Shown here: positions 1 to 64,000 of the stretch, in pieces
Layout of the letters: each line of letters begins with the position of its first letter
How positions within the stretch are numbered: position 1 is the stretch's first letter
Assembly (NCBI RefSeq): GCF_902785855.1
Contig: NZ_CADAAJ010000001.1
DNA length: 64,000 bases
Origin: an uncultured Methanobrevibacter sp.
Lineage (GTDB): Archaea; Methanobacteriota; Methanobacteria; Methanobacteriales; Methanobacteriaceae
Direction: 5' to 3' (one strand)
Notes under the pieces: generated by a model
The model's database searches: none
Told to the model about the DNA's origin: nothing
What the model saw: the letters and a program-made list of their open reading frames with translations, nothing else
Translations under genes and position numbers: made by a program

Positions 1-1541
1 AAGTAGTTTGCATAATTGATGATTTGGACAGGTTATCTAAGGATGAAATCGCTGAAATGTTTAAGCTAATCAAGATAATGGCTGATTTTAAGAATATGAT
101 TTATATAGTTTCATTTGATAAGGATGTTGTTGCGAAGGCTTTAGATGATGATTATGGTGGTGAAAAATATATTGAAAAGATTATCAATGTTCCATTATAT
201 GTTCCTTTAATTACAACAGATGAGCTTACAAATTTATTATTGGAGGAAGTTGATAGGTTACGTGACCAGTATGAACTCTCTGTTGATTATTCAAGATTAA
301 AACGCTTTTTGAATTTTTATCCTATGGCTCAGGATAAACAATTTGGTGTAATCCACTTCTTTAAAAATCTTCGAGATATAAAACGTTTTATCAATATTTT
401 AGAGTTTAACATAGAGCTAATTAAAGATGAGGTTAATTTTGCCGATTTTTTTGTTTTAACTGCGCTGCAGGTTTTTCATTTAGACATATACAATAAAATC
501 AAGTATAATGAATATTTATTAACTGATCATCATTACTATGATGGAGTTGCAATTTCTAAAGATGAAATTATCGAGTCTAAAAAAAGGGATTTTGAAAAAT
601 TTTGTGATGATGAAAACATTACTTTAATTTTGAAAAAACTATTCCCAATGATGAATTACATTTATGATTCTAATCATTATAATTTCCATTTTAAGAATTT
701 TGATGAACAATTGTTGATTTGCCATCTTAAGCATTTCAAATCCTATTTTAAATTGGACGATGTTGTAAAGGTTCTTCCAGAAAAAGAAGTTAATATCTTA
801 GTCGAGATGATTAATTCAAAAGAGTCTGTGGATGAAATATTTAATAATTTAAATGATTTGGGATTAAATAAAATAAGGCTATTCTTTGAGTACATGTTAA
901 ATAGACTTGAAAGAATAGTTAAAAAACGATATTTTATTAAAATTCTTTTTTTAGTTGAGGAAAGACTTGGAAGTGAAGTTTATAATTGCATGTACACTCC
1001 TCGAAATATTCAAGATTTAATCGTGAATTTACTTTATAAAATAGATAAAAATTGCAGATTTGAAATCTTAAAAGAGAATTTTGAATTATGTGATAATTTT
1101 GATTTGTTATGTTATCTTTGGAGATATATTAATGAAAATAATTATAATATCTATGTTGCAGATGAAGAAATATTGTCTAGCGATGAACTTGATTATTTAA
1201 GGCAGGTTTTGAAGGATAAATTAAATATTGCTGAGATTGTTCCTTGGGATAGTTCAAAATTCATTGAAATAATGACAATTTATGAAATACTTGATTTAAC
1301 AGAAATTAATGATACAATTATTAGTAATTCTCTTATAACTGCTGAGGATGTTTTATCCTTTTTGAATATTTTTAATCATGATGATAAAAAATCTAATTCG
1401 TCTCGAGTATATGTTGGGGAAATGAAGAAATATTGCAATATTGAAATTATTAAAAATAAAGTAGATGACTTGCCTCCAGAGTATAATGAAGAACAAGTTG
1501 TTAAAAGCTTTTTAAAGGGTTATGATTTGATTAATAATTAG
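1..1541 (+). CDS. KAP family P-loop NTPase, C-terminal portion (5' end lies outside the window)
   Basis: The frame is open from base 3 with no stop upstream of the track start. It reads VVCIIDDLDRLSKDEIAEMFKLIK...NMIYIVSFDKDVVAKAL...YIEKIINVPLYVP. This is the Walker-B hhhhDDLDR motif plus the downstream signature typical of KAP NTPases. Confidence 0.8.
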   Translation, partial: VVCIIDDLDRLSKDEIAEMFKLIKIMADFKNMIYIVSFDKDVVAKALDDDYGGEKYIEKIINVPLYVPLITTDELTNLLLEEVDRLRDQYELSVDYSRLKRFLNFYPMAQDKQFGVIHFFKNLRDIKRFINILEFNIELIKDEVNFADFFVLTALQVFHLDIYNKIKYNEYLLTDHHYYDGVAISKDEIIESKKRDFEKFCDDENITLILKKLFPMMNYIYDSNHYNFHFKNFDEQLLICHLKHFKSYFKLDDVVKVLPEKEVNILVEMINSKESVDEIFNNLNDLGLNKIRLFFEYMLNRLERIVKKRYFIKILFLVEERLGSEVYNCMYTPRNIQDLIVNLLYKIDKNCRFEILKENFELCDNFDLLCYLWRYINENNYNIYVADEEILSSDELDYLRQVLKDKLNIAEIVPWDSSKFIEIMTIYEILDLTEINDTIISNSLITAEDVLSFLNIFNHDDKKSNSSRVYVGEMKKYCNIEIIKNKVDDLPPEYNEEQVVKSFLKGYDLINN

Positions 1542-1544
1542 TGA

Positions 1545-2444
1545 GTGTTAAAAATGTTGGATATTGATTTTGATTATAGTTTTATTGAGAAACTAGCAGT
1601 TGTAATATGTGGTGATGAGTATAGCGATAAATTTTGTGAAGATATTTCTCCTACTAAATGTCCAGTATATAGAACTAAACCACAATTAGAAAAGTTTTTT
1701 GAAGATATTGTGGATTTTAAATCTGATGATGGGGAATCTAGAAAAATATTTACAATTCAGTGTTTGTCTAAAATAAATAATTTAAATAAAATGGATATTG
1801 TTTTAGAGAAATTAACAAATCCTAAAACATATCTCGATGAAAAAATTGTCAAATTCATTATTAATGAAGTTAATGGAATAATAAAATGGTATGATATTGA
1901 AATAAAGTTAGAAAAGAATCAACCAACTATTGTTGAATTAGATGAATCAGTTAATGTTGATATTTCAAATAAAGAAATGGGTGATTTTGTAATATTAGAT
2001 TTTAAAGAATTGATTGATGATGAAACTTTATCTGAAATAATGAATCTTCGATGGTTGGAGATAAAGCATACTTATTTATCCAAATCTTATTTATCAACTG
2101 TTGTGTTATTAGGCAGCATACTTGAAGGTTTGTTGTATTATTATGTTTCTACTAATTATAATACTATTAAATCAGTTTCATCAGCTCCCAAAGATTACTC
2201 AGGAAAAATTATTTCAATAGATAATTGGAAATTAAATGATTTGATAAATGTTGCTCATGAATGCAATTGGCTTGATGATGATATTAAAACATTTAATGAA
2301 GGTTTGAGAGATTATAGGAATTTAATTCATCCTAAAGTACAAAAAAATAAGCTAATAATTCCTGATAAAGATACATGTGATATTTGTATCGATGTTGTTG
2401 TTGCAGCGTTCAATGATTTGAAAAATAAAGAATACTTAAAGTAA
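1545..2444 (+). CDS. Hypothetical protein with a C-terminal HEPN-like helical domain
   Basis: It starts 4 nt after the KAP stop; ATG 1554, preceded by GTGAGTG, is probably the real start. The C-terminal third reads GSILEGLL...WKLNDLINVAHE...GLRDYRNLIHP, which gives an R-x6-H motif with RN in a helical context. The N-terminal stretch CPVYRTKPQLEKFF...SRKIF resembles N-terminal modules on Abi/HEPN proteins, from recollection only. Confidence 0.55.
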   Translation: MLKMLDIDFDYSFIEKLAVVICGDEYSDKFCEDISPTKCPVYRTKPQLEKFFEDIVDFKSDDGESRKIFTIQCLSKINNLNKMDIVLEKLTNPKTYLDEKIVKFIINEVNGIIKWYDIEIKLEKNQPTIVELDESVNVDISNKEMGDFVILDFKELIDDETLSEIMNLRWLEIKHTYLSKSYLSTVVLLGSILEGLLYYYVSTNYNTIKSVSSAPKDYSGKIISIDNWKLNDLINVAHECNWLDDDIKTFNEGLRDYRNLIHPKVQKNKLIIPDKDTCDICIDVVVAAFNDLKNKEYLK

Positions 2445-2502
2445 TTTTTTCTTTATTCATAAAACTAAATTTTTTTCACTGAGTAACAATATAGATTTTG
2501 TC

Positions 2503-2988
2503 ATGAAATTAATTAATGAAAGATGTAATGAATGTGATTCAAAAATAGATCCCTATGAATTTTTTATAAATAATGATGGGAGTAATTTTTTTTGCTCAGA
2601 AAAATGTTGTAAACAGTATTATAATAGAACTCATGAAGAATTGTTTATATATAAATCTATTTGTAGTGGATATGATGAATGTCATGAATTGAATAATATT
2701 TCAGAAAGGTGTAAAACTGAAAAGGAACTTCGAATGTCACAGTATGGTTTTCCACAAGGATTTAAGCAGAATAGGTGTCTTCCTTCTGAAATTTCGATTA
2801 TTCGCACTAATATGAAATTATATAATTTTGTAAAGCAATCTGAAGAGCAATCATCTAAATTGAATGAAAAAACAGTAAATCTCACGAAATTTAATGTTAA
2901 TTTAACAATAGCAATGTTGTTATTAGCAGCTATTAATGCAATAGGTATCATTGTTCAAATTTGGTTACAAATGTCTAGTGGAGGTTAA
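2503..2988 (+). CDS. FCS/TRASH-like zinc-ribbon protein with a C-terminal transmembrane helix
   Basis: It contains CNEC-x18-FCSEKC (a CxxC...FCSxxC pattern). A hydrophobic helix LTIAMLLLAAINAIGIIVQIWL sits at the C-terminus. Confidence 0.55.
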   Translation: MKLINERCNECDSKIDPYEFFINNDGSNFFCSEKCCKQYYNRTHEELFIYKSICSGYDECHELNNISERCKTEKELRMSQYGFPQGFKQNRCLPSEISIIRTNMKLYNFVKQSEEQSSKLNEKTVNLTKFNVNLTIAMLLLAAINAIGIIVQIWLQMSSGG

Positions 2989-2989
2989 T

Positions 2990-3721
2990 ATGATTAAAAA
3001 TTTAAAATTAAAATCACTTGAACTTGGTAAATTGATTGTCAAAAATGAAATTCATATTGATTGGTATAATATTTTAGATGCATTTGAATTTTTATATGTA
3101 TTTGATTCCCACCCTCGTTTAATTAGAAGTCAAAATTGGGGTGACCCGGATTATAACGATTGTGTAATCGGGGTTATTTTTGATTCTTTAAGTGATGATA
3201 AATTACGTGCTTGTGACATGATAGAATATATTTTAAAAAATTGCACTGGAATTGAAGAATTGGAAATAACTAAAATCATGTCTGATTTTCGAGGGGATGA
3301 ACCTTATTTAAATACAAATAGAACAACTGATGAAGAAATTAAAGATTTAATTGAACACATTAATCAATCTGTTTCTTCAGGAAAATTAGTATTTGCTCTT
3401 GATAGATTACATACATTAATGACTAAATATGTAAAGGAATTATGTGTAATTCATTCTATTCCCTTTGATGAAAATGAGAGATTAGATGTTATATTTAAAA
3501 GCTATGTTAATTATATTAAGGAGTACATTGACTCAGACATGTCTTTAACAATACTAAAATCAAATATATCTCTCTTCTCACAATTTAACAATATAAGGAA
3601 TAATTATACTTATGCTCATGATAATAATGTTTTAGATGATGCTGAAAGTAAATTAATTTTTAAAAATATTGTCAATGTTAAAGAATTTGTCGATGATTTA
3701 GAAGAATGTATATTTAATTAG
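2990..3721 (+). CDS. AbiJ-like protein with an Abi_C-type HEPN domain
   Basis: ATG 2990 lies 1 nt after the upstream stop and is preceded by GGAGG; the track start at 2951 is unlikely. Motifs FALDRLHTLMTKYVKELC ... FNNIRNNYTYAHD (RN-x5-H) match my recollection of the Abi_C HEPN signature. Confidence 0.6.
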   Translation: MIKNLKLKSLELGKLIVKNEIHIDWYNILDAFEFLYVFDSHPRLIRSQNWGDPDYNDCVIGVIFDSLSDDKLRACDMIEYILKNCTGIEELEITKIMSDFRGDEPYLNTNRTTDEEIKDLIEHINQSVSSGKLVFALDRLHTLMTKYVKELCVIHSIPFDENERLDVIFKSYVNYIKEYIDSDMSLTILKSNISLFSQFNNIRNNYTYAHDNNVLDDAESKLIFKNIVNVKEFVDDLEECIFN

Positions 3722-3763
3722 TTATCTAAAATTTTTTATTAATTAATGATAAAATATTAATTC

Positions 3764-5179
3764 ATGATTAGCGAATACAAATATCCAGATTTTCACTTCA
3801 ATACGATTGTAGATGAATTTAATACTGAAAAAATATTTTTCGAAGCAGATAATGCTAAACTCATTTTTAGTGATGAAGAAACTTACAATCTTTCAAATAT
3901 TAAATTATATATCTTAGATGATATTAAACTAGATTTTGAATTAAATGAAAGGATAAGTAGAGACTATGATAAGTTCAATATTGAGTTTGAATCATCAGGG
4001 GGTTGGTTGATTAATATTGAGGGATGTTATTTTACATTTTTTGAAAATATGTATCCTGTCTCTGCTGAAGGGCTTAATGTAAAACTCATTAAAGGGCAGT
4101 GCAGTAATGACACTCCTGTACGATATTATAAGTTCATTGAAAATTTAAATTTAAGTAATGAATGTGAAATTAATGAAGTTAAATGCACGGAACTGGATAA
4201 TTTATTTTTAATAAAGCACAAAAATGACTTTTTTAAAAATATTGACGGCTATTTCTACATTACGGATAGCTATAATAATATAAAAGATGTTTTTAGTAAT
4301 TTATATTTTCTTTTAAAATATTATTCTGCCGAATCTGCCAGCATGAGAATTTCTTACTGTTTGGGTGATGATTTTGAAAAAATTGAAATTGGACTTCCAT
4401 CCACATATTCAAATTTCAAGTATGAATCCTGTTTTTATGATACATATCGAAATACTCTTTTTGATTTTCTAAATTCATCTTATGATTCCTATGTTGGACT
4501 TAAAAATGAGGGCATAATTGATGTTAATTTATTAATTCACTATTTAGCCTTTTTAAAAAGGGAAAGATATATGGAAGTTGAATTATTAATTTCAGCAATC
4601 ATTCTTGAAGTCTTAACAAAAAACCATAAGAAAATTAAGGATTCAAATGAGGCTAAATTCGCTTCTGATTTAAGAAAATTAATTAAAAAATTAGATTTAG
4701 ATTTCGATAAGTTAGATGAATTTTTTAAAGGATATGGTGTAGTTTGTGATAGCAATACATTTTTAAGCGAAATTGTTAAAGTAAGAAATGATATAGTTCA
4801 TGGAAATGCTGTAGTTTCACTAAAACTTTGTTATTTAATGACAACTTTTGTAAATATCCTTGCCTTAAAATTATTTAATATTAAATGTGCAATGTATGTT
4901 CCATTAATCAAAAGGAATGGGTTTACACATGAATTTTTAGAACAATTCATCTTAAGTCGTGATGATGAAGAAGTTGAAGAGGATACTCGTGAAATAGATG
5001 ATCAACCTATTGAAGTAGAAGAGATTAATGGGAAATTATATTTGCCACTTGAATCATTTAATGGTGAAGAGGATGTTATTCATGAAGGTGATAAATTTAG
5101 GCTTTTAGAATTTGAAACAAAAGAGTATGGTGAAGATTGCAAACTCAATTTAAAAATGGCACGTTTTGTGAAACAATAA
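3764..5179 (+). CDS. ApeA-like protein: large N-terminal domain plus a C-terminal HEPN domain (RNxxxHG)
   Basis: The 471-aa protein has the canonical HEPN motif EIVKVRNDIVHGN, preceded by a helix LISAIILEVLTK. It ends in an acidic C-terminal tail. Confidence 0.55.
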   Translation: MISEYKYPDFHFNTIVDEFNTEKIFFEADNAKLIFSDEETYNLSNIKLYILDDIKLDFELNERISRDYDKFNIEFESSGGWLINIEGCYFTFFENMYPVSAEGLNVKLIKGQCSNDTPVRYYKFIENLNLSNECEINEVKCTELDNLFLIKHKNDFFKNIDGYFYITDSYNNIKDVFSNLYFLLKYYSAESASMRISYCLGDDFEKIEIGLPSTYSNFKYESCFYDTYRNTLFDFLNSSYDSYVGLKNEGIIDVNLLIHYLAFLKRERYMEVELLISAIILEVLTKNHKKIKDSNEAKFASDLRKLIKKLDLDFDKLDEFFKGYGVVCDSNTFLSEIVKVRNDIVHGNAVVSLKLCYLMTTFVNILALKLFNIKCAMYVPLIKRNGFTHEFLEQFILSRDDEEVEEDTREIDDQPIEVEEINGKLYLPLESFNGEEDVIHEGDKFRLLEFETKEYGEDCKLNLKMARFVKQ

Positions 5180-5411
5180 TGATGGAGTTCATTGATTTTT
5201 GATGGATTTTGTGATGGACTTTTTAATTAATAAATTGATTAATTATTTGAGGTTTTTATCATAAAACTGCCATCTATTTGATCATGTTTTTAATATAAAT
5301 GAGTGCTGAATTATTTTGATGGACTTGACATAGAGTTAGCTTGCTCTATATGTTATATATTATTATATAACTATTCCACTGCCCACTAAAACCTGAAATC
5401 CTTGAAAAATT

Positions 5412-5656
5412 TCAATAAGGTATGATGAATGGTATTCTCCAGATTATAAAAGACATGTACTTTTTATGACACCGCTTGCAGAGTGTTATGCCGTTATCCA
5501 GATTAAGTCGTAGGGGTATAAAATTCTTAAACGAAAACACTTGATGAGTCCTGCTGGATCTCCACAAAAAGCAGCATCCATTATCCCTCTTATTCTCTTT
5601 AGTATTTGTCTTCCTCCATCTTGTTTTGTAAACGTCAATCTGTTCTGTTGAAGTTC
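5412..5656 (-). pseudogene. HNH endonuclease remnant, frameshifted and truncated at the IS boundary
   Basis: This is my own minus-strand translation. One frame reads ...ILKRIRGIMDAAFCGDPAGLI. An adjacent frame reads ...THQVFSFKNFIPLRLNLDNGITLCKRCHKK then stops at 5412-5414. Together they give a C-x2-CG ... H ... N ... LCxxCH pattern. There is no start codon, and the region is noticeably more GC-rich than its flanks. Confidence 0.35.
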
Positions 5657-5657
5657 A

Positions 5658-5681
5658 GGGTGTCCGCCAAAATTGAATTTT
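5658..5681. repeat. Left terminal inverted repeat of the IS
   Basis: GGGTGTCCGCCAAAATTGAATTTT matches the reverse complement of 7419-7442 at 23 of 24 positions. Confidence 0.85.
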
Positions 5682-5994
5682 GATTTTTTGTCAAAAAATT
5701 TTTTAGCCTAATTTTTATTATTTTTACTATATTCTTTCAAATTTTTATTTATTTTAATTTTTATATTTTATTCATTTTTTAAATCATTATTGGATTTTAT
5801 ATTGTTTTTATTTTTTGTTTTAATTGAATTTTAGATAGTTAAGTTTATATACTTGGTTATATATAATTTATATTAGATATAATTTGATTTGGTGTTGTTT
5901 TTTATGGTTAAAGAAAGTTAAATAAGAATCAGACAAAATTTGGTATTAAGACACTTGATTGGAATGTTCCAGCTAACCATATTTCTCGTTTGTC

Positions 5995-7398
5995 GTGGAA
6001 TTTATTGAAGAAGTTTTTCCACTTTTAAATATCAAAGAACCCAAGAAAAAGAAAGGAAGAGACTCCTTTCCAGTAGATTCAATGTTAAAACTATTTATTT
6101 ATGCTAAAATACAACATATTGACCGAACATCCATTATTGCAGACATGGCACGATACCATGACATATTTAAATATGTTTGCGACGATATCGGGCCTTCTGA
6201 AAGATCAATTCAACGATATAGAAGAGAATACGGCCATTATTTCGAAGTATTATTGAAAATGACCTTAAAAAAGGCATTTGATGAAGGATTCACTGAATTT
6301 AATCATGTTGCTATTGATGGAACCATCAAAAAAGCATACAATTCCAACAACAACACCATAACAAAAAAAGAAACACAAATATTGGTCGATTACTACGAAA
6401 GACGACCAATAGACTCTGAATCACTTGAAAAACTTCATAAACCTGCTCAAAGATTGTTCGAAAAGAAAGACATGGGTGATGAAGATAAATTAGAACTATT
6501 GTATGGAATAGAAACACAATTTACATTCACAGGACAAGATAGAATACCAGTAAACGATATTGAAGCAAGATTTATGGAAGGTAAGAAAGGAAACTTCATG
6601 GTTGCCTATAATATCCAATCTGCAGTCGATTATGACACCAAATTAATCTGTGCAATAAACGTCACACAAAACCCTACAGACCATTATGAACTATCAAACA
6701 TCGCAGAAATAGCAATAAAAAACATTAACACCAAACCAAAATATATAAGTGCAGATACAATCTAATTAAACCAAATATCATTATACTACTTAGTAGATAA
6801 AAAAATAGATGGATTAATACCAAACAGAAAACAAAGCAAAGAAAAAATAGGAAAATTAAACCCAAATCCATATCATAAAGACCATTTTGAATATAATTAT
6901 GAATTAGATGCATTTAAACGCCCAGAAAATCAATATATGTACTTTTTTGCAAAATATGTTGAACCACATAAAGACCCAGAAAAACCAGATAAAATAAAAA
7001 GACTTTACAATAATTACGAAGCCTGTAAAAACTGCAAATCAAGAAATAAATGTTGTTCATCCTCATAAACACACAAAACCATCACAGAATACGGTTCAGA
7101 AATGCAAAAAGTAATGAACCAGAAAATGGAAAAACAAGAATATAAAGACGAATATGCCAAAAGATCAAGCGTTGAAGGACCATTTGGAATATTCAAAGAA
7201 CAATTCCAAATAGAAAAAGAAGTTGGCACCGGAATGATAAAAACAGAAGAAAGAATAAACTTAGACGCATTAGCATATAATTTAATACGATTATACAACA
7301 TTAAACAAGAAATAGAAAATACAACAGAAGATTTAGAAGATTTCTGCGAAAGTACATCCATTAAAAATCAATTAAAACTCGATGTGACAATATTTTAA
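5995..7398 (+). pseudogene. DDE transposase interrupted by in-frame stops
   Basis: The track ORFs 5995-6765 and 7102-7398 are in the same frame. They are joined by an open stretch that contains only two TAA codons (6763-6765 and 7066-7068). Motifs: DSMLKLFIYAKIQHI (DUF772-like), AIDGT, SADTI*, CKNCKSRNKCC, and SVEGPFGIFKEQF...LAYNLIRL. Upstream, 5966-5989 in another frame reads VPANHISR, so the 5' end is probably frameshifted as well. Confidence 0.8.
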
Positions 7399-7418
7399 AA
7401 AAAATCAACAAATTAGCA

Positions 7419-7442
7419 AAAATTTAATTTTGGCGGACACCC
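7419..7442. repeat. Right terminal inverted repeat of the IS
   Basis: AAAATTTAATTTTGGCGGACACCC is the reverse complement of the left repeat with one mismatch. Confidence 0.85.
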
Positions 7443-7511
7443 TTATAAAAAATCTCACCGAGAGCAAATGATAAGTAATATTTATCATAAGTATACAATA
7501 TTTTAATTGTT

Positions 7512-8321
7512 ATGTTTCCAATAGAATACTTTTTAGGATTAATTTTAATAGGAATTTGTGCCGGTTTTGTTTCTGGTCTTTTAGGTGTTGGTGGAGGATT
7601 TTTAATTGTTCCTTTACAGTATTTTTTACTTAAATATATAGGTGTTAATCCGGATTTAGCAATGTTAATATCTTTGGGTACCAGTTTAGCTATTATCATA
7701 CCAACTGCATTAAGTGGAGCTTACAGACATACTCGTAAAATGGATAATATCTTAAAACCTGGAATTAAATTTGGTATTTTTGGGATTATTGGTGGTGCTA
7801 TTGGAGGGGCTGTTGCATCAACACTACCTTCAAGAATACTTGAAATAATATTTGGTTGTTTACTTTTATTTATTGTTGTAAATAATATTATTAATATTAA
7901 TAAAGAAGATAATGAAGCTAAAATTCCATTTAATTTAATTTCTATTGGAATTATTGGTTTATTGGTTGGATTTTCATCTGGTCTTTTAGGTGTTGGTGGA
8001 GGTATATTTTTAATAGCTATTTTAACTACACTTTTAGGTTTTTCAATGATTGAATCAATTGGAACATCTTCTATTTTTATTTCGCTAACAGCTGTTGGGG
8101 GATTTTTATCATATATAGTTTCTGGTTGGGGTGTTTGCACATTCCCGTATTCAATTGGTTATGTTAGTATTATAAATTTTGCTTTAATTGCTTGTTTTTC
8201 TGTTCCATTAGCATCTGTTGGTGCTAAAGTTGCTCATAAAATGCCTCAAAAGAAATTAAAAATTATATTCTCAATAGTTGTGTTATATATGGCATTAAAA
8301 ATGTTAAATATACTGCCTTAA
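7512..8321 (+). CDS. TauE/SafE family sulfite/anion exporter (DUF81) membrane protein
   Basis: It has duplicated SGLLGVGGG(F/I) motifs and multiple transmembrane helices. Confidence 0.85.
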   Translation: MFPIEYFLGLILIGICAGFVSGLLGVGGGFLIVPLQYFLLKYIGVNPDLAMLISLGTSLAIIIPTALSGAYRHTRKMDNILKPGIKFGIFGIIGGAIGGAVASTLPSRILEIIFGCLLLFIVVNNIININKEDNEAKIPFNLISIGIIGLLVGFSSGLLGVGGGIFLIAILTTLLGFSMIESIGTSSIFISLTAVGGFLSYIVSGWGVCTFPYSIGYVSIINFALIACFSVPLASVGAKVAHKMPQKKLKIIFSIVVLYMALKMLNILP

Positions 8322-8382
8322 GTTAAAATTTAAAAAAATCAGTTGTTTTTAAAAAAATAAAAAAATAAAATTAATATTTTAA

Positions 8383-8652
8383 TTATAATAAGAAACCTGA
8401 TGCAGAACTACTCATTGCAGCCATACCTAAGGCTCCACCAAGGAAGAATATGGAAATCAATAAGGAGATTATTATTAATATAATAGCTACAATCATTATA
8501 TATTTTCCATGTTGTGCATATAATGGTACTTCGTCTTTTTTCATGAAGTATAAGAGTGCACCAAAAATTAAACCAATAATTGGGACGAATATTGCGAGAA
8601 TGTAACCAATAACAACTAATGCCATACTGCCTTCTTCTGCCATGTTTTTCAC
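8383..8652 (-). CDS. Small membrane protein, unknown function
   Basis: The 89-aa product has two or three hydrophobic helices. No motif was recognised. Confidence 0.45.
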   Translation of the reverse strand: MKNMAEEGSMALVVIGYILAIFVPIIGLIFGALLYFMKKDEVPLYAQHGKYIMIVAIILIIISLLISIFFLGGALGMAAMSSSASGFLL

Positions 8653-8841
8653 CTCTTAAAAATTTTTCAAATAACTAAAAGTTATGAAATTTCAGTTACA
8701 TTTTTAATATTTATAGCTAATTATATAAAATATTTATCTTTTTTGCTGATTTTTGTATATAGATTAATAAAAATTATTTTTAATTATTGTGTGGTGATGT
8801 AATGTGATAGGATATATATTTTGTTAAATTATTTAAGCATA

Positions 8842-9699
8842 TTATTGTATATAAAGTCCCATTCCTGTAGCACTTATTTGTATATCTCCTTTTATACTAA
8901 CAAGATTGTATTTTATTGATAAATTTAAAATAGCATTACCTTGGTCATTTTTTATTTCATTTGATAATTTTGTCAGACATTCATCCTTTCCATGTTTTAT
9001 TTTTTTAAGGAATTCTTTTTCTGCACGTTCAGGTTCTAAATGTATCAATTTTCTATCATTTTCAATAATAACATATGCTTGGTAATTTCCAATGACTTTA
9101 TGTTTTTTATCATTCATATCAGTACTTGTTAAAAAGAAAAAGTTTAAATTGTTTAAATAATGATTACTTTCACTTTCATCAAAATGCGGAACAGTTCTGC
9201 TTTTAATTTCTTCTTCTGTTTCTTCCCGATATCTGCTTAAAACATCTTTTGCAAAATTTATCATTGGTTCGCTAATATGTTTAAGTGATCCGATAGTTTG
9301 TGATATGATGCCTCCTATAACAACTAAAAATATATAATTTATAAGTGTTGGAAATGCTGCTTGTAAAATAACAATTATTGCTCCGGCAGTTATAATATTA
9401 AATCCTAATGTGGGATTTTTTAAAATAAAACTATAAAATGTTGTATCAATGAATAAAATAAATGCACTGATTGCACCAAGGTTTTCTTTAAGAATTCTAT
9501 TTGCAAGTTCTGTTTCAACATATCCTGCAACTAATGGTGCGAAAATTAGTCCTAAATTCCATCCGAAAATAGCAATATTGAGCAGAATAAAAATTATATA
9601 AACAATAATTCCCACACCAGTACCTACTGCTATGCAGAATATACTTTTAACTAAGCGATTTAAATCTAATTCTTTATTTCTAATCTTCATTTTCTTCAT
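8842..9699 (-). CDS. Membrane protein with a C-terminal YbjQ-like domain
   Basis: The N-terminal half is polytopic. The C-terminal part [30 protein letters not shown] resembles the YbjQ/UPF0145 fold. Confidence 0.55.
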
Positions 9700-10015
9700 A
9701 TTTTATTGCAGTACCATAAGCAGTAACAAGAATGGTATTACCCATGGTACCACCAAGATTATCATAAGAAATTTTAAGTCCGATGATAGCATTAGCTCCT
9801 AATTCTTCGGCTTTATCAACCATACTGTTTAAAGTTAAATCACGAGCTTTTTGAATTTCTTCTTCGTATTTTGAAGTTCTACCACCAACAACATCTCTAA
9901 CTCCTGAAAATAAATCTTTATAAATATTAGAACCAATTAAAGATTCTCCAGTAACTAATCCTTTATATTTAATAATTTTTTTATTTTCTAAGGTGTTTGA
10001 AGATGTTAATATCAT
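9680..10015 (-). CDS. YbjQ/UPF0145 family protein
   Basis: [33 protein letters not shown]...[13 protein letters not shown] is the typical YbjQ signature. Confidence 0.85.
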
Positions 10016-10023
10016 TTAAATCA

Positions 10024-10215
10024 CTATTTAACAAAGGTCATAATTGCCCAAATTATTAAAAATATTGCAATAACAATGTATAAAATAATTCTTGATCTTT
10101 TTGTTTGTGCTAATCTTGCATCCCAGACTTTTTGACAATCTGGTGAGCATACAAGTTCATTTAAAGGTATTGGGGTTCCACAAATTGGACAATGTTTGTG
10201 TGGTTCTATAGCCAT
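10024..10215 (-). CDS. Zn-ribbon membrane protein (DUF2116-like)
   Basis: HKHCPICGTPIP...CSPDCQKVW is followed by a C-terminal transmembrane helix. Confidence 0.6.
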   Translation of the reverse strand: MAIEPHKHCPICGTPIPLNELVCSPDCQKVWDARLAQTKRSRIILYIVIAIFLIIWAIMTFVK

Positions 10216-10226
10216 TTTATCATCTC

Positions 10227-11015
10227 CTATATTTTAAAAAATTCTTTAGTATTTTTATTAACTTGATTTGCAAGTTCTTCTTCATCGATTCCCATACAAA
10301 GTGCAATTGTTTTGAGGATGTGAGGTAAATATTTTGGTTCATTTCTATTCTTTTTAGGTTTCACATCAAAGTTTTTTGGTATTAAGAATGGGGCATCAGT
10401 TTCAATCATCAATTTTTCCGGTGGAATTACAGTCACTGCTTCTTGTAAGTCACGTCCTCTTTTCATATCACAAATCCATCCGGTTACTCCAATGTAACAT
10501 CCTAAATCAATGTAATTTTGTGCTTCCTGTTTTGTTCCAGTAAAACAATGAACAACAGATTTTTCAGCAATATTGTCATATTTTTTCAATATATTATATA
10601 AATCTTCATGTGCTTCTCTTTCATGTAAAAATAAAGGCATATCAATTCTATCAGCTAATTGTACCTGTGCTTCAAACCATTTTCTTTGAATGGGTTGTGG
10701 TGAGAAATTTCTATTATAATCAAGACCACATTCACCAATAGCTACAACACATTTTTTTTGAGCTATTTTTTCTAATTCAAAAATTGTATGGCCATTACAT
10801 TGTTTGGCATCATGAGGATGCACTCCTGAAGTTGAAAATAAAATTTCAGGATACTTTGATGCATATTCTGCAGCCATATGGCTGGAATGTACATTAGTTC
10901 CAGTAATAATAAATTGTTTTACTCCAGCATTATTTGCCTGTTTGATTATTTCTTCTCGATCTTTTCTAAAAGAAGAATGCATTAAATTCAGGCCAATGTC
11001 AATAAGATTATCCAC
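10227..11015 (-). CDS. TatD family metal-dependent hydrolase/DNase
   Basis: IDIGLNLMH..., GVHPHDA, AIGECGLDY, LFLHEREAH, VHCFTG and METDAPFL are the conserved TatD blocks. Confidence 0.85.
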   Translation of the reverse strand: MDNLIDIGLNLMHSSFRKDREEIIKQANNAGVKQFIITGTNVHSSHMAAEYASKYPEILFSTSGVHPHDAKQCNGHTIFELEKIAQKKCVVAIGECGLDYNRNFSPQPIQRKWFEAQVQLADRIDMPLFLHEREAHEDLYNILKKYDNIAEKSVVHCFTGTKQEAQNYIDLGCYIGVTGWICDMKRGRDLQEAVTVIPPEKLMIETDAPFLIPKNFDVKPKKNRNEPKYLPHILKTIALCMGIDEEELANQVNKNTKEFFKI

Positions 11016-11023
11016 TAAATCAC

Positions 11024-11701
11024 CTATTTACTAATGACTTTTGTACCTACATTTTCACCATTAATTGCTTTAATTAGGTTTTCAGGTTCATAACCATTTG
11101 TAATTACAGTTTGTAATTTTGACCTTTTAATCATCTGCGCAGCTGTTGTGTCGAAAAATTCATAAGTTCCAGCTTTAACATCTTTACCACTTAAAAATTC
11201 AAGTAAATCAGTTGCTGTTATTTCACTAACGAGTTCTGCATCATCAAATTTATTTGGATCTTTTGTATACATTCCATCAACAGAAGTTAGGTTGATAAGT
11301 TGATCAGCATTAATGTATTCTGCTAATATTGCAGATACTGCATCAGTACTGTGAGCAGGTTCTGTTCCACCCATCACAACGATTTTTCCACTAGCTGAGA
11401 ATTCTAATGCTTCTTGGAAGTTGTGTGGTACTCTTTGATATGCAATATCTCCAAGTGCGGATAATAATAATTTTGCATTGATTCTTGTAACTTCAATTCC
11501 AATATCATCACATTGTGCTTCACCAGCACCTAAATCACGAACTACTCTGATGTATTCTCTGGCAGGTTTACCTCCACCAACTACAACAAATAATTCATGT
11601 TCTTTTGATAAATCTTTTAAAATAGAACTATATTCTTGGAATTTTTTACAATTATATTCTTTTAATAAAATAGATCCTCCAATTGCAATAACAATTTTCA
11701 T
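11024..11701 (-). CDS. pyrH: UMP kinase, archaeal type
   Basis: KIVIAIGGS..., [10 protein letters not shown] and [15 protein letters not shown] are present. The length is about 225 aa. Confidence 0.9.
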
Positions 11702-11763
11702 ATATTCACCTTTATATAATTTATAATTACAATATTATTTAAATTTTAATAGGTGATTTTTCT

Positions 11764-12456
11764 ATGGATTTGGAAAAACAGATATATGTTAGAAAATCAT
11801 GTAGGAACTATATGGATGAAGAGTTTGATTTGAAGATAATCGATGAGTTTATGGTAAATGTCAAAACTTTAAATGATAATATTAAATATTATTATAAAAT
11901 TTTAAAACGAGATGAAGTTAATTTAAGAACTAGATGGTCTGCACCATATTATTTGGCTTTATTTTCTCAAATTAAAGATAATTATAAAGAAAATATTGGT
12001 TTTGTTTTTCAACAACTTTCACTATATCTTCAAAGTTTAGGTATTGGTAGCTGTTGGGTAGGTATGGGGTCGATTAAAGAAAAAAATTCTGAATTTGTTA
12101 TTTTAATTTCTTTTGGAAAATCAGATAAAATTTCAAGAGATATATCAAAATTTAAACGTAAATCATTAGAAGATATTTCTGATTATGCTGATGAAAAATT
12201 AAAACCAGCGCAATTGGCTCCTTCAGCTATTAATTCACAACCTTGGTACTTTAAACATTCAGATGAAGGATTTGATGTTTATCAGGTTCAACAGAATATT
12301 ATAAAACGTCAAATATTGAAAAAATGGAATCCAATAGATGTAGGTATTAGTTTGGCTCATTTGTATGTAGCTAATGAGGAAACCTTTGAATTTTATATTA
12401 AAAAAGATTTTGAAAAAATTAAAGGCCATACATATATTGGAAGTATTAAAATTTAA
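11764..12456 (+). CDS. Nitroreductase family protein
   Basis: N-terminal VRKSCRNY and PSAINSQPW motifs are present. Confidence 0.65.
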   Translation: MDLEKQIYVRKSCRNYMDEEFDLKIIDEFMVNVKTLNDNIKYYYKILKRDEVNLRTRWSAPYYLALFSQIKDNYKENIGFVFQQLSLYLQSLGIGSCWVGMGSIKEKNSEFVILISFGKSDKISRDISKFKRKSLEDISDYADEKLKPAQLAPSAINSQPWYFKHSDEGFDVYQVQQNIIKRQILKKWNPIDVGISLAHLYVANEETFEFYIKKDFEKIKGHTYIGSIKI

Positions 12457-12470
12457 AAAAATAAAAGGGA

Positions 12471-13154
12471 TTATTCATCTTGTGATGATAATCCTTTGTA
12501 TAATAGTCCTGCTATGACAGAACCGACAACTGGAGCTAAAATAAATACCCAAACTTGTTGTAGTGCTTGCCCTCCAATAAAAAGAGCAGGTGCTAGACTA
12601 CGTGCTGGATTAACAGATGTTCCAGTTAATGGAATTCCCATTATGTGAACGAATGCAAGAGTTAAACCAATAACAATTCCTGCAACAGTTGCATTTTCTG
12701 CTTTTTTAGTCACACCAAGTACAGTAAATACAAATACAAAAGTTAAGATAATTTCAACAATTATTGCTCCTATAACTCCAATTCCGACACTTGATGCACT
12801 TCCAAATCCGTTTTGACCAAGACCTGTTGCAGCATAACCTCCAAGGCTTGGTGCAGAAGTGATAATGGCAATTAAAAGACCAATTCCTATAATTGCTCCA
12901 ATACATTGGAATATAATATAAAGAAATGTGTCTTTAGCATTTAATCTACCATCAATCCACATTGCAATTGAAACAGCTGGATTAACATGACATCCTGAGA
13001 TGTCTCCAATCACATAAGCCATTGCTATAATTGATAATCCAAATGCCATTGCTATTCCGAGTGTTCCTAATGTAGGTCCTGCTATTGCAGCACTTCCACA
13101 TCCGAACAATACAAGAACCATAGTTCCAATTAATTCTGATACATATCTTTTCAT
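12471..13154 (-). CDS. aqpM: Aquaporin (MIP family, AqpM-like)
   Basis: There are two NPA boxes (SGCHVNPAVS and GTSVNPARS) and six transmembrane helices. Confidence 0.9.
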   Translation of the reverse strand: MKRYVSELIGTMVLVLFGCGSAAIAGPTLGTLGIAMAFGLSIIAMAYVIGDISGCHVNPAVSIAMWIDGRLNAKDTFLYIIFQCIGAIIGIGLLIAIITSAPSLGGYAATGLGQNGFGSASSVGIGVIGAIIVEIILTFVFVFTVLGVTKKAENATVAGIVIGLTLAFVHIMGIPLTGTSVNPARSLAPALFIGGQALQQVWVFILAPVVGSVIAGLLYKGLSSQDE

Positions 13155-13169
13155 AATTTTCCTCCTTAG

Positions 13170-14303
13170 TTACAATCTCTTAATTCTTTTAAATAACAAA
13201 TATGCTATCAATAACACAAAGAATATTAATATGAATGGGAGTAAGTGGAGTAGTATTGAATCATTAACTTTGTCAAATTTATATTCTTTTTCAAAGCCCA
13301 TGTGTTTACTGTCTGTGTGATTTTGTGTTATTTCAGCAAAATTATATAGTAAATCATAATAACCTATTTGCGCACCTTCATATTCAATAGAATCTGGTGC
13401 TCTTCCATTTTCATCCATATATTGTTTAACTATTCCTCCCATTTTGAAATAATCGTATACGGAGTAAGTATTTTTATTAAAAAATGAAATGCCCAGTGGA
13501 TTTTCAGGTTCATCATAATATTTTACATTTTCCAGTCCGTTACCATTTAAGTATGCACTTGTTTGATATAGGAGTTGCGGTCCGGAATAATTTCCATATT
13601 TGCCGTCCATTTTTGTATCGTTGCTGTTTAATAATTCTTTACATGCACTTGCTACAACTGAAGGTTTTACAACATTTGTGGAAACCAGACCATCACTGTA
13701 TAATTTGGTGTTATTATTATGTTTGTTTATAATATTTATTGTTTCTTGTGCAATTTCTTTTGTCATTTCTTCATCATATTTGTCGATATAACCATTAGGA
13801 CCATTATTTGGGAATTTGCTCAATGGCTGAATATAATAAATTCCTGCATTTTTAAGAAATGTTCCTGGGTCATGTAATCCTGCTAATGATTCATTGGAGT
13901 AATTATCGTCCCATGCTCTTCTTAGATAATTACTGTGGTTGTCTAAATTGTAATCTCCAGTATTAACAAATACAATTTGTTTACTACTGTTTGTTGTGGA
14001 TTTTACTAATTGTAAGAAATTTCCAGCATCTGATGCAGCAAGACATATACTTATATCACTTGTTACTTCAATAGCTCGCCATCCTTCGCCTGGAGATGGT
14101 GCTTGATTATCAACTATAACTTGTAAACTTCCATTACTCATATCTTCAATATGGTTTTTAAGGGAGTTTAACATTTTTGTGTCTTGTTCTTGGTTAATGA
14201 TATTATCTGATGTAATAAATACAGTTTTAGCTGCACTTACATCTTGAATAATTGGTGTCATTATCATTAACGCAATTATTAGTATTGCTATTTGTCGTTT
14301 CAT
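13170..14303 (-). CDS. Surface-anchored secreted protein, possibly pseudomurein-binding
   Basis: It has a signal peptide (IALMIMTPIIQDVSAA) and a C-terminal transmembrane anchor followed by KRIKRL. VKQYMDENGRAPDSIEY resembles a pseudomurein-binding repeat, but this is weak. Confidence 0.55.
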   Translation of the reverse strand: MKRQIAILIIALMIMTPIIQDVSAAKTVFITSDNIINQEQDTKMLNSLKNHIEDMSNGSLQVIVDNQAPSPGEGWRAIEVTSDISICLAASDAGNFLQLVKSTTNSSKQIVFVNTGDYNLDNHSNYLRRAWDDNYSNESLAGLHDPGTFLKNAGIYYIQPLSKFPNNGPNGYIDKYDEEMTKEIAQETINIINKHNNNTKLYSDGLVSTNVVKPSVVASACKELLNSNDTKMDGKYGNYSGPQLLYQTSAYLNGNGLENVKYYDEPENPLGISFFNKNTYSVYDYFKMGGIVKQYMDENGRAPDSIEYEGAQIGYYDLLYNFAEITQNHTDSKHMGFEKEYKFDKVNDSILLHLLPFILIFFVLLIAYLLFKRIKRL

Positions 14304-14754
14304 ATCTCTGTACCTTAACTTTAATTATATAATAGTTATTTACTTTATCAATAAAATATTTTTTTCATATAACATTAAAAAATTTCCGTGATAATATAAT
14401 ATTTTTTAATTAAGAAGAATTAAACTAGTTTATAAGAAAAAATTTAAATAATTATCTGTCTAATAACTATTTTGAGGATTTAAACAGGTTATCTTTTATT
14501 TTAAGTTAAATTTTGCAAAGATTTATAAAAATATGATTTTGTGTATTAAATTAAAATAATTGTATAATTTGTATCACAGTATTTGATTTGGAAAATACTG
14601 TGTGTGTATGATTAATTAATAATTATGCTTCAATTTATAGAGTTTTTTTAAATTTAATGATAAATAATTATTATTTTTAAATCTAAACTTGAATAAAAAG
14701 TTTAATTGCTGGTTAATAGCTTTTGTTAATTAATAGTTGTTATAGCATCCTCAA

Positions 14755-17700
14755 ATGGTGATTAAAATGTTTAAACTAAAGTTAGCTATTAGCAAAAATT
14801 TTCTAATTTCGCTTCTATTTATAGTTTTAATATTTGGCATTTTCTGCATTAATGTAGATGGAATATATGCTAGTGATAATAATCAAACTGATGATGGATT
14901 CAAATTAGATAAAAATACACAAGATAAACTAAAAAATTCTCAAATTAATAATTTAAAAGAAAATACGCATGACGATATTTTAAAAGCAAATGGAGGTACA
15001 TTTCAGACAATTAGAGATAAAATTAAAAGTACACCTGATGGAGGTACTCTGGTTTTGGATGGAATTTATACAGCATCAAACAGTGATGATGTAATTGTTG
15101 TTAACAAACCAATTACAATAACTTCAAATTCACCGACTATTTTAAATGGTATGGGAATATCTCAAATTTTTAAATTTAAATCAAAAGCAGTAGGATCAAC
15201 AATTTCAAATCTAAAATTTATCAATGGTTATGCTGTTAAAGGTGGTGCAATTCTAATTGAAGGCAAGGATATTAGTGTTTTCAATTGTATATTTGAAGAA
15301 AATAAAGTAAGTTATGTTGGAGGAGCTGTTGCATCAAGTTATAATACAACCACACCAAGTAATGCACTTATACAAGATTGTCAGTTTATAAAAAATAGTG
15401 CAACAATTTCTGCTGGAGCTCTTGCATTGTTTGGAGATAATTCAAAAGTGATAAATTGCATATTTGATTCAAATTATGCAACAAATGATTTTGGAAATGA
15501 CAGTTATGGGGGTGCAATACAGATAGGAATGGATGGTAGTCAATCAAGATGTCAGGTTATTGATTCAACATTTATTAATAATTGGGCATTTTCAAATTCT
15601 TTATTCCACTCTCACGGGGGTGCAGGTTGTGTTCGTAACGGAGTTGAATATACTGGATGTAAATTTATTAATAACTCTGCAGGTGAAGGTGGGGCATTAA
15701 CATTTCATGCTTCTGGAGTAATAGATAACTGTATATTTATTAATAATACTGCCAGAGATTATGGTGGAGCTTTATCAACAGGATTTTTATATACTGGTGC
15801 TATGAAATTAAGAATTTTAAATTCTGACTTTGATGGGAATTCTGCGCCCTATGGTGGAGCTATTCAATTGGCTGGAGAGAATATTTATGTTGAAAATTCA
15901 AAATTCAATAAAAATTTCGCATCAATTAATGGAGGAGCAGTAAACATTGCTGCAACAACAGTTGAATTATTTAATAATAATTTTAATAATAATTGGGCTA
16001 ATGTTGATGGTGGTGCGGTCTATATTAAAGGCAGAAATACAAAAATTCATCAATCATCCTTCATTTCAAATAGTGCAATTCCTGATGTTAATAAGTATGA
16101 TGATGGTTTAGGTGGTGCAATTTATGTTAATAGTACCAATGCTGAAGTTTTGAACAATGAATTCAAATTGAACACTGCAAGAAACGGTAGTGCAATTTAT
16201 TATGATAAATATGGTGTTAAATTAATATTAAAAAATAATATCATGAGTCAAAATCAGGCATGGGTCTATTGGCTTCCAATTAATGCAAAAAATATTTACT
16301 TTGGTGATAATCAAAATATTTCTTCATTAATTTATGGTGGAAATAATATTGCAAAATATAATAATTTGGATATTTCCAATGCAATTTATAATGCTGCATC
16401 ACATGAAGCTATTGAAATTGACGGTGTAACTCCAATTAAAGGAGCAACTGATGACGGAAGATTGTATCAGGATGATCGTGAATATAATATGGATATAATA
16501 TTGACTGTCGTATATGAAGATGGTAGCATTATTTACAACAAAACATTAGTTTCTTCATATTTGGGGGAAGTTGATGTTTTATTAAGTAATTTGAAAACTG
16601 GAACCTATTATGTAAAGGCAACTCATATTGAAGATACATATTATAAAGGAATTACAAATACTACTTCATTTATTGTTTATCCAAAAGTAGACAATCAAAT
16701 AAAGATTTCTTCAGATAAATTGATTTATAATTTTGATGATTTGGTAGTATGGACAATTAATATTACCAATAATGGTCCTAATAATGCAACTGATGTCGTA
16801 ATTAGTGAAATAATACCTAAAGGATTAATTTATTTCTCTGATACAAGTGGAGGATTATATGATGGGCAAAATCATCAGTTTAATATTTCAAAACTGGATG
16901 TTGGACAAGTTATAACTTTTAAAATATTTACTATTACATGTGGAACCGGTGAAATAGTAAATAATGTCAATATATCTTCTCCTCAATTTGATACTAATTT
17001 AGAAAATAATTATGATGAAGCTATGATATTTGTTAATCCTGCAGCAGATTTGGAAGTTGTTAAAACAGTTAACATTACAAGCCCAAATTATTTGGATATT
17101 ATAAATTGGACAATTGTGGTTAGAAATAATGGTCCTGATATTTCTCACAATATTACTGTTAGTGATATATTACCTTCTTCGTTAATTCCAATTAATTTCA
17201 CAAGGGGGTATGATTTTAAAAGAGGAATTTGGGAGATTGAATCATTGAAAGTAGGTGAGGAAATAATTTTTAATATTATTTGTATGGTAAATGCAACAGG
17301 TTTGATTGAAAATAATGTTCATGTCAAGGGTGCAGAATATGATTATGATTTATATAATAATCATGATAATGAATTGATTAGAGTAAATCCTGCTTGTGAT
17401 TTGGCAATTATTAAATTAGTTAATTCTTCAAATGTTAACTACCATGATTATGTCAAATGGACATTAATAATATTAAATAATGGACCTGACAATGCAACTG
17501 GTGTAAATATCACTGATATTTTACCAAAAGGTTTCACATATATTAACTCCACATTGCCATATGTTAATGGTGTTATAACTGTGGAAAATTTGGCAGTTGG
17601 TGAATTAATCAATATTGATATAATTTGCTTTGTTGAAACAACAGGTAATTACACAAATTTTGCAAATGTTACATGTAATGAATATGATTATAATATGTCC

Positions 17701-19677
17701 AATAATAAAGACAATGAATCTATTGTTGTTAATCCAGCAGCAGATTTGATTGTTGAAAAAGAAGTTAATAATACTGAACCTAAATTTGGCGATTATGTTA
17801 TCTGGAAAATTACAATAACAAATGATGGTCCTGATGTTGCTCATAGTATAGTTGTTTATGATGTATTGCCAAAATCTTTAATTTATTTGGAGGATGATTC
17901 CTTTGGTATGTATAATTACACAACTGGTATATGGAATATCTCACGTTTGGATATAGGTGAAACTGCAGTATTAAATATCAAATCTAAGGTAAATAAAACT
18001 GGAGTCATTGTTAACTATGTAAATGTCACTGCAAAAGAATATGATTATAATTTGGATAATAATTATGATAATGAAACTATCGTGGTCGAACCGGCTGCTG
18101 ATGTAGTTATTATTAAATTGGTTAATAATACAAATCCAAATTATAATGATTTGATTAAATGGGATGTTATTGTATTTAATAATGGTCCTGATAAAGCTAA
18201 TAATGTCAGTGTTAGTGAAATAATGCCTGAAGGATTAATAATAATTAATTCAACATCAACTAAAGGGCTTTATGGAAATAATTTCTGGTTTTTATGCTGT
18301 CTTGAAAATGGTGAAGTTCAAAGTTTAGAAATCATTTGTAGAGTAAATAAAACTGGAAATATGACAAATTATGTTGTGGTCCGATCAGATGAATATGATC
18401 CAAACATAGATAATAATGATGATAATAAAACCATTCAAATACCTCCTGCTGTTGATGTGGAAGTAATTGTTAATGTAAACAATACTCGTCCTCATTTTGC
18501 AGATACTATACTTTGGCAAATCACTGTTAAAAACAATGGTCCAGATAATGCAACTTCAGTTAAATTATCAGATATTATTCCTGATTCATTAATTTTTGTT
18601 GATTATGATGCATCAGTTGGAAATTATTCTAATGGTTTATGGGATATAGGTATATTGAATGTTGGTCGTGTAGAATATTTAAATATTACTTGTATTGCAA
18701 ATGCAGTTGGAAGAATTATTGACAGTGCAAATGCATCAGCATTGGAATATGATTGGAACATGTCAAATAATAAAGATAGTGATGAAATCAATGTTTTACC
18801 TGTTACAGATTTGGCAATTGAGAAAATTGTTAATAATAACAGTCCAAATTATAATGATTTAATTAAATGGTCGTTAATTGTTACAAATAATGGTCCAAAT
18901 GATGCCTCCAATGTTAGAGTAATGGATATGATTCCACATGGATTGCGATTCATTAAATCAAGTGATGATGAAAATTATAAAAATGGATTGTGGAAAGTTG
19001 GTGATTTATCAAATGGTCAAACCAAGCAGTTGGATATATTCTGTAAAGTTGTATCAACAGGTTTAATCACTAACTTTGCAAATGTTTGGAGTGATGATTA
19101 TGACTCTGATTTAGATAATAATCAAGATAATAAATCAATAACTGTTGCTCCAGCTAGTGATTTGGCAATTACAAAAATAGCATCAAAATATAATTATGTT
19201 GTAGGGGATATTATAAAATATACAATTCGTGTTGTTAATAATGGTCCTGATACAGCATATAATATAAAAATTAAAGAAATTTTGGATAAATCTTTAATTT
19301 TGAAATCAGTTAAACCAAGTAAAGGTAAATTCAATAGACTTACACAAACTTGGGAAATTGATAGTTTGGGATTTGGTGAATCTGCAGTTTTGATTGTTTA
19401 TGCTATTGCTAAACAGGGTGGAATTGTTAAAAATGTCGTTAAAGTGTCTAGTGATAACTATGATTATGATTTGAGTAATAATAAAGATTATGCTATAGTT
19501 AATATTGCTAAAAGTGGTAAAAATATAAAAATAACAAAAAAAGACAATAAATTAAATGAAGAAATACCAAAAAATGTTGTTAAAATCCATAATACTGCTA
19601 ATCCTATTGTAATGTTGATTTTTTCATTATTATTTTGTGGGATATTTGTATGTAGTGGATTTTCAAATAAAAGATGA
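14755..19677 (+). CDS. Giant adhesin-like protein (ALP): signal peptide, parallel beta-helix (PbH1) repeats, 8 DUF11-type repeats, C-terminal TM anchor
   Basis: The product is 1640 aa. Repeated GGA(I/V) beta-helix rungs are followed by NNGPD.A..V.V.D.LP.GL repeats. The protein ends with a hydrophobic helix. Confidence 0.9.
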   Translation: MVIKMFKLKLAISKNFLISLLFIVLIFGIFCINVDGIYASDNNQTDDGFKLDKNTQDKLKNSQINNLKENTHDDILKANGGTFQTIRDKIKSTPDGGTLVLDGIYTASNSDDVIVVNKPITITSNSPTILNGMGISQIFKFKSKAVGSTISNLKFINGYAVKGGAILIEGKDISVFNCIFEENKVSYVGGAVASSYNTTTPSNALIQDCQFIKNSATISAGALALFGDNSKVINCIFDSNYATNDFGNDSYGGAIQIGMDGSQSRCQVIDSTFINNWAFSNSLFHSHGGAGCVRNGVEYTGCKFINNSAGEGGALTFHASGVIDNCIFINNTARDYGGALSTGFLYTGAMKLRILNSDFDGNSAPYGGAIQLAGENIYVENSKFNKNFASINGGAVNIAATTVELFNNNFNNNWANVDGGAVYIKGRNTKIHQSSFISNSAIPDVNKYDDGLGGAIYVNSTNAEVLNNEFKLNTARNGSAIYYDKYGVKLILKNNIMSQNQAWVYWLPINAKNIYFGDNQNISSLIYGGNNIAKYNNLDISNAIYNAASHEAIEIDGVTPIKGATDDGRLYQDDREYNMDIILTVVYEDGSIIYNKTLVSSYLGEVDVLLSNLKTGTYYVKATHIEDTYYKGITNTTSFIVYPKVDNQIKISSDKLIYNFDDLVVWTINITNNGPNNATDVVISEIIPKGLIYFSDTSGGLYDGQNHQFNISKLDVGQVITFKIFTITCGTGEIVNNVNISSPQFDTNLENNYDEAMIFVNPAADLEVVKTVNITSPNYLDIINWTIVVRNNGPDISHNITVSDILPSSLIPINFTRGYDFKRGIWEIESLKVGEEIIFNIICMVNATGLIENNVHVKGAEYDYDLYNNHDNELIRVNPACDLAIIKLVNSSNVNYHDYVKWTLIILNNGPDNATGVNITDILPKGFTYINSTLPYVNGVITVENLAVGELINIDIICFVETTGNYTNFANVTCNEYDYNMSNNKDNESIVVNPAADLIVEKEVNNTEPKFGDYVIWKITITNDGPDVAHSIVVYDVLPKSLIYLEDDSFGMYNYTTGIWNISRLDIGETAVLNIKSKVNKTGVIVNYVNVTAKEYDYNLDNNYDNETIVVEPAADVVIIKLVNNTNPNYNDLIKWDVIVFNNGPDKANNVSVSEIMPEGLIIINSTSTKGLYGNNFWFLCCLENGEVQSLEIICRVNKTGNMTNYVVVRSDEYDPNIDNNDDNKTIQIPPAVDVEVIVNVNNTRPHFADTILWQITVKNNGPDNATSVKLSDIIPDSLIFVDYDASVGNYSNGLWDIGILNVGRVEYLNITCIANAVGRIIDSANASALEYDWNMSNNKDSDEINVLPVTDLAIEKIVNNNSPNYNDLIKWSLIVTNNGPNDASNVRVMDMIPHGLRFIKSSDDENYKNGLWKVGDLSNGQTKQLDIFCKVVSTGLITNFANVWSDDYDSDLDNNQDNKSITVAPASDLAITKIASKYNYVVGDIIKYTIRVVNNGPDTAYNIKIKEILDKSLILKSVKPSKGKFNRLTQTWEIDSLGFGESAVLIVYAIAKQGGIVKNVVKVSSDNYDYDLSNNKDYAIVNIAKSGKNIKITKKDNKLNEEIPKNVVKIHNTANPIVMLIFSLLFCGIFVCSGFSNKR
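16681..19506 (+). repeat. Eight tandem DUF11-like coding repeats with a period of about 345-360 nt
   Basis: The blocks W.I.V.NNGPD.A....V.(D/E)I(L/I)P..L and YD.(D/N)..NN.D recur eight times. Confidence 0.8.
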
Positions 19678-19682
19678 TTTAA

Positions 19683-19727
19683 AGTAGCATTTTTGCTACT
19701 ATTTTTATTTTTTTTCAATCGATTTTC
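19683..19727 (+). terminator. Hairpin plus T-tract after the giant ALP gene
   Basis: AGTAGCA-TTTT-TGCTACT is followed by a T-rich run. Confidence 0.4.
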
Positions 19728-19943
19728 TAAAATTTTCCAAGTATTAAAATTATTAATTTCACGATTAATTATTTTATATCTTAACAGAAAAAATAGTCGA
19801 ATACTGCTTCTTTTTTTGAATTTAAACAATACCTTTAAATAAAACTTTTAATAAATATATGTGTAGATATTGATGTAATAATAATTTTTTTTAAAAATTA
19901 ATCGTTAATTCAATATTTTAACAAATTTAAATGAGGTGTAATT

Positions 19944-20384
19944 ATGGCTGAAGAAGAAATGATTGATGAAACTTCTGAAGAATACTATGATGAAGAAGAT
20001 GAAAAATTACCTTTTGCTAAAGCTGAAGTTGTTCGTTTAATGAAAGAAAATCTTGATGATGACAAGATGATTAGGGAAAGAGTAAAAGTAGAAATGAATA
20101 AATTCTTAGGGGAAGTTTTAAAAAATGTATGTAAACAATTAAATGATTATCCATACACCACTATAGAATATGAAATGCTTAAGGAATCTACTTATCCATA
20201 TACTAACATTGAAAGGATTAATCAAGAAAAAGAAAGAATTTTATTACATTTAGAAGCTATTAAAGCTGATTGTAATGCATTAGCAATGGATGTTCAAAGA
20301 ACATTAAAATTAAAAGACGTTGCTGAGGAAGACACTTTCGCTGATTTTTCATCATCCGATGATGAAGAAGAGGAAGAAGAATAA
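19944..20384 (+). CDS. Acidic protein with a possible histone-fold-like core
   Basis: AGGTG lies upstream of the ATG. Both tails are poly-acidic. The core [17 protein letters not shown]...[24 protein letters not shown]...TTIEYEML aligns loosely by eye to archaeal histone helices. Confidence 0.45.
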
Positions 20385-20526
20385 ATTTATTATTTATTTT
20401 TCTTAATTTTTAAAACAATTAGGTATTATCCATTTAATTAGATAATATTATATTTAAAGAGTCATTGCAATTTATGGCTCTATATTTACTATTTTTTTAA
20501 TTCATATACAAAAAAATAAAAAAAGT

Positions 20527-20546
20527 GTAGATGCAATTGCATCTAC
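20527..20546. terminator. Perfect 20-bp palindrome between convergent genes
   Basis: GTAGATGCAATTGCATCTAC lies 7 nt downstream of the minus-strand ALP stop. It is flanked by A/T runs. Confidence 0.45.
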
Positions 20547-20552
20547 TTAAAT

Positions 20553-23500
20553 TTAAATTATTCCTAATTTTGTAGCTGTTTTTTTATCAACACTACCAGT
20601 TACTTTTAATCCTTTGTCGTGTTGGAATTCTTTTACAGATCTGACTGTACAACTTTTAAATTTACCATCAACTTTTAAGTAATGGTTTTTGTATGTTTGA
20701 TAGTAACCATTATCTTTTAGTGCTTGTTGGATTTCTTTAACAGTTGATTTGTCTTTGCTGCCTTTAGATACAGTCTTGAAAGTAACAATTACTTTAATTT
20801 TAGCTTTTTTACCTGCTTTGTTATAGTATTTGTCTCCTCTGTATTTAATAACTGCTTTGTAAGTTCCTTTTTTGTTGAGTTTGGTAATTTTGAAAGTAGC
20901 TTTACCTTTAGAATTAGTTTTAGCCTTGTATTTTTTACCTTTAATTTTTAAAGTTACTTTGGCTTTTTTAATTGCTTTACCAGTATTGTCTTTTAATACA
21001 ACAGAGTATTTCTTGGTTTTTGTTTTTGTTTTAAATTTTTTATTTTTAGCAATTAATTTAGGTGTTGCTTTTTCAATTGTAACTTCAATATCTTTTGTTG
21101 ATGGTTCATAGTTAGTGTTACCGTTAAATATTATATTTACAAGGTAAGTTTTAGGAACTAATCCTTTAGTTGATACTTTTACTTGCCCTTTATCATCTGT
21201 AAAGTAATTTTTAGCACCATTTAAATCAACGGTTATTTCAGCACCACTAATAGCATTACCTTTTATATCAACTAATGTAATGACAAGTTCATCATTAGCA
21301 TTGAAAACTGTAATAATTGAATCTGCTATTATTTGTGAAGGAAGTTTTTTAGCATTTATGTTTATGGTGTATTTTGCATCACCAATTATAGCAGTTATAC
21401 TGCCTATTCCTGCGTTAGTTGAAGTATATTCAATAGATTCTCCAGAAAATGCTGTTGTAGTATTAATATTACCATTTGTTGCAGTAATTATTAATTCAAC
21501 AAAATCCATAAGATCATTTTCAGATATGTTGTTAGAAGTTGAATTATAATTATACAGTTTGAATATAATTTTTGTGGAATCAAATACAGAAATATTATCT
21601 GTTTTTGCACTTCCATTTAAAAATAGCCATGTATCATAATTAACATCGGATTTTATTTTAGGTTGTGTTTTATAATTGCTTGCGTTATTTCCAAACCAGT
21701 TATAATCAGCATTTAACCCACTATCAGCCATAATTTCATAGTTTGTTACATTATTTATAAATACATTATTGTTTACAAACACGTTATTTGATGTATTAAC
21801 ATTAATGGTTGATTCAATGTTATTGTTTGAAAAAATACTATTGGTTATATTTGTACTGTTCATAGTATTTGCCAATATTACTGCATTACCAGTATTATGA
21901 ATAAATATTGCTTCAAATTTTGAATTTAATGAATTGATAGCACGAATCACAGCACCAGTTCCATTGTTATTAATGAAATATGATTGTGTAATTGTAGTAT
22001 TTTCTATATTTATCAATATGAAAATTGCACTTCCATTATTTGCTGCTTTATTTTCAATAAAACTGATATTTTCGAACTTGGTGTGTTTTGAATTATCAGC
22101 AGATAATGCTCCACCATTTTTACCAGCTGTATTACTTATAAAATTAGTTCTGATAAAAGTAACATTGTTTAAATCATTATCTACATTTATTGCACCACCA
22201 TTGCTGGCTGCATTATTATTAATAAATGTGACATTGTCAAAAATGTTACGTATTAAACTTCCATAAACGTTTATACATCCTGCATCAACTGTAAGTGCAG
22301 TATTGTTATAAAATACACAGTTTTTATAGTTTTCTGAATCTGAACTCAATCTTATGTATATTGCACCACCATTTTTGACAGCAATATTGTTGATAAACAT
22401 AGTATAATAATATTTATTTTTATTGGAGGATTCTGTGATGTATATTGCACCACCATTAGTTGCATTATTGTTAATAAATAATGTATTATTATAGTTATTG
22501 TTATTGGACTTTTTCTTACTATATATTGCTCCTCCCAATTCTTTAGCAGTGTTTTTAATAAATATACAATTGTTTAAATTATTACTTTCTATATCTTGTG
22601 TATATGCTAGTGCACCACCATATCTGGTAGCACTATTGTTTATAAACTCACATGATTCAAATGAGTTATAATTAGAACCTGCATAAACGTTTAATGCTCC
22701 GCCATCTCTAGCACTATTGTTTGAGAAAGTACAATCCACATATGAATTATTATTATTCACAAAATAATCCACGTTTATTGCTCCTCCATTATTTTTTGCA
22801 TAATTATTTGTAAATGTGAGGTTTTTGAATGTTGTTTTAAATAATTCCTTGTGGAAATTGATTGCACCACCGTCTCCATTAGATGCATTATTATCAGAAA
22901 ATGTATTATTTTCAAATAGATTTTCATTGGAGTTTGTATTAATATAAATTGCCCCTCCATTTTTAGTTGCAGTATTTGATATAAATTTACTATTTTTTAT
23001 TTCGCTGTTCTGAGCTGTACCTGTTATATAAATTGCACCACCATTCCGGGCAGCATTGTTATTTATAAAGTCTGAATTGTCAAAAATGGTTTTTTTCAAA
23101 TTTCCATTAATAATTATGCAACCACCATCCGCTGAAAGTGCATTGTTTTTCATGAAAATGCAGTTTGTAAAGTTGTCTGAATCTGAATAACTATTGATGT
23201 ATATTGCACCACCATTATTTGTAGCATTGTTGTTGATGAATAGGGTATTGTTGTATTTATTTTTATTAGAATATGTGTTGGTGTATATTGCACCACCATT
23301 GTTTCCAGCGGTGTTGCCTATAAATATACAATTGTTTAAATTAGTGGTATTTATTTGACGTGTATAGCGCATTGCACCACCAAATCTGGTAGCACTATTG
23401 TTTATAAACTCACAGGATTCAAATGAGTTAGAATTGGAACCTGCATAAACGTTTAATGCAGCGCCGTCTCTAGCACTATTATTGATGAAACCACAATTTA

Positions 23501-24332
23501 TGTATGAATTATTATTATTCAAATAGTTATCAATGTTTATTGCTCCTCCGCCAGTATTTGCACGATTATTAGTAAACATAAGATTTTTGAATGTTGTTTT
23601 TATTAAATGTAAATGGAAATTGATTGCACCTCCATCTGCACTTGTTGCTTTGTTGTTGAAAAAAGTTATTTTTTCAAATAGAGTTTCAGTACAATTACTT
23701 AAAATATAAATTGCTCCTCCATTTTTTGTTGCAATATTTGATGTAAATTCACAATTTTTTATTTCACTGTTGTTGATTGTGCCTTTAACATAAATTGCTC
23801 CTCCATTTTCTGTTGCAGTATTATTTATAAATTTACAGTTGTTAATTACAATATCTGCAATGTTTCCGTTGAATATTATTGCTCCACCAAAGTTTGATTG
23901 TCCGTTTATAAATGTAATATTATTTAAAATAACCTTGTTTGAAGTGGTAATGTTGAATATTGTAGATTGTTTTAAAGCATTTATTGTAAAACCGTTACCA
24001 TTAATAGTTATTGGATTTGTTATGTTAATTCCAGTTCTTGAAAAAGTATTTTCGTATGTATAATTATTTTCAAGATTTACAATACCGCCTTCACCGGCAG
24101 CATCAATCTTTTTTTGTAAATCGGTAAATGTTCCGTTATCAGTTTCGCCAATTATTTCTCCGTCATTTACTTTTTTAACAATATTTTCATTAGAAAATGA
24201 TTGTATCTCGTCAACTGGCATTTCAGAATTTATAGTTGTACTATCAGTTGTATTTTCTGCAGCACTAACTCCAGAAATTAAAAACAATGTTACAAGAAGT
24301 AATGCCAATGTAATTAGTTTTTTATTAATCAA
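20553..24332 (-). CDS. Adhesin-like protein: PbH1 beta-helix repeats, Ig-like Lys-rich repeats, C-terminal PG_binding_1-like domain
   Basis: The product is 1259 aa. The start is TTG with GGTGA upstream, followed by the signal peptide LLLVTLFLISGVSAAE. Many NGGAIY rungs are present. The C-terminus VKEIQQALKDNGYY...VDGKFKSCTVRSVKEFQHDKGLKVTGSVDKKT looks like a peptidoglycan-binding domain. Confidence 0.9.
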   Translation of the reverse strand: MINKKLITLALLLVTLFLISGVSAAENTTDSTTINSEMPVDEIQSFSNENIVKKVNDGEIIGETDNGTFTDLQKKIDAAGEGGIVNLENNYTYENTFSRTGINITNPITINGNGFTINALKQSTIFNITTSNKVILNNITFINGQSNFGGAIIFNGNIADIVINNCKFINNTATENGGAIYVKGTINNSEIKNCEFTSNIATKNGGAIYILSNCTETLFEKITFFNNKATSADGGAINFHLHLIKTTFKNLMFTNNRANTGGGAINIDNYLNNNNSYINCGFINNSARDGAALNVYAGSNSNSFESCEFINNSATRFGGAMRYTRQINTTNLNNCIFIGNTAGNNGGAIYTNTYSNKNKYNNTLFINNNATNNGGAIYINSYSDSDNFTNCIFMKNNALSADGGCIIINGNLKKTIFDNSDFINNNAARNGGAIYITGTAQNSEIKNSKFISNTATKNGGAIYINTNSNENLFENNTFSDNNASNGDGGAINFHKELFKTTFKNLTFTNNYAKNNGGAINVDYFVNNNNSYVDCTFSNNSARDGGALNVYAGSNYNSFESCEFINNSATRYGGALAYTQDIESNNLNNCIFIKNTAKELGGAIYSKKKSNNNNYNNTLFINNNATNGGAIYITESSNKNKYYYTMFINNIAVKNGGAIYIRLSSDSENYKNCVFYNNTALTVDAGCINVYGSLIRNIFDNVTFINNNAASNGGAINVDNDLNNVTFIRTNFISNTAGKNGGALSADNSKHTKFENISFIENKAANNGSAIFILINIENTTITQSYFINNNGTGAVIRAINSLNSKFEAIFIHNTGNAVILANTMNSTNITNSIFSNNNIESTINVNTSNNVFVNNNVFINNVTNYEIMADSGLNADYNWFGNNASNYKTQPKIKSDVNYDTWLFLNGSAKTDNISVFDSTKIIFKLYNYNSTSNNISENDLMDFVELIITATNGNINTTTAFSGESIEYTSTNAGIGSITAIIGDAKYTININAKKLPSQIIADSIITVFNANDELVITLVDIKGNAISGAEITVDLNGAKNYFTDDKGQVKVSTKGLVPKTYLVNIIFNGNTNYEPSTKDIEVTIEKATPKLIAKNKKFKTKTKTKKYSVVLKDNTGKAIKKAKVTLKIKGKKYKAKTNSKGKATFKITKLNKKGTYKAVIKYRGDKYYNKAGKKAKIKVIVTFKTVSKGSKDKSTVKEIQQALKDNGYYQTYKNHYLKVDGKFKSCTVRSVKEFQHDKGLKVTGSVDKKTATKLGII
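22283..23807 (-). repeat. Internal tandem segmental duplication, two units of 762 nt (boundaries approximate)
   Basis: The 30-nt string TCTGGTAGCACTATTGTTTATAAACTCACA occurs at 22623 and 23385 (offset 762 nt, which is 254 codons). The flanking sequence and the protein are colinear, for example NSATRFGGAMRYT versus NSATRYGGALAYT. Confidence 0.7.
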
Positions 24333-24352
24333 AATTTCACCTTTATTAATAT

Positions 24353-24427
24353 ATTATCTTCAATTATATATAATTATCTTCAATTATATTAATTATCTTC
24401 AATTATATTAATTATCTTCAATCATGC
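24353..24427. repeat. Four tandem copies of a 19-20-bp unit (ATTATCTTCAAT[T/C]AT..)
   Basis: Copies start at 24353, 24373, 24392 and 24411. The last copy overlaps the 3' end of CDS 24408-24989. The array lies directly upstream of the ALP start at 24332. Confidence 0.9.
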
Positions 24428-24989
24428 TGAAACCTGTTTTTAAATCATGTAATTCATCTTCAGGAATTTCTAAGATTTCAACTTTGTCACTAACTATGTT
24501 ACTTTGTCCAAATGGATCAAGAATTATTAAGGTTGCAGTAGTATTACCGTTTTTAAGTTCTTGTATGCTGTCAAAAGTGTCCTGTGCATTTTTTTGTGAT
24601 TTTTCATCATCAAATAAATTTAATGCTTTTTTAACAGCACTTTCAAAACGTATTAATACACCTTCCACATTTGTCACATATCCTTCTGATTTTGGTCCGG
24701 GTTCTACTTTAACGCCAATTTCGGGTATGATAACTGTTGCAGATTGTGACCTAACAACTCTTGTTGATAAGGTATTTTTATTTATTTCAAGAACATATTT
24801 GGCAGGATCATTTTGCTCTAAAGCTATAATGTCGGAATGTTTAAAACCACAGGATGGACATTGTATTGTTGTTTCCATAACTTTTCCAAAATGAGGTATT
24901 TCTATTTCTTTCATTATTGATTTTGCAACACCTTCAATAGAACATGCTGGACATTTAATAACCATTTCAGTAATCGATTCTTCATTCAT
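24408..24989 (-). CDS. ZPR1-type zinc-finger protein
   Basis: CPACS...IPHFGKVMETTIQCPSCGFKHSD is followed by a beta-rich ZPR1-like domain. Confidence 0.75.
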   Translation of the reverse strand: MNEESITEMVIKCPACSIEGVAKSIMKEIEIPHFGKVMETTIQCPSCGFKHSDIIALEQNDPAKYVLEINKNTLSTRVVRSQSATVIIPEIGVKVEPGPKSEGYVTNVEGVLIRFESAVKKALNLFDDEKSQKNAQDTFDSIQELKNGNTTATLIILDPFGQSNIVSDKVEILEIPEDELHDLKTGFSMIEDN

Positions 24990-25968
24990 TTAAAACATAT
25001 CCTTTTTTGCTTAATTCTTTAATAATATTATTTAACTTTTCTCGATTTGAAGCACATATTGTTGTTTTTCTAAATTCGGAAAGTTTATATAATTCTGTTA
25101 AATATTCTTTTTTATCATTATCTTCATTTATATTTTTTATAAATGCATTTGCTGCTTTTTTATCAGAAACATTAATACTTCTAACCAAGGGTTCTTTAAA
25201 ACCTTTTATATTATATGTTATTTTTTCTAATGTTCCGTTATTTTGATTTATAATAATATCAATAACATCTTCTAACTGTTCTACTGTGTTGGTTAATTTA
25301 AGTGTAGTACAGGATTTGTTTATGGTTGATAATATATTTTCCAAGGTTTTGTCAATAGCTTCTGCGGTAATTATATTAACATCATTTTCTCTTGCCTGAT
25401 TAAGCAGGTGGTCATGTATGATTCTATTTTCTTTAAAGTAATCAAGCTGTTTTCCACCTCTATGTATTTGAATAGCTCTTTTTACAAATCGTTCTTTATG
25501 TGATTCTTCATCAGAACTTAATATGAAAAAGTAGATGTTTGCATAATTTTTGAACTGATCGATATTGATTAATCCTGGAACCAAATGCACACCTTCAATA
25601 ATAATATCATCATAATCGGTAATGGCTCTTTGAATAATTTTTTCTAAAGCGGGAATTACATAAGATGCATGGTCATCAAATCCTGCAGAAACTAAATCGT
25701 TATAGCTATTATATCGGTTTTTATTTCTAATATTTTTATATGCATCATAAGATGAACTATGTAATGTAGGTGCATATTCTTTACCAATAATGCCTCTAAC
25801 AACAGCTCTTATAAAATCACTTTCAATTAAATGCTTAATATTTAATGTTTTAGCAAGTTCGGCAGCAATAGTTGATTTACCAATTCCTGATGCACTTCCA
25901 ATGAGTATAACATAAGGTTTTCGATAATCTCTGCCTGTTTTATCAAATTCATTGTTTTCATTAGTCAT
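24982..25968 (-). CDS. 2-phosphoglycerate kinase-like P-loop kinase
   Basis: VILIGSASGIGKSTIAAELA...HLIESDFIR is present. The gene overlaps the downstream ZPR1 gene by 8 nt. Confidence 0.7.
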   Translation of the reverse strand: MTNENNEFDKTGRDYRKPYVILIGSASGIGKSTIAAELAKTLNIKHLIESDFIRAVVRGIIGKEYAPTLHSSSYDAYKNIRNKNRYNSYNDLVSAGFDDHASYVIPALEKIIQRAITDYDDIIIEGVHLVPGLINIDQFKNYANIYFFILSSDEESHKERFVKRAIQIHRGGKQLDYFKENRIIHDHLLNQARENDVNIITAEAIDKTLENILSTINKSCTTLKLTNTVEQLEDVIDIIINQNNGTLEKITYNIKGFKEPLVRSINVSDKKAANAFIKNINEDNDKKEYLTELYKLSEFRKTTICASNREKLNNIIKELSKKGYVLNE

Positions 25969-26140
25969 TAAATAATATTTTTAATATTCAATAAATAAAA
26001 TATTTGTTGTCATGTCGGGTTTTTTAATAGTTGAATATATATACATTTATTAATGTGAAAAATTATAATTAATAATATAATAATATTTTATAAGTTAAAA
26101 ATGTAGGATAATAATTCATATGATTAATTAATATATAGGG

Positions 26141-27202
26141 GTGAAATTGTTGTATTCAGTAAAATCAGTTAAAGATATTCAAGATTTAAATCCATTCATT
26201 GTAGTTGGTTGTGGTGGAGGAGGAGAAAAATTCTCCAATCTTGATGGTATTAAGACAGTTGGATTCATTGATGATGATGTTAAAAAACAAGACAAACAGT
26301 TTTGTGGAAGTATTGTTTCAGGAAGTTTGGATGACTGTTTAGCTCATAATCCTGATGCAAATTCAATAGCTATAATGTTGCCTATTGGTGCTGAGGGTAC
26401 TGCTTTAAAATATGCGGTTCAAGCTATTGATGCAGGTTTAAATGTAATATGTTCATTTAGATCTTTATCTATTCATGAAAACTCATCTTTAAAAGATTTT
26501 GCAGATGCGAAAAATGTTACTATAAAAGAAATTAGTCCTCGGTTGGATGTTGTAAATAAAATCGCTGGTGTGGCTCCTAAAAAATCATGTGAAGTTTTAC
26601 CAAAAATATCTTATAAACCTAAAGCGCCGGTGATTTTTGTTGGAGGAACCTCTCAGGAATGTGGAAAAAGAACTACAACTAAAATGTTAGGTATAGCTAG
26701 TAGTGAAAGAGGTTTAAATTCTGCAATTATTTCAACTGACGAAATGGGTTTGGAAGAACCTACTGATTTTAATTTTAGAGCTGGAAGTTTATCTGCTATG
26801 GATGTTCCGGCAGCAATTTTATCTGCTATTAAATATGTGGAAGATACAAAAAAACCAGATATTATTTTTATTGAAGGTCAATCCAGTTTAACTGAAAAAG
26901 GAAATCCTCATCCTAGAGGATTATCTGCAGCTATTTTAATTGGTGCTGCTCCTGATGCAGTTATTGTTGGACACAGACCAAATCACCCATATAGACAGCC
27001 TACTGGTATTAATGAAGAAATTAAAGCTATTGAAGCTATTGAACCAACTAAAGTTGTTGGTATTTCTATAAATCTTAAAAATGCAGAATTAGATTCTGAT
27101 TTAGAATATTTTGAATCTACATATAATTTGCCTGTTGAAGATGTCTATAATAATGGAGCATCTAAATTATTGGATGCAATTTTAGATTATTTAAAGGAGT
27201 AG
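26141..27202 (+). CDS. DUF1611 family protein
   Basis: [19 protein letters not shown] and IFIEGQSSL blocks are present. The start is GTG. Confidence 0.5.
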
Positions 27203-27207
27203 TTTAA

Positions 27208-27726
27208 ATGAGTTTTACAGACACATTAAAAAGAAGTTTAGGTTTTGAAGAATCAGAATCAAGTAATGGTGGTTCAAGTTTTTCAAATAAAGTGCGTGAT
27301 GCATTCCAGTCTGGTAGGGAACCATCAAATCAGCAATATCCTAATCCGCATCAACAACGTCAACATAATCCTAGAACTGTACCAAATCATTATGCTCGTC
27401 AAAATCCAAGAAGAGCTCCGGTTTATGATGATTCTGATTATGTAATTACTCCGGAGAGGTCTTATTATGAAATTATTTTAATTAGGCCAAAAACTATTGA
27501 TGATATTAATTATGTTGTTGATCAGGTTATTGAAGAGAGAAATCCTGTTATTTTAGATTTATCTTTTTTAGAAAAAGAAAGTGAAGCTAATTTTAAATTA
27601 GCTGGTGATAAAATTAATCAAATGAGAGCAAAATACGGTGTTCAAGCTTTATTACTTGCACGTAATGAAGATAAGAATTTGATTATGATTTCTCCTAAAA
27701 AAGTTAAACTTGTTAATAAAGGATAA
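27208..27726 (+). CDS. sepF: Cell division protein SepF (archaeal)
   Basis: The C-terminal domain reads YEIILIRPKTIDDINYVVDQVIEERNPVILDLSFL. The N-terminal linker is disordered and Q/P-rich. Confidence 0.75.
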   Translation: MSFTDTLKRSLGFEESESSNGGSSFSNKVRDAFQSGREPSNQQYPNPHQQRQHNPRTVPNHYARQNPRRAPVYDDSDYVITPERSYYEIILIRPKTIDDINYVVDQVIEERNPVILDLSFLEKESEANFKLAGDKINQMRAKYGVQALLLARNEDKNLIMISPKKVKLVNKG

Positions 27727-27732
27727 GTAGAC

Positions 27733-28647
27733 TTATTTTCTACTTTTATCTATTTTTAAAAATTTAATATATTTAATAAGCACGTAAATTACTAGTATCA
27801 GTGCTATTGCTGTTTCTATTTTTAAGATATTGTTAAATATAAATGTAGTATTTACTAAATTTGAAATTTCTTTTGTAGCATTGGCACTTATAACAAAGGG
27901 AAATGTAAATGCTGCAAAACTTGGGTAGAACTTTAAATTCCTATATTCTATGAATTTGTACAATGCAAAAATGTAAAATATGCATGCAAATAAATATAAT
28001 GTAATTACAAAGTTCATATTTATATCGGGTGCTGAATTAATGTATCCGACAATTAGTATGTTTAATACTGCTGCAAAAATGCAGATTAAAGGTTTGTTCA
28101 TGTCAGGAATATTTTTATATGTAATATATCGGTAAATAACAAGGGGTAATGTTATTATCATTCCAATAAATCCGATTATGAATAATATGAATCCTATTTC
28201 TTCTACATTATGTGCATGTGAAGTTATGGCCCCCATTGTTATTCCAACAAATACTATCCAGTAACTTGTATAAACATTAGAAATATTAAAATCACGTATA
28301 ATAAAATGATAGGTAAAGTAAATTATTAACATTATATGCAATGCTATTCCAATAATCCATATGGTGTATGCAATACTTGGTATAAATTGTAGGAGATATG
28401 TAGATAAAACCATTAAACTCATTGAAAAAGTACCGGAACTACTAACAATTACTGGATTTTTGAAATCATTTTTAATTAATTTTGGATATAAAATAACTTT
28501 TAATATTATTAAAATTAGAAAAATGATTCCAGTTAGTCCAAAGAAATATTTTAAATATGGATTAATTCCTTCAAGTAAATTCCCAAGTGATAATAATGCA
28601 AGAATCAATCCAGAAATTGGTATAGGTATGTTTTTAATTAGATTCAT
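27733..28647 (-). CDS. TDT (TehA/Mae1/SLAC1-like) family transporter
   Basis: The protein is polytopic with about 10 transmembrane helices. Its N-terminus reads IPIPISGLILALLSLGNLL. Confidence 0.55.
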   Translation of the reverse strand: MNLIKNIPIPISGLILALLSLGNLLEGINPYLKYFFGLTGIIFLILIILKVILYPKLIKNDFKNPVIVSSSGTFSMSLMVLSTYLLQFIPSIAYTIWIIGIALHIMLIIYFTYHFIIRDFNISNVYTSYWIVFVGITMGAITSHAHNVEEIGFILFIIGFIGMIITLPLVIYRYITYKNIPDMNKPLICIFAAVLNILIVGYINSAPDINMNFVITLYLFACIFYIFALYKFIEYRNLKFYPSFAAFTFPFVISANATKEISNLVNTTFIFNNILKIETAIALILVIYVLIKYIKFLKIDKSRK

Positions 28648-29412
28648 TCATATCTTAAAAAATTTTTTAGCATTTGTACTTGCTACTTTTTTAATTTCAT
28701 TTTTTTTATATCCTTCTTTTGTTAACTCTCGTACAGTTTTTGGAACAGAAAGTGGATCGGAAGGTTTATTGCTCATATCACTATTTAATAAAAATTTATC
28801 AAAACCGTATTTATCTAAAATGGATATTGCATCATATTTATCTAATTTGTGGGGTTGAACTGTTAAACCTAACATATAATCTTTATCGATTAAATCTCCT
28901 ATGATATTTTTATTAACATGATCAATTACAGCATTTTTTTCATCTAAATGTTGTGGAACAATATCTAAAATAGTTTTCAAAACAGTTTTTTTATTTTTTC
29001 GCGGTGTATGGATTATTACTTTTGCATTACATTCATTTGCAATATCTAATTGTTTTTTAAAATAATTTATTTCATTATCTGTTAAGTTTTCAAGACCAAT
29101 TTCTCCAATTGCAACAATTTGTTTATTTTCAATCCATTTGTATAGATTTTCAAATATATTATCTGGGTTAATATTGGTATTTGTTGGATGAATTCCTAAT
29201 GCAACTTTTAAATCAATTCCATGCTCTGCAGCTCTTTTTGTATCAAATTCCAAAATTCTATTTAAATGATTTTGAAGAACAAGTTCGTGTGGTATTTTAT
29301 AAGGATAATAACTGCATGTTATTGCGGTATCTATTCCTGATAAGTACATATCTTTAAAATCTTCTCCGCTTCTGGAATCTGCGTGTATATGTGTATCAAT
29401 CATGTTAATCAC
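28648..29412 (-). CDS. TatD-related metal-dependent hydrolase
   Basis: IDTHIHADSRS, ALGIHP, AIGEIGLE and IIHTPR blocks are present. Confidence 0.7.
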   Translation of the reverse strand: MINMIDTHIHADSRSGEDFKDMYLSGIDTAITCSYYPYKIPHELVLQNHLNRILEFDTKRAAEHGIDLKVALGIHPTNTNINPDNIFENLYKWIENKQIVAIGEIGLENLTDNEINYFKKQLDIANECNAKVIIHTPRKNKKTVLKTILDIVPQHLDEKNAVIDHVNKNIIGDLIDKDYMLGLTVQPHKLDKYDAISILDKYGFDKFLLNSDMSNKPSDPLSVPKTVRELTKEGYKKNEIKKVASTNAKKFFKI

Positions 29413-29578
29413 AATGCAAAATTTACTTGTTATAAGTATGTTTTTTATATTTTAAAAAAATAGCTAAAAAATTTTTCATTATTAAAGTTTTTGTAAGTGT
29501 TATTTTTCATATTTGTTCACTTCAATAGATTTTATATTTTTTAGTAATAAAAATAATTGTATAAGTAATACTACATAG

Positions 29579-30364
29579 GTGGTAATTGTGAATGAAAATG
29601 AAACATTATTAAAAAACTACGATTCTATTTCAGAAGATGTAAAATTTGTATCTAAGTCGTTAATCAGATTAAAAATATTAGCTGCATTATTTGAAGAATC
29701 TCAAACAATGAAAAGTTTAACAGAAAAAACATCATTAAGTTATAGTTCAATATCAAGTGCTATTCACAGTTTGGAACTAAAAGGATATGTTTTTCGTGAA
29801 TCAAACAAATATTTTTTATCTAATAATATGAAATTGTATATGAATTATGTACTGGAGTTTAAATCTATTGTAAATTTATTAAATAAATTTTTTAATATTT
29901 TGGATGGTCATGTTGTGACTATGATTCCTAATCAATCAGTATATGAATTATATTTGCTTGGAAACGCTAAATTATTGGAATCAGATGGTGTAGATGTTTA
30001 TAAAATTTATAATTATATTGAAAATGCTATTAATGAAGCAGAAAATTTAAAATGTATTTTACCATTTTTTTACGATGATTTTAATAATGCATTAAATGCT
30101 TTAGTTGATAAAGGAGCATTTGTTGAAGTCATGGTTCCTGAAGATATTTATGAAACTTTTGAAGAGAAATCTGAAATAAGGTATTTATCTTCTTTTGATG
30201 GAGATGAAAGATTTTTATTAATTGTTAGTGATAAAATAATGATTCTAGGATTGTTTAAAAATAATGGGTTTTTTGATCAAAATAGATTATTAACTTCAAA
30301 AAATAGTGATGCCATTGAATGGGCAAATAATCTTTTTAAAAATTTTAAAAATAAAAATAAATGA
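29579..30364 (+). CDS. Winged-helix transcriptional regulator (FilR1/DUF1724-like)
   Basis: The N-terminal wHTH reads RLKILAALFEESQTMKSLTEKTSLSYSSISSAIHSLELKGYV. A roughly 170-aa C-terminal domain follows. The exact start (GTG) is uncertain. Confidence 0.55.
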   Translation: MVIVNENETLLKNYDSISEDVKFVSKSLIRLKILAALFEESQTMKSLTEKTSLSYSSISSAIHSLELKGYVFRESNKYFLSNNMKLYMNYVLEFKSIVNLLNKFFNILDGHVVTMIPNQSVYELYLLGNAKLLESDGVDVYKIYNYIENAINEAENLKCILPFFYDDFNNALNALVDKGAFVEVMVPEDIYETFEEKSEIRYLSSFDGDERFLLIVSDKIMILGLFKNNGFFDQNRLLTSKNSDAIEWANNLFKNFKNKNK

Positions 30365-30372
30365 GTTTTAGA

Positions 30373-32067
30373 TTATTTATAATATTTTTCTAAATACTCA
30401 TTTAATTCATTGATAGGTATTCTTTGTTGAGCTTCACTATCTCTGTCCCTTACAGTTACTTGGTTATCTTCGATAGTGTCAAAATCAACTGTTATTGCAA
30501 GAGGAATTCCGATTTCATCGGCTCTTGCATATCTTCTACCTATTGTTCCACTTGCATCAAATTCAACTTTGAATCCATTCATTCTTAATTTTTCAGTTAA
30601 CTCTTGAGCAATTTCAAGAGGTTCTTTTTTGTTAACAAGTGGGAATACGCCAACTTGAACTGGAGCTACTGATTTATTAAATTTAAAGTAATCTTTTTCT
30701 TCAGTTTCACAAAATGAATGTAGTAAAACTGCATAGGTAATACGATCTATACCAAAAGATGGTTCAATAACATGGGGAACGATTTTTTCACCAGTTATTT
30801 CTTCTTCAACATCTTCAAATATGAGCAAATCTTCACTTACTTCATATTTTTTATCTAATTCTATTGTGTATTTGCCATCTTTTTCAATTGCAGATTTTAT
30901 TTCATCAATATCAGCGTCTTCAATTGCTTGTTTAACTTTAGGAGAATCACCTTTAAATATTGGTCCAAATTTGGATAAATTTGGTTTAACAACAGTTTTT
31001 TTAACTTTTTGAGGTTCATCATATTCAACAAACACATTTAATTCATCGTTACTGTATTTTGAATGAGATGATAAGTCATAATCTCCTCTATCTGCTATTC
31101 CAATAATTTCAACCCATCCATATTTGTCGGTTTTAACTTCAACATCCCAACAATCAAGAGCATAATGTGCCATTTCTCCTTTTAAATGTTGTCTGAATCT
31201 TAAAACTTCTTCAGGAATTCCAATTTCTTTTAAAAATTTCCTTGCTAAATATAACTGGTAGATTAACATTTCGTTAGCTACAATTCCTTTATCAAGAGCT
31301 TCACGTGCTGTAATTTTTAAAGGCTCTTTGTTGTTTTCTTGAACATCTTGAGAATGGAGATATAAAATTTCATTTTCTATTTGTGAAAATTTTGGGTGTG
31401 TTTTATCTTTAGGATTAAGAAATATTTCCGCTTCTGCTTGTGTAAATTCACGTAGACGAATTACTCCTTGTCTAGGTGATATTTCATTTCTGTAGGCTTT
31501 TCCAAGTTGAACTGCTCCAAATGGCAATTTGCTTCTGAAAAATCTTTCTAAACGTTTGAATAAAATAAAAATTCCTTGAGCAGTTTCAGGCCTCATATAT
31601 CCTACTTTATCTCCTTTCGCACCAATCATGGTTTTAAACATTAAATTATAATTCCAGATATTTGACAGTTTTCCTTCACATTCTGGGCATCTGATATTGT
31701 TGTCAATTACAATTTGGTCAAGTTCTTCATTTTCTAAACTTTCTACATCTTCACCAATAACTTCTTCGATAATGTGGTCTGCTCTAAATACTTCTCCACA
31801 ATTTTCACATTTACACATAGGGTCGGTAAAGTTATCAACATGTCCTGATGCTTTTAAAACTTCTTTCGGCATTACTGTGGGACCTTCAATTTCATAAAAT
31901 CCCTCACCAGAAACGTATTGTTTTCTCCATTTTTGCATGATGTTATTTTTTAAACTGGCTCCAAGAGGTCCATAATCTGTAAATCCTGAAACTCCGGAAT
32001 AAATTTCAAAAGAAGGCCATAAAAATCCTCTTTTTGCACTAATATTTATCATTTTGTCATGATTCAT
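30373..32067 (-). CDS. glyS: Glycine--tRNA ligase (archaeal/eukaryotic type)
   Basis: KRGFLWPSFEIYSGVSGFTDYGPLG, RPETAQG and FRNEISPR are present. ATG 32067 with GGAG 9 nt upstream is preferred over TTG 32082. Confidence 0.92.
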   Translation of the reverse strand: MNHDKMINISAKRGFLWPSFEIYSGVSGFTDYGPLGASLKNNIMQKWRKQYVSGEGFYEIEGPTVMPKEVLKASGHVDNFTDPMCKCENCGEVFRADHIIEEVIGEDVESLENEELDQIVIDNNIRCPECEGKLSNIWNYNLMFKTMIGAKGDKVGYMRPETAQGIFILFKRLERFFRSKLPFGAVQLGKAYRNEISPRQGVIRLREFTQAEAEIFLNPKDKTHPKFSQIENEILYLHSQDVQENNKEPLKITAREALDKGIVANEMLIYQLYLARKFLKEIGIPEEVLRFRQHLKGEMAHYALDCWDVEVKTDKYGWVEIIGIADRGDYDLSSHSKYSNDELNVFVEYDEPQKVKKTVVKPNLSKFGPIFKGDSPKVKQAIEDADIDEIKSAIEKDGKYTIELDKKYEVSEDLLIFEDVEEEITGEKIVPHVIEPSFGIDRITYAVLLHSFCETEEKDYFKFNKSVAPVQVGVFPLVNKKEPLEIAQELTEKLRMNGFKVEFDASGTIGRRYARADEIGIPLAITVDFDTIEDNQVTVRDRDSEAQQRIPINELNEYLEKYYK

Positions 32068-32083
32068 AAAGATTAACTCCAAT

Positions 32084-32668
32084 TTATTTTTTTAATTCAT
32101 AATCAAGTTTTACTCGACTGCTTTCAGGTTTTGTTTGTCCCATATATTTACTATTTCTATCTGGATGTCCGTATGGGAGTTCTGATGGTGTTGTCATAGT
32201 TTCAAATACTATTTGACATACTCTTTGACCTGGATAAAGTGCAACAGGCATTGCACCAATATTTGATATTTCCAGGGTTATTTTTCCTTCAAAACCAGGG
32301 TCAATAAATCCTGCTGTAACGTGCATGGTTACACCAAGTCTTCCCATGCTGGATCTACCTTCTACTCTAGCTACTAAATCATCAGGCACTTTAACATATT
32401 CTAATGTTGTTGCAAGTGCAAATTCATTAGGATGTATAATAAATGCTTCACCTTCTTTAACAGTACTAGATTCCATATAAGATGCAATATCTTCTTCATC
32501 TTTTGGATCAATATAGGGTTTTCTAATTACTTTAAATACTTTAAACTCATCTCCAAGTCTCATATCTACAGAAGATGGTTGTATTTGTTTTTCATCTAAA
32601 AGAGGTTCAATAACTATTTTTTCCTCGTCCAAGTATTCTTTTATAGTTTTATCACTTAAAATTGCCAT
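32084..32668 (-). CDS. dcd: dCTP deaminase
   Basis: MAILSDKTIKEY..., SSVDMRLG and VEGRSSMGRLG are present. ATG 32668 is preferred over TTG 32680. Confidence 0.9.
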   Translation of the reverse strand: MAILSDKTIKEYLDEEKIVIEPLLDEKQIQPSSVDMRLGDEFKVFKVIRKPYIDPKDEEDIASYMESSTVKEGEAFIIHPNEFALATTLEYVKVPDDLVARVEGRSSMGRLGVTMHVTAGFIDPGFEGKITLEISNIGAMPVALYPGQRVCQIVFETMTTPSELPYGHPDRNSKYMGQTKPESSRVKLDYELKK

Positions 32669-32686
32669 TTTTTCACACAAATAATT

Positions 32687-33517
32687 TTATATTTCTTCAA
32701 TTTCAATTAAATTTTCCATTCTATTAACTATATTGTCTATGCTTTCTTCTATATAATTAATTGTAATTGCATTAAATGAACATGTATTAACACATAAGCC
32801 ACAGCCTTTACAGTTATCATAATCAATGGATATTTTATTATTAATAAGATTAATAGCATTAAACATACAAATGTTATCTAAACATTTCAAACATTTTTTG
32901 CATTTTTCTTCATGAAGTTTTACATTAACTCCGTCAAGTCTTTCAATTTTATCAGATATTTCATTATTTAAATTTGGATATACTTTCCAAAGACAGCAAC
33001 ATGGGCAGCAATGACATATGGTTAAAAGCCCTTTTCCGGGATGTATATTCATCCACACAGCATCAATTTTATTTCTTCCAATAAGATGACTTAAACCAGC
33101 AGCATCAGCTCTGTCAATTTGGTTTAATGCTTCTTCAACAGTTGCTTTATGAGCTACATGATTTGGAATTTTTCTTGAAGTAGGTCCAAGGAAAATACAA
33201 CCTATATCCTGAGGATAATCCTGACAGTCATTTGAAGTTCGACAAAGACATTTGTCCATAATAACAATGTCTTCTGAGCGTTTTATAACATCTTTAAGGA
33301 CGTCTGTAGGTAAAAATTCTGAGCCTTCAGACTCAATTTTTTTATCTATATTAATGGTATTTGGAACAATAACGATTTCATCATCTTCAAAAAGCATTTT
33401 ATCAATGATTTTTTTAGCCAATTTTGATTTTTTGGTAAGTCCAGCTATCCAAAATCTCCAATTAAATATTCTGTTGACGATAAAAATGCTTATATCAATA
33501 TACTTCGGTTTTTTCAT
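32687..33517 (-). CDS. 4Fe-4S cluster-binding protein
   Basis: CKKCLKCLDNC and CKGCGLCVNTC ferredoxin motifs are present, plus CHCCPCCC. Confidence 0.6.
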   Translation of the reverse strand: MKKPKYIDISIFIVNRIFNWRFWIAGLTKKSKLAKKIIDKMLFEDDEIVIVPNTINIDKKIESEGSEFLPTDVLKDVIKRSEDIVIMDKCLCRTSNDCQDYPQDIGCIFLGPTSRKIPNHVAHKATVEEALNQIDRADAAGLSHLIGRNKIDAVWMNIHPGKGLLTICHCCPCCCLWKVYPNLNNEISDKIERLDGVNVKLHEEKCKKCLKCLDNICMFNAINLINNKISIDYDNCKGCGLCVNTCSFNAITINYIEESIDNIVNRMENLIEIEEI

Positions 33518-34428
33518 TGTTCACCTATTTTCATTTTTAATCGTCTTAAAATACCTTTTAAAGTATGAGCTTCACGTCCTGTAATAAATGCTCGGGAAAT
33601 AATATTTTTGAATGTCTTTTTTCCATTGGATTTTTTATGCTCGGGAATATCAATACTATCTATTAATTCATCCATATCTTTTAGTAAATATTCTTTTTCT
33701 AATGGAGTACTTTCTTTTAAACCTTCAACTCCATATTCATGTCTATTTTTGAATAATTCATAAAATATTATTGCTGCAGCATGGGATATATTCATAATTG
33801 GATATGTTGGGTCGGTTGGAATTGATACACAGATATCACAGTCTCCAATTTCTTTATTTGTAAGGCCATTACCCTCTCTTCCAAATAATATGCAAATTTT
33901 ATTTTCAACATTTAGGGATTTACCAAGTTCTTCAGGTCTGATTGGAATTCTGGATAAGTTATAACTTCCTCCAGCAGTTCCAGTTGATGCAACTTTAAAA
34001 TCAATTCTTTGACTTTGATAAAATTCGTCTAAAGTTGGGAATATTTTAGCATTTTCAACAATATATTTTCCATGTGTAGCTTGATAATATGCTTCATTAG
34101 TTAATGTTGGTGGATTTATTAATACTAAATTTTTTAATCCGAAATTTGCCATTGTTCTTGCAAGAAATCCAATATTTCCAGGGGTTTCACATTCAACAAA
34201 TACAATATAAATATTTTCTTTAAAAAGACTGGTTTCTTTGTCTTCTTTTTCACGAACAAGTTTAACCCTACCTGTCCCTCTGGATTGTTTTTTGGATGCA
34301 GCTTTTTTTTTAGAAGTAGCGTCTTTTTCATTTTTGCTTTCATCTTTTTCTTCAGTAGAACTCATAGTTGTTGTATCTACAACTTTTTGTTCACTTACAG
34401 CAGCATCTCCTATTTTAATCAACCCCAT
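33514..34428 (-). CDS. SpoU/TrmH-family RNA 2'-O-methyltransferase (TrmJ-like) with a Lys-rich N-terminal extension
   Basis: IVFVECETPGNIGFLARTMANFG, ILFGREGNGL and NISHAAAII are present. About 80 aa of K/E/S-rich sequence precede the methyltransferase domain. Confidence 0.75.
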   Translation of the reverse strand: MGLIKIGDAAVSEQKVVDTTTMSSTEEKDESKNEKDATSKKKAASKKQSRGTGRVKLVREKEDKETSLFKENIYIVFVECETPGNIGFLARTMANFGLKNLVLINPPTLTNEAYYQATHGKYIVENAKIFPTLDEFYQSQRIDFKVASTGTAGGSYNLSRIPIRPEELGKSLNVENKICILFGREGNGLTNKEIGDCDICVSIPTDPTYPIMNISHAAAIIFYELFKNRHEYGVEGLKESTPLEKEYLLKDMDELIDSIDIPEHKKSNGKKTFKNIISRAFITGREAHTLKGILRRLKMKIGEQ

Positions 34429-34435
34429 TTTTTAT

Positions 34436-35908
34436 TTATTCATAAGCTTTTTTTAATAATTCAAGAATATGCATTGATTTTATATCATTGGCACCAATTG
34501 CATCTAATCCGTCCTGCAAATTCAATTCACAAAATGGACAAATTGTAATTACTGCTTCAGCACCAGTATCTTTAATCATTTCAGCTTTGGATTTTGACAA
34601 GTCCAGTGCAATATCTGGTTTTCCGGATTTTATTCCGCCCCCTGCACCACAGCATTGACATGGGTATTTCATTTCTTCAAATTCAACACCAGGTATCATT
34701 TCAATAATTTCTCTTGGTTGATCTTTAATATTTTGACCTCTTCCTAAATGACAAGGGTCATGCCAGGTAACTTTCATATCAACATTATGCATTTTTGAAC
34801 TGTCAAGTTTATCGACTAAAAACTCGCTTACATCCATTACATTTAAATTTGATCCAAATTCGGGGTGATTATTTTTTAAGGTTGATCCGCATCCGGAACA
34901 TACTGTGAGTACTGTATCATATTCTTTAAATACTTCTTTATTTTTATCAACAAGTTTTTGAACTAATTCTGTCTGGCCTGTTCTTAAAAGTGGTGAACCA
35001 CAGCAAACCTGTTCTTCAGGAACATCAATATCAATTCCATTTTCTTTTAAAATATTAACTAATGTATGTCCAATTTCTGGAAATTTATAATCAACCATAC
35101 AACCGGTAAAGAAGGCAATTTTTGAACCAGTTTTATTTGTTGCTTCTTTAATAAATGGTGTTTTATCAGTTTTTATGGATCTTCCATTTTTTTCAATATT
35201 TTCCCTAAATGAAACATGTTCTGGAAGTGGTCCTGAACCATTTGCAACAGCAATTGCTCTCATTCTTTCAATTGCATCGCCAAATGTATTAATATTTTTA
35301 GGACAAACCGATAGGCATTTTCCACAACTGGTACAGTTGTATAATCCTTCGTCTAATGCTTCTTTAAGTCTGTCGAATTTTTCTCTAGGATCACTTTCAA
35401 ATTTGGAGATATATCTCATTAAGTAAGGTCCTCCGAATTCTTCTGTTGCAATATTAACAACAGGGCATGTTGAAAAACATGAATAACATTCAATGCAGCT
35501 TCTAACTTTCTTAGTTTTTGCACTATCTTGTTTATTTATATCAGTATCAAGTTCATTTTTATGGTTGCATTGGAGAGATAAATTTAAATCTTTAACTTTA
35601 GCTTCAATACTGGATTTGTCCACAATTAAATCTTTTATAACTGGGAATTTTAGAGGTTCTATTATTGCTCCGTCTTGAATTTCTTTTTGACATGCAAGAG
35701 CTCCATTTCCTTTATATAAAATACCGCATGAACCACACTGCCCGGCTCTACATGAACTTCTAAAACTAATGTCTGCATTATATTTTTCATTAATAGCTTG
35801 GAGAGCATCTAAAACTTTCATTTGGGGTGTTTTTTTTATTTCATAACACTCTAAATGAGGTTCTTTGTCAATTTCACTATTAAATCTAGAAACATAAACT
35901 TTAATCAT
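34436..35908 (-). CDS. tfrB: Thiol:fumarate reductase subunit B-like (SdhB/FrdB Fe-S domain fused to HdrB-like CCG domains)
   Basis: CRAGQCGSCG, CIECYSCFSTCP and CTSCGKCLSVCP are followed by CCGSPL and CQCCGAGGG. The product is 490 aa. Confidence 0.75.
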   Translation of the reverse strand: MIKVYVSRFNSEIDKEPHLECYEIKKTPQMKVLDALQAINEKYNADISFRSSCRAGQCGSCGILYKGNGALACQKEIQDGAIIEPLKFPVIKDLIVDKSSIEAKVKDLNLSLQCNHKNELDTDINKQDSAKTKKVRSCIECYSCFSTCPVVNIATEEFGGPYLMRYISKFESDPREKFDRLKEALDEGLYNCTSCGKCLSVCPKNINTFGDAIERMRAIAVANGSGPLPEHVSFRENIEKNGRSIKTDKTPFIKEATNKTGSKIAFFTGCMVDYKFPEIGHTLVNILKENGIDIDVPEEQVCCGSPLLRTGQTELVQKLVDKNKEVFKEYDTVLTVCSGCGSTLKNNHPEFGSNLNVMDVSEFLVDKLDSSKMHNVDMKVTWHDPCHLGRGQNIKDQPREIIEMIPGVEFEEMKYPCQCCGAGGGIKSGKPDIALDLSKSKAEMIKDTGAEAVITICPFCELNLQDGLDAIGANDIKSMHILELLKKAYE

Positions 35909-36048
35909 TTTTTCCCTCCAAAATTGATATGACTATATAAAATATTATAATATAATATTTGTATCTTAACGAATATATTATACTTACTATTTTATAGTTT
36001 AAAGTATAATATTAATAATGTATAATTATAAATTTTTGAGGAGAATAT

Positions 36049-37941
36049 ATGAATTTAAAAGAATTAGTCACCGGAAGTTCTGGTGAAAAACAATTTTTAC
36101 TTGGTAATGAAGCTGCAGTAAGAGGTGTTATTGAAGCTGGTGTTTCTATTGCTGCTACTTATCCGGGAACTCCTTCATCAGAAATTGGAAATGTATTGTC
36201 TGTATTGGCTAAAGATGCTAATATCTATTTCGAGTTTTCCACTAATGAAAAAGTTGCTATGGAAGTTGCTGCAACTGCTGCTGCTTCTGGTCTTAGATCA
36301 TTTACATTCATGAAACATGTTGGTATGAATGTTGCAGCAGATTCATTCATGACTACTGCATATTCTGGTGTAAGGGGAGGAATGGTTATATTAACAGCTG
36401 ATGACCCTTCTCTGTTTTCATCACAAAATGAACAAGATTCACGTAATTATTCAAGATTGGCTAATATGCCAATTTTAGAACCATCAAATTGTCAGGAAGT
36501 TAAAGACATGGTTAAATATGCTTTTGATTTATCTGAACAATTTAATATTCCGGTAATTGTTAGAACTACAACTCGTGTATCTCATATGAGGGGAGTTGTT
36601 GAATTTGGAGATAAAATTGATAATTCATCAAATAATGATAATCACTGGAAAAGGGGTCACTTTAAAAAAGATCCATCTCAATTTGTTCCGGTACCTGCAT
36701 TTGCAGGAGATATGCATGTTAAATTATGGAATAAAATTCACAAAATTGAAGAAATTACTAATGCAAGCGATTTAAATAATGAAATTAAATTTTCACAAGA
36801 TAAAAAATACGGTATCATTGCTTCAAGTAGTGCTTATAATTATGCTCATGATGTTGTTAAATTCAATAATTTAAACGTGGATATTTTAAAATTAGGATTT
36901 TCTTATCCGTTCCCACAAGATAAAGTTCATGAATTCTTAAAAGATTTGGATGAAGTATTTGTTGTTGAAGAAGTTGATCCAATAATGGAAAAAGAAACTT
37001 TGGCAGTTTGTGGTTTAAATAATCTTGATGTTATTGTTCATGGTAAATTGGATGAGACTTTTCCATTATATCATGAATTTAATTCAGATATTGTTGCAGA
37101 TGGTTTGAATAAAGTATTGAATTTTAAACAGGAAGAAAATATTAATTATTCATCAAACTTAGAACAATTAAACCAGGATATTCCTTCTAGAGCTCCAGTT
37201 TTATGCGCAGGATGTCCTCACAGAGCAATGTATTATGGAATAAATAAAGCTATTGATGAATTAGGTTTAAAAACATCTGATGTAATATTTGCTTCTGATA
37301 TTGGTTGTTATACTTTAGGAATTAATCCTCCTTACAATGCTGCAGATTATTTATTATCAATGGGTTCCAGTGTTGGAGATGGTTGTGGTTTTTCAGTTTC
37401 AACAGACCAAAAAGTAGCTAGTTTTATTGGGGATTCTACATTTTTCCATAGTGGTGTTTCACCATTAATTAATGCAGTTCACAATAAACATAATTTTGTT
37501 TTAACTGTTTTGGATAATAGAATTACTGCAATGACTGGTGGTCAACCAAATCCTGGTATTCCAATTGATGGTATGGGTGATGAGGCTCCTGAAGTCTCTA
37601 TTCGTAAATTGGCTGTTGCATGTGGATGTGATTATGTACGTGTAATTAATCCATTTAATTTGGACCAAGTTGTTAAAACATACAAAGAAGCATTTCAAAG
37701 AAATGATACTGCAGTTATTGTATCTAAAGCTCCTTGTACATTAATTAAAGGTTTAGCTAAAAAACCTCCAGTTAATTTCATTGAAAAAAATTGTAATAAT
37801 TGTGATAAATGTGTAAATGAATTTGCTTGTCCTGCAATTTCAAAAATTAATGGTAAAATCAGTATTGATAATGCTCAGTGTGATGGTTGTAATGTTTGTA
37901 TTCAGGTTTGTAAATATGGTGCATTAGATGCAGGTAGGTGA
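36049..37941 (+). CDS. iorA: Indolepyruvate:ferredoxin oxidoreductase subunit alpha
   Basis: GNEAAVRGVIEAG, GDSTFFHSG and a C-terminal 2x[4Fe-4S] motif pair (CNNCDKCVNEFACP, CDGCNVCIQVC) are present. Confidence 0.9.
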   Translation: MNLKELVTGSSGEKQFLLGNEAAVRGVIEAGVSIAATYPGTPSSEIGNVLSVLAKDANIYFEFSTNEKVAMEVAATAAASGLRSFTFMKHVGMNVAADSFMTTAYSGVRGGMVILTADDPSLFSSQNEQDSRNYSRLANMPILEPSNCQEVKDMVKYAFDLSEQFNIPVIVRTTTRVSHMRGVVEFGDKIDNSSNNDNHWKRGHFKKDPSQFVPVPAFAGDMHVKLWNKIHKIEEITNASDLNNEIKFSQDKKYGIIASSSAYNYAHDVVKFNNLNVDILKLGFSYPFPQDKVHEFLKDLDEVFVVEEVDPIMEKETLAVCGLNNLDVIVHGKLDETFPLYHEFNSDIVADGLNKVLNFKQEENINYSSNLEQLNQDIPSRAPVLCAGCPHRAMYYGINKAIDELGLKTSDVIFASDIGCYTLGINPPYNAADYLLSMGSSVGDGCGFSVSTDQKVASFIGDSTFFHSGVSPLINAVHNKHNFVLTVLDNRITAMTGGQPNPGIPIDGMGDEAPEVSIRKLAVACGCDYVRVINPFNLDQVVKTYKEAFQRNDTAVIVSKAPCTLIKGLAKKPPVNFIEKNCNNCDKCVNEFACPAISKINGKISIDNAQCDGCNVCIQVCKYGALDAGR

Positions 37942-37945
37942 AAAA

Positions 37946-38530
37946 ATGGATAATCATTATAGTATTTATATTTGTGGTGTAGGTGGTCAGGGAATTATTA
38001 AAACATCTACAATTATTGGTGAAGCTGCAATGAATCAGGGATTAGATGTGGTTATGAGTGAAATTCATGGTATGTCTCAAAGGGGAGGTTCTGTTTCTAC
38101 AGAATTAAAAATCGGAGGATATACTTCATCTATTATTCCAAATCATGGTGCTGATATGTTACTTTCATTTGAACCAATTGAAACAATAAGGGGTTTGGAT
38201 AAAGTAAATTCACAAACTAAAATTGTATTTAATACTCATCCGATTATTCCTTCATCAAATGATAAAGTTTATCCAAATGTGGATAATATGACTAAAGTTT
38301 TAAAAGAAAATTTTAATCATGTTCTACCTATCGATGGAACTCAATTAGCAATTGATGCAGGTAGTGTTTTATCATTAAACATGGTTCTTTTAGGTGCAGT
38401 TACAGCGGATGATAAATTTCCTCTTACAAAAGATTCAGTTATTGATGCTATGAAAAATAATTTAAAACCTAAATTCCATGAGATGAATTTAAAAGCTATT
38501 GAAAGTGGGTATAAATCTATTCGAGGTTAA
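37946..38530 (+). CDS. iorB: Indolepyruvate:ferredoxin oxidoreductase subunit beta
   Basis: ICGVGGQGI...EIHGMSQRGGSV is present. ATG 37946 is preceded by AGGTAGGTGA. Confidence 0.88.
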   Translation: MDNHYSIYICGVGGQGIIKTSTIIGEAAMNQGLDVVMSEIHGMSQRGGSVSTELKIGGYTSSIIPNHGADMLLSFEPIETIRGLDKVNSQTKIVFNTHPIIPSSNDKVYPNVDNMTKVLKENFNHVLPIDGTQLAIDAGSVLSLNMVLLGAVTADDKFPLTKDSVIDAMKNNLKPKFHEMNLKAIESGYKSIRG

Positions 38531-38585
38531 AAATTTAAATAGTATTTTAACTAATAATTTATTATATAATTAATGTTGTGGTATT

Positions 38586-38864
38586 ATGGCTTACAAAATT
38601 GACAATGCTATTATTAAAAAAAATATGAATGGTGGGATTACTTTAATTGATCCTGAAAATGTTTTCATTAATGAAGATGCTTTTATTGCAATTAAAAGTG
38701 ATGATTTGATTACAATTCAACTTTTAATTAATGGTATTTTAAGAAATGAGTTTAAAAATTGGAAGGAAATTGGTAATGTTCCTGAAAAGGAACCTCTTAA
38801 AACTCTTTTCATACGTTTAGGTTATTCAAAAGAAGAAATTTCTAATTTATTAAAAGAATTTTAA
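38586..38864 (+). CDS. Hypothetical small protein
   Basis: This is a 92-aa ORF in an intergenic position. No motif was recognised. Confidence 0.4.
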   Translation: MAYKIDNAIIKKNMNGGITLIDPENVFINEDAFIAIKSDDLITIQLLINGILRNEFKNWKEIGNVPEKEPLKTLFIRLGYSKEEISNLLKEF

Positions 38865-38915
38865 TTATTTTTTTTTAAAAAAAGAGGGATGATTTGTAGA
38901 AAAGAAAGTTCTTTC

Positions 38916-39347
38916 CTATAAATCTTTAATATCTTTAGTTTCTAGAATTTTCACATTGTTTTCATTTAATGTAGTTATTGCTTTTTCCATATTTTCTAAT
39001 CTCATAACTACAATAGCTGCATCACTTTTACTACTTACAAAAGCATATAAATATTCTAAATTAATTCCTTTTTCATCAAAAATAGCTAATGTAGAATTTA
39101 ATCCATTAGGTTTATCAGGTACCTCTAATAATATAACATCATTTTCTTTTACAATAAATCCGTCTTTTTCAAGTGCTTTAATAGCTTTTTCATTATCAGA
39201 AACAATTAACCTTAATATTCCATATTTTGTTGTATCTGCTATTGAAAGTGCACGAATATTAATATTTTCTTTAGATAATGTATCAATTGCTTTTTTAATT
39301 CTACCTTCTTTATTTTCTACAAATATTGAAATTTGTTTTACTGACAT
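38916..39347 (-). CDS. ACT domain-containing protein
   Basis: There are two ACT-like halves (ISIFVENKEGRIKK..., LLEVPDKPNGL...). It lies immediately downstream of the paaK-like gene. Confidence 0.75.
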   Translation of the reverse strand: MSVKQISIFVENKEGRIKKAIDTLSKENINIRALSIADTTKYGILRLIVSDNEKAIKALEKDGFIVKENDVILLEVPDKPNGLNSTLAIFDEKGINLEYLYAFVSSKSDAAIVVMRLENMEKAITTLNENNVKILETKDIKDL

Positions 39348-39356
39348 TTTATCACC

Positions 39357-40658
39357 TTATTCAAAATTTCTCTCATCAATTACACGAACAGCTTTTCCTT
39401 CACTTCTAGGTAATGATTCTGGTTCACAGATGGTAACATCGACTCTAAGACCGGTCTCTGATCTAATTGATGCTTTTATTTGTTTTTCAACTCTTTCCAT
39501 TTCTTTCATTTCATCAGAGAATAATTCTTTTGTTGCTTCTACTTTAACTTCAACTTCATCTAAAATATCTGGTCTTGTTACATGAATCATGTAATTAGGA
39601 CTAATTCCTTTGATTTTAAGTAATGCTTTTTCAATTTGTGATGGGAACACCATAACCCCTTTAATTTTCAACATGTCGTCACTTCTACCTGTGATTCTAG
39701 TCATTCTAACGGTAGTTCTTCCACATTCACATTTTTCATTGTTAAGTGAAGTTAAATCTTTTGTTCTAAATCTTAAAATAGGCATTCCAGTTTTGGTAAG
39801 GGAAGTTAATACTAATTCTCCTTTTTCACCATAATCTAATGTTTCACCAGTTTCAGAATCAATTATTTCTGGATAAAAATGGTCATCTTGTATGTGCATT
39901 CCATCTTGCTGTGAGCATTCTTGAGCAACACCGGGGCCCATAACTTCAGTTAAACCATAAATATTGTGTGTTTTAATTCCAAGGGAGGTTTCAATTCTTT
40001 TTCTCATTTCATTGGTCCACATTTCAGCTCCATGGATACCAGCTTTTAAATTAATATCATCTAGGGAAATTCCTGCTTTTTCTCTTGATTCTCCAAGATA
40101 CATTGCATATGATGGAGTACAAGTTAGAATATCACTTTGAAAATCAATCATGGTATCGAGTTGTCTTTTTGTATTTCCTGCTGAGATAGGAATTGTAATT
40201 GCACCCATTTTATTTCCACCGTGGTGAATACCAAATCCTCCAGTAAATAATCCGTATCCGTATGCATTTTGAATAATGTATTCTTTTTTCGCACCTGCCA
40301 TTTTTAATCCACGTGCAATACATTCTCCCCAAATTTCTAAGTCATTTTGAGTGTATGCAGTAACAGTTGGTTTTCCGGTTGTTCCTGAAGATGCATGAAC
40401 TTCCACGATTTCTTCACGAGGCACAGCCAAAAGTCCTAATGGGTATGCTTCTCTTAAATCACTTTTTGTGGTAAATGGAATTTTCTCTATGTCTTTTAAT
40501 GTTTTAATATCTTCTGGTTTTAAACCAATTTCGTCAAATCGGTTTTTATAAAACTCTACATTTTCATATGCAAGTTTTACAGTTTTTTGTAATCTTTCAA
40601 GTTGAATTTTTTCTTTTTCTTTATTATCCATACATTCTATTTCTTTGTTCCAAAACAT
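39357..40658 (-). CDS. Phenylacetate--CoA ligase family (PaaK/coenzyme F390 synthetase-like)
   Basis: The [13 protein letters not shown]-binding motif, YGLTE and the overall 433-aa PaaK architecture are present. Confidence 0.88.
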
Positions 40659-40914
40659 AGTATCCCTATTTAGTTTAATATGTTTAATATATTGATTATT
40701 AAATATAAAAGTTTAGTTGTTTGTTTATTTTTTTCATTAAATTTTGTTTAATATTTATAATTAGTAATTTTTAGATTAAGTTTGTTGCTTTAGCTTATAA
40801 TTTAATCTATTGTATGTATTTTAACTAATTGTAATTTTAAATTATTCTTTTAATTTAAAATAATAATATTTAAATAACTTTTTAATTAAATTAATTATTT
40901 AGAGGTAATTTTTT

Positions 40915-42522
40915 ATGGACGTAATGATTTTGACAATTATTTTTACAATTTATATTTTTGCGTTAATTTTTGTAGGTTATTATGCATACAAAAAAACAAA
41001 TTCCTCAGAAGATTTTATGATTGCAGGTAAAGATACTCATCCATTTATTATGGCAATGAGTTATGGGGCTACTTTTATCTCGACAGCAGCTATTGTTGGT
41101 TTTGGAGGAGTTGCTAGTGAATATGGGATGAGTGTATTATGGCTGGCCTTTTTAAATATTATTGTTGGTGTAATTATAGCATTTATATTTTTAGGAAAAA
41201 GGACACGCCGTATGGGTCACGCTCTTGGATCTCTTACTTTTCCTGAATTTTTAGGAAAACGTTTTAATTCAAAGTTTATTCATTATTCTTCCGGATTGAT
41301 TATTTTCTGTGCAATGCCTCTTTATGCGGCTGTAGTATTAATTGGGGCTGCAAGATTTCTTGAATCTTCCTTGTTAATTGATTTTAATATTGCTCTTTTA
41401 ATTTTATCTATAATTATTACATTTTATGTATTATTCGGTGGAATTCGTGGAGTAATGTATACTGATGCACTTCAAGGTACAATCATGGTTCTTGCAATGG
41501 TATTTTTACTTGTATTTGTATATTGGATGCTTGGTGGAGTTGATAACGCACATACTGCCTTAACAAATATGGTTAATTTATATCCTGCTGAGGCTATTAA
41601 AACGGGAGGTACTGGTTGGACGTCATTCCCAACGGTTGGATCTCCGTTCTGGTGGTCTTTAGTTTCATCTACATTAATTGGTGTAGGTATTGGGGTATTA
41701 GCTCAACCTTCATTAATAGTTCGATTTATGACTGTTAAATCAGATAAAGAATTAAATAGATCTGTTTTAATTGGAGGAATATTTATCGCAATCATGCCTA
41801 CTACTGCTTATATTGTAGGAGCATTATCAAATGTTTATTTCTATGATAAATTGGGTAAAATCGCAGTTGATGTTGTTGAGGGAAATATTGATAAGATTAT
41901 ACCAACTTTTATTACAATGGCATTGCCTGAATGGTTTGTATATATCTTTTTACTTTCATTAATTGCAGCAGCAATGTCAACAATATCTTCACAATTGCAT
42001 ACTCAAGGAACTGCATTTGGTGTAGATATATATGGTACTATCCGAGATAAATCAAAACAATTAGATCAGGTAAGTATTTCCAGATTAGGTATTTTAATTG
42101 CTATAATTTTAGCTCTTGTCATGGCATTTTCACTTCCGGGAAGTATAGTTGCACTTGGAACAAGTTTGTTCTTTGAAATATGTGCAGCAGCATTTTTACC
42201 AGTATTTTTAGGTGCACTTTACTGGAAGGGAATTACTCGTTTAGGAGCTATTGCAGGAATTTTATCCGGAACTGTTGTAAGTTTGTTCTGGTTAATTTTT
42301 GTATTTGCTAAGACTGCAACTGGACTTGGAATTTGTAAATTCATATTTGGTGTTGATACATTATTGTCTGCAGCACCATGGCCTTATATTGATGTGATGT
42401 TAATTGCTGTTCCAATATCTGCTATTTTCGTTATTGTAGTTAGTTTACTTACAAAACCTCCTGCTAATGAGGTTATTGATAATGCATTTAAAAACATAGA
42501 TAATAAAGGAAGTGAAGCATAA
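40915..42522 (+). CDS. Sodium:solute symporter family transporter
   Basis: The 535-aa polytopic protein has an SSF-like N-terminus YKKTNSSEDFMIAGK and GGIRGVMYTDALQG. Confidence 0.85.
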   Translation: MDVMILTIIFTIYIFALIFVGYYAYKKTNSSEDFMIAGKDTHPFIMAMSYGATFISTAAIVGFGGVASEYGMSVLWLAFLNIIVGVIIAFIFLGKRTRRMGHALGSLTFPEFLGKRFNSKFIHYSSGLIIFCAMPLYAAVVLIGAARFLESSLLIDFNIALLILSIIITFYVLFGGIRGVMYTDALQGTIMVLAMVFLLVFVYWMLGGVDNAHTALTNMVNLYPAEAIKTGGTGWTSFPTVGSPFWWSLVSSTLIGVGIGVLAQPSLIVRFMTVKSDKELNRSVLIGGIFIAIMPTTAYIVGALSNVYFYDKLGKIAVDVVEGNIDKIIPTFITMALPEWFVYIFLLSLIAAAMSTISSQLHTQGTAFGVDIYGTIRDKSKQLDQVSISRLGILIAIILALVMAFSLPGSIVALGTSLFFEICAAAFLPVFLGALYWKGITRLGAIAGILSGTVVSLFWLIFVFAKTATGLGICKFIFGVDTLLSAAPWPYIDVMLIAVPISAIFVIVVSLLTKPPANEVIDNAFKNIDNKGSEA

Positions 42523-42635
42523 TGACAGTTTTTGGAATTGAAGACCCTTGGATTTGGGGAGTATTTGTAGGAATTATCTTATCAACACTTTTCTGCATTA
42601 TTTATGGTGTGGTTAATTGGAATAATGGTGATTAA
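42522..42635 (+). CDS. Small membrane protein coupled to the symporter (not in the ORF track)
   Basis: The ATG shares a base with the symporter stop (ATAATG). It encodes the 37-aa MTVFGIEDPWIWGVFVGIILSTLFCIIYGVVNWNNGD with one transmembrane helix. Confidence 0.5.
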   Translation: MTVFGIEDPWIWGVFVGIILSTLFCIIYGVVNWNNGD

Positions 42636-42637
42636 AT

Positions 42638-42672
42638 AGAGTTATTTAAAAATAACTCTTTTCTTTTTTTTA
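42638..42672. terminator. 9-bp stem hairpin plus T-tract between convergent genes
   Basis: AGAGTTATT-TAAA-AATAACTCT is followed by TTTCTTTTTTTT. Confidence 0.45.
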
Positions 42673-44298
42673 AACTTTTATCATATATTGTATTATAGTG
42701 TATAATACGATAATAAAACTTAAAATAAATCCGATAGCTCCGAATAAAGGCATATCAAATAAAAGAGGCCCTTTATCTATTGTCATAACTAAAGAAGAAC
42801 CTATTATTAATGCTGAAGCAAATAAGAATAATACAATTTTATTTGTCATTTTATCGATTCTATCTACTTCAATTTTAAATATTAATTCTCCTCTTTCGAT
42901 TTTACGCATAGTTCTTGAGAGAAGTTTAGGTAAAGATTTAAGCATATGTTCATACATAATGAAACTATTCTTCTTATTTTTAAGGAACTTTTTAGGGTTC
43001 ATTTTCTCTTTTGCAAGTTGTTTGGCTACTGGTTGAATATAAATAAATACATCAATTTCGGGATCTAAATTTTGTGCAATTGCTTCAATCATTGAAACTC
43101 CTCTAGCCATTGTAACAAACTCATTTGGAAGTATAACATTATAACTTTGCATTACTGAAAGTAATTCGTCTAAAATTCCATTGAAGTGATTTAATTTAAC
43201 TCCGAAATATCTTCCAAATAAATCTTCTATGTCTCTTTTTAAGTTTTTAGTATCAACTGAATCATCCAATATTTCCATGTATATGAACTGATTGATTAAT
43301 CCGTCAATGTCTTTATCTGAGAATAAAATTAATAATTCGGCTAAATTACGTTTGAAATCTTCGTTTAAAACACCCACCATACCTAAATCAAGATAACAAA
43401 CTACATTTTCTTCTAAAATCATTAAATTTCCTGGATGTGGATCTCCATGGAAAAATCCGTCAATAAAAATTTGTTGGAAATAAGAACGGACAATGTAATC
43501 TGCTAAAAGTTTTTTGTCATACTCTTGACTGTCACTTTCATAAACATCAGATAATTTCGCACCTGCAATAAATTCCATAGTTAAAACTTTTGGGGTGGAA
43601 TAATCTTCATAGGATATTGGAACATGAATATTAGGTTGTCCTTCGAAGTTTGCTTCAAAACGTTTCATATTCATTAATTCATTGAAATAATCGATTTCTT
43701 TATGGATTGTGCGGTCAAATTCATCCATAACTCCTGGTAAATTTATCTTTTTTATTTGTGGGTTAAATTTATCTGCTTCCATTGCGATAAATTTCATAAT
43801 ATTCAAATCAAGGTCAATTTTATCACTTATACCTTTTTTCTGTATTTTTATAGCAACTCTTTCTCCTTCAGGCAATACTGCTTCATGAACTTGTCCAATT
43901 GATGCTGTTGCAAGGGGTTCTTTTGAAAAATCTTTAAATAACTTATTTATATCTCCTTTGAGTTCTTCTTCAATAATTTCTTTAACTTCTTCGAAACTTA
44001 CAGCAGGGTTGTCATCCTGTAATTTAGCAAGTTCTGTTGCTATTTTTTCTCCAACAACATCTGGTCTGGTACTCAACAATTGACCTAATTTAATAAATGT
44101 AGTTCCTAATTCCTGTAACATTAAACGTAATTTCTCAGGAATTTCATTATCTAATAATAATTCACTGCTTTCTTCATCTCTTAAAGGACTAAGTCTATTT
44201 CTTGCGGTTTGGCCTAAAATTTTATCAAAGCCATATTTTTTCATGGCTCTTCTAATTTCTCCTAATCTCTTTATTGTTTCTTTATCCATTTTAATCAC
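42670..44298 (-). CDS. ABC1/UbiB family atypical kinase
   Basis: ASIGQVHEA, FFHGDPHPGN and two C-terminal transmembrane helices are present. Confidence 0.88.
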   Translation of the reverse strand: MIKMDKETIKRLGEIRRAMKKYGFDKILGQTARNRLSPLRDEESSELLLDNEIPEKLRLMLQELGTTFIKLGQLLSTRPDVVGEKIATELAKLQDDNPAVSFEEVKEIIEEELKGDINKLFKDFSKEPLATASIGQVHEAVLPEGERVAIKIQKKGISDKIDLDLNIMKFIAMEADKFNPQIKKINLPGVMDEFDRTIHKEIDYFNELMNMKRFEANFEGQPNIHVPISYEDYSTPKVLTMEFIAGAKLSDVYESDSQEYDKKLLADYIVRSYFQQIFIDGFFHGDPHPGNLMILEENVVCYLDLGMVGVLNEDFKRNLAELLILFSDKDIDGLINQFIYMEILDDSVDTKNLKRDIEDLFGRYFGVKLNHFNGILDELLSVMQSYNVILPNEFVTMARGVSMIEAIAQNLDPEIDVFIYIQPVAKQLAKEKMNPKKFLKNKKNSFIMYEHMLKSLPKLLSRTMRKIERGELIFKIEVDRIDKMTNKIVLFLFASALIIGSSLVMTIDKGPLLFDMPLFGAIGFILSFIIVLYTIIQYMIKV

Positions 44299-45780
44299 TT
44301 ATTTTTTTACTTTACATGTTTTTTTAACAACCAATGTTTTATAACTAGCTTGGTATTTAACTTTTTCCCCTACATTAAGATTTTTAAGAACGGATTTTTT
44401 AACAGTAGCTTTAGCAATACCTTTTTTGTTTGTTTTTGCTTTATATGTTATTCCATTGAATTTAAATTTAATTTTTGCTTTGTTTATTAATGTGTTTCCT
44501 TTTTTAAGTTTTGCTTTTAATGTGAGTTTTTTTGCTGATTTTTTAACTTTAATTGTTTTTAATGATAATACATAATAGTCAAACAAACAGTTTGTTGTAA
44601 CTGTACCATAGGTATCTCTACCACTTTTTGTTGCAGAGTTTTTTGAAAATACACAATTTTGAGCTTTTGCACAATGGACTTTATCTGATTTAGAAGTTAC
44701 AAATCCATATATTGCTCCTCCTTTGTTTGCGGTATTTTTTGTAAATTTTGAATTTTCAATTAAATTGGAATAATATTTTATGTCTGAAACCCATTTTCCA
44801 CCAACATATTTTCCGCTTTGTTCGTGGCATTTAAAGTAAACCGCACCACCATTTTTTAAAGCTGTGTTTTTGGTAAAAATGGAATTGTGAATATATAAAT
44901 CTTTATTTCCGAATACTGCACCACCCATTTCACCAGCTTGGTTTGAACTAAATGTAGATGAATTAATGTCTATATTACCGAATGCATAAATTGCTCCACC
45001 ACCACGACCATTTGCTTTATTATTTTTAAAAGTACAATCAATAATTGATTCTGTTAGAAATTTAATTTCAATATTCATTAATATTGGAAGTATAAATTCC
45101 ATATCTCCAATAACAGTTTGGTTTTGGTAATAATTATTATATATTTGAACAGCACCGGCTGGAGATAAACATAAAATTGCTCCTCCATCTCCATCAGCTG
45201 TATTTCCATTAAATATTGAATCTTTAACTTGTAAATGTCCTACTGAATTAATTGCACCACCACAATATTTCGCATAATTGTTTGTAAATGTACAGTTTTT
45301 TACAATTAAATTACCATAATTAAATATTGCTCCACCGTATAATTCAGTTTTACCATTTATGAAGTTTATATTTTTTAAAACAACTTGTGTATTTATAATT
45401 TTACCAAAGTTAATCATAAATATTCTGGATTGGGATAATCCATTTAGAGTATGTCCATTACCCTCAATAGTTATGTCTTTAGTTAGTATTATTCCAAATT
45501 TATTAAGTTTTCCACTATATGTATAATCTTTATCTAGTGTTATTGTAGATCCTGCAGGAGCTAAATTAATCACATGCTGTAATTCTTCAAATGTTCCGGG
45601 GTTTGTATTGACTATTTCCTTTTGTGATGATGTAATTATTTCATCATCAGTATTTTCAACAATTTGAGTATCGTCACTGCTAGTTATCATCGTAGTATTT
45701 ACATCACTAGCACTAACACTTGTTATACTAAATAATATGAAAATAACACAAATTATTATTAAACCTTCTTTTATTTTCAT
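44299..45780 (-). CDS. Adhesin-like protein (PbH1 repeats plus C-terminal Lys-rich Ig-like module)
   Basis: It has the signal peptide IICVIFILFSITSVSASD, GGAI(Y/F) rungs, and a C-terminal FKFNGITYKAKTNKKGIAKATVKK. Its stop directly abuts the start of the UbiB-like gene. Confidence 0.8.
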   Translation of the reverse strand: MKIKEGLIIICVIFILFSITSVSASDVNTTMITSSDDTQIVENTDDEIITSSQKEIVNTNPGTFEELQHVINLAPAGSTITLDKDYTYSGKLNKFGIILTKDITIEGNGHTLNGLSQSRIFMINFGKIINTQVVLKNINFINGKTELYGGAIFNYGNLIVKNCTFTNNYAKYCGGAINSVGHLQVKDSIFNGNTADGDGGAILCLSPAGAVQIYNNYYQNQTVIGDMEFILPILMNIEIKFLTESIIDCTFKNNKANGRGGGAIYAFGNIDINSSTFSSNQAGEMGGAVFGNKDLYIHNSIFTKNTALKNGGAVYFKCHEQSGKYVGGKWVSDIKYYSNLIENSKFTKNTANKGGAIYGFVTSKSDKVHCAKAQNCVFSKNSATKSGRDTYGTVTTNCLFDYYVLSLKTIKVKKSAKKLTLKAKLKKGNTLINKAKIKFKFNGITYKAKTNKKGIAKATVKKSVLKNLNVGEKVKYQASYKTLVVKKTCKVKK

Positions 45781-46003
45781 AAATTACACCTATTATTAAT
45801 TATATTACCTTTAATATTATTAAGTTTTGTATTAATATTTCGTAATATGTTTTAGTAATTTTTTTAATATTGAATTTTTTTTACAGATTGAAAAGAAAAT
45901 ATTTAATACTATTATTTTTATAATTAAATAATGTGTATTTGAGAATTTATGTTAAATTATGTTTTTATTAAAAATTCTCAAAATTGTGTTAAAGAGGTAT
46001 AAT

Positions 46004-47842
46004 ATGGATAAAAGTAATTTTAAAAATATTTTCGAAATCATGAAAAGTGATTCGAGAGCTACAGCCGCAAATCCAGTTGTTATAATTGTAATAATTGGGA
46101 TAATTATTTTACCATCTATGTATGCACTTTTAAATATTCAAGCATGTTGGGATCCATATGGAAATACTGGGGATGTTTATTTTGCTATTGCAAATTTAGA
46201 TAATGGGTCTACATTTGATGATAATTATATAAATGTGGGTAATGAATTAGTCAAGGAATTGGAAAAGAATGATAAATTTAAATGGACTTTTGTTTCTGAA
46301 GAAGAGCTGCGTAATGGGGTTCATGATGGGGATTATTATGCAGGTATTGTAATTCCTAAAAATCTGACGGAAGATATTCTTTCAATAACATCTGATGATC
46401 CTCATCAAGCTAAATTAGAATATCTTGTTAATATGAAAGCAAATCCCGTTGGTGCTAAATTAACTGATTCTGGTTCTAATGCAGTTTATTTGGCTTTAAA
46501 TGCTAAGATTGTTGAAATTATAAATCTTGCAGCTTATGGTAAATTAGGTGAATTGCAAGATGGTCTTTCTTCAGGTGCAAGTCAATTAGCTGGTGGTGGA
46601 ACTTTACTTGCGGCGGGTGCTGATCAGGTGGCTTCTGGTGCTGGTCAAGTTGCTGATGGTGCTAGTCAGGTTAGTAGTGGTTCGTCTCAAGTTAAAAATG
46701 GGGCATCTAAAGTTCAAAAAGGTACTTCTGCTGTTAATGATGGTGCAAGTAAAGTTAAACAAGGTTCATCTGATGTAAAATCAGGTTCTAAACAAGTTCA
46801 AAAAGGTTCTGAAGAGTTACAATCAGTTGTTGACCCATCATTAATGCCTGATGGGCCTATAAAAGAATATGTTCAAAGTAGCTCGAAACTTGCAGATGGT
46901 AGTGGTCAAGTTGCTGATGGTGCTAGTCAATTGGCAGGGGGTTCACTTGCTCTTGCAACAGGGTCATCTAAATTAGCTAATGGTTCTAGTCAGGTTGCGG
47001 GTGGTGCTAGTCAGTTAGCTGATGGTTCTGTTGAATTAGCAGAAGGTTCTTTAGCTCTTGCTGCAGGTTCACAATTACTTTCAAATGCTGCAACTCAGGC
47101 ATTATTTGCAGCTGCCGCAGCATTATCTTCTTCTGCAGATGCGCTTTCTGCAGTAACAGGTATTAATGAAACAATTCTGGGGGATTATTTCTATTCTCCA
47201 GTTAAATTGGATAGACATGAATTATTTTCAGTACCTGATTATGGATCTCAAGTAGCTCCATTTTACATTGCTTTATCTATGTGGGTTGGTGCTTTAATTA
47301 CATGTGCTATGGTAAAACCTGGTACTGGTAAGGGAACTAAATATACTCCTCTTGAAATGTATTTTGGTAGATTGGTATTGTTTTTATTTATTGGTTTCTG
47401 TCAATGTCTTATTACAGTTATGGGAGCAAATCTTTTAGGCATTTATGTTGTTAATCCATTATTATTTATATTGTCGTCATTTTTTGTGGCGTTAGTATTT
47501 ATGGTATTTATGTATTCTTTAGTATCTGCTTTGGGAGAAGTTGGAAAAGCTATTGCAGTTATTCTTTTAGTTATTCAGATATCGGGAACTGGTGGTATTT
47601 ATCCTGTTGAAATTATGGCTGACTTTTTCCAATTAATGAATCCGTATTTGCCAATGACGTATGCAATAACGCTAATACGGGAAGCACAATTAGGTTTAGT
47701 TTGGTCTAATTATTTACCGGCTTTAATCTTGCTTACAGCTATTATTGTAGTTACAATGGTTGTCATGATTATTGTTAAAATTAGAGCAGATAATGCGGCA
47801 CATTACTTCGAAAGACGTTTAGAAGATAGTGGTTTATTCTAG
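46004..47842 (+). CDS. YhgE/Pip domain membrane protein
   Basis: ATG 46004 is preceded by AGAGG. Motifs LPSMYALLNIQACWDPYGNT and central GASQVADG-type repeats are present. The C-terminus is polytopic and ABC-2-like. Confidence 0.8.
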   Translation: MDKSNFKNIFEIMKSDSRATAANPVVIIVIIGIIILPSMYALLNIQACWDPYGNTGDVYFAIANLDNGSTFDDNYINVGNELVKELEKNDKFKWTFVSEEELRNGVHDGDYYAGIVIPKNLTEDILSITSDDPHQAKLEYLVNMKANPVGAKLTDSGSNAVYLALNAKIVEIINLAAYGKLGELQDGLSSGASQLAGGGTLLAAGADQVASGAGQVADGASQVSSGSSQVKNGASKVQKGTSAVNDGASKVKQGSSDVKSGSKQVQKGSEELQSVVDPSLMPDGPIKEYVQSSSKLADGSGQVADGASQLAGGSLALATGSSKLANGSSQVAGGASQLADGSVELAEGSLALAAGSQLLSNAATQALFAAAAALSSSADALSAVTGINETILGDYFYSPVKLDRHELFSVPDYGSQVAPFYIALSMWVGALITCAMVKPGTGKGTKYTPLEMYFGRLVLFLFIGFCQCLITVMGANLLGIYVVNPLLFILSSFFVALVFMVFMYSLVSALGEVGKAIAVILLVIQISGTGGIYPVEIMADFFQLMNPYLPMTYAITLIREAQLGLVWSNYLPALILLTAIIVVTMVVMIIVKIRADNAAHYFERRLEDSGLF

Positions 47843-47880
47843 AAGTTTTTTTTAACTTCTACTTTTTTTCTTTTTTTTTT
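47841..47880 (+). terminator. Hairpin plus long T-tracts
   Basis: AGAAGTT-TTTTTT-AACTTCT is followed by T runs. Confidence 0.4.
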
Positions 47881-47919
47881 AAAATTAATTGGTGATGGTT
47901 TGGGTGTGTTAATAAAATT

Positions 47920-48198
47920 TTATAATCCTAATGCTTCAAGCATGGATTGAACACCTAAAATAATAATAGCTACTCCACCGAATATTTCGATATAATCAGC
48001 ATATTTAATAGCTACTTTTGTTCCGTAGGTACCAAGTAATAACCAGATTACTACAGCAATTAAACTTAATATACTTAAAATAATAGGATCAACATGTGCT
48101 ACAGCACCTTGTGATGCTAAAATAAGGTTTTCTATGTTTCCAAAAATAAGTAAACCAGTAAATGGAGCATAATCTTTTAAATTAACCATTTTATTCAC
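47920..48198 (-). CDS. Small 3-TM membrane protein, paralog B
   Basis: The 92-aa product shares the motif FGNIENLILASQG with its neighbour. The C-terminal helix IFGGVAIIILGVQSMLEA is reminiscent of MntP/LysE-superfamily half-repeats, but this is weak. Confidence 0.6.
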   Translation of the reverse strand: MNKMVNLKDYAPFTGLLIFGNIENLILASQGAVAHVDPIILSILSLIAVVIWLLLGTYGTKVAIKYADYIEIFGGVAIIILGVQSMLEALGL

Positions 48199-48487
48199 TT
48201 CCTTTTGTTTCTTTTATATGTTTAACTGCTTCAAAAACAGATTGAAGACCTAATATAACAATTGCAAGCCCACCAATAAATGTGATGTGTCTTGAATATT
48301 CCATTGCAAGATCAGTTGCTACAAATCCGATAAATAACCAAATTATCACAACAATGATACTTAACAGTCCTAAAACCTTTGGATTAACACCATTAACAAC
48401 ACCTTGTGATGCTAAAATAAGGTTTTCTATATTTCCAAATATAATCAATCCTATAAAAGGTATATATTGTTCTAACAAATTTATCAC
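48191..48487 (-). CDS. Small 3-TM membrane protein, paralog A
   Basis: The 98-aa product overlaps paralog B by 8 nt. It has the same architecture and motif. Confidence 0.6.
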   Translation of the reverse strand: MINLLEQYIPFIGLIIFGNIENLILASQGVVNGVNPKVLGLLSIIVVIIWLFIGFVATDLAMEYSRHITFIGGLAIVILGLQSVFEAVKHIKETKGSE

Positions 48488-48793
48488 CTAATGTTTAATT
48501 TTACTTTTTTTATTATAAAAACTTATCTTTGTTAATTGATTATTTTTTAATTTTTTTGTATTATGCTGAATATTTTTTGAATAATATTGTTCTGAAATTT
48601 TATTTGGAGTTAATTATTGTTATTAATTATAATTTTACATAGTAATTTATTTATATGTCTTAGATATAATATAAAAGTGAGATTATTTTTTAAATAATCT
48701 TTTATAAACTTAAGCATTCTTAAATGCTTTTTTTTAAATAATTAATGGGGGAAGATTTTTATTAGATTCAAATATAAACTTGTATCAATTTTC

Positions 48794-51169
48794 TTGATTA
48801 TGTTAGTTTTTATCACTATTAACGGCGTATGTGCTGGTGAATTAGAAAATAACACTATTTTAAGTGCAGATTCATCTACTCATGAAATTGCTGTAACAAA
48901 TGATGAAAAAATGATTTTAGGTGACAATGGTGATTATGATGCATTTCAAGATAAATATAATGCAGGAAACACTATTGAATTAGAGAATAATTATACTTTT
49001 TCTAACGAATTTGAAATTAGTAAAGATGTTACTATAAATGGTAATGGATATTCCATTAAAGCAAGTGGTGAAAATAGGATTTTTACTATTTCCAATGAAG
49101 CTAAGGTTATTCTAAATAATATCACATTTTTGAATGGTAATCCATTAGATGTGGGTGGATCCATTTATATTTATGGTACTTCTAATGTTGAAATAAATAA
49201 CTGTGTATTTAAAAATAACTCTGCTTTGGATGGTGGAGCTATATATTGTGAAGGGTCTAATTGTACTATAACTAATTCTAAGTTTTATGATAATGTTCAG
49301 GATAATCCTTCTACTAATGTTCAGGATAATCCTTCTACTAATTATGGTGGTGGAGGAGCAATTTATCTCATAGATTCGAATGCAAATATTCAAAATTGTG
49401 AATTTATAAATAATAGTGCATCTATTTATGCAGCGGCTATTTATTTTGAGGAATCTAGTGAGACAGTTTCATTATCTGTAAATAATTCGATATTTAGAAA
49501 GAATAATGCAACAAATAGTATTAATGAAGGAAACTATGGTGCAATTTATGTATATGGTGGCAATTTCTTAATATATAATTCTAAATTCGAAAATAATTAT
49601 GCGGATTATGGTGGTGCAATTGGAGTCACTGATTGTTATGGAGTTATACATAATTCAACTTTCAGTGATAATGAGGCATTTTATTATGCGGGTGCAATCA
49701 ATGCGGAAGCTATGGAACTTTTAATTTCAAACAGTTCTTTTATAAATAATAAAATCATTGGACCTTACGATGAGGAGGCAGATTTTATAGAAGACACACA
49801 GGCAGGAGGTGCAATTGTTTGGTTTACTAATAAAGGAAGTATTGTAAATTCAAAATTTATTAATAATCAAGCAAAATCTGGTTCTTCTATTATTATTACT
49901 TATGATTGTATTTGTGAAATTAATGGGTCTACATTTAGTGATGAAGCTAATTCTTATGCTATTTACAATTTAAATTCTGAATTACAATTAAATAATAATG
50001 TTTTGGATAAAAATAATTTCATTTATAATAGTTATTTAATATCTTCTAAGACATTTATTGTTGTTTTAAATAACAATACATTTAATTTAAATCCAAATTC
50101 TAAAATGGCTTTAACTGCTCGGGTTACTGACGATAATAATAATACTATTATTTTTAGTAGCGATTTTGATTCTATGATATTATTAAAATTTTTGATTAAT
50201 GATGATGAAATTGAAGCATACTGTGATGATGCTGGTCTTTGGGCAGCAAAAGATGAATATGAATTCAATCAAAGTTGCATTGTATCTGCAAATATTTTAT
50301 TTGTTGATTCACCTATCGAACCTTTAAATGATACTGGAGTTAAATTTGCTTCAATTAATATGGGCAAAAATGAAACCAATCCTTCAATTATAATGTCAGA
50401 TGTAATAATATCTTATAATAGTAAAATTCCTTTCACTGCTATATTTAAAGATGAAAACGGTGAACCATTAAAAAATACTTCTGTTGTATTCATTTTATTA
50501 AATACATATCATCCAGTAACAACAGATTCTAATGGTAGTGCAGATTTCCTTGTATTATTGGATGTTGGAGTTTATAACATCACGGCAGTTAATACTGTAA
50601 CTGCTGAAAACTTAACAAAAACTTTAACAATTTGCCCAAGAATTACAGAAAATATTAATCTGACAAAAGATTATCTTGAAGATGATTATTTTAAAGTACT
50701 TGCTCTTGGGGATGATGGAAAACCTGCAGGTGCTGGTGAAATTGTTAAAATTACTGTAAATGGTGTTACTTATGAACGTATCACAGATGAAAATGGTTAT
50801 GCAACTTTACCAATTAGATTAATTCCTGGAAAATATCCAATATCTGTTGAATACTGCGGATTCAGTACTTCTAATGTTGTTATTGTAAAACAGATTCTCA
50901 AAACTAAAAAAGTTAAAGTAAAAAAATCTGCTGATAGGTTTAAAATCACTGCATCTTTAAAAACAAGTAGTGGAAAACCAATTGTGGGTAAAACAATTTT
51001 CTTTAAATTTAAAGGAAAAAAATATAAAGCTACTACTAATTCCAAAGGAAAAGCAAAAATTATCATTAAAAAGAATATCATCAATAAACTTAAAATTGGT
51101 AAAAAATATAAAGTTAAACTCCGTTATATTGATGATAGAGTAAACACATTTGTTATTGTTAAAAAATAG
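48794..51169 (+). CDS. Adhesin-like protein (PbH1 repeats, Ig-like domains, Lys-rich C-terminal module); 5' end uncertain
   Basis: The frame is open from 48746. GGAIY rungs are present, and the C-terminus reads FFKFKGKKYKATTNSKGKAKIIIKK. See the finding on the G5 tract at the start. Confidence 0.85.
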   Translation: MIMLVFITINGVCAGELENNTILSADSSTHEIAVTNDEKMILGDNGDYDAFQDKYNAGNTIELENNYTFSNEFEISKDVTINGNGYSIKASGENRIFTISNEAKVILNNITFLNGNPLDVGGSIYIYGTSNVEINNCVFKNNSALDGGAIYCEGSNCTITNSKFYDNVQDNPSTNVQDNPSTNYGGGGAIYLIDSNANIQNCEFINNSASIYAAAIYFEESSETVSLSVNNSIFRKNNATNSINEGNYGAIYVYGGNFLIYNSKFENNYADYGGAIGVTDCYGVIHNSTFSDNEAFYYAGAINAEAMELLISNSSFINNKIIGPYDEEADFIEDTQAGGAIVWFTNKGSIVNSKFINNQAKSGSSIIITYDCICEINGSTFSDEANSYAIYNLNSELQLNNNVLDKNNFIYNSYLISSKTFIVVLNNNTFNLNPNSKMALTARVTDDNNNTIIFSSDFDSMILLKFLINDDEIEAYCDDAGLWAAKDEYEFNQSCIVSANILFVDSPIEPLNDTGVKFASINMGKNETNPSIIMSDVIISYNSKIPFTAIFKDENGEPLKNTSVVFILLNTYHPVTTDSNGSADFLVLLDVGVYNITAVNTVTAENLTKTLTICPRITENINLTKDYLEDDYFKVLALGDDGKPAGAGEIVKITVNGVTYERITDENGYATLPIRLIPGKYPISVEYCGFSTSNVVIVKQILKTKKVKVKKSADRFKITASLKTSSGKPIVGKTIFFKFKGKKYKATTNSKGKAKIIIKKNIINKLKIGKKYKVKLRYIDDRVNTFVIVKK
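49295..49342 (+). repeat. Perfect 24-bp in-frame tandem duplication
   Basis: GTTCAGGATAATCCTTCTACTAAT occurs twice in tandem and encodes VQDNPSTN twice. Confidence 0.95.
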
Positions 51170-51196
51170 AGGAAATCCTCTATTTTTCTTATTTTT

Positions 51197-51604
51197 TTAA
51201 TATTTGAAGGTATAAGTTTCTTCAATTTCCATCATATTTCTAATTTCTGCTGTTGCATTATCAATGTAGAAAACACCCATTTCCCAGTTATTAGCTTTGT
51301 AGATTTCTGCTATTTCAGGCATTAATTCAAATGCTTTTTGAGTTACAGTTTCATTTTTTTCTAAATTTGCAGTTCCGTAATATCTTAAGAAATGTTTTCC
51401 GTCCCATGCAACAATTTCTAATTTAGGATTAGTTTCAAGTTGTTTATAAACATCTTTAAATGTACCTACTCCGAAATATATTTTGTCTTCATGCAATAAA
51501 TGAAAACCTAATGGTCTGCATTTTGGCTGATCGCCATCAACAGTTGCCAAGTAAAATACTTCTACATTTTCTAAAAATTCATTAATTTTTTCAATTTCTG
51601 ACAT
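51197..51604 (-). CDS. Pyridoxamine 5'-phosphate oxidase-like FMN-binding split-barrel protein
   Basis: FYLATVDGDQPKCRPLG and the roughly 135-aa size support this. Confidence 0.7.
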   Translation of the reverse strand: MSEIEKINEFLENVEVFYLATVDGDQPKCRPLGFHLLHEDKIYFGVGTFKDVYKQLETNPKLEIVAWDGKHFLRYYGTANLEKNETVTQKAFELMPEIAEIYKANNWEMGVFYIDNATAEIRNMMEIEETYTFKY

Positions 51605-51619
51605 TAAATCACCTTTTAA

Positions 51620-52156
51620 TTAATATTTAAAACAATCTTTTTGATGATTGTCAATAACACCAATTGATTCAAGATAAGAATAAATAATTGTTGGGCCGAC
51701 AAATTTCATTCCACGTTTTTTTAAATCTTTTGAAATTTTTTTAGATAATTCTGATTCAGTTAAATATTCTGCTTTTATAATTTCACCATTGGTAAATCCC
51801 CAGATATAGTCATCAAAACTACCAAATTCATTTTGAATTTCAATAAACACATGTGCATTGTTAATTGCTGAAGTTATTTTACCTTTATGGCGTATAATCT
51901 TTTCATTATCTAAAAGTTCATTAATTTTTTCTTTATCATAGTTGGCTACTTTAACAACATCAAAATTATCAAATGATTTTTCAAAATCTTTGCGTTTTTT
52001 TAATATTGTAATCCATGATAACCCTGCTTGAAATGATTCTAATACTAACATTTCGAATAATTTTTTATCATCATGAGTTGGAATTCCCCATTCTTCATCA
52101 TGGTATTTAATATAAATCTCTTCACTTCCTGCCCATGTACAACGTTTTTTTCTCAT
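51620..52156 (-). CDS. tag: DNA-3-methyladenine glycosylase I
   Basis: RCTWA..., YHDEEWG.P, LESFQAGLSWITILKKR and C-terminal Zn ligands are present. Confidence 0.9.
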   Translation of the reverse strand: MRKKRCTWAGSEEIYIKYHDEEWGIPTHDDKKLFEMLVLESFQAGLSWITILKKRKDFEKSFDNFDVVKVANYDKEKINELLDNEKIIRHKGKITSAINNAHVFIEIQNEFGSFDDYIWGFTNGEIIKAEYLTESELSKKISKDLKKRGMKFVGPTIIYSYLESIGVIDNHQKDCFKY

Positions 52157-52308
52157 AATAATACTTATTATAAATATTGTTTAAATATATTTTTAATGAA
52201 AATTCTCCTATTTGGTGAAGTAATATCTTTTAGAAAAAATGTTTCACAAACAACAATTTTAATAAACTATAAACCTTATAAATTAAATATAATATGGGGC
52301 TGATTAAT

Positions 52309-53451
52309 ATGACAAAATTAGGTATGGGAATGATGAGACTTCCTTTATTGGATGAGAATGATTTTAAAAGTGTAGATTATGAACAGGTAAATAAAATGGT
52401 TGATGAATATATGGATGAGGGGTTTAATCATTTTGACACTGCATATATTTATCATGAAGGAGTATCTGAAGATGTATTTAAAAAATGTGTTGTTGAGCGT
52501 TATCCAAGGGAATCTTTTAAAATTGCAACTAAATTACCTTTATTTGTAATTACTGAAGAGTCACAATTAGAACCATTATTCAAAGACCAACTTAAAAAAT
52601 GTGGTGTAGATTACTTTGATTATTACATGTTACATAATGTAAGTGGTTTTACAGAAACTGCATGGAAAAATGTTGATTTATATTCATTTATTCAAAAGAA
52701 AAAAGAAGAAGGTTACATCAAACACATTGGTTTATCTACACATGGGAACGCTGAATTTTTAGAAGAAATATTGGTTGAACATCCTGAATTGGAATTTGTT
52801 TTACTTCAGATTAATTATCTTGACTGGGAAGATGAGGGCATTGAGTCAAAAAAATGTTTGGAAGTTGCAAGAAAATACAACAAACCTGTAATGATTATGG
52901 AGCCTTATAAAGGAGGATTTCTTGCAGATGTTCCTGATGAAGCAGAAAAAATCATGAAAGATTATAATCCTGATAAATCTGTTGTATCATGGGCAATGAG
53001 ATTTGTTGCTAATCTTGATGATGTTTGTGTTGTTTTAACTGGTGCAAGTAATCTTAAACAACTAAAAGATAATATTTCTGAATTTAAAAATGCTGATCCG
53101 TTAAATGATGAAGAATTAGATATTTTAAAAAAGGTTTCTGAGATAATTAACAGCAATATCACTGTGGACTGTACAAAATGCAGATATTGTGTTGATTCAT
53201 GTTCTAGTGAAATTGATATTGCAAAAATCTTTGATTTATATAATAAACATAAAATGCTCGATACTGATGAATGGACACAATTAGGTAATGCATATTTGAA
53301 CTATTCAAAACTTCCAGGTGTTGGTATAGCATCAGATTGTATTGAATGTGATTTATGTATTGAAGAATGTCCGCAGGAGATTAATATTCCTGAAGTATTA
53401 AAAGATGTTGCCGAAACTTTTGAAACAGAAATTTACGGATTTAAAAATTAA
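52309..53451 (+). CDS. Aldo/keto reductase with a C-terminal 4Fe-4S domain
   Basis: LGMGMMRLP, FDTAYIYHEG, and the C-terminal CTKCRYCVDSC / CIECDLCIEECP motifs are present. Confidence 0.85.
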   Translation: MTKLGMGMMRLPLLDENDFKSVDYEQVNKMVDEYMDEGFNHFDTAYIYHEGVSEDVFKKCVVERYPRESFKIATKLPLFVITEESQLEPLFKDQLKKCGVDYFDYYMLHNVSGFTETAWKNVDLYSFIQKKKEEGYIKHIGLSTHGNAEFLEEILVEHPELEFVLLQINYLDWEDEGIESKKCLEVARKYNKPVMIMEPYKGGFLADVPDEAEKIMKDYNPDKSVVSWAMRFVANLDDVCVVLTGASNLKQLKDNISEFKNADPLNDEELDILKKVSEIINSNITVDCTKCRYCVDSCSSEIDIAKIFDLYNKHKMLDTDEWTQLGNAYLNYSKLPGVGIASDCIECDLCIEECPQEINIPEVLKDVAETFETEIYGFKN

Positions 53452-53513
53452 GTTAATTTTAATAATAATTAATCATATAATTATAAATAGTTATTTTATT
53501 GAAGGTTTTAATT

Positions 53514-53864
53514 ATGATTCCCGGTATGAATAAAAAACAAATGAAACAGATGGAAAGACAAATGAAAAAAATGGGTATGAAAATGGAAGACCTTGAAGGT
53601 GTTCAGGAAGTTATTATTCGTTTTGAAGATAAAGAATTAATCATTGATGAGCCTAGTGTAAGTTTAATGAATGTAATGGGTCAGGAAACTTACCAAATTG
53701 AAGGAAAAGCTCGTGAAGTTGAAGTAGAATATGAAATTGAAATTCCTGACGATGATATTGAAATGGTAGCTAATAGTGCTAATGTTTCTAATGAAGAAGC
53801 AAGAGCAGCTTTAGAAGAATGTAAAGGGGATCTTGCAGAAGCAATAATGAAATTAAATCAGTAG
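53514..53864 (+). CDS. nac: Nascent polypeptide-associated complex protein (archaeal NAC)
   Basis: MIPGMNKKQMKQMERQMKKMGM, a NAC beta-barrel and the UBA-like tail EEARAALEECKGDLAEAIMKL are present. GAAGG lies 8 nt upstream of the ATG. Confidence 0.88.
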   Translation: MIPGMNKKQMKQMERQMKKMGMKMEDLEGVQEVIIRFEDKELIIDEPSVSLMNVMGQETYQIEGKAREVEVEYEIEIPDDDIEMVANSANVSNEEARAALEECKGDLAEAIMKLNQ

Positions 53865-53869
53865 ATAAC

Positions 53870-54613
53870 ATGACTCTTATTGTACATATTTCAGATCTGC
53901 ATATAAGTGATGGTGATTTTGATGAAGAAATATTTCTTGATGCAGTTGAAGAAATAAATAATTTAAATCCTGATATGATTATTTTAACAGGGGATATTAC
54001 AAATAATGGTTATCATAAACAATATGAAAGGGCAACTAAATATTTGGAAATGTTTGAACCACCATTATTTGCAATTCCTGGAAATCATGATGTTCGTAAT
54101 TTAGGATATCAGTCTTTTGAAGAATTAGTAGGGGAGAGAAGCTGGAAATTAACAATGGATGATAATTTTACAGTTATTGGTCTTGATAGTGCATCACCAG
54201 ATGAAAATAAAGGTCATGTTGGTACTCCTCAACATATGTGGTTAGAACATCAGCTTGATGAATGTGTAATTAATGATAATTTTTCCATTGTTGCTTTACA
54301 CCATCATGTAATTCCTATTCCTCAAACTGGTCGTGAACGTAATGTTTTATCTGATGCTGGAGATATTTTAAAAACATTAACAACTCATGAAGTTGATTTA
54401 GTATTGTGTGGACATAAACATGTTCCGAATATCTGGAAAATAAATAATACATTGATAGTTAATGCAGGTTCGTTATGCTCTCATAAGCTTAGGGGAAAAA
54501 TTGGGAATTCTTTTAATATTTATAATATTACAGATAATGAAATTGAGATTTATCTTAATAATATTGATGATGAAAAATTATTATTTGGAAAATATGAGCG
54601 CAACAAATTATAA
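53870..54613 (+). CDS. Calcineurin-like metallophosphoesterase (Icc/CpdA-like architecture)
   Basis: The motifs ISDLHISDG, TGDITNNG, GNHD, LHHHV and CGHKH are present in the canonical order. Confidence 0.85.
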   Translation: MTLIVHISDLHISDGDFDEEIFLDAVEEINNLNPDMIILTGDITNNGYHKQYERATKYLEMFEPPLFAIPGNHDVRNLGYQSFEELVGERSWKLTMDDNFTVIGLDSASPDENKGHVGTPQHMWLEHQLDECVINDNFSIVALHHHVIPIPQTGRERNVLSDAGDILKTLTTHEVDLVLCGHKHVPNIWKINNTLIVNAGSLCSHKLRGKIGNSFNIYNITDNEIEIYLNNIDDEKLLFGKYERNKL

Positions 54614-54692
54614 CTTAAATTTAAATATTTAATTGGATAAATATATTATACTGTAATTGTATAAATTTTTGTAAAATTTTTTAGGTGATATT

Positions 54693-55721
54693 ATGAAAGT
54701 GGTCATAGATGCTTCTAATGTGGCTCATCATGTTAAAAATAAAGATGGACAACCTCAAATGTCTAATATTCTTGCTGCTGTTAAAGCATTAGAAGAAAGT
54801 GGAGATGAATTCGTAATAATTGCTGATGCATCACTTCGTCATGAAATTGATGATAAAGAAAGTTTTGAGAAATTGTTGGAAAGTGAAAATGTAGAAGAAG
54901 TTCCGGCAGGTAATGATGCAGATCATTTTATTTTAGATATTGCTAGTCGTGAGAAAGCAAAAGTATTATCTAATGATAAATTCAGAGATTATGCTGCTGA
55001 ATTTAGACAAATTGCCTCTATGAGAATCCCATTTGTTATTAGTAATGGCAGACTCACATTTGGAAAACCTAAAAAACCTAAAAAAGATAAAAACATCCTT
55101 CAACATATTTGTGATGAGATTATTAAAGAATTAAACTTTAAAAAATGGGAAATATATACTGGTAAAGAGGGTTTAGAGATTTCTCCATTGAATATTGCAA
55201 AACAAGCTATTATTCGTATTGACAGTGAAAATAATACTGAATCAAAATTGGAAAATGTTTTTGCAAAAATACCTATGTTTAATAAAATCGTTGAGATGGT
55301 TGATGATGTTGAAATTGCAGCACCATATGTAATTTTTGTTTTGGTGCATCCTAAAGATTATAAAATTGCAGTTAAAAATGCAGGAAATATATCTGTTACT
55401 ATATCAGACAGATTAGGTCTTGAGAAAAAGCCTTTAATTGCAGTTCGAAATGATTTATTTACAAAACCTGGAACTTTTGAATTAAATATTATGTTAGCAG
55501 ATGAAGTTAGTCAAACTGCTCCATATAATGTTTTAGTTCGTGTTTCTGAACATGATGAAGTTTTTATTAAAAAGAATTCCAGAAATATTGCAAGTACTAT
55601 TGCTGGAAGACTGGGATCTTGGAAATTCCCATTTGTTTCCGTAAAACCGGATATGCTTTTAGAAAAACCCGGTGCTTTTGAAATAGAATTGGAAAAAGGT
55701 GGGGATTTAGATGGTGAGTAG
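54693..55721 (+). CDS. NYN/Zc3h12a-like ribonuclease domain protein with two C-terminal internal repeats
   Basis: The N-terminus reads MKVVIDASNVAH...IIADASL...GNDADHFIL...LSNDKF, a PIN-like acidic residue set. Two repeats of about 60 aa follow (YVIFVLVHPKDY...PGTFELNI and YNVLVRVSEHDE...PGAFEIEL). Confidence 0.6.
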   Translation: MKVVIDASNVAHHVKNKDGQPQMSNILAAVKALEESGDEFVIIADASLRHEIDDKESFEKLLESENVEEVPAGNDADHFILDIASREKAKVLSNDKFRDYAAEFRQIASMRIPFVISNGRLTFGKPKKPKKDKNILQHICDEIIKELNFKKWEIYTGKEGLEISPLNIAKQAIIRIDSENNTESKLENVFAKIPMFNKIVEMVDDVEIAAPYVIFVLVHPKDYKIAVKNAGNISVTISDRLGLEKKPLIAVRNDLFTKPGTFELNIMLADEVSQTAPYNVLVRVSEHDEVFIKKNSRNIASTIAGRLGSWKFPFVSVKPDMLLEKPGAFEIELEKGGDLDGE

Positions 55722-56913
55722 TTTAACTAAATCAGTTATTAAATTTACTTCCAAACTCAATCCAATTTCTGTTGGAACTAAATTTTTTCCAACAAATTCT
55801 CTTGAAACAGAGTATGTAGAATTATTTAATTATACTCAAACTATCCTTTTTGAAATTGAAAAGGCAGAAATTACTTCAGATACTATTTTGGAAAATCTTG
55901 TTCGTGATGTTGGAGCTGAAAATCTCCCAAAAGATTACACATTTCATGAATTAAAACCAGCAGAAAATAAAATTGAAGAATATGCTTTAGTAAGTAATAT
56001 TGTAATGGGTAGTGATCGTTATTTTTACATTGAACTTCCATATCCTTCTCGTTTAATTAATATTTTTGTTAAAATAATTGAAAATGAACGTGGAGAAATT
56101 GTGGAAAAAACAGCTACTGAACTTGTTGCAAAAATGTTAAGTAAAAATGATGCTATTCGTGTTGCCATTGAACTTATTGGTATAGGACTTTCAGAAGGAG
56201 TTCAAGTTATCTCTGCTGTTGGAATGACTGGTGCTGCTTCAATTGAAAGAGCAATTCATTATACTCAAAGCGTAGGTAGTTTTCCAGGTATTGCTTTTAC
56301 AAAATTAGGTGGTGAATATGCACTTGTTTTTGATTCACCATTTTTATTAGAAGAATCTAGGCCTGTTGATTTAGAAAACTATTTGTTTATTGATTTAATT
56401 GATTCAACTAAATTTATTAGTAAAAATGGTAGGAATCAATTGGTAGAATTAATGACTGGTATTAAAAATTTCATTGAAACAGAGTGTGACGGTGAACTTG
56501 AAGGTTATAGGGAAGGAGGAGATGATTTTATTGCTAGATTCCCATCTAAAGATTTAGCTATACGTGCGGGTCTTGATGCTGCTTGGTTTGCTTTGGATAA
56601 TGGTGCTAAAATTAGAGCTGGAATCGGTAGAAGTAGAAGGGAAGCTGGTGAAAGAGCACAAATGGTTGATGATTTAAAATCTTCATCTCCATTATCATTA
56701 GTTATTTTTGAGTTAGCTAATGGATTATATGCATATAATATTCCTTCAGAATTCTCAAGAACATTAATTAACCTTGTTGAGAATGAAAAAGCTAAATTAA
56801 TTGGAATATTTATATTTGTATTTTTATTTGCTTATTTGATGTCAGTTATTGGATTGGGAGTATTTAGTTTTGTTGGAGTTATTATAGCTCTTGTATATGC
56901 TATTATAATTTAA
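55711..56913 (+). CDS. Membrane-anchored protein with a nucleotidyl-cyclase/GGDEF-like palm motif set
   Basis: The ATG overlaps the NYN gene by 11 nt. YLFIDLIDSTKF ... YREGGDDFIARF ... KIRAGIGRS resembles the class III cyclase blocks (F.D..gST, GD..ma.F, R.GI..G) and GGDEF. A C-terminal transmembrane helix is present. Confidence 0.4.
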   Translation: MVSSLTKSVIKFTSKLNPISVGTKFFPTNSLETEYVELFNYTQTILFEIEKAEITSDTILENLVRDVGAENLPKDYTFHELKPAENKIEEYALVSNIVMGSDRYFYIELPYPSRLINIFVKIIENERGEIVEKTATELVAKMLSKNDAIRVAIELIGIGLSEGVQVISAVGMTGAASIERAIHYTQSVGSFPGIAFTKLGGEYALVFDSPFLLEESRPVDLENYLFIDLIDSTKFISKNGRNQLVELMTGIKNFIETECDGELEGYREGGDDFIARFPSKDLAIRAGLDAAWFALDNGAKIRAGIGRSRREAGERAQMVDDLKSSSPLSLVIFELANGLYAYNIPSEFSRTLINLVENEKAKLIGIFIFVFLFAYLMSVIGLGVFSFVGVIIALVYAIII

Positions 56914-56935
56914 TTAATTAAGAAGAGTATTTAAT

Positions 56936-57325
56936 ATGAGACGAAAAAAACAGGATAAGAGGGTTTTAATACCTAGGAACAATAGTTCGCAGCGCTCTAT
57001 GGGTCAAAGACGCTCTCCCAGGTTTATGCCGAGGGAACAAAATAGGCGTCATGATGCTCCTAATAAAACAAATGGACTTTTCATGCTTGTTGTAATTATT
57101 GCATTAATTGCTTTTGTTATTGGTGCCGGTTTTGGTGTTTCATTAAGTTTTGATGATGGAAATTCTACTAAAGAAAATGTGTCTCATGTTCAAAATGTAA
57201 CAAAAGAGATGACTACTGATTTAAATCAAACTAATACAGTTAGTTTTGATAAAAAATATGATGGTGTTGATTATAATAACAAATCTTCAGTAGCAACTAC
57301 TAAACATAATAAATCGGTTAATTAA
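56936..57325 (+). CDS. Single-pass membrane protein with an Arg-rich N-terminus
   Basis: MRRKKQDKR...RRSPRFMPREQNRRH is followed by the transmembrane helix LFMLVVIIALIAFVIGAGFGV. Confidence 0.5.
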   Translation: MRRKKQDKRVLIPRNNSSQRSMGQRRSPRFMPREQNRRHDAPNKTNGLFMLVVIIALIAFVIGAGFGVSLSFDDGNSTKENVSHVQNVTKEMTTDLNQTNTVSFDKKYDGVDYNNKSSVATTKHNKSVN

Positions 57326-57343
57326 TATTTTTCAGTGATTTTT

Positions 57344-58567
57344 ATGGATTTTATTAAAAAATTAGATGGTGGATTTTCAGTAATTGATAATTTAAATGTA
57401 TCTGGTGCTAGTGAAGGAAAATATGGAGTATGTATTATACATTGTCCTAATAGTACGGTATCTGGTGTATTTACTTCAAATAAAGTTGTTGCAGCTCCTG
57501 TTAAATATACAAAAAATGTAATAAAAAATGGTGTTGTTTCAGCTGTTTTTGTTAACAGTGGTAATGCAAATTGTTTTACTGGAGAACAGGGGATTAAAGA
57601 TTGTGAAACATTAGTTAATCTTGTTTCAAAAGATTTAAATATACCATTTGATGAAATTGCTATTTCATCTACTGGTGTTATTGGTCGTAAAATGCCTATT
57701 GATATTATTTCAAAAGTAGCATATGACTCTATTTCTAAATTGGGTAATACTGCTGAAAACTCGCTTGCTGCTGCAAAAGCTATCATGACAACTGATACTT
57801 TTCCAAAGGAATCTGCTGTTGAAGTTACATTAAAAAACGGAAAAAAAGTTAAAATTGCAGGTATTACTAAAGGAAGTGGTATGATAGCACCTAATATGGG
57901 AACAATGTTATCATTTATTGTTAGTGATGCTATTATTCCTGCAGATTATATTAAAAAAGCTATTAAAAAAGCAGCTGATGTTAGTTTTAACATGATTGTT
58001 GTTGATGGTGATGAAAGTACTAATGACACATGTTTATTAATGGCAAATGGGGCTTCTGGTGTTGAAGTTGTAGAAAATGATGAAATTGATTCTAATTTTC
58101 AGGAAGCTTTAAATTATTTATGTATTGATTTAGCTCGTAAAATGGCTCGTGATGGTGAAGGGGCCACTAAATTCATTGAAACTAATGTTTATGGTGCAAA
58201 AAGTATTGAAGATGCAAAACTTGCAGCTAAATCTATAATATCCTCCAGTCTTTTTAAATCCGCAGTATTTGGAGGAGATCCTAATTGGGGAAGAATTGTC
58301 TCTGCAATTGGTTATTCTGGAGCTGAATTAAATCCGGATATTGTAACAATTGCTATTGGTGATGAGTCTGATGATGTGGATTTAGTCAGAAATGGTGAAA
58401 TTTTAGCTTTTGATGATACACCTTATCTTGAAAGAGCTGAAAAGATAATGCAATCAAAAAATATTACTGTAAATATTAATTTAAATTTAGGTGAAGGTAA
58501 AGCAACTGCTTGGGGTTGTGATTTAACATATGATTATGTGAAAATTAATGCTGAATATACTACTTAA
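57344..58567 (+). CDS. argJ: Bifunctional ornithine acetyltransferase/N-acetylglutamate synthase
   Basis: NSGNANCFTG, TTDT, the PNMGTMLSF autoprocessing site and GDPNWGRI are present. ATG 57344 is preferred over GTG 57335. Confidence 0.92.
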   Translation: MDFIKKLDGGFSVIDNLNVSGASEGKYGVCIIHCPNSTVSGVFTSNKVVAAPVKYTKNVIKNGVVSAVFVNSGNANCFTGEQGIKDCETLVNLVSKDLNIPFDEIAISSTGVIGRKMPIDIISKVAYDSISKLGNTAENSLAAAKAIMTTDTFPKESAVEVTLKNGKKVKIAGITKGSGMIAPNMGTMLSFIVSDAIIPADYIKKAIKKAADVSFNMIVVDGDESTNDTCLLMANGASGVEVVENDEIDSNFQEALNYLCIDLARKMARDGEGATKFIETNVYGAKSIEDAKLAAKSIISSSLFKSAVFGGDPNWGRIVSAIGYSGAELNPDIVTIAIGDESDDVDLVRNGEILAFDDTPYLERAEKIMQSKNITVNINLNLGEGKATAWGCDLTYDYVKINAEYTT

Positions 58568-58660
58568 AGAAAAGTTTTAAATATGTTGAAAACAAATATT
58601 TTTTTGTTATAGATTTGATTCTAATTTAATTATATATATTAATTTTAAGGAGGGAAGAAT

Positions 58661-58765
58661 ATGGCAAAAGTTAAAGGAACTAACAGGAGAACTAGACAAA
58701 AAAGAAGTTATACTAAACCTGGAAGTAAAAGAGGAAGAGGAGTAAAACAAACTTGGAAAAAATAA
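58661..58765 (+). CDS. Small, highly basic 34-aa protein (not in the ORF track)
   Basis: AAGGAGGGA lies 6 nt upstream of the ATG. It encodes MAKVKGTNRRTRQKRSYTKPGSKRGRGVKQTWKK. T-tracts follow the stop. Confidence 0.45.
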   Translation: MAKVKGTNRRTRQKRSYTKPGSKRGRGVKQTWKK

Positions 58766-58882
58766 TCCTCTTATAACTTTTTTTCTTATTTTGACTATTT
58801 TTTTTTATTGTTGTGAAGTTTTCATCCTATTGAAAATTATTAAATACTATTTTTTAAAAATTATTATTGTAGGTGATAAATT

Positions 58883-59482
58883 ATGGTGTCTGGAAATGGA
58901 CATAGAGCACATGGATTTTCAAGTGTTAATTTTCTAGATTCAGATGAAATTTTGGCTGAATTAAACCTTAAAGGATCTGAAACTTTTATGGATGCTGGAT
59001 GTGGCGATGGACACATTGCAATAAAAGTTTTAAATGATTATATTGATGAAGGTATGGTTTATGCAGTTGATGTATATGATGCATCTATTGAAGATATGGA
59101 AAATTATAAACAGAAGAATAATATTCAAAATTTGATTAATATTGAATCAGATATTACTGAAGGAATACCTGGTGTTGATGATGAATCAATTGATATTATT
59201 TTAATGGTTAATGTGTTCCATGGTTTTAAAGCATCAAGAAGACTTGATGAAGCAGTCACAGAACTTAAAAGAATAGTTAAAAAAGATGGTAAAATAGCTA
59301 TTATGGATTACAAAGCATGGGATGTTCCAAATGGTCCACCAACTCAGGTTAGAAATTCACCTGAAGATTTAAAAAATCTATTCAAAGAACATAATCTAAA
59401 AATGACTTATTTAAATGAACAAATAGGTGAGGATATTCCTGAAGGGAAATCTCATTATTTAATAATGTTTGAAAAGGAGTAA
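58883..59482 (+). CDS. Class I SAM-dependent methyltransferase
   Basis: FMDAGCGDGHIAI (motif I) and ILMVNVFHG are present. AGGTGA lies upstream. Confidence 0.8.
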   Translation: MVSGNGHRAHGFSSVNFLDSDEILAELNLKGSETFMDAGCGDGHIAIKVLNDYIDEGMVYAVDVYDASIEDMENYKQKNNIQNLINIESDITEGIPGVDDESIDIILMVNVFHGFKASRRLDEAVTELKRIVKKDGKIAIMDYKAWDVPNGPPTQVRNSPEDLKNLFKEHNLKMTYLNEQIGEDIPEGKSHYLIMFEKE

Positions 59483-59488
59483 ATTTCT

Positions 59489-60199
59489 ATGATATTTGCA
59501 GCAATATTGGCAGGAGGAATGGGTTCAAGAATGGGAGGTACAGACACACCTAAACAATTTTTGACCTTGGGGAATAAGCCAGTTATTATTCATACAATTG
59601 AAAAATTTGTTATTAATGAAAATATTGATAAAACAATTGTATTAATACCTAAAAATTTCATTAATCACACAAAAGATTTGATTAATCAGTATATTCCAAA
59701 TAATGAAGATATAATTCTTGTTGAAGGTGGAAAAACCAGAAATGATACATTGATGAATAGTATTAATTATATTGAAAAAAATTTTGGAATTGATAATGAT
59801 TCTATTATTCTTACACATGATTCTGTAAGGCCATTTGTAACTCATAGGATAATCAAAGATAACATTGATGCTGCAAAAAAATATGGGGCATGTGATACTG
59901 TTATTCCGGCTACAGACACTATTGTTGAAAGTATAAATGGTGAAACTATAGAAAGTATCCCTGTGAGAGATTATTATTACCAAGGCCAAACTCCACAGAG
60001 CTTCAATATAAGAAAACTTTTCAACTTAATTACTAGTTTAACAGAAGCTGAAACTAATATTTTAACAGATGCATGTAAAATTTTCACTCTTAAAGATGAA
60101 CATGTACATCTAGTTGAGGGTGAAGTAACTAATATTAAAATTACATATCCATATGATTTAAAATTAGCAAATACAATACTAGATGATAATCATGATTAA
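59489..60199 (+). CDS. tarI: Ribitol-5-phosphate cytidylyltransferase (IspD/TarI family)
   Basis: AAILAGGMGSRMG...PKQFL..GNKPVIIHTIEKF, THDSVRPF, YQGQTPQSF and YPYDLKLAN are close to Gram-positive TarI as I recall it. Confidence 0.8.
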   Translation: MIFAAILAGGMGSRMGGTDTPKQFLTLGNKPVIIHTIEKFVINENIDKTIVLIPKNFINHTKDLINQYIPNNEDIILVEGGKTRNDTLMNSINYIEKNFGIDNDSIILTHDSVRPFVTHRIIKDNIDAAKKYGACDTVIPATDTIVESINGETIESIPVRDYYYQGQTPQSFNIRKLFNLITSLTEAETNILTDACKIFTLKDEHVHLVEGEVTNIKITYPYDLKLANTILDDNHD

Positions 60200-61208
60200 T
60201 ATTGTTTATAAACTCATTTCTCCAAAATTCTTTGAAGAAGCAATTGATGAGATTGAATTGGATGAAGTTGTTGTAAGACCAACTTATCTTTCAATTTGTA
60301 AGGCAGATCAAAGATATTATCAAGGTTCAAGGCCTGCTGAGATTTTGGAAGAAAAATTGCCAATGGCATTAATTCATGAAGGAATTGGGGAAGTCGTTTT
60401 TGATAAAACAGGTGAATTTAAATCAAACGATAAAGTAGTAATGATACCAAACACTCCTCAAGGTGATGATGTTTGTCAGGCTAATTATTCTTATAATTCA
60501 AAATTTAGGGGAAGTGGATTTGATGGATTTACATCAGATTTAATTAGTTTAAAATCAGATAGGATTGTTAAAATACCTGATGATTTTAATCCATATGTTT
60601 CATCATTCATTGAATTGATTAGTGTTGCTTATCAGGGTATTGATAGATTTCAACAATTAACTATAACTCCAAAAGATGTATTAGGAGTTTGGGGTGATGG
60701 TAATTTGGGTTTTATAACTGCTTTGCTTTTAAAAGATAAATTTCCAGAATCTAAAATAATTGTTTTTGGAAAACATGTGGATAATTTAAATTTATTTTCA
60801 TTTGTAGATGAAGTTTATCAAATTCATAATATAGATGATGATTTAACAGTAGATCATGCATTTGAGTGTGTAGGATCTGTTTCATCTCAATCAGCTATTG
60901 ATCAGATAATTAATTTAATCAACCCTCAGGGTATTATAAATCTTTTTGGTGTTAGTGAATATCCTGTACCTATTAACACACGTTTAATTTTAGAAAAAGG
61001 ATTAACAATTCAGGGAAATAGCAGATCTGATAGAAAAGACTTTATCGGTACTGTTGAAATGCTTAAACAAAACCCTAAATTATTTGAATATTTGGAGAAA
61101 TTGGTTACAAATGTTTGTGAAATAAATTCTTTGGATGATTTAAAACAAGCATTTGACAAAGAATATATTTCAAATTTTGGTAAAACTATATTAAAATGGA
61201 ATAAATAA
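60192..61208 (+). CDS. tarJ: Ribulose-5-phosphate reductase-like zinc alcohol dehydrogenase (TarJ family)
   Basis: MINIVYKLISP...VVRPTYLSICKADQRYYQGSR...KLPMALIHEGIGEVV parallels TarJ. The gene overlaps tarI by 8 nt (17 nt if the ATG at 60183 is used). Confidence 0.75.
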   Translation: MINIVYKLISPKFFEEAIDEIELDEVVVRPTYLSICKADQRYYQGSRPAEILEEKLPMALIHEGIGEVVFDKTGEFKSNDKVVMIPNTPQGDDVCQANYSYNSKFRGSGFDGFTSDLISLKSDRIVKIPDDFNPYVSSFIELISVAYQGIDRFQQLTITPKDVLGVWGDGNLGFITALLLKDKFPESKIIVFGKHVDNLNLFSFVDEVYQIHNIDDDLTVDHAFECVGSVSSQSAIDQIINLINPQGIINLFGVSEYPVPINTRLILEKGLTIQGNSRSDRKDFIGTVEMLKQNPKLFEYLEKLVTNVCEINSLDDLKQAFDKEYISNFGKTILKWNK

Positions 61209-61211
61209 TCA

Positions 61212-61736
61212 TTATATATGATCATTAATTATTTTTAAATATTCCATTCGATAATAATTTCTATCTTCTTTACTGCACCTCAAAGGAAGTTGTTCAAGCA
61301 CATTCAAATCATTCTGATTTAAAGTCTCATTATTCCTTTTTTTATTTTTAATTTCATCTAAAATTAATTTGCATATGTCTTCTTGACAACATGCTAATTT
61401 GATGGTAAATTCTGCTTCGGATTTTATTGAACATTCTTTTACAGTAACGTTAACATTTTTTGGACATAAAAGATAAATTGAAACGATTTTTTTTGACCGT
61501 TCGTAAAGTTCTTCTGCAAATTCTATTTGTTTTACAAGTTCCGATTCATCAAAGTCTATAACTTGATATTCTAAGTTGATGTATTCTCCATTTTCTGTAA
61601 TTAAAATTTGTCCGCCTTGATATTTATTTTTATCAATTTTTAGAAGTCTGTTTGGTTCAATACATTTTATTTTTCGATTATCATTAAATGTTTCATGAAT
61701 AAATTCTACAATCTGATTTAAATCTGTATCGCTCAT
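61212..61736 (-). CDS. Hypothetical protein (weak resemblance to PD-(D/E)XK / Rpn-YhgA-like nucleases)
   Basis: GEYINLEYQVIDFDE...IVSIYLLCP is loosely like the E-x-Q core of YhgA-like proteins. Support for the functional call is low. Confidence 0.4.
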   Translation of the reverse strand: MSDTDLNQIVEFIHETFNDNRKIKCIEPNRLLKIDKNKYQGGQILITENGEYINLEYQVIDFDESELVKQIEFAEELYERSKKIVSIYLLCPKNVNVTVKECSIKSEAEFTIKLACCQEDICKLILDEIKNKKRNNETLNQNDLNVLEQLPLRCSKEDRNYYRMEYLKIINDHI

Positions 61737-61909
61737 AATTTAACCTTCTTAAATTTTGTATGTAGTTTTTATTTTGTATTTTATCATTTATAAATTGTTT
61801 AGTAATAAATTAGAGCAATATAATACTTTAAAATAAAATTTACAGATTAAATAAATATTTTTAATTAATTTCAATATTTTAAATTAAAATTAATTTTAAT
61901 TGGTGTTTG

Positions 61910-62077
61910 TTAAAACTTAAAAAATTCATCACAATACTCACAATAATAGTTGTATGTACTTTCACAACAGTTTCCAATAATTATTTCATTGTTTAGTGAT
62001 TCAATCGCCAGTTCATCATCAGGTGCGCCATGAAAAACTTTTATTAGCTCTTTTTTACATTTTGGACATAATGTCAT
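61910..62077 (-). CDS. Small zinc-ribbon protein (55 aa, not in the ORF track)
   Basis: My own translation is MTLCPKCKKELIKVFHGAPDDELAIESLNNEIIIGNCCESTYNYYCEYCDEFFKF, with CxxC ... CxxC pairs. Confidence 0.4.
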   Translation of the reverse strand: MTLCPKCKKELIKVFHGAPDDELAIESLNNEIIIGNCCESTYNYYCEYCDEFFKF

Positions 62078-62128
62078 GTTGTTAATTTTTATTAATAATG
62101 AATTTTAAATATTATTGTAGGTGTAAAA

Positions 62129-62386
62129 ATGCTTATTAATCTAGGTGGAGAATTTGGTAGTCATTTGGAATCTAGTGATGATGCAATTGAATTAATTGGT
62201 ATTTTAAATAAAATCCCTAAAGATGATTTTATCATTGATTTTAAAGAAGTAATATTTGTTACTATGAATTTTGCTCAAGCATATTATAGTGCTAAACTGG
62301 AGTCAGATAAAAAAATATCAGAAATTAATTTATCTGATGAAGTTAGAGTAGTTATGGGTGCTGCTGATGAAGCATGTAATCCCTAA
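62129..62386 (+). CDS. Small STAS-like (DUF4325-like) protein
   Basis: AGGTG lies upstream. DDFIIDFKEVIFVTMNFAQAYY resembles the lDF.gV..is.sFa.e block of DUF4325, from recollection. Confidence 0.4.
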   Translation: MLINLGGEFGSHLESSDDAIELIGILNKIPKDDFIIDFKEVIFVTMNFAQAYYSAKLESDKKISEINLSDEVRVVMGAADEACNP

Positions 62387-62595
62387 TTTTAATGTTTAAA
62401 TATTCTTTTTTAATTTTGTTAATAGTAAGATATTATAAGCAAAATATTAAATTAACTAAAAAATATATTAAAATGTGTGATAGGTTTATTAAAGAATTAA
62501 CTATCAGATATTATATTTATATACTTTCTTAATAGGAAGTTTAATTATAACATTGGCGATTTCAATATTGCAAATGAAATATAAAAGGTGTTTAA

Positions 62596-63528
62596 GTGAG
62601 TGAACAAAAATTAGAAGTATTTAATGTTTTAAATTTTTTAGACAATGGATATGATATTGAAGATATTTTAAAAGAAGGTCAATTTGGAACTTTTGAATCC
62701 GCACAGGATTGTATTGATTATTTGGTTGAAGAAAAATATCTTACTGGAGATATTTCAGTCAATACAAGTGTTGAAATAACTGCAGAATCTATTTCTAAAA
62801 AGTATGTTGTTTCTGAACTAAAAGATATTTTAAGAGAAAATGGTCTTAAGATTTCAGGTAAAAAACATGAATTAGTTGAGAGAGTACTGCCTCTTTTAAA
62901 AGAAGCTCATGATGCTCGTAATTTGGATGTTTCAACTAAAACTGATAAAAAATATGATTATGAATTAACCGACAAGGCACATGAATTTTTAAAAGAAAAT
63001 GAATGGATTGATTTATACATGTTTGCTCTTGTTGCATTCAGATTTGAAGATTATGAAACATATGTTTCAAATTCATCTCAAGGAAATGTTGAAACTGCGT
63101 TAAAATTCTGTGATGAGATAATTTCAAGATCATTAATGAAAAATCAGTTTTTAATATTTATTGATGCATTATCTGCAAAAGCTCATGTTTATGCATATGA
63201 TGGGGATTATGAATCATTTTTAGATTATGATTTACAACGTTTCATATTAGGTTTAAATCCAATGTTTTTGGATGCCGAAAGTTATGCTGATTATGATCCT
63301 ATTAATGAAGCAAATATAATTAATTTAAGAAATGTATTGGATAAATTAAACTTCGGTAGTTTAAAGAAAAGATTTGATAATATTTGGAACAAATCTCATA
63401 TTACTCATATTACTGTATCCAAAAAGCTTTGTTATAAAATTTTACAGAGAGCTATTGACGGTGCAGATATTGAAGAGCTTAATTTTGATATAAAAGAAAA
63501 ATATTTAGATAAAAAATTTGGATTGTAG
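62596..63528 (+). CDS. SAP domain-containing hypothetical protein
   Basis: The start is GTG after AAAGGTG. VVSELKDILRENGLKISGKKHELVERVL is a SAP motif. Confidence 0.55.
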   Translation: MSEQKLEVFNVLNFLDNGYDIEDILKEGQFGTFESAQDCIDYLVEEKYLTGDISVNTSVEITAESISKKYVVSELKDILRENGLKISGKKHELVERVLPLLKEAHDARNLDVSTKTDKKYDYELTDKAHEFLKENEWIDLYMFALVAFRFEDYETYVSNSSQGNVETALKFCDEIISRSLMKNQFLIFIDALSAKAHVYAYDGDYESFLDYDLQRFILGLNPMFLDAESYADYDPINEANIINLRNVLDKLNFGSLKKRFDNIWNKSHITHITVSKKLCYKILQRAIDGADIEELNFDIKEKYLDKKFGL

Positions 63529-63531
63529 ATT

Positions 63532-64000
63532 ATGAAGCGTAAAGTTGCTGGAATTGTTTTTATTTTAGGAAGTGTTTATTATTTAACCGCTGAAGCTATT
63601 TCTGCAACTTACTTTAATGCTTCTTTTTTAGATACTTACATTTTTCACACAATTTCTGAACTAGGAATTCCAAATTCAAACTCTCCTTTGTTTTGGTTAA
63701 TGAATTCTGCTTTTATTTTAATTGGATTAATTTTATTATTTGGCAATTTTACTAAATTTAAATCTTATATAATTAAAAATAAACTATTTTTTTATATTCT
63801 AACATTGGTAACTTCAGTGGGTGTTATTATTGTTGGATTTATTCATGGTGGAAATCCTCTAACGATGTCATATCATGCTTTAGGTGCTATAATGGCTATC
63901 CTTGGTGGAAATATTTTATTAATGTTAATTTCAAAATCTATGGAGAATTTTGATAATTATCAAAAAATTACATTAATGCTGGGAATTATTGGTTTTATAT
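63532..64000 (+). CDS. Polytopic membrane protein (DUF998-like), 3' end outside the window
   Basis: The ATG lies 3 nt after the previous stop, and the frame is open to the window end. It contains multiple hydrophobic helices. Confidence 0.55.
   Translation, partial: MKRKVAGIVFILGSVYYLTAEAISATYFNASFLDTYIFHTISELGIPNSNSPLFWLMNSAFILIGLILLFGNFTKFKSYIIKNKLFFYILTLVTSVGVIIVGFIHGGNPLTMSYHALGAIMAILGGNILLMLISKSMENFDNYQKITLMLGIIGFI

Follow-up and report, generated by a model that had tools for sequence, protein, structure and literature searches.

We analysed a 64,000-nt stretch of a contig from an uncultured Methanobrevibacter sp. (hereafter the window), a methanogen, as the first-pass annotation had supposed from the letters alone. 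The window opens with five genes, all intact and on the + strand, which are followed by degraded sequence and then by core genes. The close packing noted earlier is borne out, with spacers of 3 (or 12), 58, 1 and 42 nt. The features are as follows.

1..1541, + strand: C-terminal 512 codons of a predicted PifA-like KAP P-loop NTPase of 682 aa (Pfam KAP_NTPase, PADLOC PifA)
1545..2444, + strand: ORF2, 299 aa (GTG start at 1545) or 296 aa (ATG start at 1554) (143 homologues, AlphaFold2 model)
2503..2988, + strand: ORF3, 161 aa, small Cys-rich tail-anchored membrane protein (sequence, hydropathy)
2990..3721, + strand: ORF4, 243 aa, AbiJ-type by its domains, AbiJ_NTD5 and Abi_C HEPN (Pfam above cut-offs)
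3764..5179, + strand: ORF5, 471 aa, probably ApeA-like (HEPN_Apea below cut-off, conserved RNDIVH)
5412..5656, - strand: degraded HNH endonuclease gene (Pfam HNH, three-frame translation)
5658..7442, + strand: dead IS1182-family element (terminal inverted repeats GGGTGTCCGCCAAAATT, NCBIfam transpos_IS1182)
7508..7523, no strand: right copy of a 16-bp direct repeat, TGTTATGTTTCCAATA (comparison of empty and filled sites; 10,790 bp spacing)
7512..8321, + strand: tauE/safE-family membrane protein (Pfam TauE), the nearest core gene on the island's right side

The first-pass annotation had described this region as a variable island and proposed comparing strains to see whether it comes and goes as a unit. 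It does. In at least 19 related contigs (L184-L190 and 12 similar ones) the block is absent and tauE directly adjoins the left-flank core gene, a 352-aa gene, with tauE 40 nt from the 352-aa/EamA genes; one of these contigs (L186) has flanks 99.95% and 99.3% identical to those of the filled site. The 16-bp repeat is present once at the empty site and twice, as perfect copies 10,790 bp apart, at the filled site, the left copy lying outside the window (L001:2124-2139) and the right copy including the tauE start codon at 7512. As in a genomic island, the locus thus has defined boundaries, and close strains either carry the whole of it or lack it. The five-gene block is real, but the limits first given to it are not: the island, 10,790 bp in size, begins some 5.3 kb before the window and ends at position 7507 rather than 7442. 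The genes from 7512 onward are indeed core genes. None of the island genes encodes an integrase, and no tRNA gene was found within 20 kb. Upstream of the window the island also carries a TIGR04255-family gene (1.2e-30), a membrane protein gene and a putative ParE/RelE-like toxin gene, a weak match below Pfam thresholds that is preceded by a small ORF, possibly its antitoxin.

The right end of the island has decayed, as was first described. The HNH remnant is split over two frames and remains open as far as the left end of the IS; its ORF at 5412-5567 matches Pfam HNH at 3.7e-4 (21.0 bits, cut-off 21.4). The IS has 25-nt terminal inverted repeats that are 96% complementary, and its fragments match NCBIfam transpos_IS1182 at 4.4e-32 and 7.5e-9, placing it by sequence in the IS1182 family. 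Its transposase gene is not intact: the single transposase frame (5995-7398) is interrupted by two TAA codons in frame, at 6763-6765 and 7064-7066, and there are four stops in its leader.

The first gene is cut by the window edge. Its start lies 507 nt upstream, and the full 682-aa gene was taken from an identical contig (L001:4799-6847). On the full gene Pfam KAP_NTPase (PF07693) matches at 2.7e-49 (168.5 bits, cut-off 20), against 1.7e-24 on the fragment, and both Walker A (GEWGSGKTS) and Walker B (VVCIIDDLDR) are present, upholding the original call of a KAP P-loop NTPase. The PADLOC model of PifA (PDLC02361) aligns at 9.9e-60, with residues 3-661 on model positions 6-700 of 720. Judged by these matches, gene 1 encodes a KAP NTPase that resembles PifA over its full length.

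PifA of the F plasmid is a KAP-family P-loop NTPase that excludes phage T7 as a single gene; the exclusion is abortive, is set off by phage proteins and is accompanied by membrane permeabilisation. The window protein shares with PifA the full-length profile match, the KAP domain with Walker A and B, a long C-terminal region (its own PifA-like region of about 380 aa) and a defence-island context. It differs in being archaeal, in having no detectable transmembrane segment (no 19-residue stretch reaches a Kyte-Doolittle value of 1.6 across the 682 aa) and in being tightly linked, in the Methanobrevibacter lineage, to a HEPN-like gene that follows it. Transmembrane helices within the NTPase domain are typical of many members of the KAP family, though not of all.

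Three of the remaining proteins had been read as HEPN RNases from R-x4-6-H motifs. ORF4 is the clearest of them, with Pfam AbiJ_NTD5 at 8.2e-10 (39 bits, cut-off 26.7) and Abi_C at 2.1e-7 (31.4 bits, cut-off 24). Its motif RNNYTYAH spans R203-H210; R203 is invariant across 8 related sequences, of which the closer ones retain the pattern RNN..(Y/T)..H. AbiJ, an abortive-infection protein of Lactococcus, is a HEPN protein with variable N-terminal domains, and Abi proteins that join such an N-domain to HEPN are sensor/toxin pairs (Anantharaman et al. 2013, PMC3710099). ORF4 has the same two domains above Pfam thresholds and the Rx6H motif, and RefSeq names it 'abortive infection family protein'; it differs in that no PADLOC model, AbiJ included, matches it at E <= 1. 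On its domain content ORF4 is a genuine AbiJ.

ORF2 begins with a helical N-domain that has no annotation (about residues 1-130) and continues with a helical C-terminal domain (about 150-296) bearing the motif LRDYRNLIHP, in which RDYRNLIH spans R252-H259 (Rx6H). Its 143 homologues come from archaea and many bacterial phyla, and R252, R255, N256 and H259 are invariant in 54 homologues. Foldseek on the AlphaFold2 model (mean pLDDT 84) matched the C-domain, over domain-sized regions, mainly to HEPN crystal structures (1ufb, 2hsb, 1wol, 3o10, 2q00, 1o3u); measured on the target, the TM-scores were 0.50-0.68. This structural comparison, which the first-pass annotation had suggested, favours a HEPN fold by the structures retrieved but not by their E-values, all of which exceed 0.6 since the query comprises two domains. 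Pfam gives no match to the window protein; DUF4145 appears below threshold in 20 of 54 family members (best E 7.9e-4). Taken together, the C-domain is probably a DUF4145-like HEPN domain that falls below curated thresholds. In layout ORF2 resembles AbiJ, with a variable N-domain ahead of a HEPN-like one at the C-terminus, and its two domains turn up in other proteins in new combinations with AbiTii and Abi_C domains; unlike AbiJ, ORF2 matches neither Abi_C nor the AbiJ N-domains, its C-domain being nearest to DUF4145.

ORF5 is rich in beta structure towards its N-terminus, carries RNDIVH (R341-H346) in a helical domain and ends in an acidic tail. Across 31 distant homologues R341 is invariant and N342, H346 and E282 nearly so, and HEPN models match 7 of these relatives (HEPN_Apea 5, HEPN_RiboL-PSP 2). 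HEPN_Apea is also the best Pfam match of ORF5 itself, at 6.7e-4 and 20.5 bits, under its cut-off of 24.4, and hhalign against true ApeA aligned the RNxxxH region weakly (E 0.015). The AlphaFold2 model is poor (mean pLDDT 62), the predicted beta strands at about residues 13-126 being the best-modelled part of the N-region. RefSeq names the protein 'HEPN domain-containing protein'. ApeA is a single-protein HEPN anticodon nuclease (tRNase) activated by deoxydinucleotides (bioRxiv 10.64898/2026.01.26.701840). ORF5 shares with it the large beta-rich N-region and, after this, a helical domain in which RNxxxH is conserved, and is likewise a lone gene in defence islands; it differs in scoring below the Pfam cut-off, in matching neither Pfam ApeA_NTD1 nor any PADLOC model (ApeA included), and in belonging to a very small family, with 25 close homologues, all in Methanobrevibacter, and 49 clusters among 1.84 billion representatives. 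We conclude that ORF5 is probably an ApeA-like protein, with a beta-rich N-domain and a HEPN domain, below formal thresholds.

The R-x4-6-H motifs on which the HEPN reading was first based are therefore present and conserved, as with R252/H259 in 54 ORF2 homologues and R341 in 31 ORF5 homologues; the reading itself holds above Pfam thresholds for ORF4, and as probable but below formal thresholds for ORF2 and ORF5. A PADLOC search, also proposed at the outset, names gene 1 and returns nothing for ORF2 to ORF5. ORF3 is of another kind, with a Cys-rich N-terminus (CxxC...FCSxxC) that resembles the TRASH/FCS zinc-binding motif, one C-terminal transmembrane helix (residues 130-158) and family matches that are weak throughout (for example L24e, 0.0037).

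The decayed end of the island and the possible ParE/RelE-like toxin gene, whose Pfam matches are below threshold, could also mean that these genes have no antiviral role: a mobile element in decay may carry them as selfish addiction or toxin cargo, or they may be turning into pseudogenes. We regard this as improbable: all five ORFs are intact, the predicted catalytic motif residues are invariant across homologues at 64-96% identity, and homologues of the island genes sit among restriction-modification, McrBC, TIR and OLD-like genes.

The first-pass annotation knew of no named system with stacked HEPN effectors behind a KAP NTPase, and left open whether the five genes form one NTPase-controlled RNase system or two or three independent abortive-infection modules. 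The parts match named single-gene kinds (PifA at 9.9e-60, AbiJ and ApeA-like), which speaks against an unnamed single system. A multi-component system in which the NTPase controls three HEPN effectors would fit the co-directional genes and short spacers, as well as the recurrence of a four-gene block, KAP-ORF2-ORF3-AbiJ, in L193-L195; a similar block is apparent in a M. thaueri genome, judged by near-consecutive accession numbers of ORF3, ORF4 and ORF5. These recurring blocks, however, come from closely related strains, and shared ancestry explains them. Elsewhere the genes do not co-vary as a unit, and in relatives at 60-88% identity each of them occurs apart from the rest. L193 has KAP-ORF2-ORF3-AbiJ without ORF5, L087 has KAP-ORF2-ORF3 alone and L180 has KAP-ORF2 alone; L089 and L092 have ORF2 and an Abi_C protein without KAP or ORF3, within other defence islands (McrBC, type I R-M, TIR). 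In L095-L098 ORF5 (88% identical) stands alone and an ORF3 homologue lies elsewhere in the locus; in L095 that homologue is located downstream, by about 320 nt, of an unrelated protein of 635 aa (in Pfam a weak OLD-like TOPRIM match), with neither KAP nor ORF2 near it. AbiJ, ApeA and PifA are moreover each known to work as single genes. We consider the five-gene system largely refuted by these contexts and very improbable; of the two alternatives, independent modules is the better one, since the genes occur apart.

Among the five genes the sole remaining candidate pair is KAP and ORF2, the only tight recurrent pair, found in four flanking contexts (the window, L193, L087 and L180), all in Methanobrevibacter. 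Adjacency is kept while KAP identity falls to 63% and ORF2 identity to 70%, and the junction is a 3-12 nt spacer or an 11-nt overlap, which is at least as compatible with a functional pair as with adjacency by descent. In such a system, which could take in ORF3, whose homologues come after KAP-ORF2 in L087 and L193, the PifA-like NTPase would sense infection and, in an NTP-dependent manner, switch on or scaffold the ORF2 HEPN RNase, with ORF4 and ORF5 separate. Oligo-T runs after ORF2 would fit a transcript end there, although T-runs are common in DNA of 25% G+C. KAP domains require a linked effector region, and KAP NTPases with C-terminal regions of unknown kind defend on their own (PMC13552941); the window KAP already has its own C-terminal region.

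The wider distribution of the two genes argues against such a system. At 72-77% identity there are ORF2 homologues that come without KAP and whose upstream DNA is unrelated, and in the ORF2 tree one KAP-less member nests among KAP-linked ones. Conversely, ORF2 does not accompany the closer relatives of KAP (55% and 42% identity). With profile HMMs, KAP was found in 0 of 80 distant ORF2 loci, and genes of the ORF2, ORF4 or ORF5 families in 0 of 80 distant KAP loci; the ORF2 loci were the best 80 of 163 among 185,579 species representatives, these 80 containing no Methanobrevibacter and having 41% identity at the closest match. Distant relatives of ORF2 were found in type I R-M operons. The co-occurrence of KAP with ORF2 homologues across archaea and bacteria that had been suggested for examination failed to appear in these two sets of 80 distant loci, the four contexts with the pairing all being in Methanobrevibacter. 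A two- or three-gene system of this kind seems to us unlikely, though less so than the readings set aside above.

Our preferred reading, to which we give a probability of about 0.7 as a whole, is that a rumen Methanobrevibacter related to M. thaueri has a strain-specific defence island inserted at tauE's 5' end between copies of the 16-bp repeat, and that positions 1-7507 of the window make up the right-hand two thirds of that island. The island would not be one new multi-part system but an ordinary mix-and-match defence island, in which several suicide-type antiviral genes, separate and mostly of known kinds, are stacked. Its self-contained single-protein immunity or toxin modules would comprise the PifA-like KAP, ORF2, ORF4 (AbiJ) and the ApeA-like ORF5, together with ORF3 and the genes upstream of the window. 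As inferred from their families, ORF2, ORF4 and ORF5, each a variable N-terminal domain with a C-terminal HEPN-type RNase domain, may be inactive until the N-domain detects a component of the virus or a ligand that arises from infection, upon which the HEPN domain would cleave RNA (tRNA in the case of ApeA) and halt growth of the infected cell. KAP would act separately as an NTP-dependent sensor and effector, as PifA does. KAP and ORF2 form a lineage-specific pair that is probably transcribed together, mutual dependence being no part of this proposal. The modules would have been assembled by mix-and-match within Methanobrevibacter defence islands, the island end decaying afterwards to leave the HNH remnant and the dead IS.

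Set against prokaryotic defence islands in general, the locus shows the same presence/absence polymorphism, the same clustering of Abi, toxin-antitoxin and NTPase genes with IS debris, and modules reshuffled between islands in which R-M, McrBC, TIR and OLD-like genes also occur. Nothing essential differs. The site is unusual, with the first tauE codons duplicated as the 16-bp repeat at an island that carries no integrase.

The five genes at the left end of the window lie on one strand with short spacers between consecutive frames, as the first-pass annotation had described; in order, these measure 3 (or 12), 58, 1 and 42 nt. All three of the R-x4-6-H motifs that it quoted were recovered in the translated ORFs, and the decayed genes that it placed downstream were borne out by profile matches, translations and inverted repeats.

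Features of the gene block and its downstream side (the first five are ORF calls)
1-1541, plus strand: KAP fragment (PifA-like KAP P-loop NTPase)
1545 (GTG) or 1554 (ATG) to 2444, plus strand: ORF2 (N-domain and probable HEPN domain)
2503-2988, plus strand: ORF3 (small membrane protein)
2990-3721, plus strand: ORF4 (AbiJ-type)
3764-5179, plus strand: ORF5 (ApeA-like, probable HEPN)
5412-5656, minus strand: HNH remnant (Pfam HNH, 21.0 bits vs a cut-off of 21.4)
5658-7442: IS1182-family element with 25-nt inverted repeats

Gene callers take the ATG at 1554 as the start of ORF2, and an exact look-up from the GTG start gave no match. Oligo-T runs 3' of ORF2 (within 2445-2480) and 3' of ORF4 (within 3722-3763) hint at three transcription units, a weak signal in DNA of 25% G+C. 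An Rfam scan of the window found no RNA family.

Exact-protein look-ups returned two identical contigs, L001 (70 kb) and L002 (GCA_964296105.1), both reaching upstream of the window. With the conserved protein YbjQ, encoded 2 kb to the right, as a second query, we retrieved contigs from other samples in which tauE stands 40 nt from the genes for a 352-aa membrane protein and EamA, the island's left flank in L001. Such empty sites comprise at least seven loci (L184-L190) and 12 similar ones. The flanks of L186, an empty site from a neighbouring sample accession, are 99.95% and 99.3% identical to those of L001. Alignment of the junctions places TGTTATGTTTCCAATA once at the empty site and twice, as a perfect 16-bp direct repeat, at the filled site, with the copies spaced 10,790 bp apart.

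Copies of the direct repeat at the filled site (junction alignment)
L001:2124-2139: left copy of TGTTATGTTTCCAATA
L001:12914-12929, equal to window 7508-7523: right copy of TGTTATGTTTCCAATA

The repeat takes in the start codon of tauE and its first three codons, and the repeat positions at the filled and empty sites therefore put the end of the island at window position 7507, 65 bp past the IS. The proposed accessory island is thus confirmed by an empty site in near-identical strains and by exact repeat boundaries, and strain comparison shows it present or absent between near-isogenic strains, which were found in consecutively accessioned metagenome assemblies. Neither an integrase nor a tRNA gene was found in the island. 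RefSeq places the proteins in an uncultured Methanobrevibacter sp.; an M. thaueri genome encodes near-identical ORF3, ORF4 and ORF5 proteins with near-consecutive accession numbers.

Outside the window, on its upstream side, the island's left portion (L001:2517-4786) holds four genes ahead of the full KAP gene, all on the window's plus strand.

Genes of the island upstream of the window
Upstream, plus strand: TIGR04255-family gene (1.2e-30)
Upstream, plus strand: gene for a 79-aa protein
Upstream, plus strand: gene for a 95-aa putative ParE/RelE-like toxin (weak, below Pfam cut-offs)
Upstream, plus strand: gene for a 290-aa protein with two transmembrane segments
Upstream start, plus strand: full KAP gene, 682 aa (in L001)

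At the right end, the HNH remnant is split over two frames and its open frame reaches the IS boundary in translation. The 65-bp interval that separates the IS from the island limit on the right (7443-7507) includes a short minus-strand frame starting with ATG. This frame may once have been the 5' end of the HNH gene, cut off by the IS, but the frames join uncleanly. The transposase occupies a single frame (5995-7398) with in-frame TAA codons at 6763-6765 and 7064-7066, and its leader contains more stops. The left end of the IS carries a 100-bp tandem duplication in L001 (10949-11148) and L002, corresponding to window 5654-5757; the duplicated segment, consisting of the inverted repeat and about 83 nt, is seen in two independent assemblies and is single copy in the window.

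The first-pass annotation had left open whether the genes form one unnamed, NTPase-controlled multi-component system or independent modules. We compared their contexts in relatives.

Contexts of the island's genes in related Methanobrevibacter loci (percent identity)
L193-L195 (KAP 85%, ORF2 83%): KAP-ORF2-ORF3-AbiJ, then RhuM on the opposite strand; without ORF5
L087-L088 (KAP 78%, ORF2 75%): KAP-ORF2-ORF3 only
L180 (KAP 63%, ORF2 70%): KAP-ORF2 only, then Mrr
L089-L091 (no KAP, ORF2 72%): without ORF3; ORF2, then an Abi_C protein about 60% identical to ORF4
L092-L094 (no KAP, ORF2 77%): SEFIR-TIR gene, ORF2, a diverged Abi_C protein, type I R-M
L095-L098 (no KAP, no ORF2): ORF5 alone (88% identical); ORF3 homologue in the locus
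L179 (KAP 55%, no ORF2): two tandem KAP genes
L181-L183, M. smithii (KAP 42%, no ORF2): solo KAP

These contexts show that the five genes do not co-vary, arguing against the single system and favouring independent modules. The neighbourhood of L089-L091 holds another AbiJ, a true ApeA, MutH, Dcm and McrBC. Only KAP and ORF2 form a tight recurring pair, with spacers of 3-12 nt or an 11-nt overlap, and they do so in this genus only. Profile HMMs found no KAP gene within 8 kb of ORF2 at 80 distant ORF2 loci, and at 80 distant KAP loci they detected no member of the ORF2, Abi_C and ORF5 families within 5 kb of KAP. In the ORF2 tree the KAP-less gene of L092 is nested in a clade of KAP-linked genes, although for its immediate sister (P0009) we only infer the KAP linkage, from contigs of matching length; a search upstream of KAP-less ORF2 genes found no KAP remnant.

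Overall, this rumen methanogen carries a defence island of the usual mix-and-match type, whose limits are sharply defined and for which the empty sites serve as a natural control. The tight pairing raises the alternative that KAP and ORF2 make up a two-gene system specific to one Methanobrevibacter lineage, in which the NTPase would govern the activity of a distinct HEPN RNase and ORF3 may take part. We consider this unlikely. If true, no earlier pairing of KAP with HEPN would precede it, and it would be archaeal; a search of the literature turned up no account of a KAP-HEPN operon.

KAP itself matches Pfam KAP_NTPase (2.7e-49) and PADLOC PifA (9.9e-60, nearly the whole model covered), has intact Walker A and Walker B motifs, and showed no transmembrane segment. 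PifA is the classical example of a KAP NTPase defending alone. KAP NTPases with uncharacterised C-terminal regions likewise act as stand-alone defences that require the Walker B motif (PMC13552941). In L179 (3764-8049), the KAP relative immediately follows a different KAP NTPase (741 aa), and the tandem genes have an integrase, an AAA_15/AAA_21 ATPase and type I R-M as neighbours.

ORF2 matched no curated family in Pfam, PADLOC, NCBIfam or PHROGs. Its family consists of 280-300-aa proteins from archaea and many bacterial phyla, with R252, R255, N256 and H259 invariant in the C-terminal half. Foldseek with the AlphaFold2 model (mean pLDDT 84) gave domain-sized matches mainly to HEPN crystal structures (target TM-score 0.63-0.68, with non-significant E-values for this two-domain query). 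The HEPN-clan family DUF4145 matched 20 of 54 family members below threshold, no other family recurring as often. A HEPN fold in the C-domain is thus probable. Comparison of the model with viral structures by Foldseek gave nothing informative, searches of PDB sequences with profiles of ORF2, ORF5 and KAP returned no relatives, and hhalign detected no similarity between the C-domains of the ORF2 family and those of ORF4 or the ORF5 family.

The C-terminal half of ORF2 is elsewhere joined to an AbiTii N-domain. Conversely, two natural hybrids of 268 aa (P0024 and P0025) combine an ORF2-type N-domain (about 60% identical) with an ORF4-type Abi_C HEPN domain, which suggests that the N-domain can pair with a different HEPN domain. 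The halves of ORF2 thereby show the same domain shuffling that is known for Abi HEPN proteins (PMC3710099). The hybrid form is the expected outcome of a deletion between adjacent ORF2 and ORF4 genes. An apparent match of the ORF2 N-domain to AbiJ_NTD5 (probability 96.8) was an artefact of these hybrids in the alignment, and the clean test was negative.

A search of 185,579 species-representative genomes confirmed 163 ORF2 relatives. The best 80 of these loci included no Methanobrevibacter, and their closest match was 41% identical, so that ORF2 has a sporadic distribution in the genus. The closest relative outside it (Methanobacterium) and several distant ones lie between type I R-M genes. Distant family members adjoin hsdM and hsdS of type I R-M in L007, L009, L010, L011, L013, L036 and L081, and in Micromonosporaceae-like actinobacteria the gene follows, on the same strand, one for a large conserved protein (578-1585 aa).

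ORF4 is an AbiJ-type HEPN protein, with AbiJ_NTD5 and Abi_C both over Pfam cut-offs. ORF5, which RefSeq names a HEPN domain-containing protein, has only 25 close homologues, each of them apparently a Methanobrevibacter protein, and 49 clusters in 1.84 billion representatives. R341 is invariant, N342 and H346 nearly so, and HEPN_Apea or HEPN_RiboL-PSP matched 7 of 31 relatives below threshold. AlphaFold2 (mean pLDDT 62) predicts a beta-rich N-terminal region like that of ApeA, but no match to ApeA_NTD1 was obtained. No PADLOC model matched ORF5, Foldseek with its model found no informative match, and NCBIfam and PHROGs yielded nothing of use for ORF2-ORF5.

On the model of AbiJ-class proteins (PMC3710099) and ApeA (bioRxiv 10.64898/2026.01.26.701840), the proteins that combine an N-domain with a HEPN domain probably stay inactive, each until its own N-domain encounters a component of a virus or a ligand arising from infection; the activated protein would then cut RNA and arrest the cell. 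The ORF2 family, found widely among both archaea and bacteria, and the rare ORF5 family have no curated domain assignment; they are unannotated members of a known design rather than a new kind of system, and enlarge the known set of proteins that join a variable N-domain to HEPN. No new principle emerges; architecture, inter-island shuffling and likely mechanisms are those described for bacterial defence islands. Experimental knowledge of antiviral defence in methanogens is scant, and the island offers a cleanly bounded, naturally polymorphic locus with four intact candidate immunity genes.

ORF3 (161 aa) carries a TRASH/FCS-like cysteine motif (CxxC...FCSxxC) and a C-terminal transmembrane helix, and might be an accessory membrane factor. 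This tail-anchored protein recurs in three different defence-island contexts; in L095 (7988-8473) its homologue lies about 320 nt downstream of the gene for a 635-aa protein with a weak OLD-like TOPRIM match.

Follow-up and report, generated by a model that had tools for sequence, protein, structure and literature searches.

A gene for a PifA-like KAP NTPase and the gene that follows it, ORF2, form a conserved, co-diverging unit within one Methanobrevibacter sublineage, and gene comparisons also find nearly the same ORF2 behind unrelated defence genes. On balance, we favour reading KAP and ORF2 as a two-gene unit in which ORF2 serves as a mobile Abi-type HEPN cassette, a second line of defence rather than the obligate effector of KAP. 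The stretch analysed (the window, 64,000 nucleotides of contig NZ_CADAAJ010000001.1 from an uncultured Methanobrevibacter sp.) would begin with the closing part of a transcription unit of two genes, in a defence island of an M. thaueri-like Methanobrevibacter. The relevant features are listed below.

Features of the KAP-ORF2 region and the adjoining island, in window coordinates
Feature	Position	Strand	Basis
PifA-like KAP P-loop NTPase gene (ORF1), 3' part (512 codons, frame from base 3), soluble	1-1541	+	Pfam, PADLOC
KAP-ORF2 spacer, 12 nt (tgaGTGttaaaa), conserved GTG core 8-9 nt before ATG	1542-1553	+	junction comparison
ORF2, 296 aa, two-domain HEPN gene	1554-2444	+	ORF call and homologue starts
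ORF2 N-terminal domain, residues 1-139, alpha + beta-hairpin	1554-1970	+	alignments A1 and A5; AF2
ORF2 C-terminal HEPN-like domain, DUF4145-like, residues 145-296	1986-2444	+	AF2, Foldseek, motif conservation
Codon of E191, helix-2 acidic residue, predicted part of RNase site	2124-2126	+	conservation, position as in PMC3710099
Codons of R252-D-Y-R255-N256-L-I-H259-P260, predicted catalytic Rx6H motif, end of helix 3	2307-2333	+	conservation
T-rich spacer 3' of ORF2 (T6 and T7 runs)	2445-2502	+	sequence reading
ORF3, Cys-rich, C-terminal TM helix	2503-2988	+	
ORF4, AbiJ_NTD5 + Abi_C HEPN	2990-3721	+	Pfam
ORF5, ApeA-like HEPN	3764-5179	+	Pfam

The first reading frame is open from base 3 of the window to a TAG stop at 1539-1541 and translates into the last 512 aa of a KAP NTPase, with the Walker B motif (VVCIIDDLDR) at bases 3-32. 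This fragment matches Pfam KAP_NTPase (PF07693; E 1.7e-24, 87 bits against a curated cut-off of 20) and the PADLOC PifA model (E 6.5e-34). The 5' 170 codons, Walker A included, lie upstream of the window and were recovered from a contig (L095) that is 100% identical to window positions 1-5757. The whole gene found there encodes 682 aa with both Walker A (G48EWGSGKT) and Walker B (VCIIDD172) intact, and its residues 3-661 align with positions 6-700 of the 720 in the PifA model (PDLC02361; E 9.9e-60); PF07693 is also the precomputed assignment of every full-length KAP relative. The full protein has no predicted TM segment (highest 19-residue Kyte-Doolittle mean, 1.34). TM helices inserted in the P-loop domain are reportedly typical of many KAPs, and we keep the gene in this group because the insert is not universal among them. 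ORF1 is thus a KAP NTPase, PifA-like from end to end; going by the profile match, it may also be related in function to PifA, which excludes T7.

ORF2 itself has no Pfam match at E<=1, nor any in PADLOC or NCBIfam, and a fold search with the whole protein against PDB and BFVD gave no significant match, the signal being diluted in a model of two domains. The C-terminal domain modelled in isolation gives a confident AlphaFold2 (AF2) prediction (pLDDT 91, pTM 0.85) with helices at domain residues 14-32, 36-57, 99-115 and 129-147, and a further helix at 84-93. The layout is helix 1, helix 2 (GSILEG), helix 3, which ends in LRDYRNLIH, and helix 4, with the LINVAH helix in an insert that separates helices 2 and 3. 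When this model was compared with the PDB by Foldseek, about two-thirds of the top 30 matches were HEPN domains with TM scores of 0.55-0.67, the E-values of which were all above 0.1 (best 0.34) and hence not significant; the best-ranked matches are HEPN proteins almost throughout, among which the highest (2hsb, 1ufb and 1wol) reached target-normalised TM scores of 0.65-0.67, and HepT, Csm6, AbiV and 1jog were found as well. The only sequence-profile match of the domain in the PDB, FAM118B (E 0.036), was judged to be due to chance. As for DUF4145, weak matches were obtained with 12 of 24 relatives in one set and 11 of 142 in another; the best E-value is 2.4e-4, and the matches, which span positions 2-80 of the 88 in the profile, score about 15 bits, below the Pfam cut-off of 23.1. 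When DUF4145 relatives with a Pfam annotation were sought by profile, the search listed only close family members that carry no annotation.

As described in PMC3710099, helix 3 of HEPN domains ends in an Rx4-6H motif, helix 2 carries an acidic residue, and an insert separates these two helices; the position of the ORF2 motif, the helix-2 Glu and the insert agree exactly with this description. R252-x6-H259, with the polar D directly after R252 (R252-D-x5-H259), has the expected spacing; the more conspicuous pair R255-N256-x2-H259 is an Rx3H. In 31 full-length homologues R252, R255, N256 and H259 are invariant (alignment A1), and across 142 diverse 50%-cluster representatives (alignment A4) H259 and E191 are the sole invariant columns, while the two Arg and the Asn of the motif are at least 90% conserved. 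The Arg/His pair is thus not a chance occurrence. Fold, motif position and weak DUF4145 matches together support a HEPN-like C-terminus, as the initial annotation had proposed from the peptides GSILEGLL (residues 187-194), WKLNDLINVAHE (225-236) and GLRDYRNLIHP (250-260), all of which are present, and its helical character agrees with the AlphaFold2 models. We infer a metal-independent RNase site made up of E191, R252, R255-N256 and H259.

It is very unlikely that the C-terminal domain is a non-catalytic HEPN-like fold that acts not as a toxin but, for example, binds a ligand or a protein to regulate restriction or NTPase complexes. Several HEPN families are indeed non-catalytic substrate-binding domains (PMC3710099), the fold matches include nucleotidyltransferase-associated HEPNs of the 1jog and 2hsb type, and the family is embedded in type I R-M operons. 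However, such HEPNs typically lose the R...H pair (PMC3710099), whereas the ORF2 family keeps His and Glu invariant and the remaining motif residues nearly so across the 142 divergent representatives.

The N-terminal domain was modelled with pLDDT values mostly between 80 and 94 and has its own set of invariant residues (C19, G20 and D21, Y39 and R40, R63, P90, Y93 and N107; alignments A1 and A5). It gives no match in Pfam, the AbiJ_NTD1-5 models included, and none in the PDB by profile search. Nevertheless, the peptides that had suggested Abi-type proteins (YRTKPQLEKFF at 39-49, SRKIF at 62-66 and NPKTY at 89-93) are all there, and the resemblance proved well founded: the domain shares 59% identity with the N-terminal part of proteins that end in an Abi_C HEPN (P0024/P0025). 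These half-length matches could be taken to share the ORF2 C-terminus, a reading that was rejected, the N-terminal domain being the common part. Since the same domain is also fused to Abi_C, it behaves like a swappable AbiJ-NTD-like module of about 135 aa, as yet uncharacterised. It is conserved at 26-33% identity in bacteria in which no KAP accompanies it.

The C-terminal domain is equally modular. Its family comprises at least 4096 50%-cluster representatives, in which it is joined elsewhere to AbiTii (20 of the 142 representatives) or to at least six other N-terminal regions. No KAP-HEPN fusion was found among the top 150 representatives of the domain, all of which measure 132-508 aa. The ORF2 family has no match in phage records, and its plasmid matches are annotated as 'hypothetical' without exception, as is the family in general, for which there is no Pfam, NCBIfam or PADLOC model.

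We then consider how ORF2 is joined to KAP. ORF2 could start with the GTG at 1545 or with the ATG at 1554; the homologues all start at the equivalent of the ATG, with 'ML(D/N)I(D/N)F' (A1), and the true gap to the KAP stop is therefore 12 nt. This bears out the KAP gene placed immediately upstream by the initial annotation. KAP precedes ORF2 in four flank contexts of a single Methanobrevibacter sublineage, represented by the window and L095, L001, L087-L094, and L201, in all of which the junction measures 10-12 nt and contains the GTG core. This core is possibly a Shine-Dalgarno-like site with a role in ribosome binding. KAP and ORF2 are likely to be on one transcript; 'almost certainly co-translated', as they had been called, is too strong. 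The window and L001 have T-runs after ORF2, a possible archaeal oligo-T terminator of the KAP-ORF2 transcript; those of L087 are weaker, and L201 has none.

Across the four contexts, KAP is 63-83% and ORF2 70-78% identical, with the same rank order, and the KAP-linked ORF2 copies group in one subclade of the tree. Beyond the two genes the loci differ. In L095 a 290-aa membrane protein is encoded 12 nt before KAP; since the other KAP-linked loci lack it, it was placed outside the core. ORFs of 62 aa lie 5' of KAP in L001, L087 and L201; on inspection they have no evident similarity. On the 3' side, ORF3 to ORF5, among which RefSeq uses the names 'abortive infection family protein' and 'HEPN domain-containing protein', are island context outside the conserved pair. 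An Abi_C gene directly 3' of ORF2 also occurs in L191, L195, L197 and L201. A transposase is found within the same defence island.

This setting could suggest that KAP and ORF2 are independent genes brought together by the packing of the island, with neither regulation nor function in common. The density of independent HEPN genes (the AbiJ gene ORF4 and the ApeA-like ORF5), the transposase and the extensive shuffling of neighbours are in line with such an origin. We nonetheless hold it to be improbable: the 10-12 nt junction is kept although the two genes have diverged as far as 63-70% identity and the flanks differ on either side, which is unexpected for chance adjacency, and 12 nt are too short for a separate promoter.

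On the other hand, the linkage is limited to this sublineage. In the close-clade sample, which comprises eight distinct ORF2 contexts, four are without KAP; the ORF2 relatives there are 69-77% identical. P0009, which is linked to KAP, and P0011, which is not, share 88% identity in one domain and 94% in the other: almost the same ORF2 block follows a SEFIR/TIR gene where the KAP-linked copy has KAP, and the 91% nucleotide homology between the loci L195 and L201 begins exactly at the ORF2 ATG. TATA-like boxes are found upstream of two non-KAP sisters of ORF2. In the wider sample of 160 ORF2 loci, drawn from GTDB species representatives and JGI metagenomes, a KAP HMM search detected KAP in none. 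About half of these loci have recurrent, tightly coupled partners, namely type I R-M, DISARM-like and helicase-nuclease genes (HsdM/S/R, SNF2-NOV_C with DUF1156, SF1-MTES_1575 and HerA). The same emerges from the KAP side. A KAP relative at 55% identity is part of a KAP-KAP tandem, one at 50% has an unrelated HEPN gene (HEPN_LA2681) 19 nt upstream, and one at 42%, in M. smithii, is solitary; neither ORF2 nor its C-terminal domain has a match in these three loci. The HEPN_LA2681 gene hints at a recurrent KAP-HEPN theme. Hence, of the dedicated KAP plus HEPN pair proposed by the initial annotation, the conserved unit stands within one sublineage, while the dedication is contradicted by half of the close contexts, by the whole wider sample, by the nearly identical copy behind SEFIR/TIR and by KAP relatives without ORF2. 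Outside the sublineage, ORF2 homologues lie away from KAP, which the initial annotation had itself named as grounds for giving up the pair. Since it moves and stands behind many different defence genes elsewhere, ORF2 probably does not serve KAP alone.

The same data bear on an obligate pair, in which KAP would sense infection, as PifA senses T7 gp1.2/gp10, and would activate the ORF2 HEPN RNase in an NTP-dependent manner, by conformational change or oligomerisation, so that ORF2 could not fire alone. We regard this as rather unlikely. It would account for the junction and GTG core conserved in four contexts, for the co-divergence down to 63% KAP identity, for the single subclade of KAP-linked copies and for the different HEPN family that adjoins a related KAP; the anticodon nucleases PrrC and RloC are, in addition, a precedent for HEPN RNases under NTPase control. 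KAP NTPase domains are also known to regulate fused antiphage regions (PMC13552941). However, ORF2 has its own N-terminal domain, conserved in bacteria without KAP; a copy 88-94% identical stands behind SEFIR/TIR with the breakpoint at its ATG; half of the close contexts lack KAP; KAP relatives occur alone or in tandem; the top representatives of the C-terminal domain contain no KAP fusion; and PADLOC handles PifA as a single-gene system.

A related possibility, unlikely as well, is that in Methanobrevibacter the ORF2 HEPN cassette is the fixed effector of a plug-and-play defence whose upstream sensor or switch is exchangeable (KAP, SEFIR/TIR or DUF4062-HATPase_c_4), with KAP licensing the RNase here. 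If true, KAP-licensed ORF2 would be an analogue of PrrC/RloC that acts in trans, and the first two-component KAP-HEPN antiviral system, in an archaeon.

In the reading that we favour, with ORF2 as a mobile cassette, the protein would be a self-contained Abi-type sensor-effector composed of the N-terminal domain and the DUF4145-like HEPN. According to the AbiJ/PrrC paradigm, the N-terminal domain would hold the HEPN RNase latent until an infection cue, after which the HEPN domain would cleave RNA and the infection would be aborted. The cassette inserts directly after unrelated defence genes or within their operons: KAP in the sublineage of the window and, elsewhere, type I R-M, DISARM-like SNF2/DUF1156, giant SF1-helicase-REase, SEFIR/TIR and DUF4062-HATPase_c_4 genes. 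Co-expressed with the KAP defence, ORF2 would act as a second line rather than as an obligate KAP effector. The analysis itself establishes which genes these are, where their domains lie, how far they are conserved, what surrounds them and that the cassette is exchanged, whereas we infer RNase activity, latency, the trigger, co-transcription and a role in defence.

If this is right, a very large family of 'hypothetical' proteins gains a name, DUF4145-like HEPN RNase, and a predicted active site (E191/R252/H259), preceded in ORF2 by a new N-terminal module. The family would often ride along with type I R-M, DISARM-like and helicase-nuclease operons, and also in the defence islands of gut and rumen methanogens, where archaeal antiviral systems are barely charted. 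The idea of a KAP-HEPN system is thereby tempered: the two genes do pair, but within one lineage, and the HEPN cassette can be exchanged.

Among known systems, PifA of the F plasmid is the closest counterpart of the KAP protein, which matches its PADLOC model end to end and is likewise soluble, with no TM insert; the host of the window KAP is, however, archaeal. To our knowledge, PifA neither needs nor carries a HEPN partner. The antiphage regions regulated by KAP NTPase domains in Enterococcus and gut bacteria are fused to these domains, and the defence needs Walker B (PMC13552941). As in the present unit, the KAP NTPase goes together with a presumed effector that varies, but both belong to one polypeptide, which has TM helices and a C-terminal region of unknown fold, and HEPN is not mentioned in that report; the candidate effector of the window is a separate, mobile gene. 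KAP is not discussed in the eLife 2020 paper on NTP-dependent conflict systems.

As for the HEPN domain, the contexts described for DUF4145 (PF13643), R-M operons with helicase and REase partners, fit the ORF2 family. The c2405 family, suggested by the AbiTii fusions, was rejected: the HMM of the C-terminal domain scores -0.6 bits, with filters off, against C_RS11400 of E. coli CFT073 (390 aa, an AbiTii-type N-terminus plus HhH), taken to be c2405 from the gene order counted from tcpC (c2398), and the ORF2 family keeps the Arg residues, unlike c2405. PrrC and RloC, anticodon nucleases with an NTPase fused to a HEPN RNase, reside in type I R-M loci. As in these, an NTPase and a HEPN RNase are juxtaposed here and a latent suicide-RNase logic would be common to both; moreover, members of the wider ORF2 family lie between hsdM, hsdS and hsdR, as prrC does. 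The window, however, encodes NTPase and HEPN in two genes, its NTPase belongs to the KAP and not to the ABC or Rad50 type, and ORF2 has no NTPase domain and also occurs without any NTPase neighbour.

Finally, AbiJ-type proteins consist of a variable N-terminal module (AbiJ-NTD1-5) and a C-terminal Abi_C HEPN (PMC3710099). ORF2 differs from them in both halves, its N-terminal domain matching none of the AbiJ_NTD models and its C-terminal domain having no Abi_C match (E<=1) and no BLASTP similarity to ORF4. Nevertheless, it shares with them a variable N-terminal module followed by a HEPN with a conserved R...H, as well as the location in defence islands and R-M operons, with an AbiJ gene, ORF4, two genes downstream. 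Overall, ORF2 is a variant of the known Abi-type HEPN theme.

The succession of a KAP NTPase gene and ORF2 described in the initial annotation is real, and all the peptide strings quoted there are found in ORF2, which RefSeq names "hypothetical". By exact look-up, the proteins encoded around it belong to Methanobrevibacter (M. thaueri or uncultured Methanobrevibacter sp.). Two candidate starts exist for ORF2, GTG 1545 and ATG 1554; since all homologues start at the equivalent of the ATG, "ML(D/N)I(D/N)F", the latter was adopted. The missing 5′ end of the KAP gene was read from L095, a contig of the same genome region that is 100% identical to window positions 1-5757. The full gene thus recovered encodes 682 aa, has both Walker motifs (A, G48EWGSGKT; B, VCIIDD172), aligns end to end with the PADLOC PifA model (E 9.9e-60), and no transmembrane segment was found in its product. 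Considering the short gap between the genes and the T-runs present after ORF2, the two are very likely co-transcribed in the window.

Features of the KAP-ORF2 island and of the loci carrying close ORF2 relatives away from KAP
Feature	Coordinates	Strand	Description
KAP NTPase, 3′ part	3-1541	+	Open from window edge; TAG 1539-1541; Pfam KAP_NTPase E 1.7e-24; PADLOC PifA match
ORF2	1554-2444	+	296 aa; ATG start; 12 nt after KAP
ORF3	2503-2988	+	161 aa; Cys-rich zinc-ribbon-like N-terminus, C-terminal TM helix
ORF4	2990-3721	+	AbiJ_NTD5 + Abi_C; RefSeq "abortive infection family protein"
ORF5	3764-5179	+	Weakly ApeA-like, motif VRNDIVHG; RefSeq "HEPN domain-containing protein"
L111			ORF2 relative behind DUF4062-HATPase_c_4 gene
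L191			ORF2 relative 302 nt after AbiJ_NTD4-Abi_C gene; TATA-like box
L195			ORF2 relative behind SEFIR/TIR
L197			ORF2 relative behind uncharacterised 378-aa gene

In the DNA preceding the window, L095 3914-4786 encodes a protein of 290 aa that has TM helices at its N-terminus and also a coiled-coil region; only 12 nt separate this gene from the start of KAP. The other KAP-linked loci lack it. A ParE-like pair is encoded still further upstream (L095 3300-3820). In locus L087, KAP is preceded by a 62-aa ORF (261-449; RSAVGRYYYSCYHSAKDYF) that resembles the first helices of a HEPN domain and may be a HEPN gene remnant.

ORF2 consists of two domains (residues 1-139 and about 145-296), and residues 132-143 form a disordered linker in the AlphaFold2 model of the whole protein (pLDDT 84). 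The C-terminal domain was modelled by itself with pLDDT 91 and pTM 0.85. Foldseek comparison of this model with the PDB gave no match reaching significance; the top of this non-significant list is almost entirely HEPN (2hsb, 1ufb and 1wol, target-normalised TM 0.65-0.67; also HepT toxins, Csm6, sacsin HEPN and AbiV). HEPN domains are recognised by three features (Anantharaman et al. 2013, PMC3710099): helix 3 closes with an Rx4-6H motif whose R is followed by a polar residue, helix 2 carries an acidic residue, and an insert separates these two helices. The model shows each of them: the third core helix closes with LRDYRNLIH (R252-D-x5-H259), helix 2 holds E191 within GSILEG, and the insert is the LINVAH helix. 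Among 142 divergent 50%-cluster representatives, E191 and H259 are the only invariant columns, and R, R and N of the motif are at least 90% conserved; that the domain would be non-catalytic seems very improbable. Sub-threshold matches to Pfam DUF4145 recur (12/24 and 11/142 members; best E 2.4e-4; profile positions 2-80 of 88). Fold matches, motif position, the two invariant residues and these weak matches all support the predicted HEPN nature of the C-terminus. The domain family has at least 4096 representatives at E<=1e-3, and no curated model was found for it; c2405 membership and Abi_C identity were both rejected. The sole sequence match in a PDB profile search, human FAM118B (E 0.036; LHEDKNLVH paired with LRDYRNLIHP), is probably due to chance. 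FAM118B is a SIR2-like immune-related protein.

Pfam and PDB searches with the N-terminal domain returned no relative; its invariant residues in homologue alignments are CGD, YR, R63, P90, Y93 and N107. Its proposed likeness to Abi-type modules is borne out by two metagenome proteins, P0024 and P0025, in which a domain 59% identical to that of ORF2 precedes an Abi_C HEPN in one polypeptide; this HEPN and the C-terminal half of ORF4 are about 75% identical. These natural chimeras (counterparts at window 1554-1990 and 3330-3721) look like the outcome of recombination between neighbouring ORF2- and ORF4-type genes with deletion of the intervening DNA. The ORF2 C-terminal domain is also found behind AbiTii and several other N-termini. 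The architecture is of the AbiJ type, a "swappable N-terminal module plus HEPN toxin".

ORF4 and ORF5 are further HEPN genes, and therefore three different HEPN families occur within 3.7 kb of the island. ORF3 ends 1 nt before ORF4 and is kept after ORF2 in the window and L001/L002, not in L087 or L201; an Abi_C gene is located a short way downstream of ORF2 also in L191, L195, L197 and L201. Beyond ORF5, the AT-rich spacer before a DUF772 transposase gene (5995-6765) contains a roughly 100-bp indel (window about 5654-5757, L095 10960-11163) between contigs otherwise identical. Positions 14755-19677 and 20553-24332 encode adhesin-like proteins of very large size, as is typical of the cell-surface repertoires of Methanobrevibacter; they carry DUF11, Chlam_PMP repeats, Big_3_5 and PG_binding_1 domains.

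The KAP-ORF2 pair is real inside one Methanobrevibacter subclade. In the window/L095, L001, L087-L094 and L201, ORF2 starts 10-12 nt behind a KAP of 679-688 aa, and the junctions have a GTG core in common; the flanks are unrelated to each other, and KAP (63-83% identical) and ORF2 (70-78%) diverge in equal rank order. Mere adjacency of the two genes appears unlikely. An obligate KAP-to-HEPN system would agree with this conserved junction and co-divergence, with a second KAP-HEPN adjacency (HEPN_LA2681 beside a related KAP) and with recent evidence for control of antiphage regions by the KAP domains to which they are fused (PMC13552941). It is nevertheless doubtful: the proposed dedication of the pair holds for junction and co-divergence within the subclade, but four close ORF2 relatives (69-77% identical; L111, L191, L195, L197) have no KAP, and none was found in 160 wider loci, which were drawn from the species representatives of GTDB and from JGI metagenomes. 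Conversely, no KAP relative at 55% (KAP-KAP tandem), 50% (preceded by HEPN_LA2681) or 42% identity (solitary) has ORF2. Among the Methanobrevibacter relatives of KAP (L101-L104, L105-L106), the tandem reads KAP(741 aa)-KAP(682 aa) with an 11-nt gap; another KAP lies 19 nt downstream of the HEPN_LA2681 protein, itself preceded by a DpnII-MboI/"Aga_Helical-REase"-like gene and an HTH-ImmA pair.

KAP-linked P0009 and unlinked P0011 share 88% identity in the N-terminal and 94% in the C-terminal domain, more than any two KAP-linked ORF2 copies do. L195 and L201 share 91% nucleotide identity starting exactly at the ORF2 ATG and running through the downstream Abi_C gene, and no shared sequence upstream; here ORF2 moves together with its downstream neighbour while the upstream gene is swapped. 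The N-terminal domain stays conserved next to every kind of neighbour and so cannot serve for docking to one specific partner.

A tightly coupled gene lies upstream in 48% and downstream in 33% of the wider loci, recurrent partners being HsdM/HsdS/HsdR, SNF2-NOV_C with DUF1156 methylase (DISARM-like) and HerA. The DUF1156 methylase-like gene (about 1000 aa) follows the ORF2-family gene in L129, L135, L136, L141 and L145, and in L129 (L135 by cluster membership) the SNF2-helicase/NOV_C protein also precedes the ORF2-family gene, which makes the arrangement DISARM-like. In actinomycetes, the recurrent partner is a 1400-1585-aa SF1 helicase (AAA_11/AAA_12) whose C-terminal part is an MTES_1575 nuclease, followed after 7-9 nt, or with overlap, by the ORF2-family gene; this conserved two-gene unit occurs in 14 loci (L040, L056, L058, L060, L068, L069, L074, L084, L086 and others).

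On balance we lean towards ORF2 as a self-contained Abi-type sensor-effector carried along in other defence operons, which beside the PifA-like KAP of the window would supply a suicidal layer through its predicted RNase. The components and logic (PifA-like KAP, Abi-type HEPN protein, defence-island shuffling) are already known; new are an unnamed family joining this N-terminal domain to a DUF4145-like HEPN, its demonstrated cassette behaviour, and the presence in a methanogen of a KAP-HEPN operon specific to one lineage. ORF2 as a rider agrees with the combinations of HEPN and R-M genes reported in 2013 (PMC3710099). PrrC in the prr locus is a further parallel.
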